Shown: positions 1 through 51,418 of the stretch, piece by piece | Layout of the letters: each line of letters begins with the position of its first letter | Position numbering within the stretch: position 1 is the first letter of the stretch | Assembly (NCBI GenBank): GCA_041166245.1 | Contig: JBEEFQ010000270.1 | Location: 1-51,418 of the forward strand | Origin: Actinomycetota bacterium | Lineage (GTDB): Bacteria > Actinomycetota > Acidimicrobiia > Acidimicrobiales > JAFATL01 | Direction of reading: 5' to 3' | DNA: 51,418 bases | Translations under genes and position numbers: made by a program | The notes under the pieces: generated by a model | What the model was told of the DNA's origin: nothing | Databases searched by the model: none | What the model saw: the letters and a program-made list of their open reading frames with translations, nothing else

Positions 1-1254
1 ACGGCGGTGCTGTTCGTCGACGACGCCTTCGCCCCCGCCGTCGGTGCCATCCGCGAGGGCCACGCCGGGCTGCGCACCGTCGTGCACATGGGCGACGGCC
101 CCACGCCCGATGGGATGCTGGCCTACGAGGACCTCGTCGACGGAGCGACCGCCGCGCCCGACGCCCGCCGCGGCGGCAGCGAGATCGCCGGCCTCTTCTA
201 CACCGGGGGCACCACCGGCTTCCCCAAGGGCGTGATGATCAGCCACGCCAACCTGCTGACGTCTGCCCTCGGCAGCCAGGCCACGTGCCCGATCGTGATT
301 CGCGACGGGCGCTTGTTGCACGCGGCGCCGATGTTCCACTTGGCCGACCTCGCGGCGTGGACGGCGCAGTGCATGATCGGCGGCACCCACGTCATCGTGC
401 CCATGTTCGAGCCCACCGCGGTGCTCGCTGCCATCCAGGACCACCAGGCGACGAACGGCCTGCTCGTGCCGACGATGATCCAGATGCTCGTCGACCACCC
501 CGGCGTCGCCGAGCACGATCTGTCGAGCATGCGCATCATCCTCTACGGCGCCTCGCCCATCACCGAGGCACTGCTCGAGCGGGCCATGAAGACGTTTCCG
601 CGGGCCGACTTCGTCCAGGCCTACGGCATGACGGAGGTTGCACCCGTCGCGACCATCCTGAGCGCGGACGACCACCGCGAGGGTGGGCGCCCCCGGTCGG
701 CGGGCCGAGCCGCGGCCCACGCCGAGGTGCGCATCGTCGACCCCGACGACAGCGAGGTGCCGCGCGGCACTGTCGGCGAAGTCGTCGTCCGCGGCGGCCA
801 CGTGATGCAGGGGTACTGGCGCAAGCCCGAGGAGACGGCCGAAGCGTTGCGGGGCGGCTGGATGCACACCGGCGACGGCGCCTACATGGACGACGAGGGC
901 TACATCTACATCGTCGACCGCATCAAGGACATGATCATCTCGGGCGGCGAGAACGTGTACTCGGCCGAGGTGGAGAACGCGGTGTCCCAGCACCCGGCCG
1001 TCGCCGCCTGCGCGGTGATCGGCGTGCCCGACGCCGAGTGGGGCGAGCGCGTCCACGCCGTCATCGTCCTGCGCCCGGGCGCGAGCGCGACGCCCGAGGA
1101 GATCCGCGAGCACGCCAAAGGGCTCATCGCCGGCTACAAGTCGCCCCGGACGGCGGAGTTCGTGGACGCCCTACCGCTCTCGGGCGCGGGCAAGGTCCTC
1201 AAGCGCGAGCTCCGTGCGCAGTACTGGGAGGAGGGCGACCGTGGCGTCAACTGA
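1..1254 (+). CDS. Long-chain fatty acid--CoA ligase / AMP-binding enzyme (5' truncated by window edge)
   Basis: AMP-binding P-loop [40 protein letters not shown]-terminal GKVLK. Confidence 0.93.
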
Positions 1255-2734
1255 GGTCGCGACGACGGCCGGACGGGTCCGCGGGGTCGAGAGCGACGGC
1301 GTCACCGTCTTCCGCGGCATCCCCTTCGCGGCGCCGCCCTTCGGCGCGCTGCGCTTTCGGCCGCCCGTGCCGCCGACGCAGTGGGACGGCGTGCGCGACG
1401 CCACGACCTTCGGACTCGGGTGTCCGCAGCGGTCGCTCGACCCGAACGCGCAGCGCAACGACTTCTTCAACCCGGCAGTGACGGGTGAGGACTGCCTCAA
1501 CCTCAACGTGTGGACGCCCGATCGCGGCCGGTCGGGACTTCCGGTCATGGTGTGGATCCACGGCGGGGGCTACATGACCGGTGGGGGGGCGGCACCGGTG
1601 CACGACGGCACGACGTGGGCGCGCGACGGCGTGGTCTACGTCTCCATCAACTACCGCATGCAGATGGAGGGATTCCTGCACCTCGACGGTCACAGCGTGA
1701 ACCTCGGACTCCAGGACCAGGTGGCGGCGCTGCGCTGGGTGCAGGAGAACATCACCGCCTTTGGAGGTGACCCCGGGAACGTCACGATCTTCGGTCAGTC
1801 GGCTGGCGGGGTGAGCGTCATGCACCTCCTGGCCATGCCGTCGGCGCGTGGTCTGTTCGGCCGGGCCATCGCCCAGAGCGGCTCCACGCGCGTGACCGCG
1901 GCGCCCGCCTTCGCCCAGCGTGTCGTGGCCCGCTTGGCCGAGCTCCTCGGAATCCCGGCCACGCGTGACGCGTTCGCGACCGTGGCGCCCGACGACGCGC
2001 TGCCCGCGGTCATCGCCCTCGCCTTCGAGTACATCAGTCCCGTCTACTGGGGGGCGGAGTCGTTCCTCGTCAGCCCGTTCCGTCCCGTCGTCGACGGCGA
2101 GGTGCTGCCTGACCGGGTCGAGGCGTCGGTGCGGGCCGGATCGATCGACGGCGTCGACCTCATGGCCGGGTGCACGCGCGACGAGGCCACGTTCGCGATG
2201 GCCCCGTTCGGTCTGCTCGACAACCTCGAGGAGACATGGGCCTCCCATGCCCTCGCTGCCTTCGGCGTCACCTTCGAGGACCTCGAGGCCGCCTACCGCG
2301 TCAGCCGCCCGGGAGCGGGACGACCCGAGCTCGTCCAGGCGGCGTGGACGGACTGGGCCTTCCGCATGCCCGCCATGGGGCTGCTCGACGCCCACGCGGG
2401 GCGCCCGGGTGCCGACTACGCGTACGAGTTCACCTGGCCCAGCCCGACCCTTACGGAGCTGGGCTCGACCCACGCCCTCGAGATCCCGTTCGTCAACGAC
2501 AGCTTGGCCGCCTTCGCCAAGGCCCACCCCGAGCACGAGAACCCCATCGGCACCGACCCTCCGCAGGCGCTGGCCACGGCCATGCACCGGGCGTGGGTCG
2601 GCTTCGCGACCGGGGGGAACCCGGGCTGGCCCGCCTACGACCCAAGACGGCGCGCGGCCATGCGTTTCGACGTCGAGAGCGGGCTCGTGGACGACTGGGC
2701 CGCGCCCGAGCAGGAGCTGTGGGCGGACAGGTGA
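1241..2734 (+). CDS. Carboxylesterase type B (pNB-esterase-like)
   Basis: [26 protein letters not shown], catalytic [17 protein letters not shown]; GTG start at 1241 overlaps the upstream gene end. Confidence 0.93.
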
Positions 2735-2828
2735 GGCGTTGCCGCGGTGCATTGTGCCTGGCGACCACAACCGAGGCTCCAGGCTGTGGCGGGCGCCGAC
2801 AACGCCGACAGGCCGGCGGGCGACACTG

Positions 2829-3335
2829 GTGCCCCTGAACTCTCGCGCCCGCCCCATTGCTCTCGTTCTCGGCCTGCTGGCCGCGTTGCCCGCGTGCGGG
2901 CTGCACGGTCTGTCCTTCGTTCAGGACGACCGGGTCGACATCGTGCGCCCCGACGACAGGGCCAAGGTCGACCTGCCCGTGCGGGTGAGCTGGACGGTGC
3001 AGGACTTCGCGGTGGGTCCGGGTAAGGGCTCGTTCGGCGTGTTCATCGACCGCACGCCCCAACGCTCAGGCAAGACGCTGGCCTGGATCTTCCGCGGCGA
3101 CGCTGCGTGCAAGGGCACCGGTGCGGCGACCTGCAACAGGCTCGAGTTCCTCGCGCAGCGCAACGTGTTCCAGACGACCAGCCGGTCCTTCACCGTCGAG
3201 CAGGTCCCGCGGCTCAGCGGCAATCAATCCGGTCGCCAGTTCCACGAGGTGACCGTGGTGCTGCTCGACGCCGCCGGCCGCCGCTCCGGCGAAGGTGCCT
3301 GGTCCGCGCAGTTCGAGGTCGAGGACGGCACATGA
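2829..3335 (+). CDS. Putative lipoprotein, small beta-rich hypothetical protein (168 aa)
   Basis: Basic N-terminus, hydrophobic stretch, lipobox-like LAALPA-C; Cys pair (CKGTGAATC); GTG start chosen within ORF 1920-3335. Confidence 0.7.
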   Translation: MPLNSRARPIALVLGLLAALPACGLHGLSFVQDDRVDIVRPDDRAKVDLPVRVSWTVQDFAVGPGKGSFGVFIDRTPQRSGKTLAWIFRGDAACKGTGAATCNRLEFLAQRNVFQTTSRSFTVEQVPRLSGNQSGRQFHEVTVVLLDAAGRRSGEGAWSAQFEVEDGT

Positions 3336-3433
3336 CCTCGGCTTGGTTGTTCGCAGCTCCGGCAGTAGCCCGCGGTGGGGTTGGGGAACCCGCCGCACGT
3401 CAGCGAGCGACGCTTGCGAGCGAGCGAGTGTGA
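3332..3433 (+). other. 33-codon mini-ORF with hairpin, overlapping the upstream stop (ATGA) and downstream start (TGATG); MIRU-like element
   Basis: ATG 3332 to TGA 3433 reads MTSAWLFAAPAVARGGVGEPAARQRATLASERV; stem GCGGTGGG(G)TT-GGGG-AACCCGCCGC at 3372-3396; GCGA repeats at the 3' end. Confidence 0.5.
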
Positions 3434-5655
3434 TGGATCACCTCCAAGAGGTGCACGAGGCCGAGGCGCTCGTCGACGAGGTCGAGCACGCCCGAGATGA
3501 GGTTCGCGACGAGGCGCGTCGCGCCCTCGGCGTCACCGGCGAGCACGTCGGCGCCGCGCCTCCTCTTCGCCAGACCATCCGCCAGTACGGGCTCAGCTGG
3601 TACCCGATGGTCGCCCTCAGCGCGCTCGCGATCGTCGACACGTTCCAGGCCTACGCATTCGCGGTGCTCACGCCCGAGATCAGCCGGTCGCTCGGCGTCG
3701 GGAAGGGCGCCATCGCCGGCGTCATCGCCCTGAAGACGCTCGCCCTCGCCGTCGCCCCGCTTCCCATGGCCGCGCTGGCCCAGCGGAGCGCCCGGCGCGC
3801 CGTCCTGTGCGTGGTGACGGCCGTGGCGTGGAGCATCTTCGCCCTGTCGACCGGCTACGTCACCGCCATCTGGGGGCTGGTGTTCGTGCTGGTGGCCGAC
3901 GGCCTGAGCACCGGGAGTGTGGCCGCGCTGCACCCGTCATTGCTGCTCGACTCCTACCCGGCCGAGGCCCGCGTGCGCGCGCTGTCCACCTACCAGATGG
4001 GCGACCGGGTGGGGAACGTGCTCGCGCCCCTCATCGTCGCCGTGCTCGCCACCGCGGTCGGGCTGACGTGGCGCGGCGTGTTCGTGAGCCTGGGGCTGTT
4101 GTCGCTCCTCGGCGCCCTGGCGGCCGTCCGCCTGCGTGACCCGGGGTTCGGCCGGTGGGACACCGAGCGCATCCGGGAGACCGTGCGCCAGCACCACGGC
4201 GAGGGCATGGGCGGCGTCGTCGTCAGCGAGCAGGACGTCTCGCTTCGCTTCTTCGAGATCGTCCGCCGGGTGATGCTCGTCCCGACCGTGCGCCGATTGA
4301 TGGCCGCACTCGCCGTGTTCGGTGTGCTGCTCATCCCCTACCAGACGTTCCTGTTCTTCTTCCTCGAGGAGCGATGGAACCTCGGCCCCGGTCCGCGCGG
4401 CTTGTTCTTCGCGGGCACCGCGGCTGTCTCGATCGTCGCCCTGGCGCTGTTCAGCCGGCGGGGTGAGGCGCGGTTCCGTGAGGACCCCGGCGGTCTGGTG
4501 CGCACGAGTGCCGTGCTCCTCGCCTCGAGCGTCGTCCTGATCTGCCTGGCCGGCCTGTCCCCCTTGTTCTGGGTGATGCTGGCCCTGTTCGCGACTTCGC
4601 AGGCTGTGCTCGCGATCCTGAGCCCGGCCATCTTCGCTGTGCTCTTGTCGGTGGTGCCAGCCCACATGCGCCCGCACACCGCCGCCCTCGGCGGCATCTT
4701 CCTCGGGGGCGTGGGCGGGATCATCGGCGCCCTGTTCCTGAGCGGGATCGACCGCCGCTTCGGCGTCGCCGGCTCGATGGTCTCGCTCCTCGTTCCCGGC
4801 ATCCTCGGCGCTCTCCTCCTGGCCACGACGGGCAAGCTCGTCCCCAAGGACCTCGACCGCATGATCGACGAGGTCATCGAGGACGAGGAGATCCGCCGCA
4901 TCACCTCGTCGGGTGGACACCTGCCCATGCTGGCGTGCCGCAACGTCGACTTCTCCTACGGACAGCTGCAGGTGCTGTTCGACTGCAACTTCACCGTCGA
5001 CGACGGCGAGATGGTGGCACTGCTCGGCGTGAACGGCGCGGGCAAGTCGACGCTGCTCAAGGTCATCTCCGGCATCGGCTTGCCGTCGCGCGGCAGCGTG
5101 CGCTTCCGGGGCACCGAGATCACCTTCCTCGACGCCGAGCGCCGCCTGCGCCTCGGCATCACCCAGATCCCCGGCGGCCGCGCCGTCTTCGGACCCATGA
5201 CGGTGGTCGAGAACCTGCGCGCATTCGGCTACACGCTGGGGCGGGACACCAAGAAGCTCGATGAGGCCATCGATCGCTCCTTCGACGCCTTCCCTCGCCT
5301 GGCCGAGCGGCGCAACCAGGCGGCCAGCACGCTCTCCGGTGGCGAGCAGCAGATGCTCGGCCTCTCCAAGGGCCTGATCCTGCGGCCCCAGCTCCTGCTC
5401 ATCGACGAGCTGTCGCTCGGCTTGGCGCCGGTGATCGTGAGCCAGCTCCTCGAGATGGTGCGCCAGATCAACGCCGACGGCACCGCGGTGGTGCTGGTCG
5501 AGCAGTCGGTCAACATCGCTCTCAACCTCGTCGACCACGCCTACTTCATGGAGAAGGGCGAGATCCGCTTCGACGGCGCGGCACGCGACCTCCTCGACCG
5601 CGACGACCTCCTCCGCGCCGTCTTCCTCGAAGGCGCAGGAGCGCGCAAGACGTGA
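3433..5655 (+). CDS. MFS transporter fused to a C-terminal LivF-type ABC ATPase (740 aa)
   Basis: About 12 hydrophobic segments with MFS-like features (LLDSYPAEARVRA, LTWRGVF), then Walker A GVNGAGKST, signature LSGGEQQML, Walker B LLIDE, LivF-type VEQ. Confidence 0.9.
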   Translation: MDHLQEVHEAEALVDEVEHARDEVRDEARRALGVTGEHVGAAPPLRQTIRQYGLSWYPMVALSALAIVDTFQAYAFAVLTPEISRSLGVGKGAIAGVIALKTLALAVAPLPMAALAQRSARRAVLCVVTAVAWSIFALSTGYVTAIWGLVFVLVADGLSTGSVAALHPSLLLDSYPAEARVRALSTYQMGDRVGNVLAPLIVAVLATAVGLTWRGVFVSLGLLSLLGALAAVRLRDPGFGRWDTERIRETVRQHHGEGMGGVVVSEQDVSLRFFEIVRRVMLVPTVRRLMAALAVFGVLLIPYQTFLFFFLEERWNLGPGPRGLFFAGTAAVSIVALALFSRRGEARFREDPGGLVRTSAVLLASSVVLICLAGLSPLFWVMLALFATSQAVLAILSPAIFAVLLSVVPAHMRPHTAALGGIFLGGVGGIIGALFLSGIDRRFGVAGSMVSLLVPGILGALLLATTGKLVPKDLDRMIDEVIEDEEIRRITSSGGHLPMLACRNVDFSYGQLQVLFDCNFTVDDGEMVALLGVNGAGKSTLLKVISGIGLPSRGSVRFRGTEITFLDAERRLRLGITQIPGGRAVFGPMTVVENLRAFGYTLGRDTKKLDEAIDRSFDAFPRLAERRNQAASTLSGGEQQMLGLSKGLILRPQLLLIDELSLGLAPVIVSQLLEMVRQINADGTAVVLVEQSVNIALNLVDHAYFMEKGEIRFDGAARDLLDRDDLLRAVFLEGAGARKT

Positions 5656-5752
5656 CCGAGGCCCTCCGCCCCCCCTGCGAACTCGGCCGTAAATCCGGCC
5701 GGGTTCCGACCGAATTTACGGCCGAGTTCGGATCAGTGGGAGCGGTGGACGC

Positions 5753-5756
<4 letters not shown>
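5652..5756 (+). other. 34-codon mini-ORF with GTGA overlaps at both ends, carrying the 5678-5730 palindrome
   Basis: GTG 5652 overlaps TGA 5653-5655; reads MTEALRPPCELGRKSGRVPTEFTAEFGSVGAVDA; TGA 5754-5756 overlaps GTG 5753. Confidence 0.5.
5678..5730. repeat. REP-like palindrome
   Basis: Perfect 17-bp inverted repeat CGAACTCGGCCGTAAAT / ATTTACGGCCGAGTTCG with an imperfect inner stem. Confidence 0.9.
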
Positions 5757-8565
<2,809 letters not shown>

Positions 8566-8569
<4 letters not shown>

Positions 8570-8958
8570 GCAGCACCTCTGACCTCGAGATCGACAGCCC
8601 CACCGTCGTCGCCACCGAGGCGGCCGCGCCTCGACGCCGCGTACGGGTGCCCGTGTGGTTGCGGGCCGGCTCGCCCGCCGTGACCTACATCGGCGTCGCC
8701 GTCGCCATCCTCGGCTTCGTGCTCATCCTCGTGGCGTGGGGTCAGGTGGCGGGCGAGACCCAGGTGTACCTGCAGATCCCCTACCTGGTGTCGGCCGGGC
8801 TCGTCGGCGTGGGCCTGGTCATGGTCGGGCTCACCGTCATCAACGTGGCGGCCAAGCAACGCGACGCGGCCGACCGCGACCGGCAGATGGACCAGCTCGT
8901 CAGTATCCTGGACGAGCTCAAGAACACCCTGGCCGAGAAGGGGCCGCGCCGGCGATGA
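8566..8958 (+). CDS. Small two-TM membrane protein (hypothetical)
   Basis: Two hydrophobic helices around LQIPYLVSAG; charged helical tail; ATGA overlap with the upstream gene. Confidence 0.8.
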
Positions 8959-9272
8959 AGACCGGTTCCCGGGTGGCAACGGCTCTGCGCGACCCGTTCG
9001 TCGCATCCGTCGGCATCCTCGTCGTCCTGGCCGTCACCGGGTTGGTCGGCGTGGCCGTGGCATGGAAGGGCGCGGCGGCGACGCTGGTCGTCGCCCTGCA
9101 GCTGCCGTACCTCGTGTCGGGTGCCATCGGCGGGCTGGCCCTGCTCGGCTTCGCTCTCGGCCTCCTCCTCGTGCAGACCAGACGCCGACGCGAGGCCAGG
9201 GAGCGGGCCGAGCTCGATCGTGTGGTGCGGGCCGCCGCCGACCTGCTGGCCGCGGCGCGGGTGACCCGGTGA
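8955..9272 (+). CDS. Small two-TM membrane protein, paralog of the preceding gene (105 aa)
   Basis: ATGA overlap; LQLPYLVSGA motif between two hydrophobic helices; charged tail. Confidence 0.8.
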   Translation: MKTGSRVATALRDPFVASVGILVVLAVTGLVGVAVAWKGAAATLVVALQLPYLVSGAIGGLALLGFALGLLLVQTRRRREARERAELDRVVRAAADLLAAARVTR

Positions 9273-10183
9273 GGCGCCGCCTCGTCTGGCTCGCCGTGCT
9301 CATCGGCCTGGCCGTCGTGCCCGGCGCACCGGCGCGTGCCGAGTCGGCCAGCGCCAGGCCCGAGGTGGAGGCCTGGTACGCCACCCCCGTGACATGCGCC
9401 CTGCCAATCGGTTGCGCGCCGGGCAACGGCCTGCCACCCATCCCGCGCTATCCCGCCGGCACGCTGCACATCGGGGTCAGTGCCGGTTTCGAGGACGCGC
9501 GCAGCTACGTGAAGCTCGGCATCAGCAGCCTCCCGTCAGGAGCCACCGTCACCAGCGCCTCGCTCACCATCCCGGTGGCAGGGGCGGACTCGGGCACCGC
9601 CAGCGCCGAAACCGCGCAGGTCGTCGCCTGCTTCGCCACGTCCACCATCACCGACTCCGAAGGCACCTTCGCGGCGCCGCCCCCCGCTGACTGCTCCACG
9701 ACCGCGGCGGCCACCTACGCCCCTGGCCCGCCCGCAGTGCTCACCGTCGACCTGACGCCGTTCGCGGCGCGGTGGGCCGAGGGCGAAGCGAACAACGGCA
9801 TCGCCCTGCTCCCCGCGGCCGCCCCGGCTCCCGGCACGACGTGGCACGTGGCCTTCGCCAAGGGCACGGCGACGGCGGCATTCCAGTACAGCCTGGCCAG
9901 CACCCCGGACGCGTCGCCCGCGTTCGAGCCCGAGCCCGTGTTCGACGACCGCGGCTCGTTCGTGGGCCTGCCCCTGAGCGGGCCGATCAGCGCCGCGCCG
10001 CGCTCGTCCGCCGCGCCGATCGTGGACGAGGCCGAACGGCCGACCGGCCTGGCACCCGTTCTCAGCGTCGGCGGCCCCGGGTTCGCCTATCCCGTGGTGT
10101 TTGCCCTGCCTCTCCTCCTGCTGGGGCTGGGCGGCTACCTGGGCTGGGCCCTGAACCGTCCCGCCCTCCCACTCAGTCGCTGA
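9269..10183 (+). CDS. Secreted protein with C-terminal membrane anchor (hypothetical, 304 aa)
   Basis: GTGA overlap; signal peptide RRRLVWLAVLIGLAVVPGAPARA-ES; beta-rich domain (DARSYVKL...LPSGATVTSASLTI, NNGIAL); Pro/Ala linker; C-terminal TM. Confidence 0.8.
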   Translation: MRRRLVWLAVLIGLAVVPGAPARAESASARPEVEAWYATPVTCALPIGCAPGNGLPPIPRYPAGTLHIGVSAGFEDARSYVKLGISSLPSGATVTSASLTIPVAGADSGTASAETAQVVACFATSTITDSEGTFAAPPPADCSTTAAATYAPGPPAVLTVDLTPFAARWAEGEANNGIALLPAAAPAPGTTWHVAFAKGTATAAFQYSLASTPDASPAFEPEPVFDDRGSFVGLPLSGPISAAPRSSAAPIVDEAERPTGLAPVLSVGGPGFAYPVVFALPLLLLGLGGYLGWALNRPALPLSR

Positions 10184-10222
10184 CCGAAGGCTGTCGCCGC
10201 CGCCCAGCGCCAGGCAGCGCGG

Positions 10223-10238
10223 TTGGGCGACCGCACAA
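10223..10238. promoter_or_regulatory. Candidate PucR/CdaR-type operator upstream of the GNAT-NSAR operon
   Basis: Imperfect palindrome TTGGGC-GACC-GCACAA; assignment to the PucR family is inference. Confidence 0.35.
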
Positions 10239-10272
10239 CACCTGGGAGCATCGCCATCGCCATGCTGGAGAA

Positions 10273-11028
10273 GTGATCAGGGCCCTGACGGAGATGGACG
10301 AGCTGGTGGCCGCCGCCGACCTGCTCGCTGCCATCTGGGGGTACCCGCCCGACCAGGGCCCGGTGACGCCCGAGCTGCTCCGGGCCCTCGCCCACTCCGG
10401 CAACTACGTGGCGGGCGCGTGGGACGGCGACGCCCTCGTGGGCGCGTCAGCCGCCTTCCTCGGCCGTCACGGCGACGACCTGCATCTGCACTCGCACATC
10501 TCGGGCGTCGAACCGGGTCACCAGGGTGACAACATCGGCTTCGCCATCAAGCAGCACCAGCGGGACTGGGCCCTGGCGCGGGGCATCGCGGTCATCGAGT
10601 GGACCTTCGACCCACTGGTGCGCCGCAACGCCTACTTCAACCTGGCCAAGCTCGGTGCACGCGTCGTCGGGTACCAGGCCCACTTCTACGGGCCCATGCG
10701 CGACGCGGTCAACGCCGGCGACGAGACCGACCGGGCGGTGGTGTCCTGGCGACTCGACGACGCGCCCGCTTCGCCTCCGAGCGATACCGGTGTCGTGGTG
10801 TTGCGCACCGGGGAGGACGGGCGCCCGGTGGTCGACAAGAGCGACGCGCCGGTGCTCAAGGCGTGGGTTCCCGAGGATGCCGTCGCGCTGCGCAAGGACG
10901 ATCCCGAGACCGCACTGGCGTGGCGCGGTGCACTGCGCGACACCATGGGCGCCGCCGTCAGCGACGGGTACGTGGCGACCGGCATGACCCGCGACGGGTG
11001 GTACACGCTGGAACGGAGCGGCTCGTGA
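10273..11028 (+). CDS. GNAT acyltransferase, probable succinyl-CoA:D-amino acid N-succinyltransferase
   Basis: LRALAHSGNYVAGAW, HLHSHISGV, EWTFDPLVRRNAYFNLAKLG; directly upstream of OSBS/NSAR. Start uncertain. Confidence 0.8.
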   Translation: MIRALTEMDELVAAADLLAAIWGYPPDQGPVTPELLRALAHSGNYVAGAWDGDALVGASAAFLGRHGDDLHLHSHISGVEPGHQGDNIGFAIKQHQRDWALARGIAVIEWTFDPLVRRNAYFNLAKLGARVVGYQAHFYGPMRDAVNAGDETDRAVVSWRLDDAPASPPSDTGVVVLRTGEDGRPVVDKSDAPVLKAWVPEDAVALRKDDPETALAWRGALRDTMGAAVSDGYVATGMTRDGWYTLERSGS

Positions 11029-12134
11029 AGCTGACCGGCGTCGAGCTACGCCGCATCGCCATCCCGCTGGTGTCGCCGTTCCGCACGTCGTTCGGTACGC
11101 AGACCGCACGCGAGGTGCTCCTCGTGCGCGCCATCACTCCTGACGGCGAGGGGTGGGGCGAGTGCGTGGCCATGGAGGAGCCTCTCTACTCCTCGGAGTA
11201 CGTGGACGAAGCCGAGGCGGTCATCCGCAGCCACCTTCTGCCGCGGCTCTTCGCCCTCCCCGACGTGACTGCGACGGCAGTGACGCCTGCCCTGGCCGCG
11301 GTCAAGGGCCATCCGATGGCCAAGGCGGCGCTGGAGACGGCGGTGCTCGATGCCGAGCTGCGTGCTGCTGGCGTCCGCCTGGCCGACCACCTCGGTGCCG
11401 TGCGCGAGGCGGTCGACGCGGGCGTGTCCGTCGGGATCATGGACTCGATCCCTGCCCTGCTCGACGCGGTCGCCGGCTACATCGACGAGGGCTACAGGCG
11501 CATCAAGCTCAAGATCGAGCCGGGGTGGGACACCGAGCCGGTACGCGCGGTGCGGGAGCGCTTCGGCGACGACCTGTTGCTGCAGACCGACGCCAACACC
11601 GCCTACACGCTGGCCGACGCCCCGCAGCTCGCCAAGCTCGACCCGTTCGGCCTGCTGCTCATCGAACAGCCCCTCGACGAGGAGGACATCCTCGGTCACG
11701 CCAAGCTGGCCCAGCTCATCCGCACGCCGGTCTGCCTCGACGAGTCGATCACCTCGGCCCGCATCGCCGCTGCTGCCATCGAGCTCGGGGCGTGCGCCAT
11801 CGTGAACATCAAGCCCGGCCGGGTGGGCGGTTACCTGGAGGCGCGCCGCATCCACGACGTGTGCGCGGCGCACGGCATCCCGGTGTGGTGCGGGGGCATG
11901 CTCGAGACGGGTATCGGCCGGGCCGCCAACGTGGCCCTCGCCGCCCTCCCCAACTTCACGCTCCCCGGAGACACCTCGGGTTCGAGCCGCTACTTCGCCA
12001 CCGACGTCACCGCCCCGTTCGTCCTCGAGGACGGCCGGCTGCGTGTCCCCACCGCGCCCGGCATCGGTGTCGACCCCATCCCCGACATCCTCGAGTCGTT
12101 CACGACGGCGACCGAGGTCATCACGCCCGCATAG
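11025..12134 (+). CDS. menC: o-Succinylbenzoate synthase / N-succinylamino acid racemase (enolase superfamily)
   Basis: PFRTSFG, GWGEC, KLKI, DANTAY, IEQP, CLDESI, NIKPGRVGG, WCGGMLETG, LPGDTS; context favours an NSAR role. Confidence 0.9.
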   Translation: MKLTGVELRRIAIPLVSPFRTSFGTQTAREVLLVRAITPDGEGWGECVAMEEPLYSSEYVDEAEAVIRSHLLPRLFALPDVTATAVTPALAAVKGHPMAKAALETAVLDAELRAAGVRLADHLGAVREAVDAGVSVGIMDSIPALLDAVAGYIDEGYRRIKLKIEPGWDTEPVRAVRERFGDDLLLQTDANTAYTLADAPQLAKLDPFGLLLIEQPLDEEDILGHAKLAQLIRTPVCLDESITSARIAAAAIELGACAIVNIKPGRVGGYLEARRIHDVCAAHGIPVWCGGMLETGIGRAANVALAALPNFTLPGDTSGSSRYFATDVTAPFVLEDGRLRVPTAPGIGVDPIPDILESFTTATEVITPA

Positions 12135-12142
12135 GAGGACTG

Positions 12143-13522
12143 GTGGACGAAAAGCAGCTGCAGGCGCAAGTCAGCGAGGTCGCAGACGAGCTCGAGGTGC
12201 CGGGTGTCAGCGTCGGCGTGTACCACGCGGGCCAGGAGCACTACGCCTTCCACGGCGTCACCAGCGTCGAGAACCCATTGCCGGTCGACGCGCACACCAT
12301 CTTCCAGTTCGGGTCGACCGGCAAGACCTTCACCGCCACCGCCATCATGCGTCTGGTCGATCAGGGCAAGGTCGACCTCGACGCCGCGGCTCGCACGTAC
12401 CTCCCCGAGCTGAAGCTCAAGGACCCAACCGTGACCGAGCGCGTCACCGTCCTCCAGCTGCTCAACCACACGGCAGGCTGGAGCGGCGACATCCTGACCA
12501 ACACCGGCGAAGGTGACGACGCCGTCGCCAAGTACGTGGCGCTGCTGGCCGACGCCGAACAGGTGTCGCCTCTCGGATCGACGGTGTCCTACAACAACGC
12601 CGCCCTGTCGGTGGCGGGGCGCATCATCGAGAAGATCACCGGCCAGACGTACGAGGCGGCCCTCAGGGAGCTGCTGTGCGAGCCCCTGGGCATGGACAAC
12701 ACGTGGTTCTTCCGGGACGACATCATGTCGAGGCGGTTCGCCATGGGCCACAGCCAGCAGCCGGACGGCACCATCAAGGTGGCGCGTCCCTGGGGCATGA
12801 CCCGCGGGAACGCGCCGGCGGGTGGCATCTCGGCCAACGCCGCCGACCAGGTGAAGTGGATCCGCTTCCACCTCGGCGACGGCACTGCGGCCGACGGGAC
12901 CCCCGTGCTCTCGGAGAAGCTGCTGAGGCAGATGCAGGAACCGACGGTGGACATGCCAGGGAGCGCCCTCGGCGACCACGTGGGCGTCAGCTGGCTGTTA
13001 CGCGACGTGGACGGCGTCCGCATCGTCGCTCATGGCGGCACCATGATCGGGCAGCACTCCGACTTCGTGATGGTGCCCGAGCGCGACTTCGGAATCGCGC
13101 TGCTCACCAACTGCGGCCCGAATGGCCCGCAGCTCAACGAGCGGGTGCGGCGGTGGGCCCTGGAGGCGTACGCCGGTGTCATCGAGCGTGATCCCGAACC
13201 CGTCGCCATGGGCGACGACGTCCTCGCCCAGTACACCGGCCGCTTCGAGACCGTCGCCGCCATCGCCGACATCACCGCGCACGGGGGCCGCCTGATGGTG
13301 CAGGTCGAGATCAAGCCCGAGATGGCCGCCCAGCTCCACGAGATGGGCGAGGAGGTGCCCGACCAGCCGCCCATCCCCCTCGGGCTGCTGGCCGGCGACG
13401 GCGACCGCTACATCGTCCCCGACGGCCCGGCCAAGGGCATGAAGGGCTACTTCGTGCGCGACGAGTCGGGCACGGTCGCCGGCGTCCACCTCGGCGGCCG
13501 CCTCGCCACCCGAACGGCCTGA
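12143..13522 (+). CDS. Beta-lactamase-family serine hydrolase (D-peptidase-like)
   Basis: SxxK (GSTGK), LLNHTAG, YxN (SYNN), HGG; RBS AGGAGG before GTG 12143. Confidence 0.9.
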   Translation: MDEKQLQAQVSEVADELEVPGVSVGVYHAGQEHYAFHGVTSVENPLPVDAHTIFQFGSTGKTFTATAIMRLVDQGKVDLDAAARTYLPELKLKDPTVTERVTVLQLLNHTAGWSGDILTNTGEGDDAVAKYVALLADAEQVSPLGSTVSYNNAALSVAGRIIEKITGQTYEAALRELLCEPLGMDNTWFFRDDIMSRRFAMGHSQQPDGTIKVARPWGMTRGNAPAGGISANAADQVKWIRFHLGDGTAADGTPVLSEKLLRQMQEPTVDMPGSALGDHVGVSWLLRDVDGVRIVAHGGTMIGQHSDFVMVPERDFGIALLTNCGPNGPQLNERVRRWALEAYAGVIERDPEPVAMGDDVLAQYTGRFETVAAIADITAHGGRLMVQVEIKPEMAAQLHEMGEEVPDQPPIPLGLLAGDGDRYIVPDGPAKGMKGYFVRDESGTVAGVHLGGRLATRTA

Positions 13523-13531
13523 ACCCACAAC

Positions 13532-13576
13532 TCTCGAGGAAATGGCACTTCAGAATGAGGTGCTATTTCCTCGAGA
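13532..13576. repeat. REP-like palindrome between convergent genes (possible bidirectional terminator)
   Basis: TCTCGAGGAAATGGCACTTCA-GAA-TGAGGTGCTATTTCCTCGAGA; arm sequence recurs at 38481 and 51406. Confidence 0.9.
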
Positions 13577-13608
13577 CGTCCCTCAGGTGCTCGATCGTCA
13601 CGCCTTCA

Positions 13609-14346
13609 TCATGGCCGCCGCACCGCGGCCCGGTAGCTGACCGCGAGGCCGGCGATGCACCAGCACCCGACCACGACGAAGGCGAGGACGGCGGGGTCGT
13701 CGTATCGACCAGTGAGGCTGCCCCGCATCACGTCGGCCATGTACTGGATGGGCAGGACCCGGTGCACCACCTGCAGGAAGCCCGGCAGCCGATCCGCGGG
13801 GAAGTTGATGGGCGAGAACAGCAGGATGACGATGCTGAGGAACGACGTCACCTGGCCCGTCACCTGGGGCGGGAGCGTGGCGGCGAGGCCGTAGCCGACG
13901 GCCGCGCCGGTGAGGGCCACCAGCACGATGGCGGGCACCACCGCCCAACCGATGTGCAGCCCGACGTCGAAGCGGATGGCAGCGACGACGAGCGCCAGCG
14001 CGGTCCCGGGCAGCTGCAGCAGGAGCCAGAACGTGACCTCGGCGGCCAGTGGTGCGAGGCGGGGGACGGGAAGCGTGCGCCAGTAGTCGTGGCGCCCGGT
14101 CAGCCGGCCCTGGCTCACCTCCTGGGGGACGACGTTGAGCCCGAGGATCACCAGGCTCAGCGTGGGCGCGCCCGTGGCGAGGTACAGCGCAGTGCCTCGG
14201 TCGATGTCGGGGACGAGCAGGGCCAGCCCGTAGATGACGCCCACGGCCAGGAGCACCTGGATGGTCACCATCATCGGGAGCCAGGGGCGGAAGCGCTCGT
14301 ACTGCCAGCGCAGGAGGAGACGCCAGCTCTCAAGCGACCGCGACAT
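13609..14346 (-). CDS. ABC-2 type exporter permease
   Basis: Six hydrophobic segments; SPINFPADRLPGFL...LPIQY motif; coupled to the ATPase. Confidence 0.87.
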   Translation of the reverse strand: MSRSLESWRLLLRWQYERFRPWLPMMVTIQVLLAVGVIYGLALLVPDIDRGTALYLATGAPTLSLVILGLNVVPQEVSQGRLTGRHDYWRTLPVPRLAPLAAEVTFWLLLQLPGTALALVVAAIRFDVGLHIGWAVVPAIVLVALTGAAVGYGLAATLPPQVTGQVTSFLSIVILLFSPINFPADRLPGFLQVVHRVLPIQYMADVMRGSLTGRYDDPAVLAFVVVGCWCIAGLAVSYRAAVRRP

Positions 14347-15271
14347 CGATGACCTCCTCCGCGTCGGACACACGCCGCACGTAGACGTCCTCGAGCGACG
14401 CCGGGCCGACCGCGAACTCGGCCACCGTGCCCCCGTCCTGGAGGGCCTGGGCCCACCTCACCGCGTCGGTGAGGTCGGCGACGCCGAGGTCGACGAAGAG
14501 CCGCCGGCCGACCGGCGTCGTCGTGGCTCCGAACGGCGGCCGCCCGGGCACACGCGCGTCCGGCTCGAGGGTGAGCTCCATGCGCAGTGACGCGCCGAGC
14601 TCGGCCTTGAGGGCGGCGGGTGTGCCCAACGCCTGCACCCGGCCGTGGTCGATGATGGCGAGCCGATCGACGCAGCGCTCGGCCTCGAGCACATTGTGGG
14701 TGACGAGCAGCACCGCGGCGCCCGCGTCGGCGAGGGCACGGACCTGCTGCCACAGGCTGCGACGGCGCAGCGGGTCCACGTCGTTGGTGGGCTCGTCGAG
14801 GATCACGAGCCGGCCCGGTACGACGCCCGCCATGCAGAACGCGACGAGCCGCGCGACACCACCCGAGAGCGGTCGGCGGCTGTCCTCCCACTCGTGGAGG
14901 TCGAGCGCGGCGAGCAGCTCGGTCGCCCGATCGCGCACAGCAGACGGTGCCCCACCGCGAATGCGGCCGACGAGCTCGATGGCGAGTCTCGGCGCCATGT
15001 TGTCGACCGAGGCGCTCGTCTGCGGCTGGTACGAGCAGGCCTGGCGGGCCACCGCGGGCTGGGCGACCACGTCGACGCCGTCGATGCGGATGGCGCCGGC
15101 CGTGGGCCGCAGCAAGCCGAGCACCTGGCCGATCAGGGTCGTCTTGCCCGCGCCGTTGGGCCCGAGGAGGCCGAAGACCTCGCCCGCCTCGACCGACAGC
15201 GTGATGCCGTCGTTGGCGACCTTCCCCCGGCGGTAGTGCTTGGTCAGCTGGTCGATCTCGAGGAGCGCCAC
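14330..15271 (-). CDS. ABC exporter ATP-binding protein (DrrA-like)
   Basis: GPNGAGKTT, LSGG, ILDEPT, VTHN. Confidence 0.92.
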   Translation of the reverse strand: MALLEIDQLTKHYRRGKVANDGITLSVEAGEVFGLLGPNGAGKTTLIGQVLGLLRPTAGAIRIDGVDVVAQPAVARQACSYQPQTSASVDNMAPRLAIELVGRIRGGAPSAVRDRATELLAALDLHEWEDSRRPLSGGVARLVAFCMAGVVPGRLVILDEPTNDVDPLRRRSLWQQVRALADAGAAVLLVTHNVLEAERCVDRLAIIDHGRVQALGTPAALKAELGASLRMELTLEPDARVPGRPPFGATTTPVGRRLFVDLGVADLTDAVRWAQALQDGGTVAEFAVGPASLEDVYVRRVSDAEEVIDVAVA

Positions 15272-15296
15272 CGGGGCCCTTTCAGGTGCTTGTGCT

Positions 15297-15334
15297 TTCA
15301 GATTCCAAACGGTATCTGAATACTGACCGGTATC
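15297..15334. promoter_or_regulatory. Probable TetR operator pair in the divergent promoter
   Basis: AT-rich inverted repeat TTCAGATTCC-AAAC-GGTATCTGAA (15297-15320) followed by ATAC-TGACCG-GTAT; both end in CGGTATC. Confidence 0.6.
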
Positions 15335-15363
15335 ATTTCTGTCGTCAAGGAGGCGCTTGTCAC

Positions 15364-15960
15364 ATGGCGGTGCGACAGACCAGAGCGGAGAAGAAGGCGG
15401 AGACGCGGGAGCGCCTGCTGCAGGCGGCCGAGGCGATCGCGGCCAAGCAGGGTCTGTCCCGCGTCACCCTGGACGCGGTGGCCGACGGGGCGGGCGTGAC
15501 CAAGGGCGCCATCTACTCCAACTTCGAGTCGAAGGAGGACCTCATCCTCGAGGTCGTGAGCCGCATGACGCCGGCCATGAACCTCAACACCGTGATCGAG
15601 GGGGCGCCCGACGTGCCCACGCTGCTCGAACGAGTGGCGGCGGCGCTGACCGACGTGGTCCGCAACAGCGCCGACCAGGCCCTGCTGCTCGTGGAGCTGG
15701 ACACGCTGGCGCTTCGCGACCGCGGCATGCAGGATGCGATCGCCCGGCACGAGCCGTCCGACCAGGATCCCGAGCGGGTGCGACCGTGGCTCGAGGAGCA
15801 CGCCGCCGAGCTGCCGCTGCCCGTCGAGCAGTGGGTGGAGGTCGTCAACGCCATCGGATGGGGGCTCACGCTCCAGCGCATGCGCTTCGGTCCTGACCGG
15901 GTGCCCGACGAGCTGTTCAGGTGGGCGATCACGCGCCTCGCCCTTCGTCCCGGCGACTGA
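15364..15960 (+). CDS. TetR/AcrR family transcriptional regulator
   Basis: HTH TLDAVADGAGVTKGAIYSNFESKEDL; RBS AAGGAGG; divergent from the exporter. Confidence 0.93.
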   Translation: MAVRQTRAEKKAETRERLLQAAEAIAAKQGLSRVTLDAVADGAGVTKGAIYSNFESKEDLILEVVSRMTPAMNLNTVIEGAPDVPTLLERVAAALTDVVRNSADQALLLVELDTLALRDRGMQDAIARHEPSDQDPERVRPWLEEHAAELPLPVEQWVEVVNAIGWGLTLQRMRFGPDRVPDELFRWAITRLALRPGD

Positions 15961-16028
15961 CGCCCGGGGCCCGCGTTGGTGCCGGCCGACCAACCCGGAC
16001 ACGGCGGTCACTCGTACGCTCGGCTCTG

Positions 16029-17597
16029 ATGGCATCGGTGCACCTCAGGCGCGGAGGGTCGGCCGCCCTGCTCGCCGCCGTCCTGATCGCAGGCGCATGC
16101 GGCAGCACCGTGCCCGAGGCGGCCCAGCGTCGGGTCGCCCAGGGTGGCCTCGACGGCGAGACAGCGCTCGACACGACGGGCGGGGACAGCGTCGACGAGT
16201 TGGGTGGCAGCCTCGACCCGGGAACCGCCGGCGCCACGGGCCCGACCGGTCGCGGAGCGGGGTCGTCAGCCGCCGGCGGTCGGGCCGGTGCGAGCGGCGC
16301 AGGCGGGGGGACCGTCGGCGCGGCCGTGGGGCCCGGCGTCACCGACAAGGAGATTCACGTCGGGGCTGGCTACGCGGTCAACGCAGGTGCGGCCAACGCC
16401 GCCTTCGGCGCGGGCGGCATCGACCAGGGCGACGACAAGAGGAACACCCAGATCGTCATCGACGACATCAACGCCCATGGCGGCATCGCCGGCCGCAAGG
16501 TCATCCCCGAGTGGTACGAGCTCGATGCCACATCGGCCGAGACCACCGACGCCCAGTACCAGGGCGCCTGCGAGAGCCTCACCAGCGACCGCAAGGTCTT
16601 CGCCGTCATGGGCGGCGACAACGAGACCTTCCTGCGCTGCCTGCACAACGCCAAGGTCGTGGCCGTCAACCACAACCTGACCATCTCCGACATGGCGCGC
16701 TACAAGCGCTTCCCGTACTACTTCGAGCTGAGCGCCCTGAACCTCGACCGCGTGGCCAGCGTCGAGGTCGCGCAGCTGCAGGCCCAGGGGTACTTCAACG
16801 GCGGCTGGAACACGGCGGCGGGCGCACCGGCACTCGGTAGGGCCAAGGTCGGGATCTTCACTTATGACCTGCCCGGCTTCAACCATGCCGTCGACCAGGT
16901 CCTGGTGCCCGCGCTCGGCCGTATCGGGCTCGCGCCCGAGGCAGGCAACGTCGTCCGCGCGCCCTACCCCCAGAACGCGGCCGACGTCAGCGGCGCCGCC
17001 ACGGCGGCGTCGAACGCCGTTCTCAAGTTCCGCAGCAGCGGGGTCACGCACGTCCTCGTCTTCGAGGAGGACGGTGTCCTCAGCCTCCTCTTCGGCAACA
17101 ACGCCGACTCCCAGGGCTACCGGCCCCGTCACGGCGTCAACAGCCAGAACGGGACCCAGGCGCTCGTCGACTCCGGGGCATATCCACGGGGCCAGCTCCC
17201 CGGCACCGTGGGCATCGGCTGGTTCCCGGGCATCGACGTCACGCCGGCCGAGAACACCGACGACGGCCCGTACTCGAACGACACCCGGCGCCGCTGCATC
17301 GCCCTCTACAAGGCGGCAGGGGTGAGCTACAACAACGCCAACGCCGCCGCCATCGCCCTCGGCACCTGCACGCAGTTCTGGTGGTTGCGCGAAGTGATGA
17401 GCAAAGTCACCGTCTTCAACCGCGACGGTGTGCTGGCGGCCGCCAACCGGATAGGTGCGTTCGAATCGGCCAGCGGCCAGTTCGTGTTGCGGATCGACGC
17501 GGACCACCACGACGGCGTCGGAGCGGTGCGCCACTGGGCCTACCAGCCAGAGTGCGGCTGCATGCGCTACACGAGCGGCAACATCACGGTCGACTGA
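16029..17597 (+). CDS. Lipoprotein, LivJ/K-like (type I) ABC substrate-binding protein
   Basis: Lipobox LIAGA-C, Gly-rich linker, PGVTDKEIHVG, DDINAHGGIAGRK, AVLKFRSSGVTHV. Confidence 0.85.
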   Translation: MASVHLRRGGSAALLAAVLIAGACGSTVPEAAQRRVAQGGLDGETALDTTGGDSVDELGGSLDPGTAGATGPTGRGAGSSAAGGRAGASGAGGGTVGAAVGPGVTDKEIHVGAGYAVNAGAANAAFGAGGIDQGDDKRNTQIVIDDINAHGGIAGRKVIPEWYELDATSAETTDAQYQGACESLTSDRKVFAVMGGDNETFLRCLHNAKVVAVNHNLTISDMARYKRFPYYFELSALNLDRVASVEVAQLQAQGYFNGGWNTAAGAPALGRAKVGIFTYDLPGFNHAVDQVLVPALGRIGLAPEAGNVVRAPYPQNAADVSGAATAASNAVLKFRSSGVTHVLVFEEDGVLSLLFGNNADSQGYRPRHGVNSQNGTQALVDSGAYPRGQLPGTVGIGWFPGIDVTPAENTDDGPYSNDTRRRCIALYKAAGVSYNNANAAAIALGTCTQFWWLREVMSKVTVFNRDGVLAAANRIGAFESASGQFVLRIDADHHDGVGAVRHWAYQPECGCMRYTSGNITVD

Positions 17598-17600
17598 GTC

Positions 17601-19055
17601 GTGGCCAGCGTCGTGCTGCGTGGGGGGCGCGTGATCGATCCGGCCTCGGACCTCGACGCCGTCCAAGACGTGCTGATCGACGGCCGGTCGATCGCTGCCA
17701 TCGGTGATGGTCTCGAGGGCCACTCGATCGTCGACGTCAGCGGTTCAATCGTCGGGCCCGGATTCATCGATCTGCACAGTCACGTCCACACGATCGCGGG
17801 CCAGCGGCTGCAGGCGCTGGACGGCGTGACCACCGCCCTCGACCTCGAGGCAGGGCTCATGCCCGTCGCCAAGGCCTACGCCGCCGCTGCGGCCGAGGGA
17901 CGGCCCCTCAACTACGGGTTCTCCGCCAGCTGGGGGGGTGCCCGTGGGCAGGTCTTGGCCGGGGTGCCCGCCGACGCCCACTTCGGGACGGCGCTGGCGC
18001 TGCTGGCCAACGAAGCGTGGCAGCGCACGTCGACGCCCCAGGAGCTCGGAGCCTGGCTCGAGTTGCTGCGCGGGGAGCTGGCCGACGGAGCGTTGGGGAT
18101 CGGGATCCTCATGGGGTACGCGCCGCGCACCGACCCGGCGGAGATGGTGGCCGTGGCCCAGCTGGCGGTGGAGGCCGGCACGCCGACCTACACCCACGTG
18201 CGCGAGCTGGTCGAGAGCGACCCCACGACGCCGATCGACGGCTCGACCGAGATCGCGGTCGTGGCCGGCGAGACGGGCGCCCACATGCACCACTGCCACG
18301 TGAACTCGACGTCGCGGCGTCACATCGACCGCGTGCTCACAACCCTGGCCGACGCCCAGACCCGGGGCGCACGCGTCACCGTCGAGGCCTACCCGTACGG
18401 CGCAGGCAGCACCGGCATCGGCGCCTTCTTCCTCGCGCCCGAGCGCCTGCCGGCGTGGGGCCTCACCCCTCACTCGCTGGTCGTGGTCCCCACCGGCGAG
18501 CGCATCGCGTCCGAGGTGCGCCTGCGCGAGCTGCGCGAGACCGATCCCGGCCTGCCGGTCATCGTGGAGTTCCTCGACGAGACCGTCGACGCCGATCGCG
18601 CCCTGTTGCAGCGCGCCCTCGAGTTCCCCGGCGCCATCGTCGCCAGCGACGCCATGCCGGTCTTCTTCCCCGACGGCGCCATCGAGTCGCGGGAGTGGCC
18701 GCTCCCGCCCGGCGGCCAGACCCATCCCCGCACTGCGGGTACGTACTCGAAGGCGTTGCGCATGATGGTCGGGTCCGGGGCGTGGACGTGGGCCGAGGCG
18801 TTCCGCCGGTGTTCGTGGCTGCCCGCCCAGGTGCTCTCGTTCGCGCCCGCGGCGCGGCGCAAGGGCCATCTCGGCGTCGGGGCCGACGCCGACGTCGTCG
18901 TGCTCGATCCCCACGCCCTCACCGACCGCGCGACGTACGCGGACCCCACGGCGCCATCGGCAGGCGTCCGCCACCTGCTCGTCAACGGCGAGTTCGTCGT
19001 GCGCGACGGCGCACTCCTCCCCGACGCCTACCCGGGCAAGGGACTGCGGGCGTGA
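17601..19055 (+). CDS. Amidohydrolase (N-acyl-D-amino acid / D-glutamate deacylase-like)
   Basis: PGFIDLHSH, DGVTTALDLEAG, VEAYPYG, ASDA, HPRTAGTY, KGHLGVGADADVVV. Confidence 0.85.
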   Translation: MASVVLRGGRVIDPASDLDAVQDVLIDGRSIAAIGDGLEGHSIVDVSGSIVGPGFIDLHSHVHTIAGQRLQALDGVTTALDLEAGLMPVAKAYAAAAAEGRPLNYGFSASWGGARGQVLAGVPADAHFGTALALLANEAWQRTSTPQELGAWLELLRGELADGALGIGILMGYAPRTDPAEMVAVAQLAVEAGTPTYTHVRELVESDPTTPIDGSTEIAVVAGETGAHMHHCHVNSTSRRHIDRVLTTLADAQTRGARVTVEAYPYGAGSTGIGAFFLAPERLPAWGLTPHSLVVVPTGERIASEVRLRELRETDPGLPVIVEFLDETVDADRALLQRALEFPGAIVASDAMPVFFPDGAIESREWPLPPGGQTHPRTAGTYSKALRMMVGSGAWTWAEAFRRCSWLPAQVLSFAPAARRKGHLGVGADADVVVLDPHALTDRATYADPTAPSAGVRHLLVNGEFVVRDGALLPDAYPGKGLRA

Positions 19056-19098
19056 TGGCGGTGTCGTGTAACCGTCACGGCCTCATAGCGTGCGACCC

Positions 19099-19545
19099 AT
19101 GAGCGTCGAAGGCGAGTACGAGCCGAGCCCGTGGGACTGGGTGCGCGAGCAGGTCGAGACCTACGAGCGCACCGGTGGTCGCGAGGCCAACACGCTGCGG
19201 GACACCGGCCAGCCGGTCGTCATCGTCACCACCCGCGGCAACAAGAGCGGGAAGGTCCGCAAGTTCGCCCTGATGCGGGTGGAGCACGACGGCGAGTACG
19301 CGCTGGTGGGGTCGATGGGCGGAGCGCCCAAGGATCCGGTGTGGGTCCACAACGTGCGGGCCGACCCCACCGCGGTCGTCGTGCAGGACGGTCCCGAGCC
19401 GTTCGACGCCGCCGTGCGCGAGGTCACCGGCGACGAGAAGGCGGTGTGGTGGGAGCGGGCCGTGGCCGCCTACCCGCCGTACGCCGACTACCAGGCGCGC
19501 ACCGACCGGGTGATCCCGGTGTTCATCGCCAGTCCGCGCTCGTAG
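19099..19545 (+). CDS. F420H2-dependent reductase (Ddn-like deazaflavin-dependent nitroreductase family)
   Basis: TTRGNKSGKVR, SMGGAPKDPVWVHNVRADP, YADYQARTDRVIPV. Confidence 0.92.
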   Translation: MSVEGEYEPSPWDWVREQVETYERTGGREANTLRDTGQPVVIVTTRGNKSGKVRKFALMRVEHDGEYALVGSMGGAPKDPVWVHNVRADPTAVVVQDGPEPFDAAVREVTGDEKAVWWERAVAAYPPYADYQARTDRVIPVFIASPRS

Positions 19546-19555
19546 AGTCACCGCC

Positions 19556-20557
19556 ATGCGCGCTGTCGTCTGCAAGGAGTTCGGACCGCCCTCCGCGTTG
19601 GTCGTCACCGACGTGCCCGAGCCGGAGGCGGGGCGGGGTCAGGTGGTGCTCGACGTCCACGCGTGCGCCGTCAACTTCCCCGACGTCCTGATCATCCAGG
19701 ACAAGTACCAGTTCAAGCCCAGCCTGCCCTTCTCGCCGGGCGGCGAGGTCTCGGGCATCGTGCGCGCCCTCGGCCCCGATGTCGACGGCCCGGTGAAGGT
19801 GGGCGACCGCGTCATCGCGTCGACGGGGTGGAACGGCATGACCGAGCAGGTGGCGGCGGCCGCGAGCGCGCTCATCCCGGTGCCGGACAACGTCGATCTC
19901 ATCGCCGCGTCGGGCCTGCTCACCACCTACGGCACGACGCATTACGCGCTGAAGGACCGGGCCAAGCTCCAGCCGGGCGAGACCCTGCTCGTGCTCGGCG
20001 CGGCGGGCGGGGTGGGCCTGGCCGCCGTCGAACTGGGCCGGGCCATGGGCGCGCGCGTCATCGCGGCGGCGTCGAGCGAGGACAAGCTCGAGCTGTGCCG
20101 CGAGCGCGGGGCCGATGCAACCATCAACTACGCCACCGAGGACCTCAAGACCCGCACCAAGGAGCTCACCGACGGCCACGGCGTCAACGTCATCTACGAC
20201 CCCGTGGGCGGCGACTACAGCGAGCAAGCGCTCCGCGCGATCGCGTGGGAGGGCCGCTTCCTCGTCATCGGCTTCGCGGCGGGCGACATCCCCCGCATCC
20301 CCCTCAACCTCGCCCTGCTCAAGAGCTGCGACATCGTCGGCGTGTTCTGGGGCGCGTTCACCATGCGCGAGCCGGAGAAGAACCGTCAGAACATCGCCGA
20401 GCTGCTGCAGATGTGGAGCGACGGCAAGATCAGCCTCTACGTCTCCGAGCGCTTCCCCCTCGAACGGGGCGCCGAGGCCATCGCCCACCTCGCCGACCGC
20501 AAGGCCAAGGGCAAGATCGTCGTCGTCACCCCCGCGGGCGAAGCCGCGTCAGCCTGA
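19556..20557 (+). CDS. NADPH:quinone oxidoreductase (MDR family)
   Basis: VNFPD, PFSPGGEVSG, LVLGAAGGVGLAA, YDPVGG, GRFLVIGFAAG, GKIVV. Confidence 0.93.
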   Translation: MRAVVCKEFGPPSALVVTDVPEPEAGRGQVVLDVHACAVNFPDVLIIQDKYQFKPSLPFSPGGEVSGIVRALGPDVDGPVKVGDRVIASTGWNGMTEQVAAAASALIPVPDNVDLIAASGLLTTYGTTHYALKDRAKLQPGETLLVLGAAGGVGLAAVELGRAMGARVIAAASSEDKLELCRERGADATINYATEDLKTRTKELTDGHGVNVIYDPVGGDYSEQALRAIAWEGRFLVIGFAAGDIPRIPLNLALLKSCDIVGVFWGAFTMREPEKNRQNIAELLQMWSDGKISLYVSERFPLERGAEAIAHLADRKAKGKIVVVTPAGEAASA

Positions 20558-20570
20558 CCCACCCCCGATC

Positions 20571-20620
20571 CGCTTTCGCGCGCTGACTGGGGTCCTGGCC
20601 CCAGTGAACGCGCGAAAGCG
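20571..20620. repeat. REP-like palindrome between convergent genes
   Basis: CGCTTTCGCGCG...ACTGGGG-TCCTGG-CCCCAGT...CGCGCGAAAGCG. Confidence 0.9.
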
Positions 20621-20633
20621 AGGCACCAGCCGG

Positions 20634-22241
20634 TCAGAAGTGGAGCTGGAGCTGGACGACGAGGCGTTCGACGGGGTCGTCGAGGTCGAGGGCGGCCACC
20701 TCGGCCAGGCGGCGGAGGCGGTAGCGGAAGGTGTTGGCGTGCACGCCCTGGGCTGCCGCCGCGGCGGGCACGTCGCCGAGGGCGGCGAAGTAGGCCCGAA
20801 GGGTCGGCACGTACTCGGTGCCCTTGTCGCGGTCGTGGTCGGCCAGCAGCGCGAGCTTGCCGACCCGCAGCCCCTCGTCCCTGGCCGCCAGCTCCTGCAG
20901 GCGCTGCAGCACGACCCGGGCCCGCACTTCGTCGGCGGTGGCGACGGGGCCAGCGTGCGGTGAGGCGGCGAGGGCCCGTAGCACGCGGTCCGCTTCGTCG
21001 CGGGACTCGACCAGCCCGGGCAGGCCCGGCACGGTGGCGCCGATGGCGGCCCGCAGCTCGACCTGCAGCGCCTCCGCGGCGCGCTCGGTGACGCCGCGGG
21101 CCAGCGCCGGGAGCCGGCCCCGGTCCTCGGGGTCGCCGGTGGGCGTGAGCAGGTACACGAGCGGACCGACCGCGACGGCGGTTGCCGGTCGGCGGTAGGA
21201 CTCGCAGTACAGCGTGACCAGGCTGGCCACCCGGTCGGCGACGGCCGCGGCAGCGGCCTGGTCGTCACGCCGCTCGACGGGCTCGAAGGCGACGATCGTG
21301 AGCGGGGTGGCGGGCGTGATCTGCAGCACGGGTGCCAGGGCCTCGGGCGCGGCCCGTCCCTCCAGGGCGGCGCGCAGCAGCTCGGTGCGCCGCCCCCGCT
21401 CGAGGTCGGCGCCCGAGTGGTACCGGAGGAGGTGGAGGGCGGCGATGCGCGCCGCCTCCAGCAGGGCGACCTCGGCCTCCTCCTGCACGGTGCCGTCGGC
21501 CACCTGGACCCAGATGGTGCCGAGGATCTCGTCACCGGCCCGGATCGACGTCGCCAGCCGGGGACGGATGCCGAGCTCGGCGTAGTCGACTCGCACCACG
21601 CCGGCCTCGCGTGCCAGGCGCCGGAAGACGCCATCGGCCTGCAACCGGGCGATCCACTCGTCGGGGACCCGCCGGCCGAGAATGGTGGCCCGCCGCCCCT
21701 CGTCGATCTCGTCGTCATGGCTCGAGTAGGCGAGCACGGTCGAGCGGGGGTCCTCGATGGTGACCGGACCACCGACCATCGCCGCCACCGCGTTGGCCAG
21801 GGCGAAGAGATCGCCGATGGGCACCCCACCCGGCGCCCGGTCGGGGGGAAGCCCCGCGGCCGCCGTCGCCGTCCGCAGCAGGGCGTGCAGCTGCCCCCAG
21901 GCCACCTCGGCGGTGGCCACGAGCAGGGCCACGCCCGCCTCCCGCGCCGCATCGCCCAGGTCGCCCACGTCGTTGGCCGCCCTCGACTTGAGCACGACGG
22001 CGGCCACCCCGGCCGCGCCGGCCCGGCGCACCAGGTCGGCGGCCTGGGGCTGCCGGGGATCGACACCCACGGCCAGCAGCACGTCGTCGGGCGCACCCAC
22101 CCAGTCCTCGGCCGGATCGAGGATGACCGATTCGCCCACAGCCACGTCGAGGCCCTTCGGCGCGGCGACGACGTCGATGATCCCCCCGCCCACGTGCTCG
22201 ACGACCTCGCCCAGCCGGGGTGCGTCGGCGCCGGTGGCCAT
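20634..22241 (-). CDS. PucR/CdaR family transcriptional regulator
   Basis: DLFALANAVAAMVGGPVTIED...VLAYS; C-terminal HTH TLRAYF...HANTFRYRLRR. Confidence 0.92.
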   Translation of the reverse strand: MATGADAPRLGEVVEHVGGGIIDVVAAPKGLDVAVGESVILDPAEDWVGAPDDVLLAVGVDPRQPQAADLVRRAGAAGVAAVVLKSRAANDVGDLGDAAREAGVALLVATAEVAWGQLHALLRTATAAAGLPPDRAPGGVPIGDLFALANAVAAMVGGPVTIEDPRSTVLAYSSHDDEIDEGRRATILGRRVPDEWIARLQADGVFRRLAREAGVVRVDYAELGIRPRLATSIRAGDEILGTIWVQVADGTVQEEAEVALLEAARIAALHLLRYHSGADLERGRRTELLRAALEGRAAPEALAPVLQITPATPLTIVAFEPVERRDDQAAAAAVADRVASLVTLYCESYRRPATAVAVGPLVYLLTPTGDPEDRGRLPALARGVTERAAEALQVELRAAIGATVPGLPGLVESRDEADRVLRALAASPHAGPVATADEVRARVVLQRLQELAARDEGLRVGKLALLADHDRDKGTEYVPTLRAYFAALGDVPAAAAAQGVHANTFRYRLRRLAEVAALDLDDPVERLVVQLQLHF

Positions 22242-22327
22242 ACCGAAACGGTACCGGGACGTGTTCCGAACGGGCCGGTCGAGGGCTACAATCGTCGATT
22301 CCCCCGTTGGGGGGCAGGGGGCGCAGG

Positions 22328-24460
22328 TTGGCGACACATCCCGATCTCCAGGACGAGCAGGCCTACATCGACAAGGCCTACGGGCGGCTGGAGGCCATGC
22401 GGCAGGCGGCGGCTGATCGCCGGGATGCGGCCCTCGTCCAGGGCAAGGGCGGCACGTTCCAGGCGCGCACCGAGCGGGACATCGTCGTGCGCTCGGCCCT
22501 GCACCGCCTCGAGCAGCTGGACATCGGGCGCGAACCGCTCTGCTTCGGCCGCATCGACGAGCTGCCGGACAACGGCCACGGCGCCGACACCTTCTACATC
22601 GGACGCTTGGCCGTCTCCGACGTCGACCAGGAGCCCCTGGTCGTGGACTGGCGGGCGCCCATCGCCGAGCCCTTCTATCGGGCCACCGGGCGCCACCCCA
22701 TGGGCCTGCGCCGCCGGCGCCACTTCGCCACCGACGGCCCCCGCATCACCGGCATCGAGGACGAGGTCTTCAGCGCGGACGGAACGGTCGAGGGCAACGG
22801 CGATATCGAGGTGGCGGGGCCGGGCGCCCTGCTGGCCGCCCTCGAACGGTCGCGCTCGGGGCGCATGCGCGACATCGTCGCCACCGTCCAGCGTGAGCAG
22901 GACGAGATCATCCGGGCCCCGCTCCGGGGCGCCCTCGTCGTGCAGGGTGGCCCTGGGACGGGAAAAACGGCTGTCGCCCTCCACCGGGCCGCCTACCTGC
23001 TCTACACCCACCGCTTCCCGCTCGAGACCCAGGGCGTGCTCGTGGTCGGGCCCAATCCGGTGTTCCTCCGCTACATCGAGCAGGTCCTGCCGTCGCTGGG
23101 CGAGACCGGCGTCTCGCTGACCACCATCGACGGGCTGGTCGACATCCACGCCAGAGGCACCGACCCGCCCGCGGCCGCCCGCCTCAAAGGCGACGTGCGC
23201 ATGGTGCAGTTCCTCGCCCGTGCCGTGCGCGACCGCGAGCGGGCGCTGCCGGCCGACGTCGAGATCCCGTACGGCCCCTACATCCTGCGACTGACCCGCG
23301 CCGACTCGGCCGCGGTCGTGCAGACCGCGAAGCGACGGGGCGGCGCCCACAACCCCCGGCGCCGCCAGGCCGAGACGCTCGTCATCGAGCGCCTCTACCG
23401 GCAGTACCGCGCCGCCGTCGAGCGCACTCGCCGCACCAACGTGCGGGTGGGCGCTGAGGAGGTCGGACTCACCGACGAGGCCGAGTTCGCGCGGGACCTC
23501 AGGCTCGACGGCGCCCTCGTCCCCTTGCTCGACCGCATGTGGCCCGTCCTCACCCCCCAGGAGCTGCTGCACGACCTGTTCGGCGCTCCCGCCCTCCTGC
23601 AGCTGGCCGGGCGCGACGTCCTCTCGGCCGAGGAGATCGCCGCCCTGCACCGGCCTCGGAGCGCCTCGTTCGACGAAGTGCCGTGGACGTCGGCCGACCT
23701 CGGGCTGCTCGACGAGGCGCGCGTGCTGCTGGGCGCCCGTCGCCGGCGCGCCACCGATCACGAGGTCCGCACCTACGGGCACATCGTCGTGGACGAGGCC
23801 CAGGACCTCTCGCCCATGCAGCTGCGAGTGCTGGCCCGCCGCTCGCTCGCGGGCTCGATGACCGTCGTGGGCGACATCGCCCAAGGCACCGGCCACTGGG
23901 CGCCCGACCGCTGGGAGCAGGTGCTCGAGCACCTGCCGGCTCGCGCCGACGCCCACCTGGTCGAGCTCACCGTCAACTACCGCACGCCGGGCGAGATCAT
24001 GGACCTGGCCACGCGGCTGCTGCCGGAAGCCGCACCCGGGGTGCGTCCGCCCCGGTCGGTGCGGCGCACGGGCGAGGGGCCGCGCGTCGTGCAGGCGGGC
24101 GAGGACCTGGCCAGCCGCGTCGCCGAGGTCGTCCGCGCTCTCGCCGACGAGCCGGGCACCGTCGCCGTCATCGCCCCGCCGTCGCTGTCCGATGCCGTCG
24201 GTCGGGCCTTCGACGCCGGCGGTGTCGCCTACGGCGATCCCGCCAGCTCAGGCCTCGACGCCCACGTCACGCTGCTCCCGCTCACCACCGCCAAGGGCCT
24301 CGAGTTCGACCAAGTCGTCGTGGTCGAGCCGTCCCGGCTCGTGCGTGAGGCGCCCCAGGGCCTGCGCGCCCTCTTCGTCGCCCTCACCCGCCCCACCCGC
24401 TCACTGACCATCGTCCACGCCGAGCCCCTCCCCGACGCCCTGGCCACCGCCCCCGTCTGA
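22328..24460 (+). CDS. HelD-family RNA polymerase-associated SF1 helicase-like protein
   Basis: LCFGRID, YIGR, VDWRAP, MRDIVATVQREQD, GGPGTGKTAVALHRAAYLLY, DEAQD, NYRTP, AKGLEFD; TTG start. Confidence 0.88.
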   Translation: MATHPDLQDEQAYIDKAYGRLEAMRQAAADRRDAALVQGKGGTFQARTERDIVVRSALHRLEQLDIGREPLCFGRIDELPDNGHGADTFYIGRLAVSDVDQEPLVVDWRAPIAEPFYRATGRHPMGLRRRRHFATDGPRITGIEDEVFSADGTVEGNGDIEVAGPGALLAALERSRSGRMRDIVATVQREQDEIIRAPLRGALVVQGGPGTGKTAVALHRAAYLLYTHRFPLETQGVLVVGPNPVFLRYIEQVLPSLGETGVSLTTIDGLVDIHARGTDPPAAARLKGDVRMVQFLARAVRDRERALPADVEIPYGPYILRLTRADSAAVVQTAKRRGGAHNPRRRQAETLVIERLYRQYRAAVERTRRTNVRVGAEEVGLTDEAEFARDLRLDGALVPLLDRMWPVLTPQELLHDLFGAPALLQLAGRDVLSAEEIAALHRPRSASFDEVPWTSADLGLLDEARVLLGARRRRATDHEVRTYGHIVVDEAQDLSPMQLRVLARRSLAGSMTVVGDIAQGTGHWAPDRWEQVLEHLPARADAHLVELTVNYRTPGEIMDLATRLLPEAAPGVRPPRSVRRTGEGPRVVQAGEDLASRVAEVVRALADEPGTVAVIAPPSLSDAVGRAFDAGGVAYGDPASSGLDAHVTLLPLTTAKGLEFDQVVVVEPSRLVREAPQGLRALFVALTRPTRSLTIVHAEPLPDALATAPV

Positions 24461-24506
24461 CTTTTTCGCGATTCGGGGCGCTATACGCCCTGAATCGCAG
24501 AAAAAG
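24461..24506. repeat. Palindrome filling the whole gap between convergent stops; likely bidirectional terminator
   Basis: CTTTTTCGCGATTCGGGGCG-CTATA-CGCCCTGAATCGCAGAAAAAG. Confidence 0.88.
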
Positions 24507-24890
24507 TCAGGGGCCGAGAACCGCTTCGGCCTCGATCTCGACCTTCCACCGTGGGTCGAGCAGGGCCGCGACCACCACCATGGTGGCGGCGGGGCGGATC
24601 TGGCCGAAGACGTCGCCGTGGACCCGGCCGACGACGTCGCCGTCAGCCGCGTCGGTGAGGAACATGCGGGTGCGCACGACGTCGTTCGCGGTCGCGCCCG
24701 CTTCCGCGAGTGCAGCCTCGATGATCTCCAGGCAGCGACGGGCCTGGGTCTCGGCGTCGGCCGCGCACGACCCGTCGGGCCACACCGGCGCGGTGCCCGA
24801 CACCACCACGCGGTTGCCCACGCGCACGGCTCGGCTGAAGCCGATGGTCGGCTCGAAGGGCGACCCGGAGCTGATCAAGCGGCGTTCCAC
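24507..24890 (-). CDS. RidA/YjgF family protein
   Basis: FEPTIGFSRAVRVG, SGTA, DVVRTRMF, RPAATMV, VEIEAEA. Confidence 0.92.
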   Translation of the reverse strand: MERRLISSGSPFEPTIGFSRAVRVGNRVVVSGTAPVWPDGSCAADAETQARRCLEIIEAALAEAGATANDVVRTRMFLTDAADGDVVGRVHGDVFGQIRPAATMVVVAALLDPRWKVEIEAEAVLGP

Positions 24891-24905
24891 ACGCCGGGTT
24901 GTAGC

Positions 24906-24958
24906 CGACTTTTCGTCAGGCCCGTGCCTGGAGCGCGCACCGAATCGCGTAAAAGTCG
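24906..24958. repeat. Degenerate palindrome related to the 24461 element
   Basis: CGACTTTT...AAAAGTCG termini; right arm GAATCGCGTAAAAG resembles GAATCGCAGAAAAAG. Confidence 0.6.
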
Positions 24959-24971
24959 ATTTGGGGCTAGC

Positions 24972-25826
24972 TCAGGCGGGGAGGAGGTCGCCGAGCGAGG
25001 CGGGTCGGGCCAGGCGCTCGAGCGTGCCGCGGCGGTCGCCGATGGCGGCGAAGTAGGCGTCCTTGCGGCGGGCGACGCGACCGCCGGGGCGGGCCACGGC
25101 CGGCGCGGTGTCGGGCTGCAGGTGGGCATCGAGGCCTTCGCGCAGCAGCGTGAGCGCCTCGGCCCGCATCTGGGAGATGCGGCTGTCGGTGACGCCGAGC
25201 TCTTCCCCGAGCTCGTGCATCGACCGCTCCTCGAAGAAGTACCCGATGACGACCTTTTGCAGCCGGGCCGGCAGGGCGGCGACGGCGTCGACCAGGTAGG
25301 CCTGCCGTTCCCGCTCGAGCAGGCAGGCGTCGGGGGCGCTGCCCTCGTCGACCGGCAGGAGGTCGTCGCCCGATCCGTCCTCGAACAGTGACTCGTAGTT
25401 GACGACGTTGGCCTGGGCCACGCCCGCGGCCACCGCGTGGAGATCGGACACGTCGCAGCCCAGCTTCTCCGCCACCTCGGCGGGGGAGGGTGCCCGTCCG
25501 AGAAGGGCGGTCAGCTCCTCGCCTGCCTTGTGGGCGGCGCGGGCCGAGGCCCGCACCGAGCGGGTGGCCCAGTCGCGCGAGCGCAGCTCGTCGAGCAGGG
25601 CACCCCGGATGCGCCGGCTGGCGAAGCGGTCGAACGGAACGCCACGCTCCTCATCGAAGCCACGGGCCGCCTGGGCCAGCCCCGCCATGCCCGCCGACTC
25701 GAGGTCATCGCGGCTCACGTAGGACGGGATGCGCTGGGACATCTCCGCCACCAGGTAGTGCACGAGCGGCATGTGGGCGCGCACGAGAGCGTCCTCCGCC
25801 CCCCTGGTCCCCTGTGCCCCATCCAT
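24972..25826 (-). CDS. fliA: FliA/WhiG-family (sigma28-type) RNA polymerase sigma factor
   Basis: DDLESAG, FDEERGVPF, RIRGALLDELRSRDW, region 4 ELGEELGVTDSRISQMR; start 25826 or 25838. Confidence 0.88.
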   Translation of the reverse strand: MDGAQGTRGAEDALVRAHMPLVHYLVAEMSQRIPSYVSRDDLESAGMAGLAQAARGFDEERGVPFDRFASRRIRGALLDELRSRDWATRSVRASARAAHKAGEELTALLGRAPSPAEVAEKLGCDVSDLHAVAAGVAQANVVNYESLFEDGSGDDLLPVDEGSAPDACLLERERQAYLVDAVAALPARLQKVVIGYFFEERSMHELGEELGVTDSRISQMRAEALTLLREGLDAHLQPDTAPAVARPGGRVARRKDAYFAAIGDRRGTLERLARPASLGDLLPA

Positions 25827-25952
25827 CGCATGGACCATCGGCGCGACGGCCGCGCTTCCGTATCGGCCGGGCGGGCGATCCGCCCGCACCTGGACAACCC
25901 GGTCGAACGGTGACTGCCTGGTCGCGGGGACTAGTCCCCCTACGATGGCCTC

Positions 25953-26579
25953 GTGGGCGACGAGGTGGCTGTGGTCGTCGACCAGTGGGCCCTCGTCCGC
26001 CTGGGGATCACCGCCGTGCTGCAGTCGGAGGGGATCGAGGTGGTGGCCGAGGAGGCCGCTGGTCGTGATGGTCTGCTGCGCGCCCGCACCCTCGAACCGA
26101 GCCTGCTGGTGCTGGGCGCCATGGCTGACCTCTCCATGGCGGAGGCGGTCAACCAGGCACGTCAGCTGCCGGTGCGGCCGCAGGTGCTGGTCCTCGTATC
26201 GGCAATGGTCCCCGCCGATCTGAGGGAACTGATGGAATCGGCTCCCGACGGCGTGCTCGTGCGGTCGGCCGGCGCCGAGGAGGTGCGCGACGCCATCGTC
26301 CGCATGCGGGCCGGTGAGCGGGTGGTGGCGCCCGCCTTGCTGGGCGCAGTGATGGACGGTCTCCAGGGCGGCGCGGCCGACGCCGGTCCGCTCACCACCA
26401 AGGAGCAGGAGGTGCTGGCCCGGTTGGCCGAAGGCCGCTCCAACCAGCAGATCGCCGAGGCCATGTTCGTCACGCCCGCGACCGTGAAGACCCATTTGTC
26501 GAACATCTACGCCAAGCTCGGCGTGGGCAGCCGCCAGGAGGCGCTGGCCCGGGCGGTGGCTTTGGGGCTGTTGGGATAG
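25953..26579 (+). CDS. NarL/LuxR-type response regulator with a degenerate (pseudo) receiver domain
   Basis: LuxR HTH LTTKEQEVL...SNQQIA...TVKTHLSNIYAKLG; receiver lacks the phospho-Asp (LLVLG), has DQ for DD and R for K. Confidence 0.9.
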   Translation: MGDEVAVVVDQWALVRLGITAVLQSEGIEVVAEEAAGRDGLLRARTLEPSLLVLGAMADLSMAEAVNQARQLPVRPQVLVLVSAMVPADLRELMESAPDGVLVRSAGAEEVRDAIVRMRAGERVVAPALLGAVMDGLQGGAADAGPLTTKEQEVLARLAEGRSNQQIAEAMFVTPATVKTHLSNIYAKLGVGSRQEALARAVALGLLG

Positions 26580-26588
26580 GTCGAACGG

Positions 26589-26616
26589 CTCACGTCCGGG
26601 GTGACGCGGCCGATCA
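26589..26616 (+). promoter_or_regulatory. Sigma28/FliA-type promoter upstream of flgN
   Basis: CTCA-N16-GCCGATCA, ending 9 nt before the ATG at 26626. Confidence 0.72.
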
Positions 26617-26625
26617 GAAGACGTC

Positions 26626-26997
26626 ATGCCGTTGCGCGAGGTCTCCGACGTCCTGTGGCGGGAGCGACGCCTCCTCGAGGTGCTCGAGTTCAAGCTCGAG
26701 GAGGAGCGCCTGCTCGCCGAGGCCGGTCACCAGCGCTGGCTGCACCGGGCCACCCGCGAGGTCGCCCTCGTGCGCAGTGAGCTGCGCCGGGCCGAGCTCG
26801 ACCGGGCCATCGCGGTGGCCGCTGCCGCCAATGACCTCGGCATCGAGCACCCGACCACCCTGCGGGACCTGGCGACGGCCGCGCCCGCGCCGTGGTCAGG
26901 GATCTTCGAGCGCCACCGCGACGCCCTGCTCCGCGCCGCCGACCAGGTGGCCGAGCTCAGCGCCCGCTGCGAGCGGGCCGCGGCCGGTGCGCCGTGA
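26626..26997 (+). CDS. flgN: FlgN-like flagellar export chaperone (short, 123 aa)
   Basis: SDVLWRERRLLEVLEFKLEEE...RWLHRATREV...ELDRA...APAPWSGIFERHR matches the actinobacterial FlgN pattern. Confidence 0.8.
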   Translation: MPLREVSDVLWRERRLLEVLEFKLEEERLLAEAGHQRWLHRATREVALVRSELRRAELDRAIAVAAAANDLGIEHPTTLRDLATAAPAPWSGIFERHRDALLRAADQVAELSARCERAAAGAP

Positions 26998-27131
26998 ACG
27001 GACCTGACGAACCGTCCGAGGAGGACGAGGAGCTTCCCGTCGATCGCGACCTCAGCGAGCTGACGGCGGACGAAGTGCGCCGCCGCACCGAGGCGCCGCT
27101 GCCGCGCTCGCTCATCGAGTTCCTGCGGTAG
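26994..27131 (+). CDS. 45-aa acidic peptide with an FlgL-like C-terminus (hypothetical)
   Basis: GTGA overlap with flgN; MNGPDEPSEEDEELPVDRDLSELTADEVRRRTEAPLPRSLIEFLR; fills the gap to pdxH. Confidence 0.65.
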   Translation: MNGPDEPSEEDEELPVDRDLSELTADEVRRRTEAPLPRSLIEFLR

Positions 27132-27134
27132 CAA

Positions 27135-27710
27135 GTGAGGGTGGACCCCCTCGGCACGGTGCAGCAATGGCTCGACGAGGCCGTCGCGGCGGGCATCGAG
27201 GAGCCGTCCGCGATGACGCTCGCCACCGCCACGCCAGACGGCGACGTCTCGGCCCGCATGGTGCTGCTGCGGGGCCTCGACGACCGCGGCCTCGTCTTCT
27301 ACACGAACCGGCGCAGCGCCAAGGGACGCGAGCTCGCCGCCAACCCCCGCGCCGCGGCCGTCCTGCACTGGCAGGCCCTTGGACGCCAGGTCCGGGTGAC
27401 CGGCAGGGTCACCGAGGCCGACGACGCCACATCCGACGCCTACTTCGCGGCCCGGGCCCGAGGCAGTCAGCTCAGCGCGTGGGCTTCGCCCCAGAGCGAG
27501 ATCATCACCGACCGCGCCGTCCTGGACGACGCAGTGGCCGAGCTGAGCCGGCGCTACCCCGACGCCGTCCCCCGCCCGCCCTGGTGGGGCGGGTACTGGC
27601 TCGCCCCCGACGTCGTCGAGCTCTGGACCCATCGCGACAACCGTCTCCACGACCGCCAGCGCTTCACCCGCGACGGCGACGCCTGGCGCCACGACCTCCT
27701 CGCGCCCTGA
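27135..27710 (+). CDS. pdxH: Pyridoxamine 5'-phosphate oxidase
   Basis: AMTLAT, SARMVLL, FYTN..SAKG, RQVRV, SAWASPQS, WGGY, NRLHDR. Confidence 0.95.
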   Translation: MRVDPLGTVQQWLDEAVAAGIEEPSAMTLATATPDGDVSARMVLLRGLDDRGLVFYTNRRSAKGRELAANPRAAAVLHWQALGRQVRVTGRVTEADDATSDAYFAARARGSQLSAWASPQSEIITDRAVLDDAVAELSRRYPDAVPRPPWWGGYWLAPDVVELWTHRDNRLHDRQRFTRDGDAWRHDLLAP

Positions 27711-27724
27711 CGTAGCTTCTCCCT

Positions 27725-28057
27725 ATGAGCGACACGCCGCCCCCCGCCCCTGAAGTTGGGCTCGACGAGCTGGCCAAGGCCATCGACGAGGGGGCGGTCG
27801 TGGTCGACGTCCGCGAGGTGGACGAGTACGCCGAAGCCCACGTGCCCGGCGTGCGCCTCATCCCCCTGTCGGAGTTCCAGCAGCGGTGGGAGGAGATTCC
27901 CGGCGACGGGCCCGTGTACGTCATCTGCGCGGTCGGCGGCCGCAGCATGAAGGCGGCCACTGCGCTGCGCCAGGCCGGCATCGACGCCTTCAACGTGGCG
28001 GGTGGCACCAACGCCTGGAAGGGCGAGGGCCGCCCCATCGAGTCGGGGGCACCGTGA
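27725..28057 (+). CDS. Single-domain rhodanese (sulfurtransferase)
   Basis: VDVREVDEY..AHVPG, active-site CAVGGRS, NVAGGTNAW. Confidence 0.92.
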   Translation: MSDTPPPAPEVGLDELAKAIDEGAVVVDVREVDEYAEAHVPGVRLIPLSEFQQRWEEIPGDGPVYVICAVGGRSMKAATALRQAGIDAFNVAGGTNAWKGEGRPIESGAP

Positions 28058-28821
28058 GACTACGAACGGAGGTCGACGGCGACGTCCTCGTCGTCACCAT
28101 CGACCGCCCGCAGGTGCGCAACGCGGTCGACGGCGACACCGCCAGCGCCCTCTACCGCGCCTTCAAGGCGTTCGACGCCGACGAATCGCTGGCCGCCGCC
28201 GTCCTCACCGGCGCCGAGGGCACGTTCTGCGCGGGAGCCGACCTCAAGCAGGTCGCGGGCGGCCGGCCGGTGCGCAAGCTCGAGCCGGACGAGGCGCCGA
28301 TGGGCCCGACCCACCTGCTGCTGAACAAGCCGGTGATCGCCGCGGTCGAGGGCCACTGCGTGGCCGGCGGCCTCGAGCTCGCCGTCTGGTGCGACCTGCG
28401 GGTCGCGGCCACCGACGCCGTCTTCGGCGTGTACTGCCGGCGCTGGGGCGTGCCCCTCATCGACGGCGGCACCGTGCGGCTCTCCCGCATGCTCGGCCAC
28501 GGCCACGCTCTCGACCTCATCCTCACCGGGCGGGGGGTCTCGGGCGACGAGGCCCGCATGATGGGACTGGCCAACCGCCTGGTCGACCCCGGTCAGGCGC
28601 TGCCGGAGGCCATCACCATGGCTCACCAGCTGGCCGCCTTCCCTCCCAACTGCCTGCGGGCCGACCGGCGCTCGTCCTACGAGCAGTGGGGCATGCCCCT
28701 CGACGCCGCCCTGGCGCGTGAGCGCGAGCTCGGGGTCGAGGTGCTGCGCTCGGGCGAGACGCAGCAGGGCGCGGCCCGCTTCGCCGACGGCGCCGGCCGC
28801 CACGGCTCCTTCAACTCTTGA
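28054..28821 (+). CDS. Crotonase / enoyl-CoA hydratase family protein
   Basis: FCAGADLK, KPVIAAVEG, AGGLELA, CRRWGVPLIDGGTVRL. Confidence 0.93.
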   Translation: MRLRTEVDGDVLVVTIDRPQVRNAVDGDTASALYRAFKAFDADESLAAAVLTGAEGTFCAGADLKQVAGGRPVRKLEPDEAPMGPTHLLLNKPVIAAVEGHCVAGGLELAVWCDLRVAATDAVFGVYCRRWGVPLIDGGTVRLSRMLGHGHALDLILTGRGVSGDEARMMGLANRLVDPGQALPEAITMAHQLAAFPPNCLRADRRSSYEQWGMPLDAALARERELGVEVLRSGETQQGAARFADGAGRHGSFNS

Positions 28822-29219
28822 AGACGATCGAGATCCAGCTCGATACGGGCAGGACCCATCTCGTCGACGTGACGGGCGAGGTCGCGGAGTTCTGTCGCGG
28901 TGAGGGCGACGGCCTGGTGCATGTCTTCGCGCCCCACGCCACCGCCGGCCTGGCGCTCATGGAGCTGGGTGCGGGCTCCGAGCCCGACGTGGAGGAGATG
29001 CTCGCGCGCCTCCTGCCCAGGGATGACCGCTACACCCACCGCCACGGCTCGCCCGGGCACGGGGCCGACCACGTGCCCCCGGTGCTCGTGAGCCCGTCGC
29101 TCGTGCTGCCCGTCATCGACGGCCGCCTGGCCCTGGGTACGTGGCAGAGCGTCGTGCTCGTCGACCCCAACGACGACAACCCGCACCGCACCGTCCGCCT
29201 CAGCTTCATCTCGGGATGA
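28818..29219 (+). CDS. YjbQ / UPF0047 family protein
   Basis: PHATAG, HGADH, LALGTWQSVVL. Confidence 0.9.
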   Translation: MKTIEIQLDTGRTHLVDVTGEVAEFCRGEGDGLVHVFAPHATAGLALMELGAGSEPDVEEMLARLLPRDDRYTHRHGSPGHGADHVPPVLVSPSLVLPVIDGRLALGTWQSVVLVDPNDDNPHRTVRLSFISG

Positions 29220-29902
29220 CGCGCTTTGATGCAGTGTTGTTCGACTTCGGCGACACGCTCTTCTACCGCGCCGGTGGACCGGCTCGGCTGGTGGAGCTGG
29301 CCCGAGCCGCCGGCGCCGCCGTGTCGGACGACACGGCCCAGGCGTTGTGGGACCAGGTCCAGCTCGACGCCCGTACGCCGGAGGCGATGGCCAAGGGCCG
29401 CGACCTCTCCCGCGACGCGCACGACCGGGAGTGGCTCGCGCTCTACGCCGCCTTCGACCAGCTCGGTGCAGGGATCGGCGCGGCCATGTACACCCACGAG
29501 ATGGGCCCGGGCGGGTGGGTGCCGTTCACCGACACTCGCTCCACCCTCGAGGCGTTGCGCGCCGCAGGGGTCAAGGTCGGCGTGGTGAGCAACGCAGGAT
29601 GGGACGTGCGCATCCAGTTCGTTGCCGCCGGGATCCACGAGCTGGTCGACGCGTACGCCCTGTCCTACGAGATCGGGGTCATCAAGCCGGACCCCGAGAT
29701 GTTCCTGCGGCCGTGCAAGGAGCTCGGCGTCGAGCCCGCGCGAGCGCTGATGGTGGGCGACACACCGATCCCCGACGGCGGCGCGGTCGGGGCCGGCATC
29801 GCCACCTACCTGCTCCCGCTCGCGCCGCCCGACGGACCGCGGGGCCTCGACACGGTTGTCCGGCTGGTCGGGGCGGGCACTGGTACGGTCGCCGCGCCGT
29901 GA
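29216..29902 (+). CDS. HAD-family hydrolase (phosphatase)
   Basis: LFDFGDTL, VVSN, KPDPEMF, MVGD. Confidence 0.9.
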   Translation: MTRFDAVLFDFGDTLFYRAGGPARLVELARAAGAAVSDDTAQALWDQVQLDARTPEAMAKGRDLSRDAHDREWLALYAAFDQLGAGIGAAMYTHEMGPGGWVPFTDTRSTLEALRAAGVKVGVVSNAGWDVRIQFVAAGIHELVDAYALSYEIGVIKPDPEMFLRPCKELGVEPARALMVGDTPIPDGGAVGAGIATYLLPLAPPDGPRGLDTVVRLVGAGTGTVAAP

Positions 29903-30996
29903 ACGCCGTCATCGCCGCGGGTGGGACCGGTGGCCACATCTTCCCCGGTCTGGCCCTGGCCGACGCCCTCAAGCGCGTCGCCCCCGACACCCGGGTCACC
30001 TTCGTCGGCACCGAGCGCGGCCTCGAGAAGCGGCTCATCCCCGAGGCGGGCTACCCGCTGCGTACGGTGGACATGGTGCCGTTCACCGGGATCGGCAAGG
30101 TCACGCTGCCGTTCGCGCTGCTGCGCGCCGCGTTGCAATCACGCAAGCTGCTCAAGGTGGAGCGGGCCGACGTTGCCGTCGGGATGGGCGGCTACGCCAG
30201 CATCCCGCTCATCGTCGGTGCCCGCCTGGCGGGCGTGCCCGCGATCATCCACGAGTCGGGCGCCATCGCGGGCCGGGCCAATCGCGTCGCCGCCAAGCTC
30301 ACCCACAACGTGGCGCTGGCGTTCGACGAGGCCGCCCACCAGTTCAACAGTCGGGCCCGCACCGTCGGCATGCCCCTCAACCCCCAGATCGCCGACTTCG
30401 ACCGTGACGCGCTGCGCGCCGGCGCGCGTGCCGCGTTCGGGCTCCCCGATGGCGTCACCATGGTGCTCGTGAGCGGGGGGAGCCAGGGCTCGGCCCGGCT
30501 GAACGAGGCGGCGGTGGGAATGGCCGGTCGGTGGAAGGAGAGTGACGACGTGCGCATCGTGCTGAAGGCCGGCACGAAGAACGCGGACGACGTGGCCCGC
30601 CGCCTTCGTGAGAACGGCGGTGAGCGCGTCACCCAGCTCGTCTCGTTCTTCGACCGCATGGATCACGCCTACGCGGCCGCCGACCTCATGGTCTCCCGCG
30701 CCGGCGCGGGCACCGTCGCCGAGCTGGCAGCCGTCGGCCTGCCGTCGATCCTGGTCCCGTACCCCTACGCCATGGACGACCACCAGACGGTCAACGCCGC
30801 GGTGCTGACGAAGGCGGGCGCCGCGCTGCTGGTGCGCGACGACGAGGCCACCGCCGACCGGTTGGCGCCCTTGGTCGAGGAGCTGCTCGACGACCCCGCC
30901 CGGCTGGCCGAGATGAGACGGGCGACGGCCAAGGTCGCCAGGCCGCACGCGGCCGAGGAGCTGGCCGCCTGGGTGCTGGAGCTCGGGCGTGGCTAA
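29899..30996 (+). CDS. murG: MurG-like GT28 glycosyltransferase, outside a dcw cluster
   Basis: GGTGGH, GGYAS, HESG, GGSQG, SRAGAGTVAE, DHQTVNA; may be a paralog. Confidence 0.8.
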   Translation: MNAVIAAGGTGGHIFPGLALADALKRVAPDTRVTFVGTERGLEKRLIPEAGYPLRTVDMVPFTGIGKVTLPFALLRAALQSRKLLKVERADVAVGMGGYASIPLIVGARLAGVPAIIHESGAIAGRANRVAAKLTHNVALAFDEAAHQFNSRARTVGMPLNPQIADFDRDALRAGARAAFGLPDGVTMVLVSGGSQGSARLNEAAVGMAGRWKESDDVRIVLKAGTKNADDVARRLRENGGERVTQLVSFFDRMDHAYAAADLMVSRAGAGTVAELAAVGLPSILVPYPYAMDDHQTVNAAVLTKAGAALLVRDDEATADRLAPLVEELLDDPARLAEMRRATAKVARPHAAEELAAWVLELGRG

Positions 30997-32056
30997 GGCT
31001 CCCGCGACGCGCAAGCAGAAGGAGCAGCACCCGACGGTCAAGCCGACGGACACGTTGCAGACCGCGCTGGCCGTCATCGCCGCCGGTGGCGTCGGCCTCG
31101 CCGTCGTCACCCGCTCGGGACGCGTCGCGGGCACCATCACCGACGACCAGATCCGACGGGCGGTGCTGGCCGGCGGCCGGCTCGAGCATCCCGTCGCCGA
31201 GGTGATGACGGACCAGCCCGTCACCGTGGCCCCGGGCGCGCGCGCCAAGGACATCGGCGAGCTCCTCACCGCCTACCGCATGCGGGCCGTGCCCGTCGTC
31301 GACAAGGGCCGCCTCGTGGGGCTCAAGACCCTGCAGGACGCCAAGACAGGACCGGCGCCTCCCGTCGCCGTGATCATGGTGGGCGGGCGGGGCGAGCGCC
31401 TTCGGCCCTACACCGACAAGGTGCCCAAGCCGCTGCTGAAGGTGGGCGGGGTGCCCATCGTGGAGCGCATCATCCGCGCCGCGGCCGAGGCGGGTGTGCG
31501 CACGGTGTACCTGGCCGTCAACTACAAGGCCGAGGCCTTCGAGGACGCGCTGGGCGACGGCACGCGGCTCGGCGTCGAGCTGGTGTACGTCAGGGAGCGC
31601 AAGCCGCTGCACACGGCCGGCGCGCTTTCCCTGCTCCCCGAGATTCCCGATGGCCCGTTGTTCGTCACCAACGGCGACATCATCACCACCGTCGACCTGC
31701 GCAGCCTGTTCGACTTCCACTGGCACCATGGCGGCGCCATCACCGTGTGCGGCGCCGAGCACCACACCTACGTGCCCTACGGCGTCCTGCGCACCGTCGA
31801 GCACCACCTCCTGTCGATCGACGAGAAGCCGAGCCGCACCGATTTCGTGAGCGCGGGGATGTACATGCTGCAGCCCGAGACCCTGCGCTTCATCCCGCCC
31901 GACACCCACATGGGCATGCCCGAGCTCATCGACTCGGTGATCAAGCAGGGCTTGCCCGTGCACGTGTTCCCCATGCTCGGCAGCTGGTTCGACATCGGCA
32001 GTCCCGAGGAGTTCGAGAAGGTCCTGCTCGCGTTCGCGACGGGCGAGGAGGGTTAG
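30989..32056 (+). CDS. CBS-domain sugar-phosphate nucleotidyltransferase (PtmE/LegX-like)
   Basis: N-terminal CBS pair (GTITDDQIRRA, AVPVVD), then GGRGERLRPYTDKVPKPLL, NGD, EKP, WFDIG. Confidence 0.88.
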   Translation: MAKAPATRKQKEQHPTVKPTDTLQTALAVIAAGGVGLAVVTRSGRVAGTITDDQIRRAVLAGGRLEHPVAEVMTDQPVTVAPGARAKDIGELLTAYRMRAVPVVDKGRLVGLKTLQDAKTGPAPPVAVIMVGGRGERLRPYTDKVPKPLLKVGGVPIVERIIRAAAEAGVRTVYLAVNYKAEAFEDALGDGTRLGVELVYVRERKPLHTAGALSLLPEIPDGPLFVTNGDIITTVDLRSLFDFHWHHGGAITVCGAEHHTYVPYGVLRTVEHHLLSIDEKPSRTDFVSAGMYMLQPETLRFIPPDTHMGMPELIDSVIKQGLPVHVFPMLGSWFDIGSPEEFEKVLLAFATGEEG

Positions 32057-32061
32057 CTCAC

Positions 32062-33057
32062 ATGGCTGCGGCGAGTGTCGGCTGGTCGGGTCGCAAGGTG
32101 CTCGTCACCGGCGGCGAGGGCTTCATCGGCAGTCACCTGGTGGAGGCGCTGCTCGACGCGGGCGCCGAGGTGCGGGTGCTCTCCTATTACAACGCCTTCG
32201 GCAACCGGGGATGGCTCGACGCCCTCGACCTCGACGTCGAGGTGCTGCCGGGCGACGTGCGCGACGCCGACCGGGTGACCCAGGCGGTGCAGGGACGCGA
32301 CGTGGTGTTCCACCTCGCCGCCCTCATCGGGATTCCGTACAGCTACGAGGCGCCCGAGAGCTACGTGCAGACGAACGTGCAGGGCACCTACAACGTGGCC
32401 AATGCCTGTCGACGGGCTGGCGTGGGCCGCCTGGTACACACCTCCACCAGCGAGGTGTACGGCACCGCCATCCGCGTGCCCATCGACGAGGAGCACCCGT
32501 TGCAGCCGCAGTCGCCGTACTCGGCGTCGAAGATCGGCGGCGACATGATGGCGCTGTCGTTCTGGCACGCCTTCGAGCTGCCGGTCGCGGTCGTGCGGCC
32601 GTTCAACACCTACGGACCGCGGCAGTCCACGCGTGCCGTCATCCCCACGATCCTCGCCCAGCTCCACGCGGGGGCCAAGGAGATCAAGCTCGGCACGACC
32701 TCGCCCACCCGAGACTTCAACTATGCCACCGACACCGCGTCGGGGTTCATGGCCGTGGCGAACTGCGACCAGGCCCTCGGCCACGTCGTCAACGTTGGCT
32801 CAGGCCGCGAGATCTCCGTCGGTGACCTCGTCGAGCTGTGCAAGGAGATCACCGGCACCGACGCGCGCATCGTCACCGACGAACAACGCATCCGGCCCGG
32901 AGGCAGCGAGGTCGAGCGTCTCCTCGCCGACAACACCCGGGCGCGGGAATGGGCGGGGTGGAAGCCAGAGGTCCCTCTGGAAGAGGGGCTGCGGCGCACG
33001 TCGGACTGGGTGCGCGAGCACCTCGCCCACCTCGAAACCGGCCGCTACAGCGTCTGA
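32062..33057 (+). CDS. NAD-dependent NDP-sugar 4,6-dehydratase (LegB-like extended SDR)
   Basis: GGEGFIG, HLAALIGIPYSY, TSTSEVYG, PQSPYSASK, RPFNTYGPRQS, SEVERL. Confidence 0.88.
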   Translation: MAAASVGWSGRKVLVTGGEGFIGSHLVEALLDAGAEVRVLSYYNAFGNRGWLDALDLDVEVLPGDVRDADRVTQAVQGRDVVFHLAALIGIPYSYEAPESYVQTNVQGTYNVANACRRAGVGRLVHTSTSEVYGTAIRVPIDEEHPLQPQSPYSASKIGGDMMALSFWHAFELPVAVVRPFNTYGPRQSTRAVIPTILAQLHAGAKEIKLGTTSPTRDFNYATDTASGFMAVANCDQALGHVVNVGSGREISVGDLVELCKEITGTDARIVTDEQRIRPGGSEVERLLADNTRAREWAGWKPEVPLEEGLRRTSDWVREHLAHLETGRYSV

Positions 33058-33192
33058 CACGCCGCCCCGGCGGGGCCGGTCGTCGCCTGGATCGTGCTGG
33101 CTGCTCCGTCGAACTGCGGCAATATCTTGTGCCGTCGCGGCTCCCGGCGAGTCACGACCGCGCCGCGGTGCGGTGTGTAGCATCTGGTGCCC

Positions 33193-34185
33193 ATGGCCTC
33201 CGTTCTGATCACGGGTGGCGCCGGCTTCATCGGCTCCCACCTGACCCAGGCGCTCCTCGATCGAGGAGACAGGGTGATCGCCCTCGACAACCTGTCGACC
33301 GGACGTCTGCAGAACCTCGATGCCGTCGGCGGTCACCCCAACTTCCGGTTCGTCCAGGGTTCGGTGCTGGACGAGCTGGTCGTCGACGAGCTCGTGCACC
33401 AGAGCGAGATCGTCGTGCACCTGGCGGCCGCTGTCGGCGTGAAGCTCATCGTCGACCAGCCGCTGCGTTCGCTCACGACGAACATCAGGGGATCCGAGAT
33501 CGTCATCGAGGCCGCCCACCGGTATCGCAGCAAGATCCTGCTCGCGAGCACGTCGGAGATCTACGGCAAGAACTCCGGAGGGCCGCTGCACGAGGAGTCC
33601 GACCGGATCCTCGGGTCGAACCACGTGGCACGGTGGGCCTACAGCACCGCCAAGTCGGTCGACGAGATCCTCGCGTACGCGTACCACAAGGAGCGGGGCC
33701 TCCCGAGCATCGTCGTGCGCCTGTTCAACACCGTCGGGCCCCGACAGAGCCCGGCCTACGGGATGGTGATTCCGCGGCTCGTGCGCCAGGCGCTCTCGGG
33801 TGAGCCGCTCACCGTCTACGGCGACGGCACCCAGACGCGCTGCTTCTGCCACGTCACCGATGTGGTGGACGCGCTGATCCGCCTGCTGGATCATCCCGAC
33901 GCCATCGGCGAGGTCTTCAACGTCGGCTCGCCCGAGGAGATCTCGATCCTGGCGTTGGCCGAGAAGATCGCGGAGCGCACTGGCGGGCGGTCCGCCATCC
34001 AGCTCGTGCCCTACGAGCAGGCCTACGAGACGGGCTTCGAGGACATGCAGCGCCGGGTCCCCGACACGAGTCGCATCAACAAGCTCGTCGGCTGGGAAGC
34101 CAAGCGGGATCTCGAAGTCATCCTCTCGGAGACGATCGCCGAGGCGGCGATCGAGCTGGCCGAGCCCGCCATCCGCCGCGGCTAA
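33193..34185 (+). CDS. NAD-dependent epimerase/dehydratase (extended SDR)
   Basis: GGAGFIG, HLAAAVGV, STSEIYG, YSTAK, FNTVGPRQ, FEDMQRRVPD. Confidence 0.9.
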   Translation: MASVLITGGAGFIGSHLTQALLDRGDRVIALDNLSTGRLQNLDAVGGHPNFRFVQGSVLDELVVDELVHQSEIVVHLAAAVGVKLIVDQPLRSLTTNIRGSEIVIEAAHRYRSKILLASTSEIYGKNSGGPLHEESDRILGSNHVARWAYSTAKSVDEILAYAYHKERGLPSIVVRLFNTVGPRQSPAYGMVIPRLVRQALSGEPLTVYGDGTQTRCFCHVTDVVDALIRLLDHPDAIGEVFNVGSPEEISILALAEKIAERTGGRSAIQLVPYEQAYETGFEDMQRRVPDTSRINKLVGWEAKRDLEVILSETIAEAAIELAEPAIRRG

Positions 34186-34194
34186 GCGCTGACC

Positions 34195-37107
34195 ATGGTG
34201 GCCGCGGTGGCTTTTCTCACCGCGGCAGTGGTGTCGCTTTTCAGCGTCCCGTGGGTCCGCAGAGTCGCAGAGACAAGCGGGTTCGTGGACCGCCCCGCCG
34301 ACCGCAAGAGCCACACCCAGCCCGTGCCGTACCTCGGCGGCATCGCCATCAGCGCCGCCGTGCTCCTGGGGCTGTTGATAGGCGGCAGCGTCAGCGTGCG
34401 CATGGGCGTGGCCGCCATGGCCGCGGCCGGCCTGGGCATCGTCGGCCTCCTCGACGACGATCGCGACCTTCCTCCCCGCCACCGCCTGCTCTACCAGGCG
34501 CTGGCGGCGTGCGTCGCCCTCGGCGCCGGCGTGCAGGCCCACGTCACCGACGTCGAGGTCGTCGACAGCCTCCTCACGGTGGTGTGGATCGTGGGCATCA
34601 CGAACGCCATCAACCTGCTGGACAACATGGACGGGCTCGCGGGTGGCACCGCCACCGTGGCGGGAGGAGCAGTCGCCGTGCTCGCTCTGGCGGGGGACCA
34701 GCTGAGCGTGGCCCGCCTGGCCGCCGCCCTCAGCGGCGCGTGTCTGGGGTTCCTGTTCTACAACCGGCCGCCGGCCACCATCTTCATGGGCGACGCCGGC
34801 AGCCTGTTCCTCGGCTTCGTGCTGGCCGTCGTGGTGCTCGAGGTGGATCCGGGGCTCAGCCCCCCGGCCACCTTCCTCGTCCCCCTCTGCCTGCTGGCCC
34901 TCCCCGTGCTGGACACGACGACGGTGATCTTCGCCCGCATGCGCCGCGGCCGCCGGGTGTCCGACGGAGGCAAGGACCATCTGTCCCACCGCCTGGTGAA
35001 GCGGGGTCTGACGTCGCGGGCCGCGGTCGGCACGCTGCTGCTCGCGGAGGTCATCCTCGGCCTGCTCGCCGTCGTGGCCGGTCGGGCGATCGTCCCCCTG
35101 CCGCTGGTGGCACTCGGGGCTCTCGTCGTGATCGGTGCCCTCTCGCTCGCGACGGCCTCGGCCGAGGTCTACGAGGAAGAGGTCGTCGGTCTGCCCGTGC
35201 GGCCCGCGGTGCTCGCGGTCCTCGCCGGCGTCGTGCTGCTCGTGCTCGTCGTCCCCGCGGCGCTGGCGATGACGGCGGCGCGCAACCCCGCCACCCTCGG
35301 GGCCCAGCAGGCGCGGGTCGGGCTCACGGCTCTCTACGCCGGCGACCGGGACGGGGCGGCCGCCGCGTTCGCGCAGGCCAACCGCTCGCTCCAACTGGCC
35401 GACCGTCGCCTTCATGGTCCGCTTGCCGACCTCGCCCTTGCCGTCCCGGTGCTCAACACCAACCTGCGCTCCTCCCGCACGGTCGTCGACGTCTCCGCTG
35501 ACCTCGTGGCCAGCGGATCGCAAGTGGTGCGGGGCGTCGATCCCGGTCGGCTGCGCGTCTCGGGCGGCCAGGTCGCGCTCGACGAGGTGCGGCGGGCTGC
35601 TCCCGCACTGGCGAGCGCGGCGGACACCCTGCGCGACGGCGCCACGCGCGTCCGTGCCGCGCGCCAGCCCTACCTGGTGCCGCCGCTCAACCGGGCGGTG
35701 GAGCGCCTCCTCCAGCGCCTGGCGACCGCGACCGTGACCGCCGACCGGGCCGCGGAAGCGGCCCGCCTCGTACCCGCCATCCTGGGCGGGCAAGGCACCC
35801 GCCGGTACCTCCTCGCCATCCAGAACAACGCGGAGCTCCGAGGCACCGGTGGCTTCATCGGCAACTTCGGTGAAGTCACCGCCGTCGACGGCCGCCTTCG
35901 TCTCGAGCGGTTCGGCCGGTTCAGCGAGCTCAGGGACGCGTTACCGCTCGCGGCGCAGAAGCTCGATCTCCCGACGGAGTTCCAGCGCCGCGAGGAGCTC
36001 GCGGCCGACGGGCTCGTGAGCTGGGGTCACATCAACAGCAGTCCCGACTTCCCGACCGCGGCGCGCCTGATGGCGGAGCTCTACCCACGGTCGGGAGGGC
36101 GCCGCGTCGACGGCGTCATCGCGGTGGACCCGCAGGGCCTGGCCGCGCTGCTCGAGCTCACCGGTCCCATCACGGTGGCGGGCTGGCCCGAGCCGATCAC
36201 GGCCAAGAACGTGGTGGACGTCACGCTCCGGGACCAGTATGTCCGCTTCGAGGGCACCGGCGACCGGGGCGGCCGAGCCCGCAGGGAGGATTTCCTCGGC
36301 GACGTCGGCCAGGCGACATGGACGGGGTTCGTGACCGCCGACCTCGGGCGGCCGGAGCGGATCATCAGCGCGACGAGCGGCGTCGTCCGTCAGCGTCACC
36401 TGCAGCTCTTCCTCTCGCGGCCGACCGAGAACGACCTGCTCGAGGAGATCGGCGCGAGCGGTCGCACGCCGCCGTTGGCCAGTGACTCGCTGCTGGTGCT
36501 GAACCACAACGGCGGCGGGAACAAGACCGACTACTACCTCACGCGCCGGTTCCGGTACGACGTGCGCCTCCGACCGGATGGCGACGAGGCGAGGGTGGAT
36601 GCCGACCTCGACCTCACCTTCCGCAACGAGGCTCCGTCGTCGGGCTTGCCCGATGGAGTCATCGGTCCCTTCGACGAACGCTTCGAGGCGGGCCAGAACC
36701 TCTCGCTGCTCTCGATCTACTCACCCATGATCGTGCGGCGCGCGACCGTCGGGAGCGAGGCGTTCAGGCTCACGTCGAAGCCCGAGCTCGGGCGTTTCGT
36801 GCACGCCGGCGTGCTGGACATGCCGTCGGCGACGACCTCGGCCGTCCACCTGGATCTCGACGGACGCGTCCCCTTGGAGAACGGGTGGTACTACCTCGAC
36901 ATCGTTCGACAGCCCACGGTGCACGCGGACGACGTCGACGTGCGCATCTCGGTGCCGGGGGGGTGGAAGATCACCGATACACTGGGGCTTCGGCTGGTGG
37001 GTGACCGCGAGGTGCGACTGACGACGTCGCTCCAATCGGACACTCGAGTGGGTGTCCGTCTCGAGCGCGCGGGCGTGCTCAACATTTGGGACAAGCTGGT
37101 AGGTTGA
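34195..37107 (+). CDS. WecA/TagO/MraY-family polyprenyl-phosphate glycosyl-1-phosphate transferase fused to a DUF4012 extracytoplasmic domain
   Basis: N-terminal PYLGG, GLLDD, TNAINLLDNMDGL, FMGDAGS, DHLSHRL; C-terminal QNNAELRGTGG, SPDFPT, DGVIAVDP, GNKTDYY. Confidence 0.85.
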   Translation: MVAAVAFLTAAVVSLFSVPWVRRVAETSGFVDRPADRKSHTQPVPYLGGIAISAAVLLGLLIGGSVSVRMGVAAMAAAGLGIVGLLDDDRDLPPRHRLLYQALAACVALGAGVQAHVTDVEVVDSLLTVVWIVGITNAINLLDNMDGLAGGTATVAGGAVAVLALAGDQLSVARLAAALSGACLGFLFYNRPPATIFMGDAGSLFLGFVLAVVVLEVDPGLSPPATFLVPLCLLALPVLDTTTVIFARMRRGRRVSDGGKDHLSHRLVKRGLTSRAAVGTLLLAEVILGLLAVVAGRAIVPLPLVALGALVVIGALSLATASAEVYEEEVVGLPVRPAVLAVLAGVVLLVLVVPAALAMTAARNPATLGAQQARVGLTALYAGDRDGAAAAFAQANRSLQLADRRLHGPLADLALAVPVLNTNLRSSRTVVDVSADLVASGSQVVRGVDPGRLRVSGGQVALDEVRRAAPALASAADTLRDGATRVRAARQPYLVPPLNRAVERLLQRLATATVTADRAAEAARLVPAILGGQGTRRYLLAIQNNAELRGTGGFIGNFGEVTAVDGRLRLERFGRFSELRDALPLAAQKLDLPTEFQRREELAADGLVSWGHINSSPDFPTAARLMAELYPRSGGRRVDGVIAVDPQGLAALLELTGPITVAGWPEPITAKNVVDVTLRDQYVRFEGTGDRGGRARREDFLGDVGQATWTGFVTADLGRPERIISATSGVVRQRHLQLFLSRPTENDLLEEIGASGRTPPLASDSLLVLNHNGGGNKTDYYLTRRFRYDVRLRPDGDEARVDADLDLTFRNEAPSSGLPDGVIGPFDERFEAGQNLSLLSIYSPMIVRRATVGSEAFRLTSKPELGRFVHAGVLDMPSATTSAVHLDLDGRVPLENGWYYLDIVRQPTVHADDVDVRISVPGGWKITDTLGLRLVGDREVRLTTSLQSDTRVGVRLERAGVLNIWDKLVG

Positions 37108-37257
37108 GGACGCTGTCAGGTGATGGACATTGGGGGTCCCATATGGAACGCTGTCGTTTACGCGTCCGTTGGGAAATGCTGGAAATCGGTACCGAGAGTG
37201 TTGGACTGAGGGTGTTCAAGTGATCGTCGACGAGTTGCAACTGCACGAGGACGCTGG

Positions 37258-37578
37258 ATGACTCGCAAGGCCTTGCTCACGCTGCTGGGGATCGCTGCGC
37301 TCGTCGTGCTGGCGACGGCGCCGGCGCTCGGCCAGATCGCCGGTGCGGGTGGCGGCACGGAGCCGGCCGCGGTGGCAGACGACGACGCCGCCGCGTCGCA
37401 GGTGCCCGAACAGCAGAGCCTGCAGGCGATCATGAACCTGCGGGTGGCGCAGAGCGGAGCCGGGTCGCAGGCCGATCCGAATGCCAGCGAGCTGGCGGCT
37501 GCCGGTGTGGCCGTGGCGTTCGTCGCCGTGCAGATCAGCCTCCACCGCACCCTCCGCCGGCGTAGCGCAACCGCCTGA
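37258..37578 (+). CDS. Small secreted protein with a sorting-signal-like C-terminus (hypothetical)
   Basis: Signal peptide; VAQSG; hydrophobic segment followed by HRTLRRRS; RBS GAGGA. Confidence 0.65.
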   Translation: MTRKALLTLLGIAALVVLATAPALGQIAGAGGGTEPAAVADDDAAASQVPEQQSLQAIMNLRVAQSGAGSQADPNASELAAAGVAVAFVAVQISLHRTLRRRSATA

Positions 37579-37642
37579 TCCCAGGTCGTCCCAGCCGCTG
37601 CGGGTGAGCGGGGCGCGAGGTGGCGCCAGGTATCGTGAGCTC

Positions 37643-38470
37643 ATGGGTTGGTGTCACGAGTTCGGGCCGGATATCAACGCCGACTGTGGTCACCCGATGG
37701 TCGCCGATACGAAGTCGTGCAAGTGCACGACGTGCGGCGTGGTCTGCACCGGCCGCTTCTCCGGGTGCGCGGCGGTCTGGGCTGCCGGCCCCCGCAAGGT
37801 CAACGCCGTCCGCGGCGTGACCCAGCGGCGTACGACACCGACCGCGGCGACGGCCGAGGTGGCACCCGCCGACGAGGCAGACGCGGGACAACCGCCGCTC
37901 ATCGGCGAGGAAGCAGCGACGCTCGTCGACGCCTTGCGGGCCGAGCTGCTCACGGTCGTGCGCCGGCTCGACGACGTGCAGGTCGACTCCCTTCGTACGG
38001 ACCTGGCGTCGGTCATGCACCAGCTCGAGAAGCTCACGTCCGCGGTCGTCACCCAGCACCAGGAGCTGCAGAAGCTCGCTGCCGACCGGGCCGCGCCGTC
38101 CGCGCCGCCGGTGCAGCAGCGCATGGTCGAGCAGCCTCCGCCCACGCCGCCCTCTGCCGATCGCGGGTCGCAGCAGCCGGCCAAGCAGCCGCAGGCCAAG
38201 CAGCAGCAGGCCAAGCAGCCGCAGGCCAAGCAGCCGCAGGCCGACCGCCGGCCGCAGCAGCCCCCGCGCCAGGCGCGGCCTGAGCAGACCCGACCGAACG
38301 GGGGGTCGCCCGCTCCCGCCCGCGCCACCCCGCCCGCGCCGTCGGTTGCGCCCGCGCCGCCCTCGCCGGTGGCCCCCGCGCCGGGCGAACCCGAGCAGGT
38401 CGATCTCGCGGTGCCGCTCGACCACGCGCTCCTCCGCCCCGCCCGTCCCGGCGAGCAGAGCCACCGCTAG
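37643..38470 (+). CDS. Hypothetical protein: Cys/His-rich N-terminus, coiled coil, Pro/Gln-rich tail (275 aa)
   Basis: 7 Cys and 2 His in the first 42 aa; heptad-like segment; AKQPQ repeats. Confidence 0.72.
   Translation: MGWCHEFGPDINADCGHPMVADTKSCKCTTCGVVCTGRFSGCAAVWAAGPRKVNAVRGVTQRRTTPTAATAEVAPADEADAGQPPLIGEEAATLVDALRAELLTVVRRLDDVQVDSLRTDLASVMHQLEKLTSAVVTQHQELQKLAADRAAPSAPPVQQRMVEQPPPTPPSADRGSQQPAKQPQAKQQQAKQPQAKQPQADRRPQQPPRQARPEQTRPNGGSPAPARATPPAPSVAPAPPSPVAPAPGEPEQVDLAVPLDHALLRPARPGEQSHR
38180..38239 (+). repeat. Coding tandem repeat, 4 x 15 bp (AKQPQ)
   Basis: GCCAAGCAGCCGCAG units; the second is GCCAAGCAGCAGCAG. Confidence 0.92.
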
Positions 38471-38480
38471 ACCCCGCGTC

Positions 38481-38494
38481 TTCCTCGAGACGTC
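38481..38494. repeat. Possible half-copy of the 13532 palindrome
   Basis: TTCCTCGAGACGTC is identical to 13567-13580; lies between convergent stops. Confidence 0.45.
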
Positions 38495-39746
38495 AGGTCT
38501 TGGTCTCGGACTCGGCCGCGGCCCAGCTGTAGATGCCTCTCGACATGACGGAGAGCTCGGACTCGGTGCGGGCCTTGAACACTTCGGCGCGCGCCGCGTG
38601 GACGCCGCCGTCTTCCGGTGCGGCCTGTGCCGCCAGCTCGGCCAGGTGGCAGGCGAGGCGCAGGTTCCCCTCGGCCGCGAGGGCGGAGGCCCGTTCGGCC
38701 AGCACGGCCGCGCCGCCCGCCAGCTCGGCCAGCTCGCGGGCCAGCTCCGCTTCCGGAGCGGGCTTGAGGTGGGCAGGGTTCCCGTCGTACCAGCCGCCGT
38801 ACAGTCGCCAGACGTTGCGCACGACGAACTCGGGCTCGTCGTAGACGGGCCGCAGATAGGGCTTGTCGAGCAGGCCGTCGGGGGCCCGCACGGTGTGGAT
38901 GATCTCGTCGAGGCGGGCGCCCTGGTTCATCATCTCCACGGTCTGGTCGTGGAGGGAGTCGAGGAGGTCGGCCGTGTCGGTGAGCGCCTGGACGATGCGG
39001 TCGGCACCGATGATCGGCAGACCGTGGCCCGACAGCATCACCTCGGCGCCCAGCCCCACCATGACCCGCAGCGCGTCGGCCCACTCCTTCGGGTAGCGCT
39101 GCACCTTCTGGGGGTTGCCGGCGTTGGGCGAGGCCCAGATGAAGAGGTCGCCGCAGCACAGCACCTTGCGCTCGGGCACCCACGTCCACGTGTGGTCGTC
39201 GGTCTCGCCGCGGGCGTGGTGCAGTTCGAACGTCTCGCCACCGACCTCGACGCGCAGCAGGTCGCGGTAGGTCTCGTCCGGGTAGCGGTACTCCGTCGGC
39301 CAGTGCAGGTTGGGCGCCCGGAACTGGCGCTGGTTGATCACGCCGTTGTACCCGGCGGTGAGGATGTACCTGTCGAAGCGCGGCGGGAGGGCCTCGTGGG
39401 CGATGACCCGCGGCATGGCCCATCCGTTCGCGGACGCCTCCTCCTCGAACACGGGCACCCCGAAGACGTGGTCGATGTGGCCGTGGGAGTACACCGCGGT
39501 GTGCAACGGCCGGTCGTTCCACGACCGCAGCTGGCCGTGCACGGTCTTGGCCATGAACTGGCTGCCGGTGTCGACGAGCACGAGCCCGTCCTCGGTCGCG
39601 AACGCGGCCACGTTGGCGAACGAGGGCACGAAGGCGGTGCGGTCCATCACCTCGACCAGGTCGCCCATGAAGGTGATGGGGTTCACGTCGGTGGTCGACT
39701 TCTCACCCCGCCACAGCTGCTCGGCCAGCTCCAGGACGTCAGCCAC
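38493..39746 (-). CDS. Alkyl/aryl sulfatase-like metallo-beta-lactamase-fold hydrolase with dimerization domain
   Basis: LVDTG, YSHGHIDH, GETDDH, PNAGNPQKVQRY, SGHG, WRLYGGWYDGNPAHL. Confidence 0.88.
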   Translation of the reverse strand: MADVLELAEQLWRGEKSTTDVNPITFMGDLVEVMDRTAFVPSFANVAAFATEDGLVLVDTGSQFMAKTVHGQLRSWNDRPLHTAVYSHGHIDHVFGVPVFEEEASANGWAMPRVIAHEALPPRFDRYILTAGYNGVINQRQFRAPNLHWPTEYRYPDETYRDLLRVEVGGETFELHHARGETDDHTWTWVPERKVLCCGDLFIWASPNAGNPQKVQRYPKEWADALRVMVGLGAEVMLSGHGLPIIGADRIVQALTDTADLLDSLHDQTVEMMNQGARLDEIIHTVRAPDGLLDKPYLRPVYDEPEFVVRNVWRLYGGWYDGNPAHLKPAPEAELARELAELAGGAAVLAERASALAAEGNLRLACHLAELAAQAAPEDGGVHAARAEVFKARTESELSVMSRGIYSWAAAESETKT

Positions 39747-39830
39747 GGCGCCATGCCTACCATCGGTCCGGCGCAGGTGCTCGGGTGCGGCCAGACGGCA
39801 CGACACGCGCCCTGCCTACGATGCCTGACC

Positions 39831-40691
39831 ATGGACTTCGGCATCATCTTCGCCAACGTCGGCCCTGCGGTGCAGCCCGAGCACGCGGCGGCGCTGGCCC
39901 AACTGGCCGAGGAGAACGGCTTCGACTCGCTGTGGACCGTCGAGCACGTGCTCGTGCCCGCTGACTACACCTCGGAGTACCCGTACTCGCCGAACGGGAA
40001 GATGCCGGGCCCCGAGGAGTCGCCGATTCCCGACCCGCTGGTGTGGCTGACCTACGTCGGCGCTGTCACCAAGCGCATCAAGTTGGCGACGGGCGTGCTC
40101 ATCCTCCCCCAACGCAACCCGCTGGTCCTGGCCAAGGAAGTGGCGACGCTGGACGTGCTGTCCGGCGGTCGCGTCATGCTCGGCGTCGGGGTGGGGTGGC
40201 TGCGCGAGGAGTTCGACGCCATCGGCGTCCCCTTCGAGGAGCGCGGTGCGCGCACTGACGAGTACGTCGCGGCGATGCGCGCCCTGTGGACCGAGGACGA
40301 GGCCACCTTCAAGGGGCAGTTCACGTCCTTCGAGCGGGCCAAGAGCTTCCCCAAGCCCGTCCGCGGCACGGTGCCCATCGTCGTCGGTGGCCACACCAAG
40401 CCCGCCGCCCGCCGGGCCGGCCGCCTGGGCGACGGCTTCTTCCCGGCCAAGACGTCGCCCGACGAGCTGGCCGACCTGCTCGACGAGATGCGCAAGGCGG
40501 CCAAGGACGCGGGACGCGACGGCGACGCCATCGAGGTGACCGCCGGTGGATCGATGGACGTCGACGGCATCAAACGCTTCGCCGACCTCGGCGTCAGCCG
40601 CATCGTCATCCCGCCCCTCGGGTTCGATGTCGAGACCCTCAAGGCCCAGCTCGGCAACTTCGCCGACAACGTGATCGCAAAGGTGAACTGA
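39831..40691 (+). CDS. LLM-class F420-dependent oxidoreductase
   Basis: GFDSLWTVEH, LATGVLILPQRNP, LAKEVATLDVLSGGR, GVGWLREEF. Confidence 0.92.
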   Translation: MDFGIIFANVGPAVQPEHAAALAQLAEENGFDSLWTVEHVLVPADYTSEYPYSPNGKMPGPEESPIPDPLVWLTYVGAVTKRIKLATGVLILPQRNPLVLAKEVATLDVLSGGRVMLGVGVGWLREEFDAIGVPFEERGARTDEYVAAMRALWTEDEATFKGQFTSFERAKSFPKPVRGTVPIVVGGHTKPAARRAGRLGDGFFPAKTSPDELADLLDEMRKAAKDAGRDGDAIEVTAGGSMDVDGIKRFADLGVSRIVIPPLGFDVETLKAQLGNFADNVIAKVN

Positions 40692-41590
40692 TGGAGATCC
40701 TGCGGACGCCCGACGAGCGCTTCGCCGACCTGCCCGGCTACCCGTTCGAGCCCAACTACGTCGAGATCGCCGACGGGCTGCGCGTGCACTACGTCGACGA
40801 AGGGCCGCGTGACGGCGAGGTCGTGCTCATGTTGCACGGGGAGCCGAGCTGGTCGTACCTCTACCGCAAGATGATCCCGGTCTTCACCGCCGCGGGACTG
40901 CGGTCGATCGCACCGGACCTCGTCGGGTTCGGCCGGTCGGACAAGCCCACGCCCCGAACGGAGTACACGTACCAACGACACGTCGATTGGACCTGGGAGG
41001 CCGTGGAGAGGATTGGTGTCAAGGACATGACGCTGATCGGCCAGGACTGGGGCAGCCTCATCGGGATGCGGCTGCTTGCCGAGCATCCCGATGACTTCGC
41101 GCGCATGGTCATCGCCAACGGGTTCCTGCCCACGGGTGACAACCCGCCGGGCGAGGCGTTCCTCGCGTGGCAGAAGTTCTCCCAGGAGGTGCCGGAGATG
41201 CCGATCGGCGGCATCATCAACGGCGGGAGCGCCACCGACCTCTCGGCCGAAGTGATCGCGGCCTACGACGCTCCGTTCCCCGACGAGACCTACAAGGAAG
41301 GGGCGCGCCAGTTCCCGTTGCTCGTCCCCACGTCGCCCGACGACCCCGCCGCCGCGCCCAACCGCAAGGCGTGGGAGTCGCTGGGCGCCTTCAAGAAGCC
41401 GGTCCTGACCGCCTTCGGCGACAGTGACCCGATCACGCGCGGGGGCGAGCGCGTCATCCAGAAGCTCATCCCCGGGGCCGAGGGTCAGCCCCACACCACC
41501 ATCGAAGGTGGCGGCCACTTCATCCAGGAGGACCGCGGCGAGGAGTTGGCCGCGGTCGTCGTCGAGTTCATCCAGAAAACACCGAGGTAG
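40691..41590 (+). CDS. Haloalkane dehalogenase (alpha/beta hydrolase)
   Basis: LRTPDERF, HGEPSWSYLY, GFGRSDKP, nucleophile QDWG, AYDAPFP, GHFIQED. Confidence 0.92.
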   Translation: MEILRTPDERFADLPGYPFEPNYVEIADGLRVHYVDEGPRDGEVVLMLHGEPSWSYLYRKMIPVFTAAGLRSIAPDLVGFGRSDKPTPRTEYTYQRHVDWTWEAVERIGVKDMTLIGQDWGSLIGMRLLAEHPDDFARMVIANGFLPTGDNPPGEAFLAWQKFSQEVPEMPIGGIINGGSATDLSAEVIAAYDAPFPDETYKEGARQFPLLVPTSPDDPAAAPNRKAWESLGAFKKPVLTAFGDSDPITRGGERVIQKLIPGAEGQPHTTIEGGGHFIQEDRGEELAAVVVEFIQKTPR

Positions 41591-41595
41591 CTGCG

Positions 41596-43197
41596 TTGGC
41601 CGGCGTTCCCATCACTGTCACCCTCCGCACCCTGGCCGAGACGGGGATGATGAACCCCGGCCTCCTCATCAACATGGGTCTGGCCGCCCGCAAGTGGGGG
41701 CTCACGCCCGCGGTCGGGTTCGCGGCCGGGGCCAGGCGCCATCCCGACAAGGTCGCGCTGGTGGACGAGATCGGTGAGCTGTCCTATGGCGAGGTGCACG
41801 ACCGCACCAACCGGCTGGCCAACGCCCTCGTCGAGTTGGGCGTGCAGCCGGGCCAGGGCGTGGGCGTCATGTGCCGCGACCACCGCGGCTTCATCGACGC
41901 CAGCGTGGCCCTGGCCAAGATCGGCGCCGACACGCTGTACCTCAACACCGGGTTCGCCGCGCCCCAGCTGGCCGATGTCATGGAGCGCGAGGGCGCGGTC
42001 GGGCTCATCTACGACCAGGAGTTCGCCAAGCTCCTCGACAAGGTCAAGACCGACCACCGCATCGTGGCCTGGGTCGACGACGAGGCGGGCAACGACGACC
42101 CGACGCTCGAGGCGCTCATCGAGAAGGGCAGCACCGACGAGCCGTCCAAGCCCGAGAAGGAGGGCCGCATCGTCATCCTCACGTCGGGGACGACGGGCAC
42201 GCCCAAGGGCGCACCCCGCAAGTCGGTCAAGGGCCTGGGGCCCCTGGTGTCGTTCTTGTCCAAGATCCCCCTGCGCACCGGCGAGATGACCCACATCGCC
42301 GCGCCCCTGTTCCACTCGTGGGGGATGGCGCACCTCACCATCGCCCAGGGGCTGGGCTCGTCCGTCTCGATCCGCCGCAAGTTCGACCCGGAGGAGACGC
42401 TCGAGGCCATCGACAAGTACAAGCCCACGGTGCTGGCCGTCGTGCCGGTCATGCTGCAGCGCATCCTCGACCTGCCCCAAGGCGTGCGGGCCAAGTACGA
42501 CACGTCGTCGCTGCGCGTCATCGCGGCCAGCGGGTCGGCCCTCAGCGGCAAGCTCGCCACCCGCACCATGGACTCCTTCGGCGACATCCTCTACAACCTC
42601 TACGGCTCCACCGAAGTGGCGTGGGCGTCCATCGCCATCCCCGAGGACATGCGGGCCGCGCCCGACACCGCGGGCAAGCCGCCCGTCGGCACCGTCGTGA
42701 AGATCTTCGACAACGACGGCAAGGAGCTGCCCATCGGCGAGACGGGCCGCATCTTCGTCGGCAACGACATGCTGTTCGAGGGCTACACCGGCGGCGGGAA
42801 CAAGGAGTTCATCGACGGGCTCATGAGCTCGGGCGACGTGGGCCACCTCGATGACGAGGGGCGCCTGTTCGTCGAAGGCCGCGACGACGACATGATCGTG
42901 TCGGGTGGGGAGAACGTGTTCCCGGCCGAGGTCGAGGACCTCATCGGCGGGCACGACGCGGTCGAGGAGGTAGCCGTCATCGGCGTGGACGACGAGCAGT
43001 ACGGCCAGCGCCTCAAGGCGTTCGTCGTCACGCGCGACGGTTCGTCGCTCACCGAGGACGACGTGAAGGCCTACGTGCGCGAGCACCTGGCCCGCTACAA
43101 GATCCCCCGCGAGGTCACCTTCGTCGACGAGCTCCCCCGCAACACCACCGGCAAGGTCCTCAAGCGCGACCTGCGCGAGCGCGAGACCAAAGACTGA
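41596..43197 (+). CDS. Acyl-CoA synthetase (AMP-binding)
   Basis: LTSGTTGTPKG, YGSTE, SGDVG, DMIVSGGENVFP, TGKVLK. Confidence 0.93.
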   Translation: MAGVPITVTLRTLAETGMMNPGLLINMGLAARKWGLTPAVGFAAGARRHPDKVALVDEIGELSYGEVHDRTNRLANALVELGVQPGQGVGVMCRDHRGFIDASVALAKIGADTLYLNTGFAAPQLADVMEREGAVGLIYDQEFAKLLDKVKTDHRIVAWVDDEAGNDDPTLEALIEKGSTDEPSKPEKEGRIVILTSGTTGTPKGAPRKSVKGLGPLVSFLSKIPLRTGEMTHIAAPLFHSWGMAHLTIAQGLGSSVSIRRKFDPEETLEAIDKYKPTVLAVVPVMLQRILDLPQGVRAKYDTSSLRVIAASGSALSGKLATRTMDSFGDILYNLYGSTEVAWASIAIPEDMRAAPDTAGKPPVGTVVKIFDNDGKELPIGETGRIFVGNDMLFEGYTGGGNKEFIDGLMSSGDVGHLDDEGRLFVEGRDDDMIVSGGENVFPAEVEDLIGGHDAVEEVAVIGVDDEQYGQRLKAFVVTRDGSSLTEDDVKAYVREHLARYKIPREVTFVDELPRNTTGKVLKRDLRERETKD

Positions 43198-43198
43198 T

Positions 43199-43251
43199 TC
43201 GTTCTTTAGCGCGTAGGCCCCATATATCCGGGCTTACGCGCCAAAGAACGA
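43199..43251. repeat. REP-like palindrome between convergent genes
   Basis: TCGTTCTTTAGCGCGTAGGCCC-CATATATCC-GGGCTTACGCGCCAAAGAACGA. Confidence 0.88.
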
Positions 43252-43270
43252 GATGCGTGTGCCAGTCCGC

Positions 43271-43681
43271 CTAGCGGCGGGTGGCCTTCTTGGCGGGGGC
43301 CTTGCGTGCAACGGTGGCCTTCTTGGCCGGGGCGCGCTTGGCCGGGGCCTTCTTCGCAGCCGGGGCCTTCTTGGCGGGGGCGGCCTTCTTGGCCGGAGCG
43401 GCCTTGCCGGCCATCACCGCGTCCTTGAACGCCTTGAGGGCGGTCACGCGCACCTTCTTGGAGGCCTTGATCTTGATGGCCTCGCCGGTGGCGGGGTTGC
43501 GGCCCATGCGGGCCGGACGTGAGACCTTCGCCAGCTTGAGGAAGCCGGTGATGGCGACGGGTTCGCCCTTGGCCACGACGGCGGTCACGACGTCAGTGAA
43601 ACCCTTGATCGTTTCATCGACGCTGCGGGGCTCCTGCCCGGTCTGGGCAGCAACAGCGTTCACGAGCTCTCGGCGATTCAT
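43271..43681 (-). CDS. hup: HU family DNA-binding protein with a Lys/Ala/Pro-rich tail
   Basis: MNRRELV, ARMGRNPATGEAIKI, PAKKA-type repeats; RBS GGAGGA. Confidence 0.95.
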   Translation of the reverse strand: MNRRELVNAVAAQTGQEPRSVDETIKGFTDVVTAVVAKGEPVAITGFLKLAKVSRPARMGRNPATGEAIKIKASKKVRVTALKAFKDAVMAGKAAPAKKAAPAKKAPAAKKAPAKRAPAKKATVARKAPAKKATRR

Positions 43682-43754
43682 CGATCCTCCTGGTAGGCCA
43701 GGCTGAAGAATGTAGTGCGGCGCGACCACGCCACTGTGCGTCTCCGCGTCGTTT

Positions 43755-44627
43755 CTAGGAGATCGCCTCGAGGGCCTCGTCGAAGAGGTGGAACAGCGCG
43801 GGACGCGGCCCCTGGCGCAGGCCGAGGGCCAGCCGCCTGGCGCGGACCGCGAGGTCGCGGGCGGTGCGCCCCGGCCACGGCCGCGGTAACAGCTCGGGCG
43901 GCAGCAGGGGGTCGCTGTCGAAGCAGTCCATATAACTGATGGCCATGGCGAACGCGCCGGGCAGGAAGTTCTCCTCGGCCAGGCGCTGGCGGCGCTGGCG
44001 CATGTCCTCGAGCAGCTCGAGCACGGCCTTGAACTGCCGGATGAAGCGCTCGTAACGCCCGGCCAGGTCGTCCACCGGCCACAGCGTGCGGGCCAGCTCG
44101 CGCGGGTCCTTCTCCCCGCCCACGTCGAGGTCGTCGGTGCTGGCCAGGGTGACGGCGTCGCCGATGCCGAGGCGCTCGGCCGTCGCCCGCACGTCCTTTC
44201 CCCACGGATGCGGTGACACGTACAGCCCGCCCTGCACCGCCGCGCCCCCGACGGCCAGCAGGTGATCGCGCAGCGCGTCGCGCGCCGCCCGCTTCGTCTC
44301 GGGGACGGCGAACGCCACCAGGTGCCAGTGCCGGTCCCAGCCCCGGCCTGCCGCATCCTGCACGTAGGCGAGGCGGGTGCGCTCGACGTAGGACCCGAGC
44401 CCACCCAACCCATGTTGGGTTGCTCGGTAGACAGCATCACGCCCGGCGCCGTCCCGGGAGAAGAGACCCTCGGTCACCAACCTGCGCAGGCAGGAGCGGA
44501 TCTGATCGGGCGTCTGTCCGCAGGCCTCCGCAACTGGGTAGAGCTCGGAGGCAAGGATGGTGCCGTCCTCGTGGGCCATGCCCATCACGAGGATTCTGGT
44601 CGGAATGGGCACGGTCGTATCGACCAC
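43755..44627 (-). CDS. PaaX-family transcriptional regulator
   Basis: wHTH (IRSCLRRLVTEG), WDRHWHLVAFAVPE, GLYVSP, DPLLPPELLPRPWPG; start 44627 or 44612. Confidence 0.88.
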   Translation of the reverse strand: MVDTTVPIPTRILVMGMAHEDGTILASELYPVAEACGQTPDQIRSCLRRLVTEGLFSRDGAGRDAVYRATQHGLGGLGSYVERTRLAYVQDAAGRGWDRHWHLVAFAVPETKRAARDALRDHLLAVGGAAVQGGLYVSPHPWGKDVRATAERLGIGDAVTLASTDDLDVGGEKDPRELARTLWPVDDLAGRYERFIRQFKAVLELLEDMRQRRQRLAEENFLPGAFAMAISYMDCFDSDPLLPPELLPRPWPGRTARDLAVRARRLALGLRQGPRPALFHLFDEALEAIS

Positions 44628-44665
44628 GACCAAACTGTACGGGCCTTCCCAGAAGGGGTCAACCT

Positions 44666-46045
44666 GTGGGTCAACTTGCATCCAGCTCGTGGATCGCACG
44701 GCGCCCTGGCCTGGACGCGGCAGCCGAGCAGTGGCTCGGCGAACGCGACCGGCGCATCGCGTCGGCCGACAAGCGGGCTCGCAGCCTGTTGCGTCCGAGC
44801 CTCGGCACGGGCGGGCTCCTCCGTCTCGGTCAGCTCGCGTCGCAGACCGCGCCCAGCCTCGTTCCCGCCATCGCGGCGCGCGACGGCGAGGCCGCGGTGC
44901 GCGCCCTGGCCCAGGCCGCGCTCAAGGGCGGCCCCACCTACGTGAAGCTCGGCCAGCTCATCTCGACCACCAAAGGGCTGGTGCCGGACTGGATCGCCGA
45001 GCCGTTCGCCGGGTGCCGCGACGCGGTGCCGCCCGCGTCGACCCTTGCCATCGCCGGCGTCCTGCGTCGCTCGGGCATCGACCGCCGTCTCCGATCGTGG
45101 GACCCCAAGCCCATCGCCTCCGCGTCGGTGGCACAGGTGCACGCCGCGGTGCTCACCGACGGCACCGACGTGGTCGTCAAGGTGCGGCGGCCTGGCGTGG
45201 TGGGCACCGTCGCCGCGGACGCGTCCTACCTGCTGCCCGCGCTGATGGTCGCGGAGCTGACGAACGAGCGGCTGCGCCTGGCCAACCTGCGCGGACTCGT
45301 CGAGCTCATGATCCGCCTGTTCGCCCAGGAGGTCGACCTGCGGTTGGAGGCGACCAACATCGTGGAGATGGCGCTGGCCTTCGAACGGGCCGGCCTCGAC
45401 GTGCACGTGCCCGCGCCCATCCCCGGCCTCGTCACCAAGCGAGCGCTGGTGATGGAGCGCGTCGACGGCGTGTCGAGCGCCGACATGGACGGGGTGGCGG
45501 CGTACGGCCACGTGGCTGAGGACCTCGTCCGACTCGCCATCGTCGCCGTGCTCGAGACCACCTTCGTGGACGGGATCTTCCACGGCGACCTCCACCCCGG
45601 CAACGTCTTCGTCACCGAGCGGGGGCTGGCGCTGCTCGACTTCGGCATCGTCGGCCGCCTGACCCCCATCCAGCGGCGCAGCCTCATTCGACTCATCACC
45701 GCCGGGATGGCCGAGGACCAGGTCGGCGTGCTCGACGCCCTCAAGGACTTCGGGGCCCTTCCGCGCGACGCCGATACGAGCGCTCTGTCCGCCCTGCTGC
45801 CCGAGCCGCCGACGATGGACGAGCGCCGGGCCTTCATCGCCAACCCGACGCTCATGGAGGACCGCCTCGGCCAGATCATCGCCGCCCTGCACGCCAGTGG
45901 CTTTCGGGTGCCGCCCGAGCTGACCCTCTTCGTGAAGAACGCGCTCTACCTCAACGATGCGATCCTGCGCCACGCACCTCAGTTCGACGTCCTCGGCGAG
46001 CTCATGGGCATGCTCCCCAGGCTGCTCGCGCTGGGCGAGGACTGA
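44666..46045 (+). CDS. ABC1/AarF/UbiB family atypical kinase
   Basis: GPTYVKLGQ, ASASVAQVH, VVKVRRP, FHGDLHPGN, DFG. Confidence 0.9.
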   Translation: MGQLASSSWIARRPGLDAAAEQWLGERDRRIASADKRARSLLRPSLGTGGLLRLGQLASQTAPSLVPAIAARDGEAAVRALAQAALKGGPTYVKLGQLISTTKGLVPDWIAEPFAGCRDAVPPASTLAIAGVLRRSGIDRRLRSWDPKPIASASVAQVHAAVLTDGTDVVVKVRRPGVVGTVAADASYLLPALMVAELTNERLRLANLRGLVELMIRLFAQEVDLRLEATNIVEMALAFERAGLDVHVPAPIPGLVTKRALVMERVDGVSSADMDGVAAYGHVAEDLVRLAIVAVLETTFVDGIFHGDLHPGNVFVTERGLALLDFGIVGRLTPIQRRSLIRLITAGMAEDQVGVLDALKDFGALPRDADTSALSALLPEPPTMDERRAFIANPTLMEDRLGQIIAALHASGFRVPPELTLFVKNALYLNDAILRHAPQFDVLGELMGMLPRLLALGED

Positions 46046-46070
46046 TTTTCGAAGTTTTCCGAAGAAATCG

Positions 46071-46099
46071 CTCAAGGTTTCGGCCCTGGCTGCCGATGA
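46071..46099 (+). promoter_or_regulatory. Sigma28/FliA-type promoter upstream of the diguanylate cyclase
   Basis: CTCAAG-N15-GCCGATGA, 38 nt before the ATG at 46138, with AT-rich sequence upstream. Confidence 0.72.
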
Positions 46100-46137
46100 G
46101 GGCAGGGCACGCAGCACCGGAGCGGGGGGTCTCTCCG

Positions 46138-47721
46138 ATGGCGACCGCAGGCGAGCGAGTCACCTTCCGATCACTGTGTGCTGTCGCCGCGACGCTCACC
46201 GTCGTCTTCGTGGCCTGGCTCCAGTTCGGATTCGGTGGCGAGCGCGTCACCACGGCCGTGGACGACTACGGCGAAGCGGCGGCCGCCCTCGTCGCCGCCA
46301 GCGCCTGCTTCTGGGCCGCCCACCGGTCTGACGCCAAGGCCCGCACCGGGTGGAGCTTGCTGGGCCTGGCCGCGCTGGCCTGGGGACTGGGCGAGCTGTG
46401 GTGGGCCCACCAGGAGGTCGTCCGGGACAGGGACGTCCCGTTCCCGTCCGTCGCCGACGCCGGGTTCCTCGCCGCTGTTCCCCTGGCTGCACTCGGCATG
46501 CTGCTGTGGCCCGGCGCCTTCCATGACGTGTCGCACCGCCTGCGCGCCGCCCTCGACGGGGGCGTCATCGCCGCCTCCCTGCTCTTCGTCAGCTGGGCCC
46601 TGGTGCTGGGGCCGCTGTGGAGCGCGCCCGAGGATCGTCTGTTGGCGACGGTGATCGCCCTCGCCTATCCGGTGGGCGACGTGGCCATCCTCACGATCGT
46701 GCTGCTCGTCATCGCATCCGCCGACCGGCGCATGTGGGGTCCACTGCTGCTCGTCGGCGCAGGGCTCTCGGCCATCGCAGTCAGCGACAGCGCCTTTGCC
46801 TACTTCACCGACAAGGGCGTCTACGGCGCCGATCTCACCGGCGTGGGTTGGTTCGCGGGGTGGCTGCTCGTCGCCCTCGCTGCGCTGCACCCGGCCGCGA
46901 CGGCGTCCACCGCCGACCGCATGGTGTCCGACGACGCGAGCGAGAGCCTGCGCGCCGTGCTGTTGCCGTACGTCCCGCTCGTGCTCGCCGCCGGGCTGCT
47001 GCTCGGCCGGGTGAGTGCGGGCGCCGGCATCGGACCCTTCTTGGCGTGGGACCTCGGCGTCGTCGCCCTCTTGGTGCTGATTCGCCAGCTCATCGTCGTC
47101 CTCGACAACCGCAGCCTGGCTGGTCGCCTGGGCCGGGCCATCGGTGAGCTACGAGGCCGGGAGGATCAGCTCGAGTACCAGGCGTTCCACGACGCCCTCA
47201 CGGGCATGGCCAACCGGGCGCTCTTCTGGGACAGGCTCGGCCATGCCGTCGCCCGCGCCGAACGCGACCACCGTCCCGTCGCCGTGATCTACCTCGACCT
47301 GGACGGCTTCAAGGCGATCAACGACCGGTACGGCCACCTGGTCGGCGACATGATCCTCGCCGGCGTGGCCGAGCGGCTCGAGACCTGCGTGCGTCCGGCC
47401 GACACACTGGCCCGACTCGGCGGCGACGAGTTCGGTGTGGTGGTGGAGGCAGACGACGGGCGGCCGCCCGAGGAGCTCGGCCACCGATTGCTCGCCGCCC
47501 TCACCGACCCGTTCCGCGTCGGCACCGAGCAGGTAGCGGTCGCCGCCAGCGTGGGCATGGCCATCGGGATCTGGTCAGGAGCTGATCAGGCCGTCGCCGC
47601 GGCCGACGCTGCCATGTACCGCGCCAAGTCCGCGGGCAAGGGTCGCGTCGTGGTCGACGTCAGCCGGCGCGCCGCGCACGCGTTGGCCGGCGGCGACTCT
47701 GCTTTCCAGAACGGCGGATGA
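46138..47721 (+). CDS. Membrane-bound diguanylate cyclase (multi-TM sensor plus GGDEF)
   Basis: About 9 TM segments (PFPSVADAGF, LAYPVGD), HDALTGMANR, DLDGFK, I-site RPAD, active site GGDEF. Confidence 0.92.
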   Translation: MATAGERVTFRSLCAVAATLTVVFVAWLQFGFGGERVTTAVDDYGEAAAALVAASACFWAAHRSDAKARTGWSLLGLAALAWGLGELWWAHQEVVRDRDVPFPSVADAGFLAAVPLAALGMLLWPGAFHDVSHRLRAALDGGVIAASLLFVSWALVLGPLWSAPEDRLLATVIALAYPVGDVAILTIVLLVIASADRRMWGPLLLVGAGLSAIAVSDSAFAYFTDKGVYGADLTGVGWFAGWLLVALAALHPAATASTADRMVSDDASESLRAVLLPYVPLVLAAGLLLGRVSAGAGIGPFLAWDLGVVALLVLIRQLIVVLDNRSLAGRLGRAIGELRGREDQLEYQAFHDALTGMANRALFWDRLGHAVARAERDHRPVAVIYLDLDGFKAINDRYGHLVGDMILAGVAERLETCVRPADTLARLGGDEFGVVVEADDGRPPEELGHRLLAALTDPFRVGTEQVAVAASVGMAIGIWSGADQAVAAADAAMYRAKSAGKGRVVVDVSRRAAHALAGGDSAFQNGG

Positions 47722-49309
47722 CCGACTCGTCGGTGCCGAGGTAGGACTCGATCACCCGGGGGTGCTCGAGCACCTCGGTGGGTGTGCCGCGGGCGATGAC
47801 GCCCCCGAGCTCGAGGGCGACCATCTCGTCGCAGATCGACGACAGCAGCGGCATGTCGTGCTCGATCACCAGCAGCGAACAGCCCGTGTGGTCGCGCACG
47901 CGCAGGAGCAGCGGCGCCAGCGCCTCGGACTCGCGCAGGGCCACGCCCGACGACGGCTCGTCGAGCAGGAGCACACTGGGGTCCTGGGCCAGGATGCAGG
48001 CCAGGTCGACGATGCGGCGGCTCCCGGTGGAGAGCTCGCTCACCAGCTTCTCGCGGAAGGCGCCCAGTCCCATCAGCTCGATGAGCTCCTCCACCCGCTC
48101 GTTGGCGGCCAGCTCTGACTCGTAGGCCGCGGGCAGGTGCAATGCGGCGGCCACCACGTCGCGCGACTGCAGGTGGCGCTCGAGCGCGACCGCGATCGTC
48201 TCCGCCACGGTGAGCGACGGGAACAGCCTGGCGTCCTGGAACGAGCGGCCGAGGCCGTTGGCGGCCCGGTCGTACGCGGGCCAGTCGCTGATGTCGTGGC
48301 CTCGCAGCAGCACCCGGCCGCCGTCGATGGTGAGGAACCCCGACACGCAGTCCAGCAGCGTGGTCTTGCCCGCCCCGTTCTGACCGATGAGCCCGAGGAT
48401 CCGCCCCTTGTGCAGCTCGATGTCCACCCCGTCGACCGCTCGGATCCCCCCGAACCGCTTGGTCACCTCTCGGCACTCGAGCACGACCTGCGTGTCCCCC
48501 AGCGAACTCGCCCGGTTGGTCCCGGTATTCGGGGATGAACCGGGCGAGTCCGCTGACTTCTTGGTCTTGCCGTTGTTGTCGCGGGCGTTGGCGCCGGCGA
48601 TGAAGACGGAGCGGAGGATGTCGGGGCGGTCGAGGAGCTCGACGGTGGGGCCCTCGAAGCGAACCTCCCCCTTCTCCATGAACAGGGCTCGCTGGGCGAG
48701 GGTGAGGGCCACGTTCACCGACTGCTCGACGAGCACGATGGTGGTGCCCAGCTCGTGGATGCGGCGCACGACATCGAGGAGCTGGCCGACGACGGTCGGC
48801 GCCAACCCGAGCGACAGCTCGTCGATCATGAGCAGCGACGGCCGGCAGATGAACGACTGCGCGAGCGCCAGCATCTGCTGCTCGCCGCCCGAGAGGTTGC
48901 CCGCCATCTCGTTGATGCGCTTCTCGAGGATCGGGAACAGATCGAGCACACGCGCCCGCGCCTCGGCCACCGCGCTCGGGTCGTTGCGCAGCAGCCAGCC
49001 CGCGAGCCGCAGGTTCTCCTCGACGGAGAGCGTCGGGAACACGCCCTTGCCGCCGGGCATGAGGGAGATACCGACCCGGGTCACCACGTCGGCCGGCTTG
49101 CCGGTGATCTCGGATCCCTGGAACTCGACGGTGCCGTGGGTCGGCTTCACGAGACCGGTGACGGCCTTGAGCAGCGTGGACTTGCCCGCTCCGTTGGTGC
49201 CGAGCAGGGCGACGATCTCGCCCTCGGTCACCTCCAGGTCGACGCCGAAGAGCACCTGCACCGGCCCGTAGGAGACGTCGAGGTCCTTGCAGCGGAGGAT
49301 TGCGCTCAC
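47660..49309 (-). CDS. Tandem LivF-LivG ABC ATPase fusion (549 aa)
   Basis: GTNGAGKST...LSGGEQQML...VEQ, then GQNGAGKTT...LSTG...DEPSSG...IEHD; GTGA overlap with the permease. Confidence 0.92.
   Translation of the reverse strand: MSAILRCKDLDVSYGPVQVLFGVDLEVTEGEIVALLGTNGAGKSTLLKAVTGLVKPTHGTVEFQGSEITGKPADVVTRVGISLMPGGKGVFPTLSVEENLRLAGWLLRNDPSAVAEARARVLDLFPILEKRINEMAGNLSGGEQQMLALAQSFICRPSLLMIDELSLGLAPTVVGQLLDVVRRIHELGTTIVLVEQSVNVALTLAQRALFMEKGEVRFEGPTVELLDRPDILRSVFIAGANARDNNGKTKKSADSPGSSPNTGTNRASSLGDTQVVLECREVTKRFGGIRAVDGVDIELHKGRILGLIGQNGAGKTTLLDCVSGFLTIDGGRVLLRGHDISDWPAYDRAANGLGRSFQDARLFPSLTVAETIAVALERHLQSRDVVAAALHLPAAYESELAANERVEELIELMGLGAFREKLVSELSTGSRRIVDLACILAQDPSVLLLDEPSSGVALRESEALAPLLLRVRDHTGCSLLVIEHDMPLLSSICDEMVALELGGVIARGTPTEVLEHPRVIESYLGTDESVIRRSGKQSRRRPTRARRAG
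48501..48554. repeat. Palindrome embedded in frame in the inter-domain linker
   Basis: AGCGAACTCGCCCGGTT...AACCGGGCGAGTCCGCT; shares the GCGAACTCG start with the 5678 element. Confidence 0.8.
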
Positions 49310-51418
49310 GCGTCGACCTTCTCGGGCTCGTCGCTCAGCGCGGTGGCGAGGAGGTCGACCTCGTCCTCGGGATGGTCCTCGTCGGGTGCGACTTCCTCGG
49401 TGCGCACGTCGGCCAACAGGCTGGGCACGACGATGCCCCGCCGGGCCGCGACCTGGCGCAGCGCGGCGTTGCGCACGGTGACGAGGGCCTGGGCCAGCCC
49501 GCCCCGCATGAACAGCAGGATGAACAGCAGGCCCGCACCTGTCACCAGCAGGCGCACGGGTCCGCTCACGATCTGCTCGAGCAGGCGCAGGCCGAAGACG
49601 CCGAGCAGCGCGCCGCCGATCGAACCGAGGCCGCCGATCACGGCCATGGAGAACACCTCGAGGGAGAGCGTCGGCTGGTAGGTGCCGGAGCCGGCGTGGT
49701 GCAGGACGACCACGTGCAGGCCGCCGGCCACGCCCGCGATCACGCCCGCGAGGATGAAGCCCGTCAGCTTGGCCGCCGTCGTCGGCACCGCGGCCGCGGC
49801 CGCGGCCCGCTCGTTCTCCTTGGTGGCGATGAGCACCCGGCCCGTGCGCGATCGGCGCACGCCGCGCGCGATCACGATGGTCAGCCCGAGCATGGCGAGA
49901 CAGACGTAGTAGGTGACGCGGGCCCGCTCCATCGGGAAGCGCCCCCACAGCACGGGTCGGTCGCCGATGTCAGGCGTCAGCCCCGCGAACACGTTGGGGT
50001 TGAGCACGTAGCTGTCGAGGGCGACCGCGAAGGCCAGCGTGGACACCGCGAGGAACGGCCCGCGGATCCTCAGCGCGGGCAGGCCCAGCAGAATGGCGAC
50101 GAACCCGCCCGCCGCGCCCGCGGCCAGCAGGGCGGTGAACAGGTCGACGTTCCAGTTCTCCAGGATGTTGCCGGTGACCACCGCGCCAATCCCCACGATG
50201 GCGAACTGGCCCAGGCTGATGTGCCCGCCCCATCCCGTGAGGATCACGAGGGAGATGGCGACCATGCCCCACACCAGGGCGAAGCTGATGAGGTCGACGA
50301 CGCTCGGACGATCGGCGTAGACGACGGGGATCAGCAGCCCGACGGCCAGCACGACCAGCGCCAGGCCCACCTTCACGCCGCGCACCTCGGGCAGGTGGGC
50401 GAGCTCCCGCGGGATGGCGCGCGCTACACCCGTGTCCGACCACGACGACGCGCTCGCGTCCTGGGCGCGGGTGAGCCGGTCGCGCCGGAGGAGGAGCGCA
50501 AGGAGGATGACGGCGAGGAAGGCCACGTCCACCGACGACGGCGGGTAGTTCCACAGGACGACCTGCTCGAGGATGCCGAGCGCCACGCCCGCGCCGAAGG
50601 CGACGGGCAGGCTCTCCATGCGCGCCACCACCGCGGCGGCCAGCGCCGGCAGCAGGATGCCGGGTCCGGTGAGTGCGCCCGACGTCGTCCCTGCGAACGG
50701 CGCCTTGAGGATGAAGGTCAACGTCGCCAGCCCGCCCGCGACCATCCACAGGATGGTGGAGAGGCGGCGGATGGGGATGCCGAGGAGCAGGGCCCGCTCG
50801 GTGTTCTCGGCTGCGGCTCGCACCGCGATACCCGCGTCGGTGCGCAGCAGGAACCAGGCCAGGCCGCTGATGACGAGGGGCACGACGGCGAGGATGGCGA
50901 AGTGCTTGCCCTGGAAGATGATCGGCTCGATCGTGAACGACACGTCGATGGGTGTCTCGAACGCGCCGAGAAACGGCGGAGCGTGCAGCCAGCGGGGGAT
51001 GAGCAGCTCGAAGCCGCCGAACACCTGGGCCAGCCCGATGGTGGCGACGGTGAGCACCAGCCGCGACGCGTTGGCGAAACGGCGGATGACCAGGAACTCC
51101 GTGAGCCCGCCGATGACGACGCCGAGCACCAGCCCGAGGCCCATGGCCAGCCAGTAGTTCCACCCCTTCTCGTAGAAGAGGTCGACGGCGAGGATGCCCG
51201 CCACGCCGCCCATCGACCCGTAGGCGAAGTTGATGATGCGGTTGGTGCGGTAGATGAGGATGAGCCCCATCGCCAGCAGCGCGGTCACCGTCCCCAACAC
51301 CGCCCCGACCACCACGATGGCCAGCGGTATCCCGCGGGGCATGACCGCCCCCGCCACCAACCACACCACCCACGCCCCGAGGACCCCCGCTGCGATCTTC
51401 TGCGGTCTCGAGGAAATA
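49306..51418 (-). CDS. Fused LivH-LivM ABC permease (frame open to the window edge; start uncertain or outside the window)
   Basis: GLILIYRTNRIINFA, GHISLGQ, PALRIRG, AVIGGLGS. Confidence 0.9.
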   Translation of the reverse strand, partial: ISSRPQKIAAGVLGAWVVWLVAGAVMPRGIPLAIVVVGAVLGTVTALLAMGLILIYRTNRIINFAYGSMGGVAGILAVDLFYEKGWNYWLAMGLGLVLGVVIGGLTEFLVIRRFANASRLVLTVATIGLAQVFGGFELLIPRWLHAPPFLGAFETPIDVSFTIEPIIFQGKHFAILAVVPLVISGLAWFLLRTDAGIAVRAAAENTERALLLGIPIRRLSTILWMVAGGLATLTFILKAPFAGTTSGALTGPGILLPALAAAVVARMESLPVAFGAGVALGILEQVVLWNYPPSSVDVAFLAVILLALLLRRDRLTRAQDASASSWSDTGVARAIPRELAHLPEVRGVKVGLALVVLAVGLLIPVVYADRPSVVDLISFALVWGMVAISLVILTGWGGHISLGQFAIVGIGAVVTGNILENWNVDLFTALLAAGAAGGFVAILLGLPALRIRGPFLAVSTLAFAVALDSYVLNPNVFAGLTPDIGDRPVLWGRFPMERARVTYYVCLAMLGLTIVIARGVRRSRTGRVLIATKENERAAAAAAVPTTAAKLTGFILAGVIAGVAGGLHVVVLHHAGSGTYQPTLSLEVFSMAVIGGLGSIGGALLGVFGLRLLEQIVSGPVRLLVTGAGLLFILLFMRGGLAQALVTVRNAALRQVAARRGIVVPSLLADVRTEEVAPDEDHPEDEVDLLATALSDEPEKVDA
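51406..51418. repeat. Start of another copy of the 13532 palindrome at the window end
   Basis: TCTCGAGGAAATA is the exact reverse complement of 13564-13576. Confidence 0.6.

Follow-up and report, generated by a model that had tools for sequence, protein, structure and literature searches.

A probable relic of the late flagellar locus in Acidimicrobiales: a sigma-28 gene, a pseudo-response regulator, a short FlgN and the tail of FlgL

Why would a bacterium whose genome yields no flagellar marker genes keep a FliA/WhiG-type sigma factor, a regulator with a defective receiver, a shortened flagellar chaperone and the last residues of that chaperone's client side by side? The question is raised by the window analysed here, a stretch of 51,418 nucleotides from an actinomycetotal genome of the order Acidimicrobiales. 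An earlier note made from this DNA alone had named the four parts, FlgL tail and dead receiver included, and these assignments and their positions stand (Table 1). We put at roughly 60% the probability that the locus is a selected and repurposed relic of the order's late-flagellar regulatory locus. The ancestral layout would have been a sigma gene (fliA/whiG1) and a pseudo-response-regulator gene, followed by a sigma-28 promoter that drives flgN-flgK-flgL-fliW-csrA. The flagellum would then have been lost, and the sigma factor, the regulator with its dead receiver, FlgN minus its C-terminal segment and about the last 30 residues of FlgL would have been kept.

Table 1. Genes and sequence elements of the locus, in window coordinates
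Feature	Position	Strand	Remarks
FliA/WhiG sigma-28 family sigma factor gene	24972–25838	−	Clade A, flagellar-cluster-linked, WhiG1-like
GCCGATAC, −10-like element	25860–25867	−	Same strand as the sigma gene, 21 nt upstream of its ATG
GACTAGTC, 8-bp palindrome, candidate operator	25929–25936		Between the sigma and regulator genes
TACGAT, TAnnnT-type −10 hexamer	25941–25946	+	6 nt before the regulator GTG
NarL/LuxR-type regulator with pseudo-receiver domain	25953–26579	+	GerE HTH; Response_reg below cut-off
Sigma-28 (WhiG1-type) promoter of flgN, CTCA-N16-GCCGATCA	26589–26616	+	9 nt before the flgN ATG
Short flgN, 123 aa	26626–26997	+	PF05130 match
FlgL-tail mini-gene, 45 aa	26994–27131	+	GTGA overlap with flgN; tail profile matches the FlgL C-terminus
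pdxH (pyridoxamine 5′-phosphate oxidase)	27135–27710	+	PNPOx_N, 95 bits; 3 nt past the tail ORF

Components of the locus and their flagellar counterparts

The sigma factor has Pfam matches to r2, r3 and r4 (46.8, 37.0 and 40.5 bits). Against TIGR02479 (FliA_WhiG) it scores 189.2 bits as a protein, at a cut-off of 189.6, and 190.1 bits in the genome search, and its membership in that family is borderline but consistent. A 573-aa reading of this ORF was rejected as over-extended; similarity to orthologues starts at the ATG at 25838, which therefore sets the gene boundaries. In a phylogenetic tree, the window sigma factor groups with sigma genes that flagellated relatives carry next to flgN-flgK-flgL, in a 14-row clade (SH-aLRT 100). 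The near-universal WhiG paralogue, a second and better WhiG-type (WhiG2-like) sigma factor that sits on contig C191 of the same genome (279 bits), lies outside this clade. By its position the window sigma factor appears to belong to the flagellum-linked lineage; the label WhiG1 of Denis et al. (bioRxiv 10.64898/2026.01.14.699351) is provisional here, being taken from this tree of our own.

The regulator has an intact GerE HTH (69.8 bits) and a receiver that reaches only 19.5 bits against Response_reg (PF00072; cut-off 30.2). In an alignment with VraR, the phospho-acceptor Asp is replaced by Gly, the conserved Lys by Arg and the DD pair by DQ, and the protein therefore lacks the acceptor Asp, acidic pair and Lys of a two-component response regulator. 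All 10 orthologues whose receiver could be aligned show the identical substitutions, and two of them are from flagellated genomes. The region between the sigma and regulator genes contains GACTAGTC, which occurs once in the window. With at most one mismatch it is present in 13 of 17 such intergenic regions, i.e. in 13 of 14 non-flagellated loci and in none of three flagellated loci. TACGAT, TACCAT, TAGAGT, TACAGT or TAGAAT stands at the equivalent position of the −10 hexamer in most loci (read by eye); it seems that a separate TAnnnT-type promoter serves the regulator, whose mRNA may be leaderless. GCCGAT is found on the sigma strand in 14 of the 17 regions. Neither CTCA nor TAAA lies 16–17 nt upstream of GCCGATAC in the window, and this element is therefore a promoter candidate only.

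The window FlgN matches PF05130 at 32.3 bits (cut-off 30.5) and its AF2 model has a pLDDT of 93.7. A Foldseek search of the PDB with this model gives FlgN 2fup as the top structure by TM-score (TMq 0.71, rmsd 3.8 Å, E 0.54); all E-values are above 0.2, and it is the TM-score that points to FlgN. NCBIfam offers no family for it, and a sequence search of the PDB found nothing relevant, the best match (E 0.22) being an unrelated receptor. FlgN orthologues in flagellated relatives are 160–172 aa long with flgK as the next gene; in all, flgK follows the FlgN orthologue in 53 of 97 loci. A Y-x-x-x-G motif occurs within the last 40 residues of 51 of these 53 FlgK-linked FlgNs, compared with none of 13 tail-linked ones. 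Salmonella FlgN docks to FlhA through Tyr-122 (PMC8527033), and we infer that the Y-x-x-x-G motif is the counterpart of this residue. The window FlgN stops short of the segment with the motif, and hence has no FlhA-docking C-terminal segment; docking to the export gate was probably given up. Pallen et al. (quoted in PMC4054197) recognize FlgN genes by their position beside the clients flgK and flgL or beside flgM, and the window genome has no flgK, no whole flgL and no flgM.

The tail ORF has no match in Pfam or NCBIfam. Its GTG overlaps the flgN TGA, and the start lies close to the flgK start position of flagellated relatives; a GTGA/ATGA overlap of flgN and tail is also present in G001 (a genome of the same genus), G002-type loci, G003 and G021. 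A profile of nine tails matches FlgL residues 267–314 of 315 (E 1.2e-6 in an 8-sequence set), compared with E of at least 0.028 for FlgK and FliC in the same set, and tails of recent deletions match FlgL with E of 2e-8 to 1e-7. In pairwise BLAST against FlgL, FlgK and FliC, the window's own tail has no significant match (best FlgL E 3.5–8.7), and its homology to FlgL therefore rests on the profile and on G001. The architecture of the FlgL/flagellin superfamily, with N- and C-terminal D0/D1 helices and a variable domain between, is absent. Judged by sequence, the tail is a fragment of FlgL, its C-terminal ~30 residues, and not a FlgL.

The late operon flgM-flgN-flgK-flgL(-fliW-csrA) has been described in Bacillus subtilis and Salmonella, with FlgN as the export chaperone of FlgK and FlgL (PMC4054197, PMC8527033). 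The orthologous locus of flagellated relatives in the order, sigma | regulator-flgN-flgK-flgL-fliW-csrA, resembles it in gene order and in its apparent sigma-28-dependent transcription, and the window FlgN has the family fold and a predicted binding to the FlgL C-terminal helix. The window locus has lost flgK, fliW, csrA and all of flgL except the tail. Unlike the genomes with the late operon, the window genome shows no flagellum, export gate, FlgM or FlgK, FlgL is represented by ~30 conserved residues, and FlgN is without the Tyr-motif segment. Where Bacillus has flgM, a pseudo-response regulator lies upstream of the window flgN.

Absence of flagellar genes and conservation of the four genes

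Profile searches of the window genome gave no match for FlhA, flagellin (no Flagellin_N), FliP, rod, FliW or CsrA. The genome is 87% complete, in 339 contigs, and the absence of a flagellum therefore leans on its relatives. This raises the question of whether the four genes belong, as a satellite, to an ordinary flagellar system hidden in the 13% that was not assembled, and two genomes (G022 and G230) do show that FlhA can be missed where other flagellar genes are present. Such a hidden system is extremely improbable in view of the six marker families being missing jointly, the lack of FlhA, rod, FliW and CsrA in a 96%-complete genome of the same genus, and the position of the tail ORF and then pdxH exactly where relatives have flgK-flgL-fliW-csrA. 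In addition, the closed genomes of three relatives that have the module lack matches to FlhA, rod, flagellin and FliP, and among five carriers (three single-contig, two near-complete) rod, FliP and flagellin over cut-off were each found in 0 of 5. With markers absent from the window genome, the same-genus genome and the closed relatives, the suggestion in the earlier note of a detached satellite of a flagellar regulon finds no support. The note's observation that the window has no structural flagellar genes, FlgM or kinase is confirmed; FlgM (PF04316) was in fact found in 0 of 41 genomes, 10 flagellated ones included, with the proviso that a very divergent FlgM could escape the search, and none of the 52 HATPase_c matches in the window genome is on the window's contig.

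The module is not peculiar to this genome. Among 41 relatives, rod, FliW and CsrA are found in the same 10 genomes, and FlhA in nine of those; 10 other genomes have a FlgN match and none of FlhA, rod, FliW and CsrA. Order-wide (n = 401 genomes), FlgN is found in 116, FlhA in 79, and FlgN without FlhA in 56; these counts are not of independent events, since the genomes are related. It should be pointed out that with FlgN lacking FlhA in 56 of 401 genomes, annotation matches to FlgN or FliA are not evidence of motility. Twenty FlhA-negative loci comprise seven with a separate tail ORF, seven with a FlgN-tail fusion, four without a tail, one that is truly flagellar and one cut by a contig end. 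The tail is also missing in six metagenome loci that keep FliW-CsrA, and thus it is not indispensable everywhere. (A metagenome scan with a single FlgN protein gave 598 pattern matches and no confirmed one; a multi-sequence alignment query worked.) Graded intermediates, FlgN-tail-FliW-CsrA and tail-less FlgN-FliW-CsrA, are present, and the loss of flgK and flgL is recurrent. An RpoB tree of 24 genomes did not decide between one clade and several for the non-flagellated carriers, and any count of independent losses therefore depends on the FlgN tree, that of a short protein with many open forks.

Recurrent loss, graded intermediates and a much reduced FlgN in one genome (G004, described below) are what one would expect if the four genes were non-functional leftovers of a recently lost flagellar cluster, eroding by plain decay, and the N-terminal half of the tail ORF is indeed about neutral (dN/dS 0.65–1.5). 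However, no reading frame is broken in any of the genomes compared, although sigma factor identity among them is as low as 54–60%. Between the window and G001, dN/dS is 0.22 for the sigma factor, 0.39 for the regulator and 0.18 for FlgN, the level of the flanking housekeeping genes (0.17–0.23); for these three genes overall it is 0.07–0.39, and for FlgN in the G002-type group 0.01–0.12. Within the tail, the comparison with G001 gives 0.22 over the last 22 codons and 1.19 over the 28 that precede them. In addition, the promoter and the GTGA coupling are conserved, and 40 fused proteins share the C-terminal motif without variation. Decay is therefore very unlikely. By these substitution ratios, the four genes are shown to be conserved together under purifying selection, which in the tail acts on the C-terminal helix only. 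Thus the locus would reveal what selection keeps after a flagellum is gone: a sigma factor, a decoy regulator, a chaperone and the client's chaperone-binding helix.

The earlier note had offered as its first reading that flagellar parts were repurposed as a stand-alone partner-switching or developmental circuit, and had stated that this would fall if the genes were the only fliA and flgN of a complete flagellar system, or if they were decaying and not conserved together. Flagellar markers were not found, the genes are jointly conserved under purifying selection, and the satellite reading is unsupported; because of this, repurposing gains support as to origin and selection. Partner switching does so only in part, through the predicted binding and natural fusions discussed below. 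Of the checks that the note had proposed, two gave these results: the genome search turned up none of the six flagellar marker families and no FlgM, with an ORF carrying the RsiG motif and a WhiG paralogue elsewhere, and the neighbourhood comparison showed the module kept in many genomes without flagellar genes.

Probable transcription of flgN and predicted binding of the tail

The site CTCA-N16-GCCGATCA that the earlier note had seen before flgN is the sole such site in the window (0.16 expected; at least one in 15 of 100 shuffles), and by itself a match in one window would be weak evidence. What makes the promoter convincing is its recurrence in orthologous loci: the exact CTCA-N16-GCCGAT is present in nine of 14, one-base variants in four more (13/14 together), and a relaxed pattern in 16 of 20 further loci. 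The site agrees with CTCA-N16-17-GCCGA, the consensus promoter given for WhiG1 (bioRxiv 10.64898/2026.01.14.699351). The window sigma factor or its WhiG2-type paralogue probably transcribes flgN and the tail from here.

Promoter-like sites number 26 with a 16-nt and 34 with a 17-nt spacer in the whole genome, compared with 4–16 for nine other spacers. Of 20 downstream ORFs, hand-chosen for the closeness of the sites to the start codon, 14 are PilB/PilT, pilin, TadE, GGDEF/EAL, HD-GYP-like or CheY-like. Perhaps the sigma regulon here consists of type IV pilus and c-di-GMP genes. The promoter sequence does not tell apart sites of WhiG1 and WhiG2 in this genome, a difficulty also met by Denis et al. 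(bioRxiv 10.64898/2026.01.14.699351).

Structure prediction of the FlgN-tail complex gives an ipSAE of 0.75 (runs 0.75, 0.78, 0.75), compared with 0.00 for the best control; in the benchmark, 58 of 80 solved complexes and 2 of 110 mismatched pairs came up to the mark for this score. The runs agree in at least 82% of their contacts, and in the prediction tail residues 35–45 contact FlgN. The score is a measure of model confidence, the tail pLDDT is just 52–53, and likeness to a chaperone-substrate pair may have helped the complex to pass; FlgN is thus predicted to bind the tail. Binding would probably be at the ...PLPRSLIEFLR end, as Salmonella FlgN binds the C-termini of FlgK and FlgL. FliW was rejected as a receptor of the tail in the window genome because neither FliW nor CsrA was found there.

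Natural fusions of FlgN and tail exist as well. The AF2 model of one shows the tail helices at pLDDT 87–94 past a disordered linker, and the fused family, 40 clusters, has an invariant LR.P.LL.FLR end. Fusions occupy other gene contexts beside a sigma gene and are convergent in G083, G138 and G343. In G004, FlgN is cut to ~92 aa and is fused to the tail.

It may be asked whether selection maintains FlgN and the tail for some function that has nothing to do with the sigma factor. FlgN could serve a different client, for instance a protein of a pilus or a secreted one, the tail could stabilise FlgN, or the small ORF could mainly deliver ribosomes to pdxH and later genes by translational coupling. 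The pdxH gene comes after the tail not only in the window but also in six other genomes (G001, G002, G004, G021, G145 and G149), there is no terminator-like site between the two, so that they are possibly co-transcribed, and sigma-28-type promoters precede type IV pilus genes. Coupling alone leaves unexplained the protein-level selection on FlgN and the tail helix, and also the fusions that lie beside sigma genes in other contexts. Furthermore, FlgN adjoins a sigma-28 gene in every context examined. A role apart from the sigma factor is therefore improbable, if less so than decay.

Possible control of a sigma-28 factor without FlgM

Returning to the repurposed relic, the FlgN/tail pair together with the pseudo-regulator might form a regulatory switch on the sigma factor, FlgN and tail possibly being a chaperone with a built-in ligand that now stays inside the cell. 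WhiG1 has been described as a sigma-28 lineage that goes with flagellar clusters, is separate from WhiG2/RsiG and has no FlgM; its predicted targets include genes for motility, type IV pili and c-di-GMP. What controls the flagellar sigma factors of actinobacteria in the absence of FlgM is stated there as an open question, the anti-sigma factor being unknown (Denis et al., bioRxiv 10.64898/2026.01.14.699351). The window sigma factor is like WhiG1 in its apparent flagellar link, its apparent separation from the WhiG2/RsiG lineage, the CTCA-N16-GCCGAT promoter and the absence of FlgM. Unlike WhiG1, which is described as co-distributed with flagellar clusters, it persists without the cluster, in the company of FlgN and a FlgL stub. 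The four proteins are thus a directly testable candidate set for sigma control in the absence of FlgM.

A broader and more tentative proposal, which we regard as possible though doubtful, is that FlgN, the FlgL C-terminal helix and the pseudo-regulator form a checkpoint which takes the place of FlgM on the WhiG1 sigma factors of actinobacteria, and that it was kept as a switch after the flagellum was lost. In flagellated species, FlgN would be released once the hook is complete and FlgK and FlgL are exported, and free FlgN would act on the sigma factor directly or via the regulator. After loss of the flagellum, the FlgN-binding helix of FlgL, separate or fused, would be retained as a built-in ligand, and a sensor of flagellar assembly would have become a general switch for pilus and c-di-GMP genes.

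A small helical partner is known to control sigma-28 in the WhiG-RsiG-c-di-GMP switch (PMC8325347, via bioRxiv 10.64898/2026.01.14.699351). The likeness lies in a sigma-28 factor of non-flagellated actinobacteria set over type IV pili and c-di-GMP enzymes; unlike RsiG, the window FlgN is devoid of the motif E(X)3S(X)2R(X)3Q(X)3D, which in this genome occurs in just one small ORF, at C329:29469-30038. RsiG was set aside as the partner of the window sigma factor, this ORF being on another contig, and since both it and the WhiG2-like sigma factor (C191) lie elsewhere, the window module is taken to be a second, separate system.

In Streptomyces, WhiG controls whiI, which encodes an atypical response regulator, and the earlier note had drawn this parallel. 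It holds as an analogy only, as the better WhiG-type sigma factor is the one on C191 and that of the window is in the flagellum-linked lineage. Both systems pair a sigma-28 family factor with a NarL-type regulator whose phosphorylation pocket is defective. Unlike WhiI, the window regulator is the divergent neighbour of the sigma gene, its pocket is already dead in flagellated relatives and its apparent promoter is of the TAnnnT type. FliW-CsrA-flagellin is a partner switch whose client leaves through the flagellum. Compared with partner switching of the RsbV/RsbW type, there is no STAS antagonist among the four proteins (Pfam) and no HATPase-type kinase on the contig, and any partner switch in this locus would be an analogue of that type and not a homologue.

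We have found no description of a FlgN and FlgL-tail module in non-flagellated bacteria in the literature, where supplementary tables could hold cases. The main text of one paper (PMC10746217) has no such module and no mention of remnant, relic or whiG, and the main text of the WhiG1 preprint (bioRxiv 10.64898/2026.01.14.699351) does not mention FlgN or Acidimicrobi. The stretch itself is contained in 10 soil DNA sequencing runs and 0 RNA runs.

Flagellar chaperones are known to double as regulators: FliT is a negative regulator, FliS binds FlgM and FlgN promotes FlgM translation (PMC8527033, PMC4054197). The switch proposed here would be like them, in that the chaperone being free or occupied by its client would set late gene expression. 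It differs in that their client exits through the flagellum, whereas here there would be no export and the client is often tethered to its chaperone. The conversion of a structural protein into a peptide ligand, in many genomes fused to its own chaperone, would be an unusual evolutionary route to a regulator. As a minor observation, one family of fused forms has a degenerate C-terminal end, ...SLVDAVRG.

The four genes and the absence of a flagellum

An earlier note had claimed four adjacent genes here, namely a sigma-28 gene, a pseudo-regulator, flgN and a short open reading frame for the end of FlgL (the tail). Pfam and TIGR02479 matches, together with comparison of reading frames and orthologues, show that all four are real. 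The window is contig C270 of G000, a metagenome-derived assembly of 4.15 Mb in 339 contigs that is 87% complete and has ~72% G+C. The names carried by homologous proteins indicate Acidimicrobiales. Each part of the module is a member or a derivative of a known family. The sigma gene starts where similarity to its orthologues begins, a longer open reading frame call being over-extended. The receiver domain of the regulator scores under the Pfam cut-off, and residue-by-residue comparison with VraR reveals Gly at the phospho-acceptor Asp, Arg at a conserved Lys and DQ at the DD pair. FlgN lacks two contextual marks of its family. The tail is a FlgL fragment, not a FlgL.

Coordinates of the module, its surroundings and related features of genome G000
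Feature	Contig	Position	Strand	Remarks
PucR-type regulator	C270	20634-22337	-	HTH_30, GGDEF_2, weak PucR match; flanks module
UvrD-like helicase	C270	22220-24460	+	flanks module
RidA	C270	24507-24890
Sigma-28 family sigma factor	C270	ATG at 25838	-	Pfam regions 2, 3, 4; TIGR02479 189-190 bits
8-bp palindrome GACTAGTC	C270	25929-25936		between sigma and regulator genes; candidate operator
NarL/LuxR-type regulator	C270	25953-26579		divergent from sigma gene; HTH intact
FlgN, 123 aa	C270			downstream of regulator; PF05130 32.3 bits, cut-off 30.5
Tail ORF, 45 codons	C270	26994-27131		GTG overlaps flgN stop codon
Sigma-28-type promoter-like site CTCAAGG...GCCGATGA	C270	46071-46099		38 nt upstream of GGDEF gene
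GGDEF diguanylate cyclase	C270	46138-47721	+	PF00990 140 bits
Second WhiG-type sigma	C191	8562-9236		TIGR02479 279 bits
ORF with RsiG-type motif	C329	29469-30038	+	single copy

It had also been suggested that the module might be a detached satellite of a flagellar regulon. This is contradicted by the lack of any match to the FlhA, flagellin, FliP, rod-protein, FliW and CsrA families in G000 (87% complete), in searches whose controls matched in the expected model organisms, and the relatives concur. Rod proteins, FliW and CsrA co-occur in the same 10 of 41 relatives, nine of which have FlhA; ten of the 41, including the 96%-complete G001 of the same genus, have a FlgN match without FlhA, rod, FliW or CsrA. 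A survey of 401 genomes from the order gives the FlgN profile in 116, FlhA in 79 and both in 60, and FlgN occurs without FlhA in 56 (a count that includes the unpublished G346, entered as count only). Twenty of these 56 loci were retrieved for inspection: seven have a separate tail ORF, seven an in-frame FlgN-tail fusion and four no tail, one is cut by a contig end, and one (G230) is truly flagellar. Rod proteins, FliP and flagellin over the cut-off were each found in 0/5 carrier genomes, three of them single-contig and two near-complete. That some carriers are single-contig suggests the existence of isolates.

The four genes are conserved together. Some or all of a UvrD-like helicase and RidA (sigma side) and pdxH (tail side) flank the module in the window, in G001, G002, G012, G014 and G021, and in several newly retrieved loci. 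The helicase and RidA are syntenic with it in several families.

Origin from a flagellar locus and retention under selection

The locus originated from a flagellar one. Flagellated relatives have, after the orthologous sigma and regulator genes, a longer flgN (160-172 aa), then flgK, flgL, fliW and csrA, and their FlgL ends in ...AYxAxLxxxxxxxxxSLxxFL(R/A), an ending shared by the small ORFs 3′ of flgN in non-flagellated genomes. A profile built from nine tail ORFs aligns with FlgL over its last ~48 residues (E 1.2e-6 and 7e-4 (8-sequence set)) and has no match to FlgK or flagellin (E at least 0.028, 8-sequence set). Pairwise, the tails of recently deleted loci match FlgL with E 2e-8 to 1e-7; that of the window, 53% identical to the G001 tail, has diverged so far that no match is significant. 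Translational coupling is seen in the window, G001, the G002-type loci, G003 and G021, where the GTG or ATG of the tail ORF overlaps the flgN stop. In flagellated relatives flgK starts at the flgN stop or some dozen bases from it at most. Because the tail ORF starts close to where flgK starts in those relatives, the stub is probably the start of flgK joined to the end of flgL, translated by coupling to flgN.

Loss of the flgK/flgL region is recurrent. Of the 97 loci in a FlgN tree, FlgK is next to FlgN in 53, a tail ORF in 13, tail plus FliW in three, and FliW-CsrA without a tail in six; six were scored as fused, although two of these look like script artefacts (L073 reads into FlgK, and L133 has an ordinary FlgN end), 12 are cut by contig ends and four are unclassified. 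Tail-bearing or FliW-only loci are nested among FlgK-linked ones in at least three well-supported places (supports 95-99). The FlgN of the window sits apart from these, in unresolved basal rows, and an RpoB tree gave no resolution of species relationships. At six metagenome loci, L126, L132, L116, L097, L124 and L129, flgK, flgL and the tail are all missing, and FliW and CsrA come immediately after FlgN. FliW-CsrA can therefore persist as a pair once the junction proteins are lost.

FlgN itself is shortened. Y-x-x-x-G is present within the last 40 residues in 51 of 53 FlgK-linked sequences and 0 of 13 tail-linked ones, as well as in 1/3 with tail plus FliW and 1/6 with FliW only. The conserved C-terminal Tyr-122 of Salmonella FlgN is described as docking to the export gate FlhA (PMC8527033). 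Probably the gate-docking part of FlgN was shed once the gate was gone, and the chaperone core was kept. The smallest chaperone-tail pair seen is at L020 (G004:C406), where a FlgN of ~92 residues, on a very long branch of the tree, is fused straight to ...LPRSLADFLR.

Plain decay, which the earlier note had allowed for, is not what the substitution rates show, as dN/dS of the module genes is near that of the flanking genes. Between the window and G001 (NG86) it is 0.22 for sigma, 0.39 for the regulator and 0.18 for FlgN, with flanking genes at 0.17-0.23; the last 22 codons of the tail ORF give 0.22 and the preceding 28 codons 1.19. Across five G002-type loci the values are 0.01-0.12 for FlgN, 0.05-0.18 for the regulator, 0-0.54 for the last 22 tail codons and 0.65-1.5 for the upstream part. 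The proteins are therefore under selection, which in the tail acts on the C-terminal helix only. The FlgN-tail fusion family (40 sequence clusters) has 26 invariant columns, of which eight fall in the last 11 residues (L179 R180 P182 L184 L185 F187 L188 R189), preceded by a variable linker.

FlgN-tail binding and possible control of the sigma factor

The predicted fold of FlgN (pLDDT 93.7) has its best PDB TM-score with Pseudomonas FlgN 2fup (TMq 0.71, rmsd 3.8 Å), and the Foldseek search of the PDB gave no significant E-value. Complex prediction of FlgN with the tail yields an ipSAE of 0.75 (runs 0.75, 0.78, 0.75; best control 0.00), a mark that 58 of 80 solved complexes attain, as do 2 of 110 mismatched pairs. 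Between runs at least 82% of contacts agree, with partner pLDDT of at least 52. The predicted interface involves tail residues 35-37 and 39-45, among them the invariant L40, F43 and L44, and on FlgN includes R60 and L79, which are invariant, and E13 and R98, which are nearly so. With fair support from this modelling, FlgN probably binds the tail helix; part of the score may reflect a general resemblance to chaperone-client pairs. Contact is also argued for by the natural fusions (seven retrieved genomes) and by an AF2 model of one of them, in which the tail helices (pLDDT 87-94) lie beyond a disordered linker.

Regulation is a reported second role of flagellar chaperones: FliT acts as a negative regulator, FliS binds FlgM, and FlgN stimulates FlgM translation (PMC8527033, PMC4054197). 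Conceivably, the FlgN-tail pair and the dead-receiver regulator modulate the neighbouring sigma factor. A preprint by Denis and coworkers treats the anti-sigma of WhiG1, the flagellar-cluster-linked sigma-28, as unknown, and FlgM as missing from actinobacterial clusters (bioRxiv 10.64898/2026.01.14.699351). The present data match the latter, as no FlgM was found in 41 genomes. A bold reading, to which we give about one chance in four, casts FlgN, the tail of its client and the regulator as the missing WhiG1 checkpoint, which would have persisted as a general switch once the flagellum was lost.

In the literature searched, which includes the main texts of PMC10746217 and the 2026 preprint, no case was found of a flagellum-type sigma, pseudo-regulator, truncated FlgN and FlgL-tail peptide or fusion without a flagellum. 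What seems new in print is thus the combination of parts retained without a flagellum, the single parts being from known families. The module turns the open question of WhiG1 control into a four-protein experiment, and for this reason its interest is moderately high.

Promoters and sigma paralogues

The sequence CTCA-N16-GCCGATCA lies 9 nt upstream of the flgN ATG. Taken alone it is weak, as 0.16 occurrences are expected by chance in the window and 15 of 100 shuffles have at least one. The promoter is conserved: exact CTCA-N16-GCCGAT is found 5′ of flgN in 9/14 orthologous loci, one-base variants in four more, and a relaxed pattern in 16 of 20 further loci. The published consensus is CTCA-N16-17-GCCGA for WhiG1 and T(A/C)AA-N16-GCCGATAA for WhiG2, the RsiG-regulated sigma-28 (bioRxiv 10.64898/2026.01.14.699351). 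We infer, with fair support, that flgN and the tail are transcribed by one of two sigma-28 paralogues. Probably of WhiG2 type, the second, stronger WhiG-type sigma of G000 is found in nearly all 41 relatives, with or without flagellar genes, and in G001 adjoins xerC, dprA and comM-like genes. The ORF on C329, a candidate partner (single-motif RsiG) for this second sigma, is the sole small ORF of the genome to carry E(X)3S(X)2R(X)3Q(X)3D, the motif of RsiG type.

Genome-wide, CT[CA]A-Nx-GCCGAT occurs at 26 sites in G000 for x=16 and at 34 for x=17, with 4-16 for nine other spacers. Twenty sites at most 45 nt from the start of a well-coded ORF were picked by hand, and 14 of the downstream ORFs belong to pilus families (one PilB-like and two PilT-like ATPases, one pilin, one TadE) or signalling families (five GGDEF-EAL, two GGDEF, one HD-GYP-like, one single-domain response regulator). 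The other six comprise one PD40/Calx-beta ORF, one CAP-domain ORF and four without a Pfam match. The GGDEF gene of the window is among those picked, and eight c-di-GMP enzyme genes of G000 have a sigma-28-type site just upstream. Judged by their promoters, the pilus and signalling genes are a likely regulon of such sites, not split between the two paralogues.

In the region between the sigma and regulator genes, the palindrome is present in 13/14 non-flagellated and 0/3 flagellated loci, and its origin may coincide with the shift in function. GCCGAT is found on the sigma-coding strand in 14 of 17 intergenic regions, and a TAnnnT hexamer, TACGAT, was read by eye 6 nt 5′ of the regulator GTG. 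Such features are suggestive of an operator and of independent regulation within this divergent gene pair.

A third sigma-28 clade (clade B) is represented at L022 (G013), L026/L027 (G018), L040 (G030:C6), L185, L186 and L203. Its sigma gene is convergent to a FlgN-like gene, often with a fused FlgL tail, and is found in non-flagellated and flagellated genomes alike. G030 has the clade B module in addition to a true flagellar locus, and therefore the duplicate module may predate flagellum loss.
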